Assembly: GCA_000320545.1 (NCBI GenBank)
Contig: ADNK01000407.1
Location: 1-64,000 of the forward strand
From: Bigelowiella natans CCMP2755
Taxonomy: Eukaryota > Protista > Cercozoa
DNA length: 64,000 nucleotides
Reading direction: 5' to 3'
The notes under the pieces were generated by a model. That model searched no databases. It was not told where the DNA came from and saw only the letters and a program-made list of their open reading frames with translations. Within the stretch, counting starts at the first letter, position 1. Each line of letters opens with the position of its first letter. A program made the translations under genes and the position numbers. Shown in pieces: positions 1 through 64,000 of the stretch.

Positions 1-50
1 ATATATCCCTTGGTTGTTTCGGTTCGCCTCTCTGGAATCGTCTCCTCTCT

Positions 51-96
<46 letters not shown>

Positions 97-119
97 ATTT
101 TTAGTATTCGCTGTCGCGG

Positions 120-2331
120 ATGAAGAAGAATCATGGGGCACACAGCAGGAACACGTCCATGGAGAATGCCGAATGCCTTGGTAATATCATAGATAATACG
201 TGTATATCCTCTACGTTTGCATGGTTGTCAAATTTCCAACGGTTTCTGCAGGCGTTCTGAACCTCTCCTTGCCCTCGCACAACACCAGGTAGCTAATGAC
301 AGCCTAGAAGGACCCAAACTTTCTAACACATGATGGTGATGATGATCCTAAACACACACACTCGTTGCTCTAAAGTCTGCATTTCTTCTGGCAGTACTTC
401 GTCCGCCGAGGCTATCTGTGAGATCCTCAAGTCGCCTGAAATATCGGAATGTGGGTCAACCATCCTCAGCGTGGAGGGGGTGAAGAATGATGCGCCTCAG
501 GAAAGCAGCAGCCCTGACGGTGGCGATGGTACACTAAGGGCAGGTGTATCCTCTCTCCCACAGCTGCTTGAAAAAGACGGAAAAGACCTACATAAGGGGA
601 ATGGTTCCTTCTCACCGAACAGAGAATCGAAAGATGATGATGATAACACAATGGAGCAAGAAGGAAACAGCAAGAGAAGGAAGGGCCATTTGCCAGGGCA
701 AAGCATATTCTCGCCAGACCGACATTGCCTTTCTCCTGAAGTTATTGTTGCTAAGGCATCAACGACCCCAATAGCTGTCTCCCCCCCCCCCAAAGAAATC
801 GTTGAATCAGTGGCAAATAGCACCAATAATAGATATGGTGAGGTCGATATGATTGGTTGCGAGAAAGGACAAGAGGAAGAGGGGACACGGCTCAATCTTA
901 GCAGAGATTGCAGCAATTCTTCACATTCGCCAGCTGTGCGGCGTCGAGTAGAGTTCCTGCCTGATCCAGAAGACTCCAGGCTGGCTAATAACAGCAGTTG
1001 TGATGATGCAGTTCCTCCTCCTGCTGCTGCTGCTGCTGATGATGGTGATGATGATGATGATGATGATGATGATAATAATGCAGAAAAGTGGAAGAAAACA
1101 GAGTGCGTACTCCTCATTGATCGTAGCTGTAACGAGGGCCCACAAGACGCCCATTTCCTGTACGACAGTACCGACAACGAAACGCTTTTCATCATAGGAG
1201 AGGATGGTAAGAAGGAGAAAATCGCAGGCGCTGTAATCGCCTCTGCCTCGTTGCCCTTGAAGTCGCCTTCGACGAAGGACTCTGACGTCAGTCTCAAGAG
1301 TCCTCTTGAGGACAATAAACATAGGCGTGTGGAGGAGGAGGATAAGAAAAAAGAAGTAGAAGGGGAACAAGAGGTGGTTCCGGGGTATGTTTTTGATAAA
1401 GAGCCGTTATCATCAAAAGGGGTACTGCTGCCTGTGGTGGAAAATAGCAATAAAGAAAGTATGCACAGAAGCAGAAGCAGCAATGTTGCTGGCCACCTTC
1501 TGGTAGAACAACAGGGCCGTTTAAGCAGCACTGCTGATGCTGTTGTTTCATCCTCTTCTCCAGACTCCAAGGAGCGACCAATTGCTGCCACGACGAATAC
1601 CGACCCCATAGATAATCTCGGGTCCTCTTTCGTAGCTGCAATAGCAAGCAGACAGCAGCTGTTGATTAAATCTTCATTACCGACACCAGCAGCTGAATCA
1701 AATACCACGGGAAGCAATGAAGGCCCTTGTGCAGAAGAAGAAGAGGAGGAGGGGGGGGAGAAGATTGTGGCAGGTTGTAGAAAGAACAAGAATCGTTGGA
1801 ATAACTCCTTGCTTTGGGCAAACTTCTGCTTCACGAGGAGGGGCCATTCATGCAGCATCTTCGTGCCTTCAAGTCGCGTGTTTTTTCTTCTTTGCTCTTA
1901 TTCTTCGTCTCTTCTTCCTCTTCTTCTCGAGGATACTTTCTTGACCTATTTCGTTCTTCGGATATATGTTCCTTCGCGAAATATAGAGTGAGAGATTATG
2001 CACAAGGCGGGCCACTTGGGAGAGGGAAAGGGAGAGAGTTAGAGAGAGAAAGAGAGAGAGTACATATCTGCACCGAATATCAGATTACCAAACATTTTCA
2101 CCCTGAACTTTCTTTGGAAGCCTGATGCATTTGTGTTGTACTCTTTGATACCATATACAACCACCACCTCAGGCATGTGGAAAGGAGCATACCTCAATGA
2201 CCGACGATTCTTTACAGTCACTCTTGGGGGGAGATTCGGCAACGTGCCTCCTTCCAACGATAGGTTTGCTTCCACGTCCATGCTTCATTGCTATGGACTT
2301 AGGCTATAAAATGTGCAAAATAAGACTTTAG
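120..2331 (+). CDS. Hypothetical low-complexity acidic/Ser-rich protein (spliced)
   Basis: Long open frame 330-1991; plausible first exon from ATG 120 with GT-AG intron ~181-251; possible last exon ~2173-2331. No recognisable domain. Confidence 0.45.
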
Positions 2332-2378
2332 CGTTGCTATGGATATATGCTATTAAATGTGCAAAATAAGACTTGAGC
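2288..2378. repeat. Two-copy ~46 bp imperfect direct repeat
   Basis: ttgctatgga...aaatgtgcaaaataagactt occurs at 2288 and 2334. Confidence 0.75.
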
Positions 2379-2468
2379 AAGTCAAAAGAGCATGCAATAA
2401 GCAGGGGGGTAGTTCTTGAGAGAAAGTAGCAATGCCTGGTTTCCTCCTGAGAATACGACCATGACAGA

Positions 2469-3035
2469 CTAGTACCCGAAAATTCGTGTTTTTACCATGT
2501 TAAGTCCTGCAGTTATTTTGTGAGAGGAGATTAATGGCTCGAATGAAAACAGTTTTGTTGCATCATCATCATCATCCCATGTGCTGTTTTTGGTCTCCTC
2601 GTGTTTCTCGTCCGGTAAAGCAGGCTCTGGGCCTCGATAAAGACGGGTGGAAAGCACGTGCTTCATCACATATGGTTGCATTCCTTCGGCTACCATTGGA
2701 AGGTAACATGCTGAGATGTGTGCGTCAAGTGAAATGGATAAACCAGAAGAAGAAGGAGGAGGAGCAACGAAGTTCCAGCTCGGAATTCTTTGTTTTAATG
2801 TTTCGTTGATCTGCGGATCTTACCTTCAAGTGTTGAAAGAGGGCACAGGGCGAGTGAGAGTGGGGAGGGGGAGATAAGTCCTCTTTTCTTGAGATATTCC
2901 TCGGGAAACCTCCTTGTGTGTAGGTATCACGCAGAAGCGAGGACTTCAAAAACCTTTCCAACTGTTTAAGCGAGCTTCCAAGCGTGAAGGTAACGCTTTC
3001 CTTCCTCTCATTTTCGTTTTCTGTTCCCCCCCTCT

Positions 3036-3123
<88 letters not shown>

Positions 3124-3700
3124 CGAGAGAGCATTGGATGTGAAGGTTTGCTTTTCTGAAATACTGTTTGTAATTGCCTTTTGGGTTGTACATTGTATGT
3201 GCTCGTATGTATTTAACACACATTTTGTTAAATAGCTGCTGAAAAATACGCTCCCGAGCCTCCCATATGAAGCTATCGATGATATGAGCTTACATCAACG
3301 GTATTTTTCAAATCAAATATTGTCTGAGCTACACATAGGCTAATTCCCTGCTTGTCCACCGTTTTCTTTTCCGCCCCCCGCCCCCCGCCCCCCCCCCCTC
3401 CCCCGCAAAAATAGGCACATGCAGCTCTTCGGCTACCTGCGGAAGCTGCTCGACATTGAAGTGGCCATAGACTCAAAAGTTGTTCGCTGTCTAGTTTCTT
3501 TCGCACTGTTATTTACATGTATGTCCAGAAGAGTGCACTTCTTTCCAACAAAGGTCTCGATATTTGCAAAATCTAACAACTGACCTTCTTCCCTCTTCTT
3601 CTATCGAGTAGGTTCTTCGAGAGTTCTTGAAGCTAGATGGAGGAGAGAAAAGGGGGGGCAAACTTATCGCCTCTCCAATGCTAAGGTTTTAATTGACGGC
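2469..3700 (-). CDS. Possible spliced hypothetical gene
   Basis: Exon-like segments bounded by AG/GT on the minus strand (e.g. AKETRQRTTFESMATSMSSSFR; terminal ORF 2469-2696). No homology recognised. Confidence 0.3.
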
Positions 3701-4079
3701 GAGAGACGAGTCACATGATCATATGCAATGATTTCGTATTTTTCGGCAGGCGTGTTGCTTCTATAAGCAAATTTATCGTGAAGCATTTGTGACCTGTTGT
3801 TTTGTTGTAATATTAAATAGCCGGTGTTCTCGAGCTTTAGTCAAAGCTAGGTAAGATAAAACTTCCAAGCAGTTACCGGGCAAATTCTGTGATATTTTGC
3901 GGTGGCTTAAAATTCCCGCAACGTTTCATAAAGCTTGTCAAATGCGTTCCAATTCGTCAGATGAATCACGTTGAAAATAAAATAAAATAAAAAAAGAGGG
4001 ATCATGCTCCCGATCGCAGTTTAGATCCATCAAACTTTTTGCTGAACTCATTCTTACATTTTGGATCACTAGATCACAT

Positions 4080-5090
4080 GATTGATTGGTTTTCCTCCAC
4101 CTCGTGAAACCTGATGTCTAGATATTTGCATTTTCAACATGAGTCTAGTAGCAGTTGTGCATTTCACGTCAACCATGACATGCTAGCATGGCTAGATGGT
4201 GATGTGCCATTTGAAACTAGCTCCAAGTGTTCTTCGGGTACTGCAATCTAGCAATGTTTGCTGCGAAATTTTCGTCACGTGCATCTAGAGCACAAGCTTT
4301 GCGTTGTTCTGCGCACAGCTACACAGTCTAGCCACTCTGGCTAGCTAGCAGTGCTAGAGTGTGTGAATATCCAAATCTGCCACAGACTTCAGACTTGCTA
4401 GCTTGCTGCTAAGGATGGCCACTCTAGAACTGTGACATCTAGACATATGTAGCACATCTAGCACATCTATGGATATGCACATCTAGCTAGACGCGTTCGA
4501 TTGTGTCTGGCATGCTAGTTAGCATGCTAGCTAGCTAGCTCGAGCTGAGCAAAATGCTAGCTATAGCTAGCTAGCTGCTGCCCGAGCGTGCGCGGCATCC
4601 TAGCATCGTCTTTCATAGCTATAGCTAGACAGCGCGCAAGTGTTGTTATTGCTGCAACTATGCTGAGCGAGGTCGTCTACTGCATGCATGCAATCTAGCA
4701 ATACCAGCAATGCTCTAGGAAGCAGAACATCTAGATATCTACCTAGCTGGACATCTAAACATCTCTGGGCATTGTGAGCTGCTGCCACATCTAGACATGA
4801 TGACACGATGCATGCTAGCATCGCATGGCATGGCTAGATGGTGGTGAAATCACTTATTTAGTCTCGTTGCTCAACTAGTCATTGAAGGGTATTGCACTTG
4901 TCTGTGACTTCTAGGCCTGCAGTTGTACTGACCCGTGATGGCAGCACGAATGGGTGCCCAGCACAGCAGCTAGACAACCGACGCTGCAGGGCTACGGGGC
5001 TCCTAGCCTGCTAACTTTGACCTCATACAACACTCGCATCAACATCGCTACATCTAGATCGACTACACTGGTGGTTAAAAGACCTCTTTC
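4080..5090. other. CTAG-rich, TpA-depleted intergenic island 1
   Basis: Dense ctag/gctagc/tctaga/catg/tgca; most remaining TA lie in CTA/TAG; directly downstream of the FBPase stop. Confidence 0.85.
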
Positions 5091-5096
5091 ACTGGA

Positions 5097-6686
5097 TCAA
5101 AGCTTGCTTTTTAGCCCGCTGCTGTTTGACTTGGTAGAGATAGTAGTAGTAGCATCAGAGTACCCTTCGTAACCCGCTAAAACTGGCTCCACATCACGTT
5201 TGCAGCCAAGAATCACTGGGCACCTTTCATGGATCTTTCTCGGGACAAGATCCTGAGCAATAATTGGTCGCGACATGTTTTAATGCTTATGATTCGAACA
5301 AGCTACATTGGGGTATATGTATCAACTCACATATTTTGCTTTACTTCGCGTGTGTGAACTAATAGGAAGCGCTATTTTATTTTACCAAAATCCGTCGGAC
5401 TTGTCCCTTGAAATACCCAGCAGATGCAACGCCGCCCGCTTGTTCGGCAAGCAACGCCATAGGAAACCCCTCGTAGAGAAGCCTGATATGATGTCAGTTT
5501 GCCACGACAACGACAAGAGAGATGCGATGTAGAGAGAAGATAAACACGGAGAAGCAAAAAACAGACAGGAAATTAAAAATATGACGGCAGCGATAAGCTC
5601 ATAGAGATGGAGGAGGGCCTCAAACCACCTCAATTTCCCGTTTTTCGACTTTTTATCAGCTGGATACCTACGTGCCACAAAATGCTGCTTAGCGATTATT
5701 ACAACATATCGATATCGAAGGGTGTGTTCGGATGACTCCTACAGAGCGTTGTCATCTCTAGGGATTACGGTTTTACATGAATATTCCGCCGTAGATCATG
5801 GTGCGATGGACGTCCGAGACCATACTACCCACATATCTGGAACCACAGTTAAAATTAAAGTTTTGGGAGTTGTCGTCATCGTTGTTGTTGTAGCAGCGGC
5901 AGTAGTAGTAGTAGTAGTAGTTGTTGTTGTTGCTGCTGCTGCTGCTGCTGCTGTTGCAAAAATCGACCGCATTGAGTAAGGTTTCGATCCATCCTTGGGG
6001 TCCTTGTATTTCTGAACTGCACCCTGAATCACCTACCAACGACAAAGAGATACTTGTCGTCCTGCTGCTCTGCATAATTTGAGGCACAAGCCCCTCCAAG
6101 CAGAAAAAGACAACAATTCGAAGACTACGAGCTACTCACTCGCACCAGGGAAACATGCCAAAAAGGCACCGCTTTTTATCATAAGCAGTGTTAGGTTACC
6201 GGGTCCCACTTGAGATAATTTCCTTCATTTACGGAATAAACCTATAGGATACAAACAGAGTTCGTAGGGGGGGGGGGGAGGAAAAGAAGGAGACATGATG
6301 TCTATAGTGAGGATATGTCGCACAGGAAGATCATTTAGAATCAACTCGCTGCCTCCTGATGCGCGACTGAAAGAATGTGAAGTGGTTGTGACCATTGTTG
6401 TTTCCCCCTTTCCCCTTATCTAGGAAAAAGAAAAAATAATGGCGAGATTTATCCAGAATCACGATACGGCCTTTTGGGCTATGCCATAAGATCCAACTAC
6501 TGGTAAATTCAGCCCCGCATTTTCTATATGACTAATCTATTCCAGAAGCGCTCGCAACTCCCAAAACGGTGAGCCATAGTGCCCCTGCCCATCATCAACT
6601 ATCTTTCAATTCGTCGCTGGGTACCTTTTTCCCATTAAGCGGCATCTTGATTGACTCGCCGATATGTATGAACTCACCCTAGAGAG

Positions 6687-6729
<43 letters not shown>

Positions 6730-8111
6730 CATCGATCCTTTTGGTGATGTTGGTTGTAGAGAATGTGCATGATGAATGTGGAGGAGATATGCCCTCAGAA
6801 TCACGTTCGTGGCCTATCGGGATGTATTGTTCCCTCTCAGAAGCCCCCTCCCTTTTCCTCCTCCAAATACCAAGCTTGGATCCAGGATGAACCGCTCGAC
6901 GCCCTGGCCGAATGTCATCACCAACTCGGTAGCGCTTCCATACATGCAGTATCTTCATTGAAAAGAACAACACACGCAACTCAGCAGTTTGTAACTTTGC
7001 CCAGTCCTCATCGTGATTAATGCGATTAATATGACTAATATGGTACTACTACTCTGTAAATAAGTAATACCCTGCCGCCACCATTTCCTTTCCAGGACGT
7101 AGTATATCAGACGCAGCTGGAGGGGCGAAGGTCTTCTTCTCAAAAATACTGAATATAGTCCCAGTTGACACGTTGCAATCTGAGCGTATAATTGGAGGAA
7201 TTTGTGACTGATCGGACGATGATTCGTTTTGGATTGTGATAATGGTAATGGTTGTAAAACTGATAATGGTGCTGACGAATACGATGACGATGATCAAGAG
7301 CAGGATTGAAGCCATTGTTTTTTTAAAAACAAACTTGTTCATGGAGCGAGAAAAATAGCCTCTTTAATAATCATCTTATATCCATATCACGCATACGCAA
7401 TCGGCTCGTCTTTAATAGTCAATACCAATGTTCGATGATCCATCGAGTGGATCGAATGCAACGCAGAACTTCCCGTGTTGTCCTTTGAAGAAATAATGCC
7501 AAATTAGTGTTCAAATTTCCGTTAATAATTCGTGTTATGTTGTTATTGGTTAAATTCCAAGTTCCCTTACCTTCCATGATCAAGGGCTCAGGTTCTTCTT
7601 CCGACACCAGCACCGCACAGACGTGGCTTTTCCTCAGAGCATTTATCATGAATAGATTTGCGAGTAGATCAAGCTTCTTCACCTAATTCATCCAAACGTG
7701 AGAAATGGGACACCGCTTGACGTAGACGAAAGGAGACAGTATTATTACTTGATCACCCGACTTGTTTCTTGTACCGGCCATTCCCAGCAAACCTGCTATT
7801 CCTGCACAACGTATCATTCGGCGGAGTTAAAGATGTCTTACCTAGTTTTAGACGCTACCACCTGCTTTCCGAACAGCCCTTGCGATGTTTTTGCATGCAA
7901 TTTCCATTGCAGTCATCAAAAGCGCCAGATCTCGATCCTGTGTAGCAGCGCACAAGCAAATAACACACACGGCCAAAAAAGTCGACGTCGCCACAAACTC
8001 GTGTGCCCTAGAATTTTCCCCGGAAGCTAAAGTCTTACGCACTTTTGTCTCAATCATGATGAATGAAGAGAGAGTATTGCGATCGGCATCGACGATGTTT
8101 TCGGTGCTCAT
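5097..8111 (-). CDS. FBP: Fructose-1,6-bisphosphatase class 1, about 14 exons, C-terminal PTS1-like -SKL
   Basis: Spliced exons give [112 protein letters not shown]...GLKSKL*. Confidence 0.95.
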
Positions 8112-9110
8112 GGTACGCTGGGCAGGTCGGCGTGGGTGATATCAGCTGCAGCGGAAGCGCCGGAAGAAAAGATGTACTCCCACGCGCGCTACTTTCAGAC
8201 TTAAAGCAGATATTCTATTAACCATATGTGGCCCTATTTTATCATTAGACAACAAGTATTTCATGTCGTACAAATAAAATTTTAAAGATTTTTGGAAGTA
8301 GCATGTATCTGGCCATTGCTTTGGTGACCTCATTAAATATCGGCAACTAAGGGTAGTTGTGACCACGAGGATACCCCATGTCTCCGGAATCCCGGTATGG
8401 GTGCCGGTTTTTGATAATTTACATGCTAATATTTTTGAAACGACTTGATAAACCAGGGGCTGGGAACCAAATTAAAAAGACGATATTTGAATTCTACGCC
8501 AACAAAAATTTGACGTCGCAGACGGTCGCTAAGACCTTTGGAAAAGACAGCGACGTGCTAAATCTCTTGTCTCCATGATGATACTTTCGTGTACCTGGTA
8601 CATCAGTAAAAACTGCAATCCGCCTTCTATTTTGCTTAAAATGTCATGCATTCTCAGAAGAGAACCTATTCTTAAAAAATCGGCAATTCTGCCGGCTGGA
8701 AAGAGGAATGGCTCCCGAATTCCGTGGAGCTTGGGACGGCTTCAATGCCCCTTCGCTCCTAAAGAAGGTTCCCAAGAAAGATCTTCTGCTTCGTCTATCT
8801 AAGCTAGTAATGATAATCATAAGTTATGTTTTGTGTGTGGAGATTTTGGCCTTATAAAGTGGGTTTTCATTCCGAATGAAAGGATCGCCTTCCGTCTCGA
8901 AAACTTCGAAACGGGAGGCAAGATATCCAATCTCACGCTCTCTCAACTATTTCACTTCTTCTTCCTCTGGTGAAGCCAGAAGAGGAAAGGATAATAGTTT
9001 CCTGGGTTCCTGAAAGGACAGACTTGCGAGATCTTTCAGCTTCGCCTCAGTCTTCTGATAAGAAGACTACCACTATTTTTATTGTTCTTTTAATGATATT
9101 CTAGGTTGAC

Positions 9111-9404
9111 ATGCCGGAGAATAGGGGTGCAAGAATGATTTCCCGCTGGAGGTGAAATCGATCACATCAATGCAAACAAAATTTCATCAAATCAACATTC
9201 CCCATTCGCACTTTTACTTACCCCCCCCCCCCCCCCCTCTTGTGTTTTCAAATTTTGTTGTATCTCAGAATTGCGATGATCTTAAATGCGCTCTTGATTA
9301 TAGCTTCATTGATGATCATAACGCTTCGACACACGGAGCTTCTTTATGAAATTTCTCTCACTCGTGCACTCGCAGTCCCCGCTGCTTCCTTCCGTTTGCC
9401 ATCG

Positions 9405-9435
<31 letters not shown>

Positions 9436-11067
9436 CATTATTCCCATCGTCGTTATCGACATTATTACCCACATGCCACAGAGGAGGACCCAGAGAATGT
9501 GGTAGGAGAAGGAGGAGGTTGCTGAAGGAGATGAGTCCATGTGCTAACAAAGGGCGCAGCGGCGGCAACAGCAGGGGTGAAAGAGGCGGGCGTGGTGGTG
9601 GTGGGATGCTGCCCTCAATGGGGGGAGGAGGTACTTATTTCCTACATAATTATGTCGAATCAACGTTCGTGGTTATAATTGCAACTATAAACTCGATGAT
9701 AAATGATATACGTATAGAGGAGGAAGGGGGCGAGCTTGCGATTCCTCAGGTGATCCCTCTTAAGCCCAAGTCTTCGCTCGGGGTAGTTTGCTCACATCAG
9801 CATTAGGGAGAGAACAACGCCAATACCGTAGTAACAGCAGCAAGCAGCACTAGGTTATGATGATGGTCGTTGGACAACATGTCTACCCTTACCAAAACGG
9901 CATTGGTCATCGTGTTTGTTAGTACTGCTGACTGTGCAACACTACTGCTCGCACTTCACACACAAACACACACACACACACACACACACAATGATCAGAT
10001 GGCACTTCGACGCACAATCGACGAAGACGGTGATTCTGGTGAATTTAAATGGACACAAGATGAGCAAATCAAATGGTAGGTGGGATATATTCTAATGTAA
10101 ATGCCATAAACAATAATGGAGATGGGGTTCATAACGATCGTTGATCGTTCTTACATGTGTGTGTGTGTTCCGACGTATGAAAGGTTGAGCCGCGAGAAGG
10201 ATGCAATTGTAGCGATCAGGCAGACGAGGGTCTCCGGTAACATCATCATCAGCATCATCATCATCATAATTATCTCATTCTTCCCAAATAACTGAACGAT
10301 GATGCAAATATGGCCGAGAGGATGCAACGTTGCCAGCACCCATTTGTAGCATACAATTTCCAAAACTCGTAGGCGATTCGCAAGCAACGACGTTGGGTTA
10401 TAACATGTCACAGCGGCAGCGCCACGCCCACCAGAACTGTCGTCAGATTATCTTATCCTCAGACCTCCTCGCTGCTGCTTTGTATTGGTGGTGGGGGTTT
10501 ATTCAGATACGGGGACGAAGTTGGTGTCAAGAAAGCAAGTTCAAGAGGCGCAGGTCAAGTGCTAAATGGAACACAAACAAGGAGAACAAGAAGAAGAAGA
10601 AGAAGAAGAAGAAGAAGGAGAAACGCGCGCACACAAACACACACAGAGATATTGGTGACGAAGATCAAATGTTGGATATCGATTCTTTTTTTATGATGAA
10701 AAGCGTTTCTTTACTTCCTCTCCTTACGTCACCCACCCCTTCCCATTTCTCTACTATGCTGCGCTCCAGAAAGGAAAACTTGTCGAGCTGTCGAAGGCGG
10801 TAAGATATATATCATATTACGCACAACACCAACAGCCTTTCTTAGTAATTCAATACCATCGTGACCTCATTTTATTGTTCTTGTTGTTCTTGGGAATAAT
10901 GGTGGTGATGCCATAGGTGATTGACTTGCTGTACAACATGATCCTGAAGCAGTTTCAGGTCGGTGATAATAATTAACGATGATGATGGTGATGATGATGG
11001 TGATGATGATGATGATGATGATGGATAAGAATTATAGACTGTGTATCACACGCACACATCTATACAC

Positions 11068-11138
<71 letters not shown>

Positions 11139-11698
11139 TTATATGATACATAGATATGTAAAGTGCGTGTTTAAGTGCTTGCGTAGCATTTACATGTGCT
11201 CATGAAGCTAAGTATCCCGGTCCTCCTCCTCCCCCTCCTCCTCCTCCTTACCTGTGTGACGATCAGAGCATTGGCGTGGAACCCATCGGGGCGGGAGAGC
11301 TCGATGGTCCTTTCGCTGATCTAGGTGAGGGTTGGTCGTTGCTTACTCAAGATGGGGAGAACTAACTAGCTAAGAGAAAAAGAGAAGTGTTTAAGCATTC
11401 TCATCAGCAATTGCGGTTACGATACCTAGCTACTACTAGTTGTTTATATCAACATTATCAAAGGCTGTCAGCGTTATTTTACGCTCCTCCTCCTCCTCCT
11501 CCTCCTCTATATTATTCTCCATCGTGAGATAAATGATGTCACCAGCGACAACACACACCACCAACTACACGTTATTCAGGCCCTGTGAACCTGATCGAGC
11601 TTACAACGGTACGTACTACTACGTCCTGCTACGTAGTAACTACTAGTACCAGTACGAACCAGTCGCACACGCACCAACACACACGATCAGCCAACGAT

Positions 11699-11753
<55 letters not shown>

Positions 11754-12218
11754 AAGTAGTGTTTGGAAAGGGGTCGGTTGGTTGACTGGCTGACTCATAT
11801 TGATGATAATTCTTACTACTACTACTACTACGATTACAACACAGGGAATTCACACAATAGAGGCGCTCGAGATGGTGAAATCGCATCTGATGTCGATACT
11901 GGGTCCAATGATGCCGAAGAACAACCAAGGTCTTTGTTGTGTTGATTGTGGTGGTTTTGCCATCACCAAGCTCTATGGATGTTGTAGAAGTTGCTGTGCC
12001 TTCCACAATCGACGCAATCCAAATCGATATCATCACCATCATCATCGTTTCCCTCCTCTCCTCCTCCCTCCTCCCCACCATTCTGATCTTGATAATGAAT
12101 AATTAAGGTTTTTACACGTCCGCGGTGAAGATGCCGAAGCTCCAGATGTCGCAAGTGTACATGACGTCGGTCATGTTTGGCTATTTCCTTAGGAGGTGTG
12201 TACGGTGTGAGTGCGTGC

Positions 12219-12253
<35 letters not shown>

Positions 12254-12969
12254 CGTATTCTCCTTGCAAACCATGCAATGTTGTTGTGTTTTCTTTATTC
12301 ACAGGGTGGACCACCGCTATCAGGTGGCAAAGCAACTTGGCATTCTCGAAAGAACGTAATATCTACTACTAGTAGTAGTAGTAATAGGAAGAGGGGGAGA
12401 GCGTAGAAGCCATTTCCAACAAACAAGAAGAGGAGAACGACAAGAAGAAGAAGAAGAAGAAGAAGAAGGAGGAGGAGGAGGAGGAGAGAAACAAGAAAGA
12501 AGTGGCATTGCCACTGTGTTGAGTCGATATATCGATGATGAATGGTGCTACCAGCTATAAATCTGAGGAGGCTGTGGAAAGGCTTGAGGCAATGTCAGAG
12601 AATAAATATATATATATACGAACACACACTATCACTACTACGTGCAAATCATAATAATAATAAATGATAATAATAATGATTATAGTCGCAATCAATCTAT
12701 GCATGTGTGCAGTAAATAAAGAAAAGAGGAGGAGGAGGAGGAGGAGGAGGATAACCCGAACGATATTAGTTTGAAAGCGCAATATTTGGTGGTGAAAGAT
12801 GATACAGCAGCCCTCTATCTAATAATCATACTATTATTATTCATTACATTACTTACAGGCTTAGACTGTCCAAAAGCGAGAGCCGTGATCTTAGCAAATC
12901 GCTCCGCGAAAGTGGGAAAGACAATCGCAATCAGCGATAACAATAATAATAAGAAGAACACTATGTAAA

Positions 12970-13005
<36 letters not shown>

Positions 13006-13468
13006 ACCTAGTTCGGAACATCATCTCTCTCATCATCATCGTCGTCGTCATCGTCATCATCATCATCATCATTATCCCGTGTTCTTCTTACTTGATAGTA
13101 GTAAATCTAATGAGGATGATTTGTTGTTGTTGTTGTCGGTCGTGTCGCGCATCTATATTATGGGATGTGATGAAAGCAGATGAGAATGCTGCTGCCTCCT
13201 CCCTTGAATACACCTACTACACGGAAGAAGATTCGGTGGAGGACGTAATGACGCACACCATTAAAATCAGCTAGCCACACAACGACGATCCCCTCCCCCC
13301 CCACTTCCCAAAGATGGCCCCAACCGTTATATTCTGACGTCGTTGTTGTTGTTGTTGTTGTCGTGTTGTTATTTACTGCGCTAGCTGAATGATCCCGCGG
13401 CATGGACAGACCCGTCAGAGGAGGAAGAAGACGAATTTCACTACGATGAGGAGGCAAAAAAAAGAGGT

Positions 13469-13503
<35 letters not shown>

Positions 13504-13976
13504 GCGTTGGTTGGTGTCAATGGTCGAAGTAGTACTAGTAGTACTAGTAGTAGTAATAATAGAGTTGTACTGCACGATTGTTATCTATATGGCTGCATAT
13601 GCTGCGCTTGATCTTCGTGTCCACCGCTGTGGCGCAGAGAACAACAACAACAACAACAACAAACAACAAACAACAAACATCTGTGTGATCAATTATCCAT
13701 CGGTCAACGTGCACACGTCCTGCGATCGACATCGTCCATGGTGTCCCATTCCCTACCAAAAACACTGAATAAGTTATAACAAATATAGTAGATTGATATC
13801 GATAAATCCTATTCCTACTACTACTCCTACTACTACTACTACTACTACATTGGTGTTGCTGATGATCAGATCTGGAGCTTGTAAGTGATGGGCGGACTCT
13901 GGAAGACCTTGCAGATCCTGTCTCTCTCCGTGATTACATCGAGCAATTCGATTCAAAGGTAGGCAGGTGATCTAGG

Positions 13977-14012
<36 letters not shown>

Positions 14013-14907
14013 CGATGATGCGGCGTTGTTGGAATATCTATCTGCCGCCGATCCCTGCTAACAATGCAGTCGGTGTGGTGGTGTTGGCGGTGATGGTTTG
14101 AAGACGATAACGACATCTCACGGTGGCTCATCATCATCATCATCATCATCATCATTTGCTCTTCACACTCACGTGTTATTACGATGAAACAATCAGACGA
14201 TGGTGCAGTGTGCTTCGCTGATGTCCCAGGAATCCGCTGTTCTCCTCCAAGAGTATCAGTACGCTCTCTTCGGTAGTGTGCTCCTCCTCGCTTCCAGCTA
14301 GAGAATCATTTTAGGGAGTAGTTAGGAAACAAAAGCCCTTGAAGACGAGGATGCTAGTTGCCGTGGCGTGGGTCAACAAACGATCTGCATTTTCAATTTT
14401 ATCTAGTCAGATTTTCTCGTATGTACGTGGAATATGTGCATGATTTCGAAACTCATTTGATTCTTCCTGCCTTTTTCATCCGGCTCGGTCTCCGTCCTCC
14501 CCTTTCTCCTCCCTCTCCCCCGTTTCCCACAGGCAATATACGAGGGCTGCAGAAAGAGATGGCTCTTGCCTTGGGGCCTCCCTCCTCGGTACATACAATA
14601 GGAGAAGCATCGACTGAATATACACATATACGCATGTATAATTTGGCGAAGAACGAGAAGTTCTGAAGCAGCGATTCCATTCTACGTTAGGAGGGACAAC
14701 CTCCGACTCCAGAACAGATTATGGAGAAAATTGCCTCAGCGGTATGTTGATCAAGTAAGCGGCTTTCTTCAGTCGCAAACACTAAAAAACTACCCCCCCC
14801 CCCCAGGTAGATGTACGAGTAAGTAGTGATGATAAATACACAGGTTGAGCAGGACGCCGTGCAAACGATAATTCTTACGTTTGCGGACCAAAGACGGTGA
14901 GTTCGTG

Positions 14908-14966
<59 letters not shown>

Positions 14967-15154
14967 TGTGTGTGTTTGATAATATTAAAAATGCGCGAGA
15001 ATGATGATTGTGTTGTTGGTCATGACTGATGGTAGCTGTGATGATGATGAGGAGGAGGAGGATGATGATGATGATGATGATGATATGAGAAGAGTGGACA
15101 AGGTTTTCACATGCACACCTAACAACTTAAATCATCATCATGATCATCATCATG

Positions 15155-15188
<34 letters not shown>

Positions 15189-15437
15189 CATCAGCTTAAT
15201 TCTGGAGGCAGTGGCGATGGGCAGCTTCCTACGAGATGCTGAAGATTACGTGCGTGAATGTGTTTATCTTCGCTTGCTTGCCAATGTTTCGCTGTTTCTC
15301 CCTCTCCTGTCCGTGTGAGCGTTAGTTCACACGATTATGTATGCACACACTCACACACAGACACGTGCACATGTACAAGCACGCACGGCCGGCCGGACCT
15401 ATACATAGATTAAATAATATGTGTGTGTATATATATG

Positions 15438-15493
<56 letters not shown>

Positions 15494-15625
15494 ACATGAA
15501 TAAAACTGTGCATTCCATAATAGGTTGAAAAGGAGTCCACGTCCGACATTTTAACACCACTTCCACCGCTGCCGTTCGATGACAACTCCATAAAGGGCCT
15601 CCTAGGCGACGGTGGGCAAGCATAA
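9111..15625 (+). CDS. DUF760 / UV-B-induced protein At3g17800-like, probably plastid-targeted
   Basis: Exons ALEMVKSHLMSILG, KLQMSQVYMTSVMFGYFLRRVDHRYQ, SLRDYIEQFD and LILEAVAMGSFLRDAEDYV match family motifs as I recall them; N-terminal hydrophobic IAMILNALLIIASLMIIT followed by an R/G-rich segment. Start is approximate. Confidence 0.8.
11071..11132. repeat. Compound (TA)n(TG)n microsatellite, representative of many intronic SSRs
   Basis: Directly visible; similar (TA)n, (CA)n, (GA)n, (GAT)n, (TAG)n and (GAG)n tracts fill many introns and exons. Confidence 0.95.
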
Positions 15626-15849
15626 AGCGTTGTGATAACCGCAATTTAAGATCGATTACATCATGGCTGTAGTGGTAGTAGTAGTAGTGGACTGTGTAGA
15701 TTAGAAGTAGTTATTGTAGCGCGGTGATGACATTGTTGTTGATGAAATGATGATTATACATGGCGCTTTAACGATATTGTAGTAATTTTAAATCAATTGA
15801 AGTTCGATTCACTTGTACGTCATCCCGACGAAAGCCTGTAGCTGTACGC

Positions 15850-17060
15850 TTACGCATGTACGTGGTAATGTACATGCATATGTTCTAGATGTGTTCATTT
15901 ATGACTAATTTAGCTCGCTAAGCTTAATGACACAATAACGAGACATCTATGGTCCATCTAGGGCATGCTAGCATGTATGTAGCCATTGTGTGTCTTAGAC
16001 GTAGCACAAAACCGCAGCTAAGTATACAAGTACACGCATCTAGACAAGTCGCTCTAGCACACATGGTGCGACGATGCGCATCTACAGATATCTAGATATC
16101 TTAAGGCATCTAGCTAGCTAGCTAGACATACATCTAGACATGTCTAGCTAGATGTCCTAATCTGCAATGCGCACAGCTAGACAGCTAGATAGCCTTCAAC
16201 AACATCGATTTGTACATCGCAAGACGGGTGTAATTAATCAATCAAATTTGTTCAACATCGATTTGTACATCAATGACATCTCTGCTAGATCTAGTAGATC
16301 TGCGCAATTTGTGTACAGGTTCATCATGCATATTGATCTAGTGATGGTCTAGTGGTCATGTGGCTACGTGGCTGTAGGATCCAAGATAGCGGGGAGAAAT
16401 GGGCTTCGATGAGCTACATTAGCAGCAATCCCTTCGCGTCGCTGGAGGCAAAGCCGCTGAAGAAGAAAAGGAACAGAAAGAAAAAACGCAAAAACAAAAA
16501 GGAGGATGCCACTATCGCTGATCAAACGAACAAGGTCATTCTAGGAAAAGATGTCAACACTGATGTCAAGGAGACCGAATTGCCACACAAAGATGGAAGG
16601 GGCACCACGAAGAAAGTTTTGACTTCTAGCTTCGGCAACAATCTTCATTCCGCAAGAGTGATGCAAGATTTAAACCCACACGAGGAGGATGAATTCAAAC
16701 GCACACAGGACCGCGTGTTGACACTTGCTACATCAACAGCACAGTCCCGCGCACAAAAGCTAAGCAGCTACCGCAAGCCCGCCAAAAGGTTATGAGGTGG
16801 CCACATATTGTGCACACATCTAGTCATGTTTTGCGTGCACTTTAATGTGCCATGCGAAGTACGCATGATCTAGCACGCATACAGCTATACTAGATAGGGA
16901 TATATCTTCATATGCCGCTCTAACTAGCTTATAAGCTAGCTAGGTGACAACGATTTACAGTCCTGTACTCCATCATGCGATTCTGGGCTGGCTGTGCCCA
17001 TGCTAGCATGCATGCATGTACCGATGATGTAAGCCCATCTCTAGATCTAGCTAGCCAGCG
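15850..17060. other. CTAG-rich, TpA-depleted island 2 (contains K-rich ORF 16352-16795)
   Basis: 14-bp palindromes gatatctagatatc (16087) and ctagacatgtctag (~16134), (ctag)n runs; lies between convergent gene ends. Confidence 0.85.
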
Positions 17061-17309
17061 TCTTCATAGAATAACGTCATATCATAATGTAACATTCTTC
17101 CTGTCCGCACAGTCTACTCCATTTTCTGAACCGCAGGTTTTCCAGAAAACCTTTCATTCGAACATCATCCAAAGTCATATCGATTCCCCCGCCGCAGCAA
17201 TTCTTGCATGGGTAATGTAATGAAATATATTGGCTGTCCACTAGAAGACAGTTAATGATTTATCCCGAGACATGACAATATTAACTGTGTCGCGGGACAA
17301 AAATGCATC

Positions 17310-17617
17310 TTAAGTATGTCTTCTTCGTTGTTTTAACAACCAGCAGTGAATGCGTCAGCAAGTAAATCGTGCGGTGATTGTTTTGGAACAACACGCGACA
17401 TACCCCCCTATCGTAGGGCAAGGATCTGTTTTCCGGCAGCAGTTGTGATCATCGTGTGTGAATGCATTCAAGCATATGAGTTCATATACGACACAACTAC
17501 TTCATACCGTGCTAATCTTGCTTTGCGTGCCTCTTCTATCCGTTGCTTATCCTGCGGACAATGATGACCTCAAATAAGTAACATGCAGGTATGCACATCT
17601 GTGCATGCGTTCATGTA

Positions 17618-17655
<38 letters not shown>

Positions 17656-17919
17656 TTGAAATTAGAAATACTAAAGTCGAAAAGCGCGTTGTGTTGGAAT
17701 TCTCAGTCTGCACCACCACTTTACCCACTTTTAACCACTGTTTCCTCTCTATTTGATGTGTATGAGTGACAATGCAATTCTAACCAAAATAGTCTTACCA
17801 TTACGATGAAACAACATTAGGGAACAACTTTGCACTTAATGATGTCGGATGGAAAATATCATCGGCGTTTTGTTCGCCACATCTTCGCAATCCGATTTCA
17901 AAAGTAATCTGACACGAAT

Positions 17920-17960
<41 letters not shown>

Positions 17961-17964
17961 TGTA

Positions 17965-17995
<31 letters not shown>

Positions 17996-19040
17996 ACCGG
18001 CAAGGCTGCGAGTGTGTTGACATCTCTCTTGCTGTTCCTTAAGAAGAACAGTCCTACTAAGATGATTGCGGACACTCCTAAAACGGCGCTCCCAATCGGT
18101 GTACCAGCCCCGACTAATGAGGACAATTTAACGTGAAATAATGAGGCAAAACTAGAGGGATTGTTGCTTCTACTCGATCTTTCATCATCATTGGCATTAT
18201 AAATTTATTTTCGCCGCCACCACAGTATCATCTGTACTAGCGTATTTTTAACAAATTACAATCGGCTCCGATGGTGGACGACTCGAGTTCTAGCTTAGCG
18301 CATTGTTTTCTCAAATTTTCAATGTCTCCCTTGTCTGTTTTCAGGCTTTCCGGGTTCTGCTCAAGCTTGCAAATGGGCATACACCAGTAATCAGTAGATG
18401 TTGCAGGAGGTTCACTTCCATCAACTCCATCATTTATTTCATATCAATTCCTGTTCATTATTCACGATTTCCCTAATATAGAAGCATGTGTAAGATGGCT
18501 ACCACGTCGCAGAGCTTCTTCAACCGCTTTCTGTAGGACTGCGACAACGGTAGTGGCCCATCACTGTATCATCATCATTCATGCATTTCCGTCAGCACCC
18601 GATCAGGTCAAAGAAGAAGAAGAAAAGAAAAAAAAAAGAAAAAGAAAAAGAAGACAGTGACAAAATTATTTCTCCGCTCGATATGATCGATTGATAATGA
18701 TGACTGAAGTAAACGTGCGCTGCGGCACTTTTTGACACATTGTCGAAAGGAGGTGTAATATTTTCATTCAAGAAGCCTCTTTTCATAGCTCAACGGTCGT
18801 TCATATCATATATGCGATAAGGTATGGCAACCTGTCCGCAGCTGTCCACGAGACGTCGCACTCGGCAGGAAGGACTGCGAGGAGGAGGAAGAATACTCCC
18901 AAAAGCCAACATTTGAAGTTACAGCTATTTCCAATAGGTATGGACAACAAAGAAATTCACAATAATCAATGACCGCAATTGAATACAGCCAGATCTACTT
19001 CCAAATTGCACACGTAGACACAAATGCACACGCACATGGA
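17310..19040 (-). CDS. Small secretory-pathway single-pass membrane protein (hypothetical)
   Basis: Exons: WLLGVFFLLLAVLPAECD (signal-like), DGPLPLSQSYRKRLKKLCD, NLRKQCAKLE, TM SAVLGVSAIILVGLFFL, DKQRIEEARKARLAR. Both ends uncertain. Confidence 0.55.
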
Positions 19041-19899
19041 AGGCGAAACCCCCTTTCGAGGAAAACAAGAACACAAGATTGTGGAGAACCTCATCATCGA
19101 CGACGAGCTTTGCCAATCAAATGTGGGAAATCTCGGGAAATCCCCCAAAATTATTGTCGCAGTAATGAAACGAACTCGCATTCGTGATCTACGACTCCCG
19201 TATGAAACAGGAGTCCAAAACAGCCGGAAAGAACTATGGAAATTTTGCCTGCCGAGGAAGCTCTTGCCACGAAAAACAACACTGATCATTATTGTCATCC
19301 TTCTCCTAACAGCTACTTTTAGATTATCCTGGTATAGGCCGGACGACTTCTGGAGAAGTTGCCTTAATTACTGGATAGCAGCAGTTTGTGCTCGTCTTTG
19401 CATAGATCTAGTCACGAAAAAATCTTTAAAAATATGTGGAATTCGTGGAGATCGCATGCCGTTTTCGAAATGCGGTAAGGCATAAACGCAGTTTTTCCCT
19501 GCGAGCGTCGTATAAATCTCGAGACCATCTGTGCTTCGCACTGATCCTAACCATGTCCCCCATCCAAAGACGTGGATAGTTTCTTGACCAATGGTAATGG
19601 CAGCCAAAATAATACCCCAAGGGGCAAGGACAATGTAGGTCGCACAGATATAATACAGAAGTATCCATTTGCCGTCTTCAAAGCAGGATAAATCTCAGTC
19701 GTTTGAATTGGCACCCAATTCGTACCCCAACGAGAACCATTCTCACCGTGAATGTTAAGTGTCATTTACCCATGGAAACAGAAAACATATGAATATAAGA
19801 TCCTTTTTTCGCTACCCCTCGACTCTTTACCCCCACTGTTTGATCACTCTTCGCTTTCCGAACGTTTCAGTGCGTCAGCGAAGCACATCCATCGGCTTT

Positions 19900-20300
19900 T
19901 AAGCAAATTTGAGAAATAAACACATGCAGACATCTATGCTTCATGCATAGCACAAGCCCTATCCATGCATACAATAGCTAGTCATGGAATAGAAATAAGT
20001 TGCGCGCAGCAATGATTAACACCGTCAGCTAGTCATCCGATATCAATGTCGATCTTTACTAGCTCGATCATGTACTTGTTGTGGTACCCCAGCCGAGCGC
20101 AACGCCACTACTAGTTGTGCATTATATATGCGTGCGGTACAGCGTCACACTCATGCAATATGTTGTTCCTGACTACACACTGAAAATTTTGTCCGAGCAT
20201 CACACTTCCATTATTATATGATAACTAGATAAGCCTATAGAAGCGCCTTGGACAGGCTAGCAGGCTATGCACATACAGGATCGGAGCAATATCAGCAATA
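19900..20300. other. Weaker CTAG/CATG-rich island 3
   Basis: Repeated ctag, atgcat, catg downstream of the calpain 3' end; TA depletion incomplete. Confidence 0.55.
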
Positions 20301-20365
20301 CAGGTTTTGTGTGTTCATGTGCAGTGTGAATTATATGGCTGGAGGATACCTATGCTATTCAATGA

Positions 20366-22453
20366 TTATGACAACAAGGAACTGACGGTTAGGATCCTAC
20401 ACGAATGGTTCCACGTGCACGTTGCGGTAAGCGTTGCTACAACTATCTTTCTCCCTCTTCTTCCGTCAACACCCGAGAATTCACCTCTCCCAGCAGACCG
20501 TAGTGCTTCTCCTCGCCGCTCGACAGGAGGAGCCTTAAAGTTCAAAGTCACTAAAGGCTCTCTACTCTTCCCACAAGCCTCACATCTGCTGACAACGTCA
20601 ACTCCCAAAGAATTGCTACTGTTATTCCGTGTATTGGAGTTTCGAAATGTGCATCTAGGACACGTCCAGAAGGAAGTAGAGGAGGAGGAGGAGGAGCCAT
20701 TCAAAGGGACTTGTCCGTTCTTTTCTTTGCCGCTGCTACTGATGACAACCCCCGGCCTTCGATATGCGATGTGCATATTGAGTAGCCTCAAGCCAACGGA
20801 CAGCTTCTTTTGTGCTCCACCAGAAATGTGAGAGGAGGTGCCGAGGTATTTTGTAGCAGTGGGAATGCGTTCTTCGCATTTTCCGTACTCCAAGATCAAC
20901 AGCGCAACTGCCCCCCCTTGCAAAAGAGTGAGGTGGTACCCACCGTGTCGGCGTGCGGAGGAGGTTCTTAGGGAGGAAGAGGAGGAGGTCAAAGTGGCAG
21001 AACTTCGCACGATCGCCATCAGCCCCCTGTTGTTGACATTATCACCAACATAATTATCAACAATCATCATCTCCTCATCGTAGCAGCAGCATCATTATAA
21101 ATGGCCACCGACAGCCGAGATAACCCCCTACATATAAGCAGCAGTGACAACGACAACAAACAACAAGAACAACAGCAGATACTACCTACCTCTATTAAAT
21201 AATAATATTATTATTACTACTTGCTACTGCTACTCTTCCATTACTTTACGGCAGTGTCGGGAAGAGGTGCTCGCCGCACGACATCGACCTCATTCGCGCT
21301 AAATATTGACAAGTGAAAAGGGGCGACACGGGCCTGTTGCTGGTGGGATCGTATGCGGAAGACGAGCGGTGTGACTATGTACTCCACGTTCGGCTGCAAG
21401 ATCATCTCGATATGCGCGCTACGCACAGCGCCGGACAGTATTGCGGCTTCACACGCCCACTCCCCGTCGTCCCTGTTGCCCCTGTCGCCGCTATCATCGC
21501 CTTTCCCGCCCCCCGATTTGTTAGCGTGGCGCTGATGGGCATCCACGCTACTGCTACCACTACTACTGCTCGAACAGATGGATAACCCCATATCAGTGTA
21601 GAAGCGTGCGCGACGACCCCTCCCCCTCTTGGTTGGCTGGAGCAGCATGATGTAGCACCATGTGGGCTTACGGACCTTCAGCCTGTACTCGAACCCCCCC
21701 CCGCCGACCAGCATCCTGCCCGCCGCCGCCGGTCCCAACGCGCCTTCATCGGCAAACGTGCGCGTGCTCCACTCTCTGTGGGCTTTGCAGACGTCTACCT
21801 CACTGAACCGCATGAGGAAATCAGAGTAGGTCATCCAGAATGTCCCGTCGTTCTTCAAGGTGGCGTTTCCCAGCAGGGAGCGCAGTTGGAGAGTCCACCT
21901 CTCAGAACTCCGCGCCCATTCCCCAGTCCACTCCTGCCGCCCCCACGGGTTGCGCACGCAAACCAGCCGAAGGGGTGCTGCTGCTGCGGTGTGTTGACTG
22001 ATGATGCTGGTGTTGCCACCGCTGCTGCTGCTGTATTGCTTATACTCCTCCCTTTGTAGCCTCTCGGCAAGCTGTTGGTCGGCACTTATACCAGTGATGG
22101 CGGGCTCCGCATTGGTGGTGGAAGGGTCCTCCCCCCGCACTCCTCCTCTTCCCGCTATCGCACCGCTTCCTCCCCTCTCGCCCCCCCCCCCCATTCCAAA
22201 GCAAGCCTCGATCTTGAGCTGTCGACCAATTGGTATACCCGACACTTCTCTGACGTCCAGAATCGAGTAAGCATGGTTTCCAACAAGACCTACGTCTTTC
22301 AGCCCAAGGCTGTAATGGCCTGTGATGCTGGCACCCATGGGAAAGCCTTCTTGGTGAAACGATAGAAGCCGAGCCCATGTCGCCTCGGAGTCGAACCGAT
22401 CGCTCCCGAACTCAATGCTCTCAGTAGGGCAGCCCTGTTGCACAGTGGTAGTA

Positions 22454-22490
<37 letters not shown>

Positions 22491-22547
22491 GATGTACGAT
22501 GTTGGTTGCAGGTAGGTGCGCATATTAAGAAGAAAAGATGGATGTTG

Positions 22548-22586
<39 letters not shown>

Positions 22587-22625
22587 CTGGGTACAATTTG
22601 TTTCTATTCCGCTTAGGATAATTTG

Positions 22626-22658
<33 letters not shown>

Positions 22659-23275
22659 ATACATATATCACTAGCACTTGTTCGGACATGTGTATCGGTC
22701 GGCTCTAGCATCACCGTCAAGTCTTGCAGCGCCTCGTGGACCCAGCCCCCGGAGATCGCTTGGTAAGAACCGTGGAACTTTGCGTAAGCCTTTTCAAGGA
22801 TGGGCGCCCAGATTACACGACGTGGTGCTTTGGAGTACGCAAGCTGCCATTGATGATGAGCTTCCTGCTCCTCTTTAACGCTTAGAATGAAGGAGGAGGG
22901 GGTGGATGTGGAAGAGGTTTTGCGCTTGTTCTTAGCTCTTTTTTTCTCGCGTACAGGCAGGAAGTTGTCGACCATGATCTGAGGAGGGAAGAGATACCAA
23001 AGAGGGTAATGTTGGAGTGGTGTATATAGGAGGTGTTAAAATGATTTATATTTCGTCCAACAATTATCTATTAATTAGCAGGATGCTACCATTCTCCAGC
23101 CCCCATCGAGGAATAGCCGCACGGTGTAGCGACCCTTCTCCTCCTCGCTCTCATCATTGCCAGGTTGAATGGTTCTTATCCTTGTTTTTGACCGTGAAGA
23201 GAGTGAGCAGTCATTCTTGATTCGAGGGGCACCAACACGAGAGGACGATGGCGGGAAGAATATGTTCTACGCGAA

Positions 23276-23312
<37 letters not shown>

Positions 23313-24191
23313 AGTTGTGTGGTTGGACTCGTTACCCGCACTTCATACATGCGCATACGTGTACTACTATAAAGTACTGCTATAACTACTAACCCTAATA
23401 AGATCAGGTCGGCGCTCTGCCACAACCGCGACAGCTGAGAGAAACCAGCAGTCGCCTACAGAGCCTTGTACGATATCGGTGGAACGGAAGATTCGACTAC
23501 TGCTGCTGCTGCTGCTACTGCCATGATTGCTGGCGCTCCCTCCCTTCGAAGCCAACTTGTACGATGGAGGGCCAAAACGACGCCATTTTAGGCGCAGGAT
23601 GGCACTAGAGTGCCACGTTGCCCTACTGTCGGCCCATAGGAAGAAGCCGCAGCGCCTCTTTGCGTCTCTCTCCGCGCAGCTCCAAAATTCCCGGCCTTGA
23701 TTCACTCCCTCCTTCCCCACGGTGCGGATACGTGCTCTCTTTTTGCATCGGCAGAGAGGCGGTGCTCTGGACGAAGACGACGGCGACAAAGATGGTTGCT
23801 TGCCACTGCCTCTTCGGCCATCCAGCGAGGAAGGGCATGGTGGGAATTGGGGGTCGGTAAATAATGTCGTTGTCGTCGTTGTCGATAAAGAAGCGCCTCT
23901 TTTCCTCTTCATCATCATTTGCATCAATGGATGGAGTGCCTTCTGCTTTTTATAACTCGCTGTTTTCTCCTCATTTTTGGAAGAAGAAATATTAGTAGTA
24001 GTGGTTGTTGTAGTGATAGGAGGAGGAGGAACGGGGGAGGGGAGGGGAAGACTAGTTGTAGTTGTAGCAGCACTAGCTGGAGTAGAAGAAGAAGCATGCG
24101 TGGTATTCTGGCTCATCATTAGCTGTGTACTCACATCTCCATTGGATCTCTTTCTCCGCTCTGGGAAGATTGATGTCTTTGTGGTGGGTTG

Positions 24192-24225
<34 letters not shown>

Positions 24226-24860
24226 TTGCAGCTGGCACTGGTTCTACTAGTGCTGGTGCGTGAAGAGCGACAAATGAAGCATCTAGTGTTACCAGGTTTA
24301 TTGAAATACGTGCATACGCTACATGTCCAGAGATTGCAGCTGCTACTAGCAACATTAGACCACCAAAAGGACGTGACGAAAACAAAAACATCGTTAGTCT
24401 GATTTTTACAATAGAATGACGGGTTGCATTTGATGGACATGAGTAGTGCTTCTTCTTCTTCTTCTTCTTCATCATCATCATCTTCTTCTTCTTCTTCTTC
24501 TTCTTCCCTGTATAGACCTTTTCTCGTTCTCCGATTGGGAGTCAGAACTCCGCCGTAGTTTCTTCTCCACAGTGACCACAGCGCTCGGATTTCTTCGCTT
24601 CTGTGTCGTCCGTTGTGAAAGAGAGATCTCACTGCTGGGCTGGGGTAAGGAAGACTCCGAAGCCTGTTGTGAGGAGGACGACGACGCTTGCTCTCCACAA
24701 GAGAAATGTGCTTCGCAGTGCGCTGCTATCTCAGCCTCGGGATACATCCTGAGAAGGTGGTGGTGGTGGGGAAAAAAGGATGAAGATGGAGAGGAAGATG
24801 GAAAAGCAACTGACACGTGTGCTTCGATTCTCACCCAGAGCAGACCGGGCATGCCCTCAT
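20366..24860 (-). CDS. Calpain-family cysteine protease (calpain-15/SOL-like) with UBZ, RanBP2 and GRF zinc fingers
   Basis: Catalytic motifs QGSVGDCWFLSAVA, GNHAYSIL, RNPWG; also WAPILEKAYAKFHGSYQAISGG and DGTFWMTYSDF. Fingers: WTCSVCTYFN..CFIC, GRF CRC...GREFWSC...CGFFLWAD, C-terminal WTCPRCTFRN..CEACG, and spliced N-terminus MRACPVCSGMYPEAEIAAHCEAHF. Confidence 0.9.
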
Positions 24861-25115
24861 GTGCCAGAGAGGGGAGGAGGGCGTCCTGTCGCCACTGGCA
24901 ACAGGTGCTCCGATAATTTGGGAAATCCATTCTTGTCGTACGAAGAAAACGGCTTCTATTTCATCAAAGAAAATCCGGTTTACGCGGGAAAATGATTAAG
25001 TCGCACACGAAAAACGCCCTATCTCTGCCCACATTTTTTTTGAACTTTCCAACTGACAGAAACAGAACCGAGAGCCGACTACGCCCCCGCCCCTATCTTC
25101 TACGACGACTGTGCA
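24861..25115. promoter_or_regulatory. Short divergent (bidirectional) promoter region
   Basis: About 255 bp between the inferred ATGs of the calpain (-) and the C2H2 gene (+). Confidence 0.45.
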
Positions 25116-26766
25116 ATGGATCTCCGGCAGGATGGGGTACGTCAACCATTCAAATATTTATGGGCTATTGTGAATAGCTTCCACGCTTCGTAAACGTTTA
25201 TCTAACCAAACATACATTTTAAGGCTCCTGGTATCTATCTACTATCTCGTCGCCGTTGTGGGTAGGCCTCCAAAAGATTTCAGGACGCAGTGCACCATCT
25301 GCGGTAGGGATTTCAGTTGTCCAGGAAATTTAAGGGTGATATGATCTCCTTCATTTCTTTGATTTTATTTGAACTGCGATATTGGTATTCTTATTTATAA
25401 GTACATACGCATTTTTTAATTTTATCGTTCGACAAATCAAAATCGAATTACATAAAGCGCGTTTTCTATTCCCTCCCTCCCTCCCCCTCCTTCCGACCAT
25501 TTCCTTCCCTTTCTTCTTCTTTTTATATGCAAAAATATGTATCCCTTGACTGATACAGCGACACCGGAAGAATCATATCCCAATCTTTGATTTCACTTGT
25601 ATCACCTGTGGACGGTCATTTCGGGAGAAGAGAAATCTTGGGGTAGTACTACTGATGGAGGCGAAGGAGGAGGACGATGAAAAACATCGCTGAAACCATA
25701 CCTTGATTCACAGATTTTACCAAAAAATACTACTGTTGCCACTGCTGTCGTTCTCCTGCTCCTGCTCTACCTTATTATATCTTGTCGCTGTGCAGAGACA
25801 CAGACTGATACACACGGGTCAGAAGCCGTACCCCTGCCCGACGTGCAACGCCACCTTCCGGCAACATGTGCATGTTCATCAGCACATTATGGCTCAACAC
25901 AGCCCGGTTCATTTATTTACCTACGATAAATACATTATGCCGACGTCAGATGGGAGGAGGAGAAAATAATATAATTATGTTTGTTTATGTGTTTATTTTG
26001 ACACACGTGCGTGTGTGTGTGTTTGTGCGTTGTATGCGTAATGAGTGACGTGCCATGTAAATGTCGATGTCATGAATACATAATTCTAAGATTCAAAACA
26101 GTACACGCGACACACTCAAATATTTCTCTTCTCTAACTCTCTCTCTCTAATATATACATATTTAAATATATCTGTCTCTCTCTTTTTACTGATGACTCGC
26201 ATCGTCACCAGCATCTAAAAGCGAAATGTAAGCTGTGTGCGATGAAGTTCAGCTCCTCAAAAGAAATACCTGGCCACATGTACTTAAGGCATCCACAGAA
26301 CCGCACTCTGCCGAAGGTGATCTATAGTAGCCATTACAGGAAGGACCCCCCCCCCCTTATAGCAGCTAAATGGCAATGATGATCCAGAGCTTCCAGCATG
26401 CTTGCTAGACAGTGAAATGACGAGGAAGAAGGGAACGTGGATTGGAAATCTATTCTACATGAGTACTGGAAATAAAAGCTATAATTCTGCTTTTAGTGTC
26501 CCTCCTGCCAGAAAACCTTCCTCTTCCCTTCAGGATTGAAGGTGGACCTCTGTACTATTGAACCGTGCATGAATGAACATACACGAGTTTATGGATTCCT
26601 GTGTGAGCCAGGAAGGGGATTTTCTGATCGGTGCAATATTTACTCATTTTCGAACAGCGTCATCGGAGTGGATCTTGCTGTGGGAAAGCTAGGAACGTCA
26701 CGAGAGCTATCGTCACAGCGACAGGAACTATCTCTCCTTGCAAGTCTTGATATCAAGGACGACTAA
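25116..26766 (+). CDS. C2H2 zinc-finger protein (4 fingers)
   Basis: Spliced: CTICGRDFSCPGNLRRHRKNH, CITCGRSFREKRNLGRHRLIHTGQKPY, CPTCNATFRQHVHVHQHIMAQH, CKLCAMKF..H..H; TGQKPY linker. Stop at 26475 or 26766. Confidence 0.9.
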
Positions 26767-26999
26767 TAATGCCAGACAATGTAGGATCCATTCTAAAGAG
26801 AGTCAGATATAAACTCTATTTTTTTTACATCATAAAATTAGATGAAGTCTATCATAGGGAGCGCGCGGCACGCGCACAGACAGGGAGAGGAAAACTACGT
26901 GGATAATAAAGATAGGCGCTTCGCATAGCATATTTCATAATACGAATGTGAATTGTATGTAATCTCCCAGCGGTGGTAAACGAAACAACACGCACGTGT

Positions 27000-28300
27000 A
27001 CAGTGTCTAGAGATGGATCAATACCTGATCAATGTTGTGGATGAATAGAAAAATTATGTTTACGAATTCGAAGCAATGCGATTGATTTCTAGAGGTTTGA
27101 AGCTGGCTTAATCAGGATTTAGAACACTACTAATGTGGACTCAGCTCTGAACTTCCATGCTAGCATGCATGCATCAAAACGGTTTCCGCACGACCGTGCC
27201 ACAGCGTGATGAGCATCTATGCTAATTTTCTCTCCCGCGTGCAATGTCCGATCCTGATGATCATGCACGCAGCTCCGTCAAACCCGGTAACGACGGGGTT
27301 GTGAACAGTGCAGCGCTTTGCGACGCGCTTTGAAGCAGCAGGCAGTTGCAGTTGGTCAAAGAAAGGTCATCAGAACTTGTCCGATGGCCAAACCTCAAAA
27401 AATGACCGAAATGTCAACCCAAATGTCCATTTTCAAGGCCTCAGTGAGCGCGCAAAGTGTGAAAATTCACACCCGTTGTGTGGAGGATGCACGCTGCGCG
27501 TTTGTTCTCTGCCACATTTTGAATGCTTTCTAGCTTTTGCGCGTGTGTTTGACCAAATGTGACATGCACGAAAATTTTCAAAGAAATGCGAGCAAATCCA
27601 ATGTCCATCACATCACACAACGCGCTTGGTCGCGCACAAAAAGCTTCCAAATGCATGTTCTGGCGATTCGTCAAAGGTTTGACGGAGCTGTGGCACATGA
27701 TGCAAATGAACATCGAGAACTACCGACGCGTGGCGGCGCGCAACGTAGATGGACAGTGGCTGCACCATGAACTCGTCGTTTCGATTCCAACGAAGTGCAG
27801 TGGCATCATGACTTCCACATCCCCTCCCTCATGCGACCTTCGCGATTCGAAGGGGTCGTCTCTTGTGTCATTCCAGCTCATCACTCCATCATTCCTGTCA
27901 TGGAAACCATGATCACTGGCCTGAACAAATGATCATTCATGCATGCGCATTTCCAAGATTTGCTTGCGCAGCTCACTTGGACATCGATTACAATTCGCAC
28001 TGCGATGTGATGCTGCACTCGTTTCGCGGCGCTACCGGCCTGCATGTGCTAGTGTGCGCGAAGTGTGCTGCGTGGCGACCACAAGCATCAAACAGCCAAA
28101 AAGCTGTGCTACGCTAAATGATCGAGTCACGTGCATGCTAGCATGGTGTCCATCGCTCTAGTCAATGTCACGCAAGCAGCAATCTAAGCAATGCTAGCAA
28201 CACATCAAGTGCACAAACCCGATCAGCCGATCCGCATTGTGCGATCTGCCATGTACTAGTATAGTGCAATAGCATGCAAAATATCTTGTATTAATGGCAG
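27000..28300. other. Strongly TpA-depleted island 4, possibly containing a mutated gene relic
   Basis: Only 6 TA dinucleotides in 27301-28080 (hand count), 5 of them in CTA/TAG; lies between convergent genes. Confidence 0.9.
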
Positions 28301-28438
28301 CGCAACGATATTTAGCGTCCTCGTTCTGTTTTCGGCTTCACACAACACGAATTATCATCAAAAACTAAATGTTCAGATGCATTCACAAGAACAAAAACTT
28401 ATTGTACTGCAAGCTTGGTCATTGCAATGCCTGACGCC

Positions 28439-29241
28439 CTACAGCTCTTTGCCCTGATTACTTTTCTTAGATGGTGCGCGAGAAGTTCTGGTTTTCGACT
28501 TTTTTTCCGTTTTACTTTTTTTCTGCGGTTGCTGCTTTGATCGTCTTTCGCTGCTGCTGCTACTGCTACTACCTTTAGATGTATTTCTTTTTCTTTTTTT
28601 ATCTTTGCGCTTTTCTCCTCTATGCCCATCCTTCCAAACGTCTCTCAGTAGACTCTGTGATTTGCCGAACATCAAGTCGCGCGGGAATTTCGTGGCGTTC
28701 TCTTTAAGAATCTTGTTAGCCACGAAAGATATAATTGTTTGCGTAGGCCGATTGCTACTCCCAACCTCCGCCGCAGCCTTCATGCACAAAGCAAAGAATG
28801 TAGTCCCGTACTAATGGAAATATTGAATGATGATGATGATGGTGATGATCATCTGGATAACAATAACAATATTCGTTGAGTTTGATAAATGTTTGATGAA
28901 CGCGAAGTTATGCCAAAATGATGGTTCTGCTAGTAATAAAAAAATAGCAACGTTTTCATTTCTACGGATGATCAATGCACTGTCGCTGCCACCACCTCTT
29001 CATGACCCAGGTAAAGAACTTGGGATATTGACGTCTCGTCGAGGTTGTATTCTTTCTCGAGCATCTTGAACACATGTGTTCATGATGACTCATCAGCATA
29101 GTCAATGAGGAATTTTCTCACACCAATCAAGTCGAAATAAACGGCTGTTAAGCATCATACATCGAAGCCATTAGCTAATTTTATAAATCACAAAAACACT
29201 CCTTCCCCACTATGCCCTTTCCCCCCTCTTTCCTATACGTG

Positions 29242-29280
<39 letters not shown>

Positions 29281-30130
29281 GCATGTATTAAATTTCAGAA
29301 AAAGTCGGGGCGATATTGAAGAATGGAGTGCTTCCAAACCGAACCAAAAATACACATTAAAACAGATACACATTGAAATAGGGAGTTGCGAAACCTTTGA
29401 AAAGATCCCAATAATCGCAATGGATGCACGCAGCTTCCTTTTCCCATCCAGATGTGCAGGCAAGTCATCACGCGCTTGCGGCAGGAGCTTGCTTTCGCTA
29501 CCGCCGTCCTCGAATAGTGTTTCGAAGAAAGAATATGCCATTTCTAAAAAGTTGCCGATCCTCTTGCTAGTGTCATCGACATCAACCCCTCCGCTAATGA
29601 ATGAAGAGAAAAGTGAATGCCGAAGCTCTCCTCATGATTTTGGATGGTTGTACCTAGAAGATGTATCGCCTGATGCATCATGATCATCATACTCTCCGTC
29701 CTCCGAATCCATGGTCGATGCAGCATGGATGGAAGCTTTTAAATACTATCCAAGGTAGACGGATCGGGTCAAACCCAGAGTCGATAAAGTATTAGTAATG
29801 TCAGCCATTTGTTCGGTGTGTTCGTACGTGTGTTCGTACGTGTGTTTGTTGTAGTGTGACGACCTGGGAAGCCGAGAACTGAGAAGGGTTTATGCCGGTG
29901 CTCCTGATGTCCGACTCCACCTCCTGAGGTAGGTTCCGCTCAGAGAACTCTGATACCTCGGAGAAACCAAAGTGTAGGCCAGGCATTCCCGTGAATAGGA
30001 ATGCGAGCATTGCTAGCCGCACGAGAAGATCCCATGGGATAACTCTTGCCTGATGGATGGGTGGGGTTAGTGTCCAGGAGAACTCGCCATGTGGGACAAA
30101 AATTACCAGGGCCTTCCAGTACATTGACAT
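28439..30130 (-). CDS. Hypothetical protein, signal-like N-terminus, basic tail ending -GKEL
   Basis: Exon-like ORFs 29801-30130, 29245-29541 and 28439-28789; hydrophobic LLVRLAMLAFLFTG near the start. Confidence 0.5.
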
Positions 30131-30530
30131 GTTTTCCGAGTGGCTGCGCGTCAGTCAGCGGGTGGTCTTAATCTCGGAGGGTTACTTCGCCGCCATGGGT
30201 TGGATGGGGGATGGAGGATGACGAACAGGTTCAGTCGCCACTCATCAATGTGTACGTTGTATTCCATACTGCGACAACTGATATTTTCATGTCGCAAGTC
30301 CAAATCAGATTCCTTTTCAAACCATATCGCCGCTTTTGCTCGTGTTGATAGATGATCAGTTTTTGGTCCGAATTCTATCGTGGAAACATCCTGGAAGGAG
30401 CGTGCTTCTGTCATGCGATTTTCTAGTCTATTTTTCCAGCCGGAACTATCGTAAAATAACTCTCAATGAGTCCAGACGAAACTGCATTAAGCCCGAAAGC
30501 GGATCGGACTGGGAGGTCAGCGTGTGGCGA

Positions 30531-32139
30531 ATGGCAGTTCTGTATCTCGTGGTGGCGGTCTCTGTGGCCGTCATCGCTGCAGTGTGCCGTTTGCTATGGC
30601 TGTTGAGTAAGGTAGGAGCGAAGTCCGAGAAACGACGTTCGGGGGAGAAGCTCAATACCCTTGTAGTGCTCGGAAGTGGTACTCCGCGTTTTGGTATGTT
30701 TGAACAAATGAGCGTGATGCAAGCGATAACGTCTTTCCAGGAGGCCACACGTCTGAGATGATGACTCTTTTGTCTCACATGGACTCCAAGAACTACTCGC
30801 CGATCACTTATATGGTAGGAAGACCAGCGCAATAACACCCTTCGCAGATGCTGAGTCAGCAAGATGTAGGAAAACAAGAAGGATGAATACAATGGAGTTC
30901 GTACGCAGGAGAACAAACAAAGTGGCCTGTGTACCCAGAACAAAATTAGACTTTACGTAGAGACTGCTTGGATAGAAAATCTGAGGCCTCCTCCATGAAT
31001 TCGCAGCAGCACTCATTCCATCTGCGGGCAACGTGGAACTAATATCACTATGCCCTGTAATTTCAGGTCGCAGATACCGACCGACACAGTGTTACGAAGG
31101 TCAAGTTACTTCGGGTAGTATCACACTGATATCAACTTCATGGCATTTTGCGGAATTTGCTTCGTGTTCTCAAGCAAACCGTTCTCAACAACAAATCTTC
31201 AGGATGATGCAAAGACGTCACGATTTGTGACTATACCACGAAGTCGTGAGGTTCACATGGTAATATCCGCACCAAATAATACTGTGTCAGCAGTTGCTTT
31301 GAAGATATGTCCTTAATCTCCTCCTCCTCCTTGCGGTTCTTCTCGTTCTCCTTTATCTTCTTCTTTCTTGCAAATGCTCATCATATCTTCTTTGTTTTTG
31401 TTGTTGGCATCTGCTAAAAACTAGTCGTGGGGCCTGACGGTACTGATGACCATCAAAGCGCTGGTGGCTTGTATAGCGAAGATTCCCACCCTCGCTCCAG
31501 ATTTGGTAAGCTCTAACTACCTCTTGAGGTGTTTCCCTTTTCCAGATATATAATGACATAAGATACCACCTACCCCTCGTTCTCAAACTCCTTAATTCCT
31601 ACTTAGATTCTTGTCAATGGCCCTGGGACATGCATTCCAGTTGTCTTGGCCGCCTGGTTCTGGAAGGTGATATTGATACTGATGCAATGCAAAAATATCA
31701 TAGAGCTTCCCTTTATCCCTCGGTGAATGATTGGTTCATTTCCTGCCCTCAGTTCTTCGGATTGGTGCAGTGCAGGATCGTGTTCGTAGAGAGTTTCTGC
31801 AGAGTCAAGAGCTTATCCATGTGAGCATAGATTGACACTCCGAAACAAAAAATTAAAAATAATAATTCCAACGACCAACGTGTGTCTTACAATTCGCCGA
31901 AAAATCTTTTCGAATTCCACGATATTGAAACTTGAATAATTGATGCTCCTCGGAAAATACATGTGAAAAACTACCAGGTCCGGGAAGATAGCGTATTTTC
32001 TGAGCGACACCTTCATAGTGCAGTGGCCTATGCTTCTAGAAAGGTCTTAATTCCCCCAGCGTGATTACACTCATTTATTAAAACTAGTGTTCTTTGGATC
32101 AGATATCCCAAGGCGAAATATGTAGGAAAGCTTTGTTAA
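30531..32139 (+). CDS. ALG14: UDP-N-acetylglucosamine transferase subunit ALG14
   Basis: N-terminal TM, TLVVLGSGGHTSEM, IPRSREV, LVNGPGTCIPV, IVFVESFCRVKSLSMSGKI, FIVQWP..YPKAKYVGKLC*. Confidence 0.95.
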
Positions 32140-32329
32140 CTGCCACACTATCGTGCCGGATTCATCAAGACATTGAATAAGTATTTTTTAAATTGATTGC
32201 GGACTTTATTGCCGGGACAGTAGTTTTATTACGTATATAGTGCTCAGTATAGATTCGAAAGAAACTTCATGAGCAACAATGAAAAGCAAAATGTTACAAA
32301 AATACAGCCATTATTAAATTCAGGATTAC

Positions 32330-33200
32330 TGTCTAGCTTTTATCTACGCGGAGTAGATGCTGTCATTCATTCACGTATCTAGTGACATCCACATACTACA
32401 CAATACTACTAGTACACGTGGGATTGTTTCTTGCATGCAGTACGTATAGTGCAGCTGTAGCTGTTGCAAATCTAAGAGAACAATGTCAGCATGTACAGTA
32501 AAGTAAGTAGCAATTGCAAACAGGAGAAGCGCGCTTATCTTCTAGTCGATCTTGCACTTTTGTTTATATAGCTCACATCAAGCATTAGTTAGCCATTCTA
32601 GCATTTAGTACGATCTAGCCGCGGACCCCTGCAGATCGACCGTAGTGCTACCTAGGCTACATATATTCATGCTAGCGATACGTACGATATAAAGCAGAGT
32701 TGCATCTCAGCCAATAACGTAGTGCTTTTGGGTTACGCCTTTAATCGTTTTTTGCTGATCGGGAATTCCCAGATGTGCCTTTTGCTGTACTAGCTTATTT
32801 CTGTTGCACTACTATGAACTGCGAGAGAACAGAAGGTCGATCGTGGTGTATTTATATCGTGCTGTCAGCGTCCAATCCCGTCATGGTAGGCATATATGAT
32901 AGTCTTTTAATCAGGTCTATGAACTTACAAAAAAGGGGGTCACCGAGACGAATGTAGCAGAGCAACCCATGAGCAGTCTACTAGCTACCATTCAAAATTA
33001 AGAATTGAGTTTCCGCTACGTGAGAGCAACTAGACTATAGATGTCCTCTTTAAGTGTCCATGGTTGATCAGTTTCCATTACGACGCATGGCTTCACGCAT
33101 GATGCAAATCATGCCACCTCCTCCTCTAGCATCTTAATGATACCTTACTCCTTACCAGCAAGCTAACTACAACAACAATCCTACGTGGGAGCGCCAACGT
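32330..33200. other. CTAG/CATG-rich island 5 (moderate)
   Basis: Clusters of ctag, tgca and tacgta between the convergent ALG14 and membrane-protein ends. Confidence 0.6.
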
Positions 33201-33391
33201 GATCTATGCGCAGGACTAGCAAACCCCTTGCCTGAACCAGGTGCAATTTCAGTTTCTTACGCATCATCATAGGCTGCATGACTTTTATATGCTTTTTATT
33301 TCTCCTCTGCATTTGATTCGGTGCTAATATAGACAATGTGACCCTGCCTGAAGCATACTGCACAGGAAGTTTATGACCTCGGCTGCATACG

Positions 33392-35250
33392 TTATCCGCA
33401 GAGAAAACAAAAGAATCGACGAAGTGAATTGCAAACCTTAGAATAGAATCCAGGCACGTTCGCATAAAACAAGATGAAAGCGTTTATAGTCACCAAGAGC
33501 CAAAAGGGAATATCATCTTCGAAGCTGTACGAATTGCTGTAGAACGTCTCCTGGACGAAATCGTCGAACCTTTGATTCTCTCTAAACCTGATGAATCCCA
33601 CGAACATCCCTGCGACACCAACCACAGGACACAAAACAGCCAAAAATGCAAATACTGAGCTGAGATATTTTCGTGTGGCTGCTAGTCGCTGAGCTTCGTC
33701 GTTCGATGCTCTTGTAGGTGTGTGTGTGGCACGGGGAGAGCTGCCGCTCAGATGAGAAGATGGCTTGAACATCGTCGCTTTTTTCATCATCTTATTTTCA
33801 ACAACGCCATTGCCCTTCTCGGTAGTATGCGAAGACTCCAAATTAGCCCCGCTCGCTGCTCCCACAGTCACAGTCCTCATCATGGAAGAATGGTTGCTCA
33901 AATTCGAAGGAGGATCTTCTCCCCCAGAAGTATTGCTCTTTTTCTCTTCACCTGCTGCTGTTATTGCCGCTGCTGCTTTCGGTGGTAATTTGCCAGTAGT
34001 CCTAAGCTTGGGCTCTATCGCCACTGCTAGCCTCGTTGATGTGGGACTTTTCTTCCCCTCGGAGGTCGTTTTGCCAGTCGATGCGAAGAGGGTGGTGGTT
34101 GAATGCTCATCGATCAAATTATTGTTGCTGTTCGTGTGGGGAAGAGGAGGCACAGGGAGTGCTATTATTTGATCCGTGACCGCGCCACTGCTTCCTCCTT
34201 CTTCTGTTCCTAACTCTCGTGATGATGTTGCTGCCGCTGCTTGTTTCCTATGGCTACTACCACTTTGGGCAGGGAATGATGACTGCCTGTCTGATGCGAT
34301 ATCAATCGGATTCCGCTGTTGTTTACGCTGCCTATCCCGCTGCTGCTCTGTAGTCGCAGAGCGGACCTGGTGTAGTGACAGCTGCTTCTCAGAGTTCAGA
34401 ATCGTCCGCAACAAGCTGATCAAAATGTAGGGTACAGATAAACTTAAGAAGGAAGTCGTGCTGGTTTGTAGACAAAATGTTTTTTAGGACAGTGGATCGT
34501 GAAAGAGTTGTTTGTATGGTACTTACACGTAGAAGAGATAGCCGGATATGATCCCAAAGATTACAAAGATTAGCGAAATTATTATAATAGATATGCCATT
34601 CCATCGAGTTTCATTTGTGATCAAGCTTGCAGCCACAACTAACGTGTTCCCTGCCAACAGAAATGTGACGATCGCAGCATAGAGTTTCCAATAGGGCACG
34701 TCGAGTGATCTAAGATGAATCCTTTGGACCGCCATTGCTGCTGTAGTCATGATGCCAAATATCTGCAAGGAAACCATGAATCATCATCCTCCGCTGCTAC
34801 TACCACTCCCATTCATCGGATTCATATGCATGACGAAGGGATACTGTTTCTGATGAAATTTACGACTGCTTATCTAGTTTTTACAGCATATTGTGGATCA
34901 TGATGGCGTGACCATGAACCCAATTGGCAAAGTTCCAAGTACACGGAAGATCACGAAAGCTTGCCAGGGGATTCCAATATAGAACCTGGAGTAGAGAAAA
35001 ACAACTTTGATCATATTGTCAAAACATAATTCGTTGATACTGCAAATAAGTGGGTACTTACAATACGAAGAATATGTTGCCCACGATACACTCGCTTCAG
35101 TTGTGAATCCATGTATACGAAAGATGATGATATCTCAGAAACTTTGCAGACGTTTTAAATGGAATGTCGATCTTACAGGATGGCCCCACGATGAAGCCAA
35201 CGTTTAGTTCTTAAGGAGCAGTTGTGGAGCAGAAGCAAGACGCCCCATAC
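33392..35250 (-). CDS. Multi-pass membrane protein (possibly 7TM-like) with a long S/T-rich loop
   Basis: Hydrophobic exons (FYIGIPWQAFVIF, LYAAIVTFLLAGNTLVVAASLI, ISIIIISLIFVIFGIISGYLF, VFAFLAVLCPVVGVAGMFVG, IPFWLLVTINAFILFY); 343-aa terminal ORF. Confidence 0.65.
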
Positions 35251-35968
35251 CAGTTCAATCTCAATTAGCGCAATTTTAATCGTATTTGACACCACCCAAC
35301 CAAGTGCCAGCCTTCTTCCCCCATTCGTTTCGACCATTTGTGCGCCGAGAACTACTTTTTGTAGTCATTAGTGCATCTCTAGTAGAGTCAGCGCGCCCGA
35401 TCTTCACAAACTTGAGCAATCATTCGAACCAAGGTAATTCCACCTGAAATTTCCCTTGCCAAGACAAAAAACAAAACAATAAAAATGTCGGGAAGCCAGA
35501 GATTTGTGCTGCTTTTTGTCCACGGGGCAGCGTCATCCTAACTTCGATCTCACTTCAACGGCAGCTTTTAGGCAAATTCGTTCAAAACAGACCTTTGTGT
35601 CTGGGCATTTGGGCATTTGGGCATTGGAGGCATCTTCTAAACAACATATTTTCCACAAAAAAAAACGCCGATTTTTCGCAGAAAAGATCATATAAGAATA
35701 CGCGACAACACGTCTTCCTTGTCGCACATTTATTTAGATAAAATGAAAGCAGCGAAGTTACGATCTGAAAGTTCTTTGGGATTAGGATTTACGATTTTTT
35801 CGGGACAACCAATGCACATCTAAATGATATTCTTGATCATAGAATTTACGAAGTTTTCGGTACAATAAATGTCTAGATATTGTTGGTCAAATAATTTTAG
35901 ATATTTTTGGTATAATAAATGTCTATTAGCTTACTAGCGCCAGAGGTGGATTGACGCCACTAGGCCAG

Positions 35969-36763
35969 ATGGACGGCGTCGAGGCCGTCGAAGACCCGCC
36001 CCTCTCCCCAAGACCATTGATTCCAGCCTCAGAATTGGGGGTTAGCGGTGACGTCGACGATGATGGTGATGGGGTCGTTGAGGGTTCCAGTCGTTTAAGT
36101 AGCATCAGAGCGAATTGCGGAAGAATTCTTAATGACAACTGCTCTGAGGCCCTCTACGTGGTAAGCGGCGACGATAAGAAAACCCAGTTATCATGCATGC
36201 ATGCGCTTAAACGCTCTTCGCTTAGGAGAGAGTTTTCAGACTTCCTTCTCCACAGTCCTTCGTTCCAATGATTATGGCATAGAGCGCATTGAGATTACCA
36301 CCTCGCCCCAGTGAATTATTAATCTGAAACAACTCCCCTACAGATCGCCTGGTTCACATGCAGCATTTTGTTCTCTCTTTACAACAAAGAAGTTTTAGGA
36401 GAGAAGGTAACGAAACAAAAGGAAAGGGGGAGGCAACAGTAGACGTGCATGCAGAAACACAAACACGCGAACGCAAACACGAGCACAAACACACAACACC
36501 TTGCTTTTATACTCCAGAACCTCAAGTTTCCTTGCCCCCTGCTGCTGACGTCGTCGAATTTTGTATGGCAATGGCTGGCGGCTGCCATCTTCGTGAAGAG
36601 CTACTCACGTGTTGGTCGCGTGATTTTCCTTCCTCATTTAGCGAGAAGAAGAAGAAGAAGAAGAAAAAGAAAAAGAAGGGGAAAATAGCAAGAGAAGAAG
36701 GAAGAGAGAAGAAAGCAATACGATTTGAAAATCATAAGGAGTGTATAATGCCACATTATCAGG

Positions 36764-36814
<51 letters not shown>

Positions 36815-39273
36815 CAATGCGTAGAATGTTATATGCAATGTGTATCCATAAAACATTTGTGTATGGGTGTGTGTTTCATTTATCATCATCATCATCATCA
36901 TCATCATCATTGCAGGATCCATTGTGCAGCGTTCTGTGCCTGAAATATCGTGGGAAACCTATGGTTGGACGACTTATTGTTCTTGTAGTAGTAGCAGTAG
37001 TTGTAGGGTGATGGGAAGGAATGATTGAGGGGAGAAGAGGCGTGTGGGAGGACAGAGTTTCGATGTTGAAGATGAGCATGAGTTTGATGAAACAACATAC
37101 AAACGGCTATTTGGCTGTGCGTGAACAGAACCCATGGAACGCAGAAAATTTGGAAGAGAGGGACACAATAACATAGTATTACACCTAAAAATTTTTCCTA
37201 TTACTTCGTGGTACTGTTGCTTGCGGTGATGGTCTGGTGTTGGTAAAGGATCGAAAGTGCTGCCATGCGCTATTGGACTCGCTCTGGTTGTTGTTGTTGT
37301 TGTTGTTGTTGCTGCTGCTGCTGCTGCTGACAATGATGATATTCTTATCAATAATGATGATGACGATGATGATGATGACAATGACGACGATCATGATCAT
37401 CAAGCGCATAGTTGTGGTCAAATTTGAACAACACCATCTAATTTGTTGCAAATCCTAATACACACACACACACACACACACACATACACACACATTCACT
37501 CATACAATATATTTATAGTACATTTGTGTGTGTGTGTGTGTGTGTGTAAGTATGTTATGTATCTTTAAATCAGGATATTGCATTGTCGAATCTCTCTCTG
37601 GTGCACGTTACCGGTTTTACACACACACACACACACGCACGCATGCACGCACGCACACTCACTCAGTCACAAATACATACACAGACACACATACACAGGA
37701 CCTGAGATGAGGATGTTGTCTATTGCTAGAGTGTGAGAATCACCCTTCCAACAGCATTGATAGAGTGTGCATTCGTTGATTCCGCAGTCTCATTCTACAC
37801 AATGGTCAAGGCGACAGCACCAATATTTGCCTTGGTAAATGTCTATGCACACACACACACATATATAAATAAATAAATAAATAAATAAATAAATATACAT
37901 GGAAATGTAAATATTATTGTGTGCGTGTACTGTGTCGTGATTCTGCTGCATTTTCGTCGATCATGCTTGTTTGTGCTTGAATAAAAAAGAAATTATGACA
38001 GCATCAACTGAATATTATTTCCCGGCACGAAAGGCCATCTCTTAGAACAAAGAATCACAATCTTTCCACTTGATTCACAAAACCAGAATTCGATAAATCG
38101 TTCCAGCTTTTTTGTAACTCTATTTAATTTTTGGGTTTCTTTGTGTTCCTGCTATTTTGGTTGGTTTCCCCGGGTAGTTTTTCGGCTTACTTATGGGCCT
38201 GGAGGAGCCCGACGCGAAGGTACATCTTAGAACCCTGGCCTACTACTTCGTCTAGTCAAACAACGAATAGATACTCTTGAGGAGGATTTCGTATCTTCTT
38301 CATCATGCGACAAGGAGAGCAAAAAAGGACACCGACCTCGTCACCACCACTATTATCTTGATCTTTGATGTCTTCCTTTGTGTCCCCAACTTTTGCAGGT
38401 GTTTGGCTCTGTAATTCTTATCGTTCTGGGCCTTTTCATGGCGACTCAGGTTGTTGATTGGCAATCTATCATCAATGCTAATATAAAAAAGATGATGACG
38501 CAAACTATCATTTCTATGGTAGTGGTAGTGGTGGTGGTGTGGTGGTGGCATTGCTGCTGAAAGACGTGTGGTAAATGTTACAGTCGTAGTCTACTTGTAG
38601 TAGGTAGTTATTGTACAAGAAACAAGTTGGTGTATATTGGCAAAAAATGGCTGCTGAGAGATTTGCTGTTAGATTCATAGACAGCCTCTTCCATGTGTCT
38701 TGTTGTCCTATGATCACACATCATCACCATCACCACCACATCGACGACATAACAATTACTTATGTATCAGGGGAACTCTGAGTTCAACATGACCGGATTC
38801 TTCCTTGTCTTCTTCGCGACAGTACTACTTATACTTGCACTAGTAGTCGCAGCAGAATTAGTAGTAGCGGTAGTAGCGGTGGTAGTGATAGTAGTGGTAG
38901 TAGTGGTATTAGTGGTAGTAGTAGTAGTAGTAGTAGTAGTAGCGATATGACGGTATTACCACAAACCTGCACCCCATCAGATCGGATTATGTTCACGTTA
39001 GATTCTGTTTATTATTCAGATAATCTCTGGCCTCCGTTGGAACCTTTTGCAGATTTTAGTGCAGGGAGAGGAGTCGCTCCCCACCCCGATGCACGTGTTG
39101 GAAGTCGTGGCCCCCATCTCAGGGGTAGGAGGAAAGGGAGGAAGAAGCGGCGGGGGGACAAGGGGGGAGGATGTCGCACCAGCATCGACAGCAGGAAAAA
39201 GAAGAAATAGAACAAGTGGAGATTAGCCGTGGCGAATAGAAGACAATAAATAGATAATAAACATGGATTAAAC

Positions 39274-39327
<54 letters not shown>

Positions 39328-40959
39328 TGTTTGTGTGTCCCTTGTTTCCTCCTTTTCTTCTCGCCTCTTCCCCTGTCGGCATAGGTACTGATATTGGTGT
39401 TATCACTGTTATTCGAGACCCCATGGGTAGCGAACTAACAAACTAACTAACAACAACATGACGACGTGTGCAGACAGAAAAATGAAGAAATAATTTTCAT
39501 GATAGTGATAGTAAGGGTGTTAATGATTATAGTAAGCTTACAGGATTCTTTTTCCTTTCCCTCCTCCTTTTCCTCCTCCTCCTCCTCCTCCTTTTCTACG
39601 TTTCCAATCGTTGTCATCGTTGTCATGTTCCCGTCTTTCCTTCTCTTTGCCACATAAATAATTCCATCTCGTCTTTCCTTCTCCTTGCCACATAAATGAT
39701 CCTCTTCTTCCTTCCCCAATATCTGGTCGGTTAATCACTCTCACTAGGATGGGGCACTGAACCCGTTCTTCGATTCTCTGAAGGGATGGGAGGATATATC
39801 TCTTCTCGGTAGTAAATACTACGAGCGCCGATTCCTCACGGGAATCATATGTGAATCAAAGCTTGCCCTTTTCATGATTGTAGTCACACAATATCATTGT
39901 TCTGTTGTTCCCTCGCGTTGTTGCTGCGTTTCAGTGACTATGGGCGGGTTCTTAGCTATAGGCCTCTCCCTTTCGAGTTTGTGCGTGCTCCAACGAACAA
40001 GGTGTGGCGGAGAGGACGGGCAGGAAGGGGGGGGGAAAGAAGAAGAAGGGGGCGAAGAAGAAGGGGGCATTTGAAGAAGGGGGCTATGGTTGAAACCACG
40101 TCGTCATGTTAAACCTTTGTGCACTTTTCTGGAAAGGTTCCATAAGCATATGCAGATATAATTCAATTTAATAAGTTAATAATCACGAGAACATCTAAGG
40201 CGACATACTAATGACTTTACCTTCTTCAACACGGACATCTAGTGTGCTGATGTTTATGGCTTTTGGGGCCCTCAAAGAAGTGTTAACCGTTTGCTTTTCT
40301 GGTATTGCTCTTTATATCTCTTATCTGCCTTTTTTTGCACACGCATGCTACACACAAATACACACACACATTAACATACATACATACACTCACAAAACTC
40401 ACCACTGCCCATCATCCATATTAATCGCCCTTCAGTACATCAATCCACTACTTTCCCCTCCCTCTTTCCTCATCCTCCTCTTCGTCCTCCTCCTCCTCCC
40501 AATCGCAGTGCTTATATACGGCGACGTAATAACAACAAATTCGGTGTTTGGAATGGTACTAGTCTTGATGGGCGTGGTTCTCTACAAATACCACAGGCAT
40601 AGTCGGTACGTGATCGGTATTGATAAGTAGTTTGTGGATCGATTTGCTTTTATATCCATCTTGGAATAACTTATGCCATTCGGTTGGAAAACTTCTGGAA
40701 CAACCGATTATTTAATCTCTTAATCGCGGCATGATTTTGTAAAATCAGGAGCCATCAGCATCAGGAAACTACAGAACTTAGTCCCTCCATACGTAACAAT
40801 GTCGCTTATGAGGTGGCCAGCAGTATTAATAGCGGCGTCAATGGCAGATCACCATCTTCCCAAGTCGTCAAAAAGGATAATAATGGCCCTCCAACCAATC
40901 CGATGGAAAAGAAATCGCTACTAGATCCGCAAAGCCGTACCAGTTTTGATGAGATGTAG
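35969..40959 (+). CDS. Triose-phosphate/nucleotide-sugar transporter family protein (SLC35C2-like)
   Basis: Exons FPCPLLLTSSNF, DIALSNLSL, SFYTMVKATAPIFAL, FGLLMGLE, FNMTGFFLV, GALKEVLTV, LIYGDVIT..GMVLVLMGVVLYKY. Confidence 0.85.
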
Positions 40960-40989
40960 CGTCGGTAGCAAATATGCTGCATTCATCAG

Positions 40990-41040
<51 letters not shown>

Positions 41041-41850
41041 TGTCAGTCACTAAACAACAAAATTTGCACGCATCATCATCCGCACACGCGTGCATCTCTA
41101 GATCTGCATGTCTAGACGTGCTAGCGTGGACCAGATGTGAGTGCAGCAGCAGCAACAACTCATGCACGCATCTAGACATCTTGCTGCGCACAATAGCAAC
41201 TGCTAGACTGGTTCAAAAATTTCGTCATGAAGATTCACTCGCCTCACCGGATGCACAAAATTTCTCTCACAATTGCGCGTAGCGCCTACAAGCAAGCCCG
41301 TGACAGTGTCCAGACCTAGAGACGTCAATCGAAAATGACTGCTTGAAAAGTCCATCACGTCATGCTAGCTAGCTAGCCTAGCACAGCTACAGGCAGCATG
41401 CATCGCATGCGAGCCAAAGCTAGCAAAGCGCGGTGGCAGCCTTTTCATGTTCCGGTTCACCCGTGCATTGATTCTAACATAACAAAGTGTCATTCTTTGG
41501 CAAATTTGAAGCATGTGACTTTGTTGAGCTGTCACCGCACTCTCACACAACCAGACCCAGAAACTAGCAGCCAAGCTAGCTGTCGATCTGACCAGGCGTG
41601 CTAGCGTGCTAGCGTGCTCTGCAACAACACAACGTTCAATGTTTTTGAATGATGTGCTAGGATACTTTTCTCGTCCGCTTCCTCCTTGCAATCGTGCTAT
41701 GTCACTTTCTCACAGCTCCAATCGTTCCACATGCGTCCCCGCCTGCTGTCTAGCTGTTCCCTCATCTCGTCTCATCCCGAGAGTTGCAAATGGTGGTCAC
41801 CCAGCTTCCCGAACATGTTGTAGCTAGAATCACGGGGATGTTTAATGTGC
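41041..41850. other. CTAG-rich, TpA-depleted island 6
   Basis: Hand count for 41041-41820: about 26 TA, about 17 in CTAG, only 2 outside CTA/TAG. Confidence 0.9.
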
Positions 41851-42062
41851 GACATGTTAGTTAGTTTGAATGTAGAAGAAAAAAGGAGATCTGGGAGGGC
41901 AGCAGCAGAGCAACAACAGCATTAGTTAGATCTAGTTGTTATTCTGTTCGCATCCTTAACAACAATAACAACAACAACAACAACACCCGCATTCGCCGGC
42001 TGCGGCTGCAACTCGTCTGCACAGGGCACCGAAGTGCTCCTTCCACTCGGATCGTTTGCCAC

Positions 42063-43669
42063 ATGCACAACAGGGTGGATTCCGAGGCAGTACAGAGGAA
42101 GAGAAGAGATGCAAAACGGGGTTGTGAACATGCATTCGCGTTTCTCGGGGGGACTCAATACAACATGCCCCTTTCTTTTCTTACACGTTCATCAGGCACG
42201 AAGATTTCTTTGGACGGAATCTCGGAGGAGGAGCTCGGGAAAAGAATTTTTCAGGTAATAGCGTGGCATGAAGTGTGTCTATTTGTGCAGCCCTATAATT
42301 AATTTTTGCCAGATGGGTGAGATCGAGCTGAAGACCTCGCAGGAGATACGTCCTGCAATTATGGGAAATAAGTGAGGAACTGTTTATACAACTCAGTCTT
42401 TCACTCTCCCACACATTGATTATGTATTTCAGAAAGGTGTCCATAAAAGTTCGAACCCTAAATTCTGACTTCACATGTCCAATCTGCCTTGGAATCTTAC
42501 GGGATACAATGACGGTTATGGAATGTCTCCACCGCTTTTGTCGGGAGTGCATCGAGCTTTCGATCCGAATGGGGCAAAAACAGTGTCCTGCCTGCCGTAA
42601 GCTTCTTACCCTTCAACATAAAATTTGATGAAAGCCCGACTAATGATAAACATTCTTTCTCTCCTGTATTCCAGGTACAAGAGTTCCGTCTCGAAGGAAT
42701 TTGAGAAAGGACGAGTATTTTGACTCACTAATTGCCAAGATCTATCCCGACCTAGACAAGGTTTATAAACCCGTTTTTAGCGTTTTTAACCCTTGCCATA
42801 AGTCAACTCATCAGATCAGCGAATATAGACGTACCAAAATATGAATGCTGTAGGTATCCGAGGAAGAGGAAAACGAGATTAACCAACTCATATCGGAGCA
42901 CAACACTGGCGCATATATTGAAAGTGTGGAGCAAGGGTCAGCTTCTTTCTACCAACGAATGTAGTTCGACTCCATGTAAATTTACGCACTATACATAGGT
43001 GCAGGACGCAAGATTCTACACGAAGGACACGGGTTGAATTCACTGGGGGCGGAAATTCAAGACATGGTTCCAATAGGAAAGGGAAATCATTCCGAGGACG
43101 TCATGTCGCCAAGCCTAAAGTACCAGTTTGTTTTAATTTACTTCAAATAACTTAGTTCCCTAACGCCATTGTTGTTCAAAGGATATGAGGATTGGATTCC
43201 GCATGCAACCAAATGAAGATGCAAAGTATCCATTACCAAGATTGCAGACTAAGTCGCACAGCATATTCATTATCCTCCTTAATATTCTCATAACATTAAA
43301 CTTTTTTTATTTGCAGGTACTTACGTTGCTTAAGATCGGCCACAATCTCTCAGATGCAGTCTTACCTTAACATCAAATTCGAAAGAAAGGGTCCGTTCGA
43401 AATATCGTTAAGAAAAAATAGAAGGTGACTCCCTGTGATATCTGTTCCAATCAAGAAATTGAAAATCGTGTAATTACTTGTCGATCAGAATAATTTGCCA
43501 AGATCATCAAACGTTGGATGAAATTGCGAAAATGGCTGAAGGGTACACTGTGATTACACTTCATTCCTAAGCATCGAAGGCATAAATTATGTAATTTAGG
43601 GAGGATCTCGTGCTTGAGTACGCTTTACAGCGCAGAGATAGAAGTCAGGAAGGCGTATCGAAGGCATAA
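42063..43669 (+). CDS. RING1: RING1/RNF2-like E3 ubiquitin ligase (PRC1 catalytic-subunit family)
   Basis: C3HC4 CPICLGILRDTMTVMECLHRFCRECIELSIRMGQKQCPACR, then SRRNLRKDEYFDSLIAKIYP; RAWUL-like YLRCLRSATISQMQSYL. Start uncertain. Confidence 0.85.
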
Positions 43670-43749
43670 TAAGGTTAAGAAATGTTCATGTTCTTAATCT
43701 TCGAGCCACATGTTCTGTTGTAATGTAGCAATAAATTGATACGTGATCG

Positions 43750-44700
43750 CATTGGACCCAAAACGTTGGTAGGTGTGTTCGACCGTGTCCTATCGGTACA
43801 TAGTACGTAGCTTGCCCTGGCACGCAGCATGGCGCATGTAGCATCGCATCGGCCAGTTCTAGCTCTGGAGCAACTGCTAGGATTGCAGAAGACTATAGGG
43901 ACTTATAAGACTTCTAGATTTGCACTAATCGACGAGATATCTACGATCGCGATGGCACGGTGCGGGCCACATCTACAGAAAATCACAAAATTTGAGCTTT
44001 TTGATGCGTCTAGCGTGGCCAATTGTTGCCAATGTTGCCATTTTTTTCAATGATTTCATTTCACAACATTGCGCTGCTCAAATGCATGAGCATGAGTGTG
44101 ACAAAATGCAAGTGCAGCGCACGCACAAGCATGCAAGGCTGTGCAATATGCCAAGCTAGACATGCTACACAGCATGAGCGATCGAGCAGCAGAGCTATAT
44201 AGCTAGCTAGCTAGCCTAGTAGCGAGAGCGCAGCTAGCTCTAGCTAGCTAGCTAGTTAGTAGAGCGCTAGAGCGCACGTACCAGCGTAATCTAGCAACAT
44301 ATAACGAACGACATCTAGACATCTAGATGTGCTACTGTATAGTATGGTTAGACGACAAGTATGTACTAGTGTAGATGGAATCAGCTGCACATAGTCAGCT
44401 ACGTACGTACATGTTTGACATTGCCCATCGTAGATTCCTATCCATCATTGCTACTAGTGCATGCAGACTTAACACAATGAGGAGTAGTCTTGAAGTGCAT
44501 GCGCATGAACCGTGCACATCTAGCTCAACAAACCACCATCATGCTAGCTAGCTAGCATGGTAGCATGTCTATGACATGTGTTAATATCTAGACATGTGTG
44601 CTCAGCTCTTCGCAAGTTCATTGTACATCATTTTCATCATTGCTGATCATCTACACATCTACAATTGGTGCAATCAACATAGACTGTCATTACACGTGTT
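43750..44700. other. CTAG-rich island 7
   Basis: (agct/ctag)n runs at 44200-44270, acatctagacatctagatgt at 44311; between convergent RING1 and PSRP4. Confidence 0.85.
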
Positions 44701-44820
44701 GCTTGTAAAGAGGGACAGAATGTGGAAAATGCAGCGTTGGTTCACGTGATTGAGATTTATGAACACTAGAGAATATTTTCTAAGAGTAAATTGCATAGTG
44801 GCATTGCCTCCTCGTTAAAT

Positions 44821-45243
44821 CTACTCGTCCTGCTTAGGAGGTTGGGGATAGAAGACAACATTTGGCTTCCCCTTCCTCTGGCGACAGTTTCCGTAGCTCT
44901 TTGCAAATCTCTTGCCTTTCTTGGTTCTCTTATCACCCCGACCGAATACTGCCACGTCACGCACCATTGCTCCTATAAAAGTTAATTTGGAAATGATACT
45001 AATTCTGCTCTCATATTTTTAAGATGTAAAGCTCTCTACAAACGCACCTCGAACTCCATACATTGGCACCGAGACGCTGTTCCTGCTCGCGACACCCAAT
45101 TCTAGTTCTGATCTTTGCGTCCCAGTGCTCCAAATAGCAGCTACAATTAGAATCACAGCTAGTACTGCAGCTGCAAGGGCAAAGAAGCTCCTATTGGGCT
45201 TCGTCGGGGCATGAAGGGTAGGGGTCGCAGCACCGTACATCAT
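44821..45243 (-). CDS. PSRP4: Plastid 30S ribosomal protein S31 (PSRP4/bTHX) with bipartite leader
   Basis: Removing intron 44973-45047 gives ...VAVFGRGDKRTKKGKRFAKSYGNCRQRKGK...*, the Thx motif; N-terminal FFALAAAVLAVILIVAAIW followed by an S/R-rich segment. Confidence 0.88.
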
Positions 45244-45847
45244 TTTGTGACGAGAGGGAAAGGAGCCGGGGTCGTCAACCGGGTATTGGCAGGGGAAACC
45301 GGAAGTACAATGTTTCATCTCCTCAAAACTCTCGAAGATCTGGGCCTTTGCGGCAATAACGTAGGGTCAAGCGCGTGACTTCTTTGAACATACATGGCCT
45401 TTTTGGAAAGTCTTTGTAAATTCTGAGGCGTTTTGCTACAAATTTCTGATATCTGAATCTCCAGGAATCTCCACACGTGATTAAGATCTTTCTCGGCACA
45501 GCATCAAGAAAATCAGAAAAGGCATCGTTTTAAAGAAAAGCGACAAGCATATGTGATTATATTCCAAAACCCAGTTGCCCTCATCTATCTGCAGTTACGA
45601 ATTCGGGAAACGGTCAGGCCCGAGGGGGGGTGAATGGAGATGCGTTGAGGATACCGTTGTCCGCACTTCACGGGGATTGTTCAGTATATATCTAGAAAGT
45701 TTCGCAAAGCGGTTGCAGAGGCAAGAGTGAGTAATTTTAGACGTTCGACAACTTCATGTTCGCCAACACTGCACTAACTTTTAATTCTCCTATCTTCGAG
45801 ATGTTTTCATTATCGCTTAATTGATTTTGAACCTCATGTACATTAGA

Positions 45848-48776
45848 TGGAAACACCTGCGGGGGAGCGCAAAATTTTCAAGCAATCGAAAAAGCGAATT
45901 CGAAATGGATCGCTATCTCGTCCAGTACGTACCTAGACGCAAACATTCCCTCATCAATTTAATGTAATAACGCCATGTGCTAATCCGCAAAGAAAAAATT
46001 GGAAGACCGGAAAAGGAGCTTCAGGAACAGCCGTGACAATAAAAATGCGAAAAGCATGGTTCGGTTAACGACCTTCTTTACAAGTGACCGAAAGGATCGC
46101 GTCAAAGTAATTGCATCCATAAATTGTCATATAACAGGATTTAACTGTATTATTTCTTTGCAGCAAACCTCTACAAACAAAACGTATATGATAAGGAGCA
46201 TGCATTCATTATTCCGGGAACTGGCATCCACTTCATATTATACTGCAGTCCTGGGTGCCTTAGGGATTTTACTCTTCATTATACAGAGAGAACTTGAATG
46301 GTAATGATAAATACTGAATAAAAAATGAAAGTTTACTATCTAAAAGGAATGCTGCACTAATGGATTAGGTCTGGATCCAAAACTGCAGGGAACGTGTTGA
46401 GAATTATGAATGTTATCTCGACAATAATTCTGATGCGGTTCATTTATTACTACTACGTTACGGTATTTTTAAAAAAAAATAGCTAAGGAGGTTAGTCCTG
46501 ATGAGATATTCTTGTTGTGTTGCAGGTTCATAGAATGGATAAAATTCACATGAAATTACTTGTTGATACTTCATTTCTAATGACCCCAAATTTGAAGACG
46601 TTCTTGCTAGAGGTGGACATTTTTTCACGTAGTCCCAGGATATGTATGTAATGTCCGAAGTAATTTCGAGGCTGGATCTAATTGAAGAGTTCATGAAAAG
46701 TTGTACTCACAACTCTTATTTAAAATATGGCAGATGATAATATGTATGGCGATCGATTATCCATACCTGGACTACCAGTAAGAATTTGCAATATCACATG
46801 CACAAAAGTGTTTTTTTCAAGATTTGATTTTTGTATCTAGTGTGGACTCGAAAGTGAGTTTCACGAACTCTGGAAATGGGACGTATGATCAAGAAGAATC
46901 CGTCAGAATTAGTCAGTTCATGTCCTTATTCATCTTCTGCCGGTAACACCAAAATAAAGATTTATATCGAGAAGAAATAGATGTGAATTAGCGCAGTAAG
47001 CGCACACGTACATGCTGAACAATAGGATTGATTGTTAGGGTCTATCTTATCGCCCGGTACGTCATGGTGCAAACTTTTCCGCCGTCTCTAAGAATCTTTG
47101 GAAGATCCACGGGAGTTGAGTTCAAGGCTACGTTTGCTTTCAAAGAGATTTTCCACCGTTATCCGGTATGCGAACCTTAAGGTACTAGCAAATTCGATTG
47201 ATATTTAATTCTCTCTCACGATTATAGGGGACAACTCTTGCGGCCCTATCAATTACCACCTTCATGGCTTTGAGCTACTGCTTGTATCTCGTGGAAAGGG
47301 GCTATAACAATGGGATTGACACATACACCACCGCAATGTACGTTTAATTTAGTTCAAAAAACTCTCAAAATGCTTATAAACTCAATTTGATAGGTATTTC
47401 GCTATGATTACCGGCTACACGGTACTTTAACCTAACGTAGATTACTTCTCATGAAGTGCAATAATTAGTCGCATTGTATTGTATTAGGTTGGGTACGGAG
47501 AAATTTTCCCGGTCACAGCAGCAGGAAGATGGGTTGGACAAACGTGAAGTTTGGTTGAACATTGTTTTCTTATTGATTTCTCGAAATCTTAGGTTACCAT
47601 TGTCATTGTCATCGGATTTACCGTGATCAATGCTGTTTTGGTGGCTACGATCGTGGAGTCATTACATTTTACAACCGTCGAGGCGAAGGTATTGATCTTC
47701 AAATGAATTTGGTGGGAGGGGTATTGAGTTAAAACCCATTTTGGCAGATGTCTCGATATGTTCTCTTGCAAAATCTTGAGAAAGAGATGAAGCACCACGC
47801 CGCTTGCGTGCTCCAAAGCGCGTTCAGGATATATCGGTGTCGAAAGCACAATCTTACGTGCACTTCATCTGGAAATCTTTGGTTAATCAATCTCAAGTTC
47901 TTCTGGGCGGTAACAAGATTTTTTTATCAATAATGAGTTTGTGTGCTAATCGGTATTGTTTTTTAATTTTAAGGGGTGCAACTTCCAACGTTTGCGGAAG
48001 CAGCTAGTGTTCGAGAGGAAATTTTATAACAAATCGGTAATCGGCATCACCATTCTGGATTCTGGCACCGGGCCCTCATAATGGTTTTTCTCATTTCAGG
48101 ATCTGAATCAGATGTATATAATGCTGCAAAACGTGCTCAAGGACCATAATAATGTAGTTACTTGTTTAATATTCAAAAAAGAGACATAGTTATCTAATCG
48201 TGGTAAACACTTTGAAGTTCTGCTACATAATTCGATGCAGATGATTTGGGGTCTTCATGTAAACAAATGAGCTTAAAGTGGATATTAAAATAATAGGTAA
48301 TGTCAGCGAATGCGAAGCATACCAAGACGAGGTCAAAGCTTCCCCAGGACGTCTCAAATTCTCCTCAGTTTATGGCTCGGTCTCCGCGAAGTGCTCTCAG
48401 TGTAGATAAAGAGATGAAGTCGTTTTCCACGCTTCCGGGACAAGCAAATACTTCAGAAAACAAGTCATTACTTACGCGCGCAGCTTCTCTTTCTACAGAT
48501 ATTGGAGAAGGGAAACGATTCCACTTTCTAGATGACGATATTACTAAAAAGAAAGAGAAGAAAAAAGTAAACTCAGATTCGTCACTGATCCACGCCTCAG
48601 TTCCCGGATCGCCTTCGGGAGAAAATGGCACTAGTCTTAAATTTTGGGATGATGGGCGGAAAAAGCCCGATAACAGGGTCAAGGAAATTAATGAAATGAT
48701 GCAGAAAATGAGAGAAAGGATTGATGCTGAGTTTGCACAGCTGAGAGTAATGATTCAGGAGAAGCTGAATGATTAG
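45848..48776 (+). CDS. Small-conductance Ca-activated (SK/KCNN-like) potassium channel
   Basis: S4-like RVYLIARYV, FKATFAFKEIFHRYPG, pore ITGYTVGYGEIFPVTAAGR, post-S6 HHAACVLQSAFRIYR (calmodulin-binding-like), C-terminal coiled coil. Start uncertain. Confidence 0.82.
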
Positions 48777-48899
48777 GATTCTCTCATGCAAGAGGGATCG
48801 TGGATATCCTTGTACTGACGAATCGTTTTCCACCACAAACCTTAGTCGGCGCATGTTCAATTAATATGTAAGCGAATAGAACTTACTATTAAAATGTCC

Positions 48900-49500
48900 C
48901 CTGTACTTTGCGAAGCTGGATGCAATCGGCGAGACGTGGCAAGCTGCTAGCTCTAGTAGCTAACACAATTACAAGTACGTGACATTCATGTCGAATCGCA
49001 TCTGCATGACGACGTCCGTGCTAGCAGTGCTAGCGTGATGCGCGCGCGCATTTCACTGTCGTCTAGCTGTGTCATGGCACACTTAGCTTAGATGCACGAC
49101 GTGTCATAGACATGACATGTTTGCAGTAGTGGGTGCGATGCTAAAGGTGCTGCATGCGTTTTAGCAGGTTTCCTAGCTCGATCGATCATGGAATGCACAT
49201 GGCCAGCTAGCTACTAGCTGCTAGCTAGTACAATTAACATTCATGCGTGCGCGTGCATGTCATGGCTAGCATGTCCAATATATAAGTATTCCACGCAGCA
49301 TTATACACGATATACCACAGCATACTAGCATCACTACTAGCTAGCTCGCTCATCATTTGACTGGGCATAATAAGCATATAGCGCGCGCGCTTACAAATAG
49401 CATCGGTAAATGATGTAAAAGTCATTTACGCGTTAAAACTTACATTAATCATTAATTGCTTAACATTATTGACGGACTAGCTACGCTACAGCAGCAGGAA
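48900..49500. other. CTAG-rich island 8
   Basis: ctag, catg and gcgcgc clusters between convergent gene ends (48776 + / 49525 -). Confidence 0.8.
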
Positions 49501-49524
49501 ACCAAGTCTTCGATTGCTCTGAGC

Positions 49525-50088
49525 TCAGCTAAAAGACAAGCCAAACTCTTCGATCGAGGCAGAAAAATTGAACTTGTTCGCAGCTGCTTTGAGCCCCATC
49601 TCTAAAGCCCGTCGCAAACGTCGTACGGGCGGGATCATTCTTGTGGACATAGATTGGGCGGGTGCAGCAGCTGCTTTGACGTTTTGTTGTCGATGCAGCA
49701 GCGTTATTCCGCTTTTATTTGTTTCACCAACTTTGCCACTGCTGACAGAAACCCTACTTGTACTGTCACTCTTACCGCCGCTGTTGCTGCTACTTCTGCC
49801 TGACCCTACATTTGTTTCCTCCCCCCCTGTATTTGCTTTATTTTTCGACTCAACGCAATGCACGCCTACAACAGCCTGCCTGGCCTCATCTACCTCATCT
49901 GCACCTTCCCCCTTTTGAGGGTGGCAGTGACGGTTTAAAGCAACTGAAGCATTTGCAAATCGAAAGTAAACTTTGAGCTTGCAACACTGATGCTTCTGCC
50001 CTTCTCCCAATCTTAAAATATGCTTCCTGCCTTCTTGCCCTTCCTCTCCTACTTCAAGAGTATGGACGTCGCCATCTTCAGATGCAGT

Positions 50089-50119
<31 letters not shown>

Positions 50120-52961
50120 ACATCAGCAGGAGGAGGTTGAGTGGGAGGAGAAACGGAGGAGAAAGAAGCAGCAGCAGCTGCTGGAGAAGCAATAGGAACA
50201 GCTGCGGCTGCTGGTGATGGTACTGGCGAGCGAAGGGAGACATTGTGCGCTCTACCTCCACCATTACATGATCGCGTCTCGCCATTATTTTCATTTGCGT
50301 TGTTTCGACTCGCGTGTTTTCCCGCTCGTCCGTTTGCTTTATCACCTCCTACTGCTTTTCCTCCTCCTCCTCCTCCTCCTCCTCCTCCTCCTCCTCCTCC
50401 TCCTTTTGTTGCCCCTTCTCCTCCCTCATCAGGTTCATGCCGTTGCTTTTTGTTGGAAACACAAACACCATTATCATCACCAGAGCTGCTTTGGTAATGG
50501 GCCGCAGCAGTTTCTCGTTTCCATTTCAGGTTTCTTGCACGTTTCTTACTGACAGCACTGCCCTTCTTCGTCCCAGCTGCACTGCATTGGGGGGGGGGGG
50601 GGGGGTTCTGTTGGTGTCCACGGAGGAAATTCATGGTATGTTGGCTAAGGTGAAGAAGATCTAAACTGTCCGCGTGTATTGACCTAGCGCACTCATGAAG
50701 GGTAGGCTCGCACAACCGCGTAAAAGTGAGAGGGGGGAGAGCAATGCAGATAGTGGCTATCACCGCCAACTTGAGTTCGTTATCTTCCCTCTCTTCTTCT
50801 TCTTCTTCTTCCCACTCTCGTCGTTGTCGCCCATCCCTCAATCCGTCTTCTTTCACTTCCTCACGCAGATCCCCCGGCAAAGAGCATACTGCTGCTCCGC
50901 CATTTGGGTTATGATTCTGACGATGTGTATGGACTAGTGGGTGATATGAAGGGAACGAAGTCAGGTGTTTCATCCTACTACCACAGCTTTTACCATCGTT
51001 GCCCCCTAGCTGATCGATAGCAGCTGGAGGCGGAAGTGGAGGAGGAGGAGGGTATGCAGCCATATGGTGGATCGTTTGACCAATATCACGCTTCCTATTT
51101 GAGCTGCTGAGCTGCGGGGAAGTAATCGTCGATGGGGAACCATATCGAGCACCACAGTAATACGCAGAGAGGTCGGTGGTGGGAGAGATTGAGGATGAGG
51201 AAAGGGGAGGTTGGAAATCGCGGTGTTGTTGGTGTTGATGTTGTTGTTGTTGTCGTCGTAGATTGTGCTGCTGTTGTTGGTGGTGCGAAGTAGTAGCAAT
51301 GTCAAAGCTAAGGCTACGCTTCATGCTTACAGTCGGTGGTTTCCACTCTTCATCACGCTGCTGCTGCTGCTGCTGCTGCCAATAAAATGGTATTCGGTAC
51401 GGATAATAAAACTGTAGACCAGGATGAAAGCAAGGGTTCTGATGCTGTCTTTGGTGGGGTCTATCACTTGGGAGGAGGGGAAGAGGAGGAGCCTGAGAAT
51501 GCGGATTGGGTTGGTTGTAGAAGTCGTAGTTGCCCTCTGGATGATGACGACGATGATGATGATGGTGATGAGGTCCCTGGCCTCCTCCTCCTCCTCCTCC
51601 TCCTCCTCCTCCTCCTCCTCCCTCCTTCTGTGAAAGAGTTTTCTGAACTAAAAGATGCTGGTTCTGAGGGGGAAGATGATGTCCAGGGATTATTGGTCTT
51701 TGGTGCCTTCCGCAGTGCAGCTGTTGAGTCTGCCGATTACGATGGATATTGATAGTTATGTCTCCATCCGCTATCGTCGCTCTCGCTTCCAAATTCGAGT
51801 TGGCTAGGAGATCTTCATCATCATCATCATCACCACCACCACCGCTATTCTCATCGTAGTCATCTACATCATCATCGTCGTCGTCGTCGTCGTCGTTTTC
51901 ATCGTCTTCATCGTCTTCCAGATCCTTCTGTTTGGATACGCAATTTTTGGATTCAATTCTTTGGTGTCCATTTGCGCGAAGAGGATGAAGAGAAAGGTAG
52001 ATTTCAAGCAGACAGGAAGAGAGGAGTTGGAGAGAGGAAAATACGAAAAAGGCATAAAGAGGAGGAAAGAGAAGTCATGCAAGAGAAGAAATATACGTAA
52101 AGACGATGTAGATTCCCATTATCTTATATTGCCCCTTGCAACCATTTCTTCTATTTCTTTTCCTGCTGCTGCTACGACAAACCTGTGCTAACTCAGCCAG
52201 TGCTGATGCAGCAGCGATACCCTCTTCCATGCCACGGCGCCCTTTCTTCTTCTTCTTCTTCTTTATTTTATTTCCTTTCTTCTTCTTCCCAGGCGACAAT
52301 TGCTTATTGCCATCACTTTTCTTCATCTTTCTTGGCTCCTCCTTCCCCCCCCCCCTCCTCCTCTTCTTCACTCTCGTGATCCCCCCCCCATAAATCGGCA
52401 GTGAAGAAGAGGAGTGGGAGCGAGAAAGATGAGGGTAGCTATGGTGGTAGGTATGGAGCTGCTGCTGCTGCTGCTGCCGCATATTGCACTTCTCAGTCAA
52501 GGACGGCGACGAATGACGGTGACGATGACGACGATCGTGGTGGTGCAAAAGGATAGTGTCATGCGAACGACTCGGGGGCAGCCGTGATAACGAAGATGAT
52601 GACAACTTGATGATGGTACTTTTTCTATTAAAAGAGGCAGCTGCGGCAGCAGCAGCGGCATTAGCCTTACTCAAACGACGAGCGTGGACCCAGCCGTCAG
52701 CCATTTCTTCTTCTTCTACATGGGGTGGGGTTATTCAATGATTTCATCATACTTGAAACATAGCGTGAAAAGAAGAGAATAGATCTAGGCTTTAGCAGGA
52801 TTACGCTGGCTTTTAATATTGCTGATCGACTCTCTCGATGTGTTGTTTGATTCCCTTTTTTGGCACTCCAATGCTGTTCAGCAACTAAGTAACGAACAGA
52901 AGATGGACTCCCCCACAACTTGACCATCATCACTGTAGACTTCATCAACCATCCATTTTGG

Positions 52962-53006
<45 letters not shown>

Positions 53007-53670
53007 TAAATGTATCATAGAGCACCATACCTGGCGGGGGCCGCAAATCACTCCGAGGTGGCATCTTAGATGCCAAACCGCTCTCGATTTGCAATGCGCG
53101 AGCACCGTTGTTGTTACTGTTGTTGTTATCCCAATGGCCTGCTTCGGCGCTATTGCTATCTCTCCTGTGTATGTTTGAATGATTGATCAGTCTTCCCTCC
53201 AACACACATTGCAACTGCTGCTGCTGCTTGCTGCATTACAAATGCCACCACATCATCAGAGGATATACAGCAAAGCACAACAAGCAAGCATATCATAAAC
53301 TATGGATCCTCCTTACCCTTCCAAACGGGTAGCGGTGGTAAAGACGACGCGAGATGAAGGAGGAGGAGGAGGAGGAGGAGGAGGAGGAGGAGGAGAGGGG
53401 GTAGGCTGCTCTTGTTCTATTGTTCCCAGCCATTCTGTTTTGACTTCTCCGCTATCATATACATGTGCCGGTACTCCTGCTGCTCCTGCTCCTCCTGCTA
53501 CTGCTATCGTTGAGGGGGTGGCAGCAGCAGCAGCAGCAGCATTTGAAATAGACGTAGAAGACTTGACAATAAAAGGGTTGGAGCTTCTGCTGCTTCTGCT
53601 GCTGCTGCTGCGGAGGTATCTTTCGTGCTGCTGCTGCTGCTGCTGATGCGTCCTAGATGATGATGATGAA

Positions 53671-53702
<32 letters not shown>

Positions 53703-54728
53703 AGGTGGAACATCCTTCAGAGGCTCATGCTGCTGCCGTCGTCTGTATCTGAAGGAGGATTGGGGGGGGGGGGGAGGGGGTTGGATGAAGGGAAACGAAC
53801 AATATATGTAACAGAGAGGGAGAGAGATAGAAAGAAACACAGATTCGTGAAAACAAAGCGTGTACTGTTAAGCGCGCGTTCACAAAGATACCAATACTGC
53901 TTTCGAAAGGTTTTTTGTGCATATTTTCCATCGACACCATAACGACGGTGCGATATGATGACCAATCTTCGTTTCACTTACTGATGTCGCGAGCCACTAG
54001 ACTCCACACAGCTGCTAGTTGTTGTGGATGCTGTTGCAGCAGCGTAAGCGAAATTCCGTTGGTAGTGGTGGTGGTGGTGGTGCTGCTGCTGAAGATGACT
54101 ACTTAAGTGAGGATAATTGCTATAATTCTGCTCCTCGTTGGAGGATGGAGGATGAACAATGCTATTTTTGCCCATCTGGCGACGATGCTGCGAAGCAGCA
54201 TCAACAAAATTGGTAAAACTATTTTCGTTTCTTGGTGCTGCCGCATGACGGATGGAGGCATCATGGTGCTGGTACTGTCTACAGCCACTACTACTCATTA
54301 GAAAAGAAGAAGAAGATGATGATGATGACGACGATGATGATGCTGAAGGCGCAGCGGCAGGTGTGATGTAGGACGATGATGGCTTACTACTAATCTCAGC
54401 TGCCATTTGGTTATTGTTGCTAGCAGTAGTCCGAGGAGGAGATAACAATGATGACGACGGCGACGACGATGATGATGCTATCGTCCCCTGCTTGCGCGAG
54501 GTAGTGCTATTTGCGTTGAGGCTACTACTACTATTCGTGGCCTGGAGGAGTCCTTTTTGTTTGAGGTAGTAGTGGGAGTTCTGAATGATCGCTGCCACTT
54601 GGTCCACCTCGCGTCTTAACGTGACAAGATCGTCCTCCGCACCATCATACCTTAGCAGCAGCCATAATAGCAACAACAGCAATAGCGATGGTGACGATAA
54701 AGAGCATGGTGGTGGTGTGATCATGATG

Positions 54729-54763
<35 letters not shown>

Positions 54764-55246
54764 CATTCCTGCGTCTGCCGTAGAATGAAAACATCAGCGT
54801 TCTGTACATCTCTCATGGAGAGCGGCATGGCGCGCCCCGAGTTTAGGATAGCTCCCGTCGCGTCGTTGTCGCCAGCTCCATTGCCTCCTTTGCCGCCATG
54901 CTTTCCTTGCGTCTTACGGATTCGTTTGGCCGATTTCAGGACTTTTATCAACCTGGAGATAGTGTTGTTTTTGCTGGTGGGATAAATAGAGAAGAGAGAA
55001 GACTATTATAGGACGAGGAGGAGGAGGGAGAGGAGGAGGAAGGGGGGGGGGAGGAGGAGGAATAGCAACAATATATTGTTTCAACGTCTCCTTCCTAGCT
55101 GGGATGTGACCTTCCGAGGCTGCTGGTATTCTCCATCCGCGCACAGGAGTTGAGCAGGTGCTTCACCAGCGACGCCTTGTCGATGCATTGCTTGCCGTTG
55201 TTGTAGCGGAGAAACCTTACTCTAGTTCCACATCTAATATTGGGGG

Positions 55247-55288
<42 letters not shown>

Positions 55289-56926
55289 CAGATACGAGTG
55301 TGGGAAAGAGGAGGAAGAGAAGGAAGACCAATATAACTACAGAGCAATGCAAAAGGATGTAGACGGGGACGATAATTCGTGAATGTGAGTGAAAGAAAGA
55401 CAGAATAGTGGAGGTAATAGCATCAGCACTAGTTGTGTTGCGGTTGCTTTAAAAGCAGCAAAGAAGATAATGCAGAGGGGCTGGGAAGGGAGAATATTCT
55501 TAATTAAATTTCATTGCCTTGGGCAGGCAATCTTGTTCTGATTTCCTTCCGCCGCAGTGACAAGGAGAAGAGGTGGCTGGGGGCTCAGCGCAGATGCTGC
55601 AGCAGAAGTAGCAGTTGGCATTGGTGTAGGGGGAGGCTGATGGAATTGGTGGAGATGCTGCTGCTGCTGGTGGTGGTGGTGGTGCTGGTGGTGGTGGTGC
55701 TGTGTAGGAGCTCTACGTACGCCAACATCAGCCTTTCGATCGTTCTGTTGTGATTGCTGTTGCTGATACTGCTGCTGGTTGGTTATCCTGGTAAAGTGAA
55801 GAGAAGGCTGTTGCTTTTCTCCTCCTCCTCCTCCTCCTCCTCCTCCTCCTCCTCCTCGGTCTCTCTGCAAGGGGGGAGGAGAAGCAGAGGTTTATGCAGA
55901 TGACATGACGAAGCAGGAGGCGAACAAGTAGTGGTAGTAGTAGTAGTAGTACAATTGGCAGATGTTGGCGATGGTATTAGCGTAGTATGAGCTTTCTTCT
56001 CAAAGTCCACACGCATTCACATATGCTACACACATGCATACACTTGGAGCACACACACACTTTTGTGCGTAGGAAGTGAATGGATGTGTGTGAACTGGAG
56101 CACACACACACACACACACACACTTTTGTGCATAGGAAGTGAATGGATGTGTGGTGAACTGGTGGTGGTTTGCACGTGTCAATAAATGGAGGGAATCACC
56201 TGCGCAGGGGGCGGTGGTGGTGGTGGTGATAATTGTTGTTCCTGGTAAGCAGCATCACCAGCAGCAGTCGATACAGAAGCTTTGCGGGGAAGTAGTAGCG
56301 ATAAAGGTGATGAGGATGCTGCTATTGCTGATAGAGATGAGGACGACGATTGTGGTTGGCTGCTGCTTGAAGATCCTGTAATGACCTTCTCGTTACCACC
56401 AGAAGCAGTAGTGTTTATTACGTCACTGCCACTATTATTGCTATCGTTATTGTTGTTGTTGCTGCTGCTGCTGGTGGTGGTGGTGGTTGTAGTGGCATTG
56501 TTGTGGGTGGTTTCGGGAGGGCGCACACCTCCACGACCACCACCTCGTATGCGGGCAACAAAGGATGTCGCCTGTTCGTGGTGGAGGCCTACATCATCAT
56601 ATAGTATTAGGAGTAGTACTACTTGCCAAGGGGGGGGAGGAGGGGGTGTTAGCATATGTTTTCCTTAACGATTCGAAATTGTTAGCAAAACCATCCAACC
56701 CAGTCGGCTCACCACTACCACCCCCACCACCACCACCACCAAAATCACCAGTGTATTAACGATGACGGCAATGTATGCACATCTATACTAGATAGAGGGT
56801 GAGGGTAGAATTATGATGGCCGACCGTCAAGATCTTTCACGACTCTATTAGTGCTAGTGGCTTGCTTGAATGCTTTGGAATATACGATAAATATTGTAAA
56901 ATAAATGCATAACCCATTTCTAGATG

Positions 56927-56957
<31 letters not shown>

Positions 56958-57301
56958 ACACACATACACATACACACACAGACACAGCACATCATCCACA
57001 CTGTTGCTAAATACCCCTGATTTTGGCTCTCCAGTTACCGACGGTGGTGTCAGTTATTCGGAACCTCTTGACGTGCTCCCACATCGCTTGGCATAACCAT
57101 GCGACCACCTTCAAATGCTTTGAATCCTCTGGTATTATGACATTTTCTTCTCCTCCTTCTTCTTTTCCCCCTCCTGAGGCGACCAGTGCAAGCCACTGTT
57201 CCATCTCGGATATCGCGGACATTTGAGGCTCCATAAATTTGCTGCCGGTGGACCTGATCGTGCGGTTGCACACCCGAGCTAACTCCTTCGTCTAGAATCA
57301 T
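49525..57301 (-). CDS. One or more large low-complexity (poly-Q/H/G/P/A) hypothetical proteins
   Basis: 755-aa terminal ORF plus many upstream minus-strand exon-like ORFs with short globular-looking pieces (e.g. RRYGVDGKYAQKTFRKQYWYLCERALN). Gene number unresolved. Confidence 0.5.
56043..56162. repeat. Two-copy imperfect tandem duplication containing (CA)n
   Basis: tggagcacac..ttttgtgc(g/a)taggaagtgaatggatgtgtg occurs twice. Confidence 0.7.
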
Positions 57302-57613
57302 GCATTATTAAGTGTGAAAATGATAGTGTTGACACAATATCATTATACTTTGTTTATGTGGGTCTTGTGGCGCATGATGATGAAAATGAAAATTTGAGGA
57401 CGCTGTTTATCTCTCAAGCCATAAGTCGCCCCTTTCTGAAATGCCTCTTCTTTCCTCTTTTATGTCACTTACGAAGATAATTGCGTTCATGATTCCGATG
57501 CGAATTTTGGCGTGAGACTTTCGAAGCTCCTTTTTAATCAATCATGAATGTGCACTTATACGTACGATATACAATATGAGTGCAATTATAAACACACACA
57601 TATTAAAATAAAG

Positions 57614-57646
<33 letters not shown>

Positions 57647-57647
57647 T

Positions 57648-59080
57648 TTATATATTCATGTTTTCACGCATATGTACAAATACATTTCTATTTTTCAGAT
57701 ATATAATATGCAATACTCTTATTTTGCATCGTAGCACATTAAATGATTCTTCTGCCTCGTGTTGATACTGATACCTTCGTAGCCTCGTGAAAGCGACTTT
57801 GTGCCATTTGTACATCCTCAAACATTCCCAAAACACCTTCACCCCAAAGGTTACAGGCCAAATGTACCTTTGAAATGTTGGGATGCACATACAACGGACA
57901 TCACCATAGTAGTAAGTTGCACCAGGATCAGCAAAGTTCATGCACGTTCTGATGGCATATATTTAAGATGATTGATTCTTTCTCACGAACGAACCTTGGT
58001 GTTTGTATGGCGGCGGCTTTTCAGAACGTCAGCAGTGGCTGCGATTCCGCACACGCCGCAAATGTCCTTTGTCATTTCCCTTATTTTCAAACAACGATTA
58101 GTTACGTCTGTGAAACTGGAACGTCAAAACCAATTTTGATTTCGCTTTCTTCCGCTTTGTGACGTAAGTTTTGCTCGGGGTTGTGCTCCTGAGATCGTGA
58201 CAAGCAAACGAGAAATACCTAAGCTATCAAGCACGTATAACGCAGGAATAGTGGTGCTACTGAATCGCTAGACACTTTATATAAGTGCAAAAATGAAACG
58301 CTTCAATTTCGTCGGATGACCTCCTGCTCATTGCAAAGCGAACTAGCGAAACATCGACGGTGCTTGCGACACATTGTTACATTGCACCACACAAACAGAA
58401 TCTAGATTTTAGCCTCGTCCCACTATAAGGGCCTTCTTGCTTAAAACATCGATTCAAAAGGAGCATTTGATCACAGTGTTGGACCTCCATCAAACGCAGA
58501 CGAGGAGAGGCACGCTTGACGTTAACAAGCTGAGTTCGATCTACGACAACATATTTCGAGTATTTCTGAACTGTTTCGCAGTGCGTTTTCGACTAAAGCA
58601 CAGGTCGCCAGACGGCCAAACCCGGAGGGAAAAAGCTTCCGATTCAGACATCCTTATCTCCCTTCCAATCCAAGATGTGGTGGATATATCGAATTTCTCT
58701 ATCTATTTCCTTGTCGTATGGTCTGATTAAAGTGGATTCTTCCACCTCGAGATTTAAGCATTGACTACCAGCGTCCTGAAACTCGGACCCCCCGGACGAT
58801 GGGTTGGCTATTCCATAATTCTGGCAAATCCAAAGTAATTTGTCGCATGAAAGGAAAGACGTCAAAACCGTCACTTGAGCCATTTCACTCTTCTTTGCAT
58901 CTGGAGATTCTGTGGAGATGTGAGGATCGTCCTGGGGACATCTCTGCGGCTCCTGCGTGTTGAAAATCCAGGGCACGAAAGACAGAAGCGCAAGGGATGG
59001 TGAACCACAAGCAAGAGCAGCCATCGAGTGAAAGCCGCTTTCTCCTTTGATGTCGAGAAGCTTGTGACCCACGAACAAGG
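57648..59080 (-). CDS. Hypothetical spliced protein
   Basis: Exon-like ORFs 58644-59078 and 57648-57941 with short introns; no domain recognised. Confidence 0.35.
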
Positions 59081-59285
59081 TGCTCGTAAAATTGCAAAAT
59101 TTGTTGACGAAGGAGAGAATTCGACGACATAGAACACAGGGAATTTGGGGAAAGGAAGGAAATCAAGGGGCCATGAAAGAAGTGGGAGGCGATACGACGA
59201 AACCTCTGGAATTGACTGACTTGAAATTCATATTGTCTTTGTTACATTTGAAACAGAATACCAATGGGAGGTACATCTGAAAACG

Positions 59286-62103
59286 ATGGCAAAAGGTATT
59301 TTCCATCATCCTACAAATTCTGTTAAAAAGCACTAACTTGCCTGTTCAACAATTAGTGTCGCTGCGCGACTTAGCGCCGCCGAAGCGATGAGGAAAAAGA
59401 TCAACGCTATGCTGATGGCAAAAGGCGTATTGAAGAAAGGTGGGTCATCTTAATCAGCTGGACTAAATGAAACTTCGGAAACTGATGGAAGCTCTTCTAA
59501 TAGGCGATACCCCGACTGCTTCGCCAACTGTATCCAAGGAAATATCGATAAACGATTCTGCAAACCGAAATGTTCTCATGAAGAAATCTATTCACGTTAT
59601 GGTCGTTTTCCTTGGAGGCATCACCATGATTACATTTAAAATCTCACTTTCCGCATTCTTTAGATCGAAAATCAAAGCAAAACAAAAGTAATTGTGAAAG
59701 GCACATACGTGGCTCCAGGTTGTAATTTCGAACCTGAGATGTAGAAATTCAACTAATTCTATTTATAATTCAAGGGTCAACACCATCTCCAGGGGTCAGA
59801 CCGTTATACCTGCTTCTTACAGCAACATCGCATGAAGGTATTTGGTATCCTCTCCTCGTTCGCCTGGAATCTAATCCATTCCCCAATAGATGTCGCAAAG
59901 GCGGAAGGGATCATTAACAAGTTTATATCTGCTGGAAAACAAGAAAAGTCTGTCCCAAAGAGTTCCGATGGAGGGCTGGTGATACACTCCAAGGCTGTTA
60001 AAGAAAAGAAAAAAACACCTAGTTTTTCCACACTCTCGCTACCAAAAAATATAGGCGCGACCTCAAAAGTTGGTGTAGAAAATGCGAAGACAAAGAAGAT
60101 TCCCATCTCCTTGAGTATCTCCATGTGCAAGTTGATGGAGTACCCTCTTCTCGAGAAGCTATCCGGTCCCAACAATGCCTATTTGGATCACATCAACAAG
60201 ACCTCGGGTGCGACAGTCACGATTCGAGGGGAGGGATCATCTATGTCAAGCTCCGAAAAGCTTCATTTTCATGTTTCCGCGATAAACGATTCTGTTCTGA
60301 ATTCGGCGGTAAATCTGGCCGGGAATCTTCTGGAGACCATTTATCAAGACTATCGAGTGAAGACAGGCGCAGGATCTGTTCGAACGGAATCCGCTCCACC
60401 CGCTCCGACGTCGGCACCCCCTTCTTTACCACCTGGAATAATAGCTCACGGTGGTTCTCAGCCTCAACCCCCACCACATGCTCCCGCTGCTCCTGCTATG
60501 AACTACGGTGGTTATAGAGCGCCGTATTCAAATCATCATCCTCATCAACCCCCTCCGGGATACGGCAGCTACCCACCTCCCCATGGATACAACAACAGCT
60601 ATTATGGATATAATAATAATAATAATCAGCAGCAGCAGCAGCAGTACCCAGGTGCTTATGGGGGGCAGCCATATTATAGTAGTGGTGGAGGTCCCATGCC
60701 TATCCCCTCAATGCCACCAACTTCTCAATATAACCCTGCAAGGCCGGAGTACAACCCAGCGGCGGCGGCCTCGCTTCCTTACTCTGGTCCCTCTGTGGTA
60801 GGCCCAGAGCCAAATCAAAAAACTGCTGTAAATAGTGATAATAGCGACGAAGACGATGATGGTAGGGATAGGAACAGGAGCCGAGACAGAAGAAGAGATA
60901 GGGACGACCGCAGGCGGAGAAGTGAGTCCCCACCTAGACGTAAGCGGTTCTCTGAGGGTCCAGTAAAGAGGAAGTTTGAGGAAGATGACGAATCATCTGA
61001 TGGCGACGATTCGCCGAAAAGAAAACGCTCTTTCCGCGAGGAACCCCGAAAGGTTGCGGATCTGCGGTGTTTGTTAAATGAAGTCGTTCTTGTACATTGT
61101 GTGATTGACCTTTATTGCCGCCGTCGAAGATTGGAAAGAAATTTAGGGAGATCGGAACCGATGGTTTCACTCAAATACAACAATTGCTGTGTCTGGAAAT
61201 ATGACCACGATCTAGTTATTATTTTGCAATGTGTGTGGGTGTGTGGGTGTGTGTGATTCGTTGCACATACAATATCTAATTTCATTAAATAATTGGATTA
61301 ATCTCACTGAAATTCGTATACATACTACTACACCGTCAGCATCTTCGGTAACTCTCTTCCGTTGTTGATGTCATGCTAACACCATACTTTGCATCATAAA
61401 TTTATAACACTCAGAGACCGGCATTTTCGGAAGAATCGAAGGTGTTTTTGGCGCAAATAATCATTTTGTGTTTTATTGATTGAATTCAGGAATGCCTTTA
61501 CGAATTCGTATTCTATGAAGGGTTTAAAATTATAGTTAGATTTTGATCGCGAAACTAAAGAAATGATGCCCAAAATTTAAATGTGTTTTTAAGTCCGATT
61601 CAGGAGAGAAGAAATTTAAGTTCACTTCACCTCCTCCACCGCCACCTTGTCTCGACACCCCTCCTCCTCCGCCCCCAATCCATGAAGAGAAAGTTGAGCC
61701 AGAATCTTTGGGTCAACGTGTTAACAATATGGATAAAGGTACGGATACGAAATTCAAATTACTTCGTGGCTTATGGTCGCTTTGTTCAGATGAGTGGGTG
61801 TCGACGGGATTGGGAAGGTTAGTAAATTATGGCGATAGTGATAGCGAACAAGAGGATGTAGAAGTTGTTTTGCTTGATAAAGACGGGGAGAAATGGCGTC
61901 AAAAGAAGCCAAAAAAGGGAGCAAGAAAGAGTGTTTCGTTTTTATCACACACCGTGGCTTACAAAGCACTGCGTGCATCCGGAAAATCCATCGATGAATC
62001 TGCTGAAGAGGCTCTGAGAGAATTGAGCCCAGCAGACAGGCAAAGGATCCCACCAATCACAAACACTGTCAAAGAATCCGGAGTCAAATTTTGGATGCAA
62101 TGA
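59286..62103 (+). CDS. KHDC4: KH-domain splicing-associated protein, KHDC4/BLOM7/RIK family
   Basis: EISINDSANRNVLMK, VIVKGTYVAPG..RPLYLLL, KLSGPNNAYLDHINKTSGATVTIRGEGS..LHFHVSA..AVNLAGNLLETI; P/Y/G-rich and RD/RS-rich tail; LVNYGDSD. Confidence 0.85.
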
Positions 62104-62178
62104 TGACTTATGTTGTGTTTTTGGACTTGCGTGTTATACAGCTTGGTGTTTAAGATCGAATGATTATACGCAAACACA

Positions 62179-62223
<45 letters not shown>

Positions 62224-62249
62224 CAAATTTATGTATGTTGTTTCTATTT

Positions 62250-63050
62250 GGTATATCATGCCATTGCCTGCACTAGCTAGTGCATTTCGATGCGCAGCTT
62301 ATGGCAGCATCAAAACGCTTTGATCCCAGCCAGACTAGCAGAGCTGCGACAAATCTATGCAGGGAGTTAGCGCGCATGTGCAGCTGCGCATGCGTCTACA
62401 ACAATACGATACGATATAGCATGTAGCAGACGCAAATCTAGACTGCTGGCATGTGTAAAGAGTGCTTGTGTAAGTTGTTAGCTGACGACGCTACGTGCGT
62501 TCTAGCGTTGTCCGACATGCTGCGCGGTCTAGCTAGCTAGCGCTGCATGTTGCACATGCTACGTGGCTAGCATGTACTTCTACGTGCACATCTAGAGAAG
62601 CATCTAGAGATGTGCACTAGCTAACTAGATACAGCGCATGTTGTCAGCAATGCAATTGTGAGGAAACGCAATGAAGATGTTTAGATGTGCGTCAGTCGCG
62701 CTAGGCATTGTAGCATATACGTACAACAAGACAGCCTACGGCTAGCTAGACCCAAATGGGCCTAGCTAGCTAGCTAGCTAGCGAGTAGCGAGCGAATGGT
62801 TGTTGCCTAGTTCTAGAGTTGCAAGTGTCGAACGCTAGAAACAGGCATACTAGCATACGTTAAACGTACGCTAGCACGACACCAGAGGCCTGCCTGCAAG
62901 GTGCTGCCCAGCTAGCCAGTCTACAAAAAATAACATGCTGTGCCACCAATTGTATTTGTATATTCATTGCAGAAACGAAAAAGCACAACATAAGCTAGAT
63001 AAGCGCTGAAACCGCTGCTCTGCATAGCTACATTAGGATGACTATTAAAA
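62250..63050. other. CTAG-rich island 9
   Basis: (ctag)n at 62761, many tctaga/gcatgc; between convergent genes; an intact (TA)n tract lies just outside at ~62182-62218. Confidence 0.85.
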
Positions 63051-63369
63051 AACTGTAATAATTTCATTACATCCGTCTCATATTTATTCTGAGTACATTA
63101 TAGATTACATTGCAAAACACGAATCTAGAAACAATTTACGTCGGTTCTGTTACGAATTTCTGAAACACTATGTACTTAGTTAAAAATGTAGACAGTAGAA
63201 CATTGTTATCCTACTGTTCGTGGATCGAAGTACAAGTAGATGCAAGGATTGAGCGATCGAACATTCACGGTAAGCTCATGGAAACGTCAATTAACCGACG
63301 GGACCGACAACAATATAGTTATCCTGGAATGATCAAACGAGGCTAATTCGCTCTCTAAAGTCGCCTACA

Positions 63370-64000
63370 TTACGTCTTTTCCTTAGAATTCTCTATAGCA
63401 TTGCTTAGTTTTTCAAATTCATTAGTGAAAGACTCAATTGTGCTTTTTTTTTCTTCCTCCTTTTTCTCTTCCTCCTTTTTCTCTTCCTCGGTTTTACCAA
63501 AACTTATCCCGAGTTCTTCATATCTAGAATCTTGCCCTTTCAAATCGATATCATTGGTTGATTCATGCTTTTGGTCATCTTGAACTTTGTCTGGCTCAGA
63601 TATTGTAGGATTTGCACGTTCCAAGGGTATAGAGTGCTGCAACAGAGACTTCATTGTTTGGTGCAATGTGCTAAACTTAGGATCCTCCTCAATATTTTTC
63701 ATCTCAAGAAAACTTCGTAGCTGTTCCTGCCATGCCAATATTTTTAATCTCTGGTCTAGAATGGTAGTATCCTTATCTCCAACAGCCCCCCGAAGGCTTT
63801 GGTTCAATATCTTCAGGTGTGACACTTCTCGAGTCAACTCCGAGATACTGTCTCCCGTTACCTTCTCTGTTGCATGAGCACTTGTTTCCACCTCGTGCAA
63901 GCGTTCTCGAGAGGAAGCTACCAGCAACTCTAAATCTCCAATTTCACGTTCTCGGGAGCGACGTTGTTCCAATAGATTGTCATTCTTAAGTTGGAAACTA
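63370..64000 (-). CDS. 3' end of a coiled-coil protein (runs off the window)
   Basis: 200-aa heptad-like E/K/L-rich ORF. Confidence 0.6.
   Translation of the reverse strand, partial: SFQLKNDNLLEQRRSREREIGDLELLVASSRERLHEVETSAHATEKVTGDSISELTREVSHLKILNQSLRGAVGDKDTTILDQRLKILAWQEQLRSFLEMKNIEEDPKFSTLHQTMKSLLQHSIPLERANPTISEPDKVQDDQKHESTNDIDLKGQDSRYEELGISFGKTEEEKKEEEKKEEEKKSTIESFTNEFEKLSNAIENSKEKT

Follow-up and report, generated by a model that had tools for sequence, protein, structure and literature searches.

A TA-poor island in Bigelowiella natans, its resident transposon and a probable host mutator of TpA sites

The island at 27301-28080 of the window, a 64,000-nucleotide stretch of Bigelowiella natans CCMP2755 (contig ADNK01000407.1, positions 1 to 64,000), is severely depleted in TA dinucleotides. 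We attribute this, with a probability of roughly 0.88, to a host mutator that changes TpA to TpG or CpA in confined domains made up of transposon and foreign DNA. Both real and out of the ordinary, the process is already known from a 2026 preprint on this species (Mettrop et al., bioRxiv 10.64898/2026.01.13.699255), which makes the earlier statement that no named system fits the pattern outdated. What the present locus adds is a non-viral DNA transposon as target, an insertion site that decides the outcome, and a 3' neighbour that alters the rate. Non-viral targets lend support to a point that the preprint left open (bioRxiv 10.64898/2026.01.13.699255).

In mutation-accumulation lines of B. 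natans, two integrated viral regions were hypermutated about 1000-fold, with de novo changes that were almost only TpA to TpG or CpA, arose in a subset of lines and reached ~6e-7 per site per generation (bioRxiv 10.64898/2026.01.13.699255). The targets of de novo change were NCLDV and virophage inserts only, with TEs named as 'potentially' affected; the preprint further reports clusters of 1-kb windows poor in TpA and rich in CpA/TpG, along with TE-type domains in the set of genes poor in TpA (bioRxiv 10.64898/2026.01.13.699255). An ADAT2-type deaminase was proposed and a candidate named, and the process was compared with RIP, ADAR and APOBEC; MITEs, CTAG and flanking context go unmentioned in the main text (bioRxiv 10.64898/2026.01.13.699255). 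The name of the gene model suggests that our window belongs to scaffold 6, not to the viral regions of the preprint (scaffolds 10 and 146).

TA depletion and anatomy of the island

The flagged interval (780 bp) contains six TA dinucleotides, at 27531, 27721, 27746, 27989, 28033 and 28050, where 47.5 are expected from local base composition or 37 from the window-wide observed/expected ratio (o/e) of 0.78. The scarcity of TA that had been described is thereby borne out (Poisson P(<=6) = 3.4e-10). TA has an o/e of 0.13 here, CG one of 1.08, and the abundance of CA and TG that had been described is reflected in values of 1.51 and 1.65. Our recount agrees that five of the six remaining TAs stand in CTA or TAG context; two (27531 and 28050) lie in the middle of 8-bp scars left by insertions. 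The neighbouring DNA has ordinary TA, as had also been stated: the flank to the left of the transposon shows an o/e of 0.79, and the other 780-bp stretches of the window have a minimum of 18 TAs and a median of 45.

A single transposon copy accounts for 392 of the 780 bp, and the TA-poor zone as a whole consists of this copy and ~400 bp rightward of it (Table 1). The element is a MITE, and in the copy of the window the terminal bases at the left end are altered. The GC that follows the right TIR is likely the target duplication, judging from the empty site in a paralog. Among 145 candidates of the family, at least 40 full matches were scored at 87-94%; genome-wide, 160 TIR ends were found, and the copies number at least ~80. 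Summed contig depth over the MITE (27270-27650) is 150-300x the single-copy depth, a rough measure that does not equal copy number but suggests more copies in the genome than the ~80 intact-ended ones assembled. Copies end in CAC..GTG and are bordered by a target duplication of 2 bp in 33 of 49 cases, of 3 bp only in 6, and of neither kind in 10; four of ten mismatched duplications are compatible with a TA-to-CA/TG change. With these termini, the short TIR and the 2-3-bp target duplication, the MITE resembles the CMC superfamily (CACTA/EnSpm, Mirage, Chapaev), and its copies also bear hairpin-type footprints. It differs in its terminus, which reads CACAG and not CACTA. A profile search for an autonomous CMC partner (PF02992, PF18759), run without a positive control, returned no match.

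The MITE is hosted by an older two-copy repeat. The paralog is free of the insertion seen in the window, has a related MITE of its own at another position and shows more complete TA erasure. Aligned to it, 16 of 28 window TAs read TG or CA and 2 show other changes, a comparison in which the pair alone gives no direction. The island around the paralog (L037, G000:C258:30750-32000) has hardly any TA left and is sharply set off from TA-rich flanks, and its erasure fades gradually across the first ~250 bp of the island. Further unannotated TA-free repeat families adjoin the MITE at other loci (L004, L006, L010, L016, L048 and L054); one such family has a hairpin inside it, and L010, L016 and L048 contain a tandem unit of ~400 bp.

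With a plus-strand zinc-finger gene on its left side and ORFs of the minus strand on its right, the island probably lies in a tail-to-tail spacer, if the right-hand ORFs are genic. Gene searches were run on individual exons. An Rfam search of the window gave no match, and nor did a Pfam search of the 117-aa ORF inside the island; long Tyr-free ORFs in islands are an expected by-product of the loss of TAA, TAG and TAY. Elsewhere the window contains a calpain gene (Peptidase_C2) that also encodes RanBP and GRF zinc fingers (21241-24698, minus strand) and a gene for a KHDC4/BBP-like KH-domain protein (59832-61256, plus strand). The latter protein is 100% identical to one that has chlorarachniophyte sequences as its nearest relatives and clusters with the JGI gene model Bigna1 85810.

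Table 1. Features of the island and its surroundings, in window coordinates.
Feature	Position	Strand	Remarks
Left neighbour, C2H2 zinc-finger exon	25703-25969	+	zf-H2C2_2 E=2.9e-8, below curated cut-off
Left neighbour, last exon (gene model inferred)	end ~26766 (whole neighbour 25703-26766)	+	probable
Older two-copy repeat hosting the MITE	26881-28254		paralog G000:C258 (~32323 to ~30975, minus)
Scar NNNN-CTAG-NNNN, left of MITE	27156-27167
Non-autonomous TIR DNA transposon (MITE), ~420 bp, CMC-like	27268-27692		2 TA in 425 bp
Left TIR core, 15 bp	27270-27284	+	perfect inverted repeat with 27676-27690
Ancestral TA site 1	27288-27289		TA here; family TA 20, TG 13, CA 12, CG 0
Scar inside MITE	27526-27537		4-bp duplication around CTAG; no counterpart in consensus
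Ancestral TA site 2	27672-27673		CA here; family TA 18, TG 18, CA 9, CG 0
Right TIR (15-bp core and terminal TG)	27676-27692	-	followed by GC
TA-poor right flank	27693-28088		5 TA (o/e 0.23); made up of a section of the older repeat and ~200 bp without counterpart in paralog
Scar NNNN-CTAG-NNNN, right flank	28045-28056
Scar NNNN-CTAG-NNNN, right edge	28134-28145
Right neighbour ORFs	28439-29541	-	no Pfam match

Direction of change and dependence on the insertion site

The loci analysed amount to 233 kb and were picked for carrying this MITE, and so are not a random sample of the genome. Compared with the MITE consensus, T>C is found at 31.6% of TA (18/57) and at 0.5-1.3% of TC, TG and TT, the value for TT being 1.3%; C>T stands at 1.1% for CG and 1.0% for CA. 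The contrast between C>T at CA and T>C at TA upholds the prediction that the pattern is opposite to fungal RIP. Two sites of the MITE were ancestrally TA, and across 45 copies each of them occurs as TA, TG or CA (Table 1), with CG in 0 of 90. All nine two-site state combinations are present; because single origins could yield no more than five in the absence of recombination, the changes must be recurrent. In raw reads of the family, site 1 (27288-27289) likewise occurs in these three states, its two letters showing T>C at ~27% and A>G at ~29%.

Whether a copy keeps its TAs depends on where it has inserted. Ancestral TAs are retained in 7 of 44 cases within TA-poor flanks versus 21 of 28 within normal flanks (p=9e-7), and flank TA level correlates with retained TA (Spearman 0.72, p=2e-8). 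Divergence of the MITE at other sites is independent of flank TA (rho -0.11, p=0.46), so age does not explain the loss. TA profiles around 49 copies are bimodal, and the erased domains extend from about 0.5 kb to more than 2 kb and are rather sharply bounded. When TA is erased from normal DNA in silico, the product matches island composition (GC 0.50 vs 0.51, CA 1.8 vs 1.66, AG 0.83 vs 0.85). CG has a rho of 0.86 that is equal in islands and normal DNA; this unchanged value, together with the missing CG state at the two main sites, rules against 5mC deamination as the cause. Three polarised tests and the published mutation-accumulation data agree on a regional change from TA to CA/TG on both strands, as originally predicted. 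The change is nearly exclusive to TpA and strikes each site once.

It could be argued that no local process acts, and that the island is TA-poor merely as a copy of a repeat whose consensus is TA-free. Part of this holds: the consensus has 2 TA in 416 bp, the MITE forms about half of the flagged interval, and over half of the island is repeat sequence with a nearly TA-free consensus, in part the situation that had been named in advance as refuting the original prediction. A TA-poor consensus is nevertheless no refutation of a local process, since the remaining TAs change according to insertion site. The unique flanks are TA-poor as well, the states recur, and the TA-free consensus is itself left unexplained by copying. 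Flank-dependent TA loss and the conversion of scars, which occurs in islands only, largely refute this explanation, and we regard it as very improbable.

The single-copy flanks of the island show no SNP in four read runs, but with ~30 TA sites a rate of 1e-6 per generation would go unseen. That no ongoing change is visible at the locus is expected from the few remaining targets.

Insertion scars and sequence context

The 8-bp scars consist of a 4-bp duplication around a constant CTAG (NNNN-CTAG-NNNN), and alignment to the MITE consensus identifies them as insertions. This structure surrounds 211 of 992 CTAG words versus ~1% for other 4-mers, and the duplicated 4-mer prefers C or A first and G or T last. 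The scars look like excision footprints of some element with CT..AG ends. A search of 233 kb for a full element with such ends and a 4-bp duplication found none, and literature searches turned up neither the scars nor this MITE. Dense clusters lie in the window at 4065-4830, 15964-17037, 20221-20253, 41094-41746, 44212-44362 and 62331-62908, and also in most sampled loci. A second scar class in the MITE alignment comprises 3-4-bp insertions (17 of 80 insertions) built from a 2-bp duplication and filler from its own reverse complement, the hairpin-type footprint expected of CMC or hAT excision. Transposons land in and leave these MITEs very often.

Where local TA o/e is below 0.1, 66 of 116 scars (57%) read CCAG or CTGG, versus 7 of 82 in normal DNA, which is about chance; the comparison of 70/144 with 7/82 yields p=1.4e-10. 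No further single-letter variant of the scar is enriched in islands, and a check of the CCAG/CTGG scars for pseudo-replication revealed 1 duplicate in 293.

These converted scars bear on the opposite polarity, in which ordinary RIP-like or 5mC-driven CpA-to-TpA change would enrich normal DNA in TA and spare the islands. Singleton gains of TA from CA or TG, at 3.0 per copy outside islands vs 0.55, speak for it, as does the AT-biased mutation spectrum genome-wide (bioRxiv 10.64898/2026.01.13.699255). Protection alone, however, predicts a TA o/e near 1, not 0.04, and the scars of normal DNA would have required nearly 100% change from CCAG to CTAG in sequence where CCAG/CTGG words are common (635 counted). 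TG and CA can both occur at one site only if TA is the hub. In the accumulation lines, de novo change runs from TA to CA/TG and refutes this polarity, which we consider hardly credible.

The original prediction had confined the change to D-T-A, or T-A-H on the other strand. To examine context, NTAN retention was expressed relative to normal DNA, after masking of MITEs and scars and with adjacent blocks serving to delimit the islands. Most DTAH words are retained in islands at 0.03-0.04 (GTAC 0.09, n=8), words with one CTA/TAG side at 0.06-0.13, and CTAG at 0.89, a value inflated by late scar insertions. In the strongest islands, 63 of 125 CTAGs are exact or near-exact scars, and the excess of surviving CTAG stems partly from such insertions. 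Table S2 of the preprint lists 231 de novo mutations, and in a hand tally for scaffold 10 with collapsed strands the changes number 67 at TAA, 67 at TAT, 52 at TAC and 20 at TAG; TAG takes 20/206 (9.7%) vs about 21% expected (p=1e-5), the expectation coming from non-viral DNA only, so that the normalisation is rough. Both estimates place the TAG rate at ~1/3 of that of TAH, which makes the D-T-A rule a preference. TpA change is about 3-fold slower when the A is followed by G, and CTA/TAG is not immune: CTAG scars are converted, and de novo changes fall there too. The rule stands as a preference and fails as an absolute one. For the same scaffold, T>C at CTA is seen 17 times and A>G at TAG, its counterpart on the other strand, 3 times (p=0.003 for a departure from 1:1), a split that may reflect the strand composition of the viral insert.

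Proposed mechanism and relation to known systems

After insertion, TpA sites undergo one A:T-to-G:C transition each, on either strand, in domains that may be targeted through silent chromatin. In B. natans, H3K9me3 with H3K27me3 constitutes one state that marks TEs and repressed genes (bioRxiv 10.1101/2025.03.17.643675). On the chemistry, we lean slightly towards deamination of A to inosine by a candidate TadA/ADAT2-type enzyme, with inosine then read as G at replication. The ADAT2/3 candidates are Bn78255 and Bn77986; the genome has six deaminase-domain loci, which is in line with housekeeping needs. The low TA content of the MITE consensus may go back to ancestors that had resided in such domains, and the MITE, once without targets, may have gone on amplifying. 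The surviving TAs would be late arrivals (CTAG scars, ordinary CA-to-TA changes) or slow CTA/TAG contexts.

The same direction would result if the thymine of TpA carried a modification (5hmU or base-J-like) and mispaired with G. From sequence, T-to-C change is indistinguishable from A-to-G change on the other strand, and dinoflagellates and kinetoplastids are known to label repeats with modified T. A preference for TpA is, however, typical of TadA-family enzymes, and an exon-wise genome search for TET/JBP, weak for want of a positive control, gave no credible match, its one Tet_JBP hit being sub-threshold and containing stops (E=0.0014). We consider a modified thymine unlikely. The preprint remarks on the TpA preference for ADAR (bioRxiv 10.64898/2026.01.13.699255).

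A Pol-eta-like enzyme that fills gaps in transposon-damaged DNA and places G opposite T would also act in this direction. Pol eta produces A-to-G changes at WA with TA as its hottest site, and the abundance of excision-type scars in the islands points to frequent repair. Scars are dense in TA-normal DNA as well, however, and the de novo spectrum is almost purely one of TpA transitions. AA is undepleted in islands (rho 1.19) and T>C at TT falls far below that at TA; with AA/TT untouched, errors of this type are disfavoured, and we judge them distinctly improbable.

Homology alone does not trigger the change, since MITE copies in normal flanks keep their TA and a single-copy NCLDV insert is affected. 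We tentatively entertain, at somewhat less than even odds, a general chromatin-guided 'reverse RIP' that is not virus-specific, acts in kb-sized domains on transposon nests between genes at any copy number and with T-A-H preference, and is escaped by TA-free families. If true, this would mark the first case in nature of A-to-I editing of chromosomal DNA in the service of genome defence. A natural mutator that turns chromosomal A:T into G:C is uncommon, and the enzyme responsible would be of interest to work on genome defence and base editing. The two TA sites of the MITE and the CTAG scars offer internal reporters for domain mapping and inosine assays.

Compared with the TpA hypermutation of Mettrop et al., the island agrees in species, in the change from TpA to TpG/CpA, in affecting both strands and in its regional character. 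It differs in being a non-viral, non-coding MITE in a gene region, and adds the dependence on position and the slowdown by a 3' G. With fungal RIP it shares regional, dinucleotide-specific transitions of repeats on both strands that end when the targets are gone; direction and base are opposite, the hot change being the reverse of C>T at CA. Defence by deamination is the idea common to ADAR, TadA-ADAT2 and the APOBEC3 hypermutation of retroelements, and the A-to-G change with 5'-T preference is shared with ADAR and TadA. In contrast to these systems, the substrate here is the chromosomal DNA of an element without an RNA stage, and the enzyme is a candidate. A 3' G is favoured by ADAR, whereas it is disfavoured at the islands of B. 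natans.
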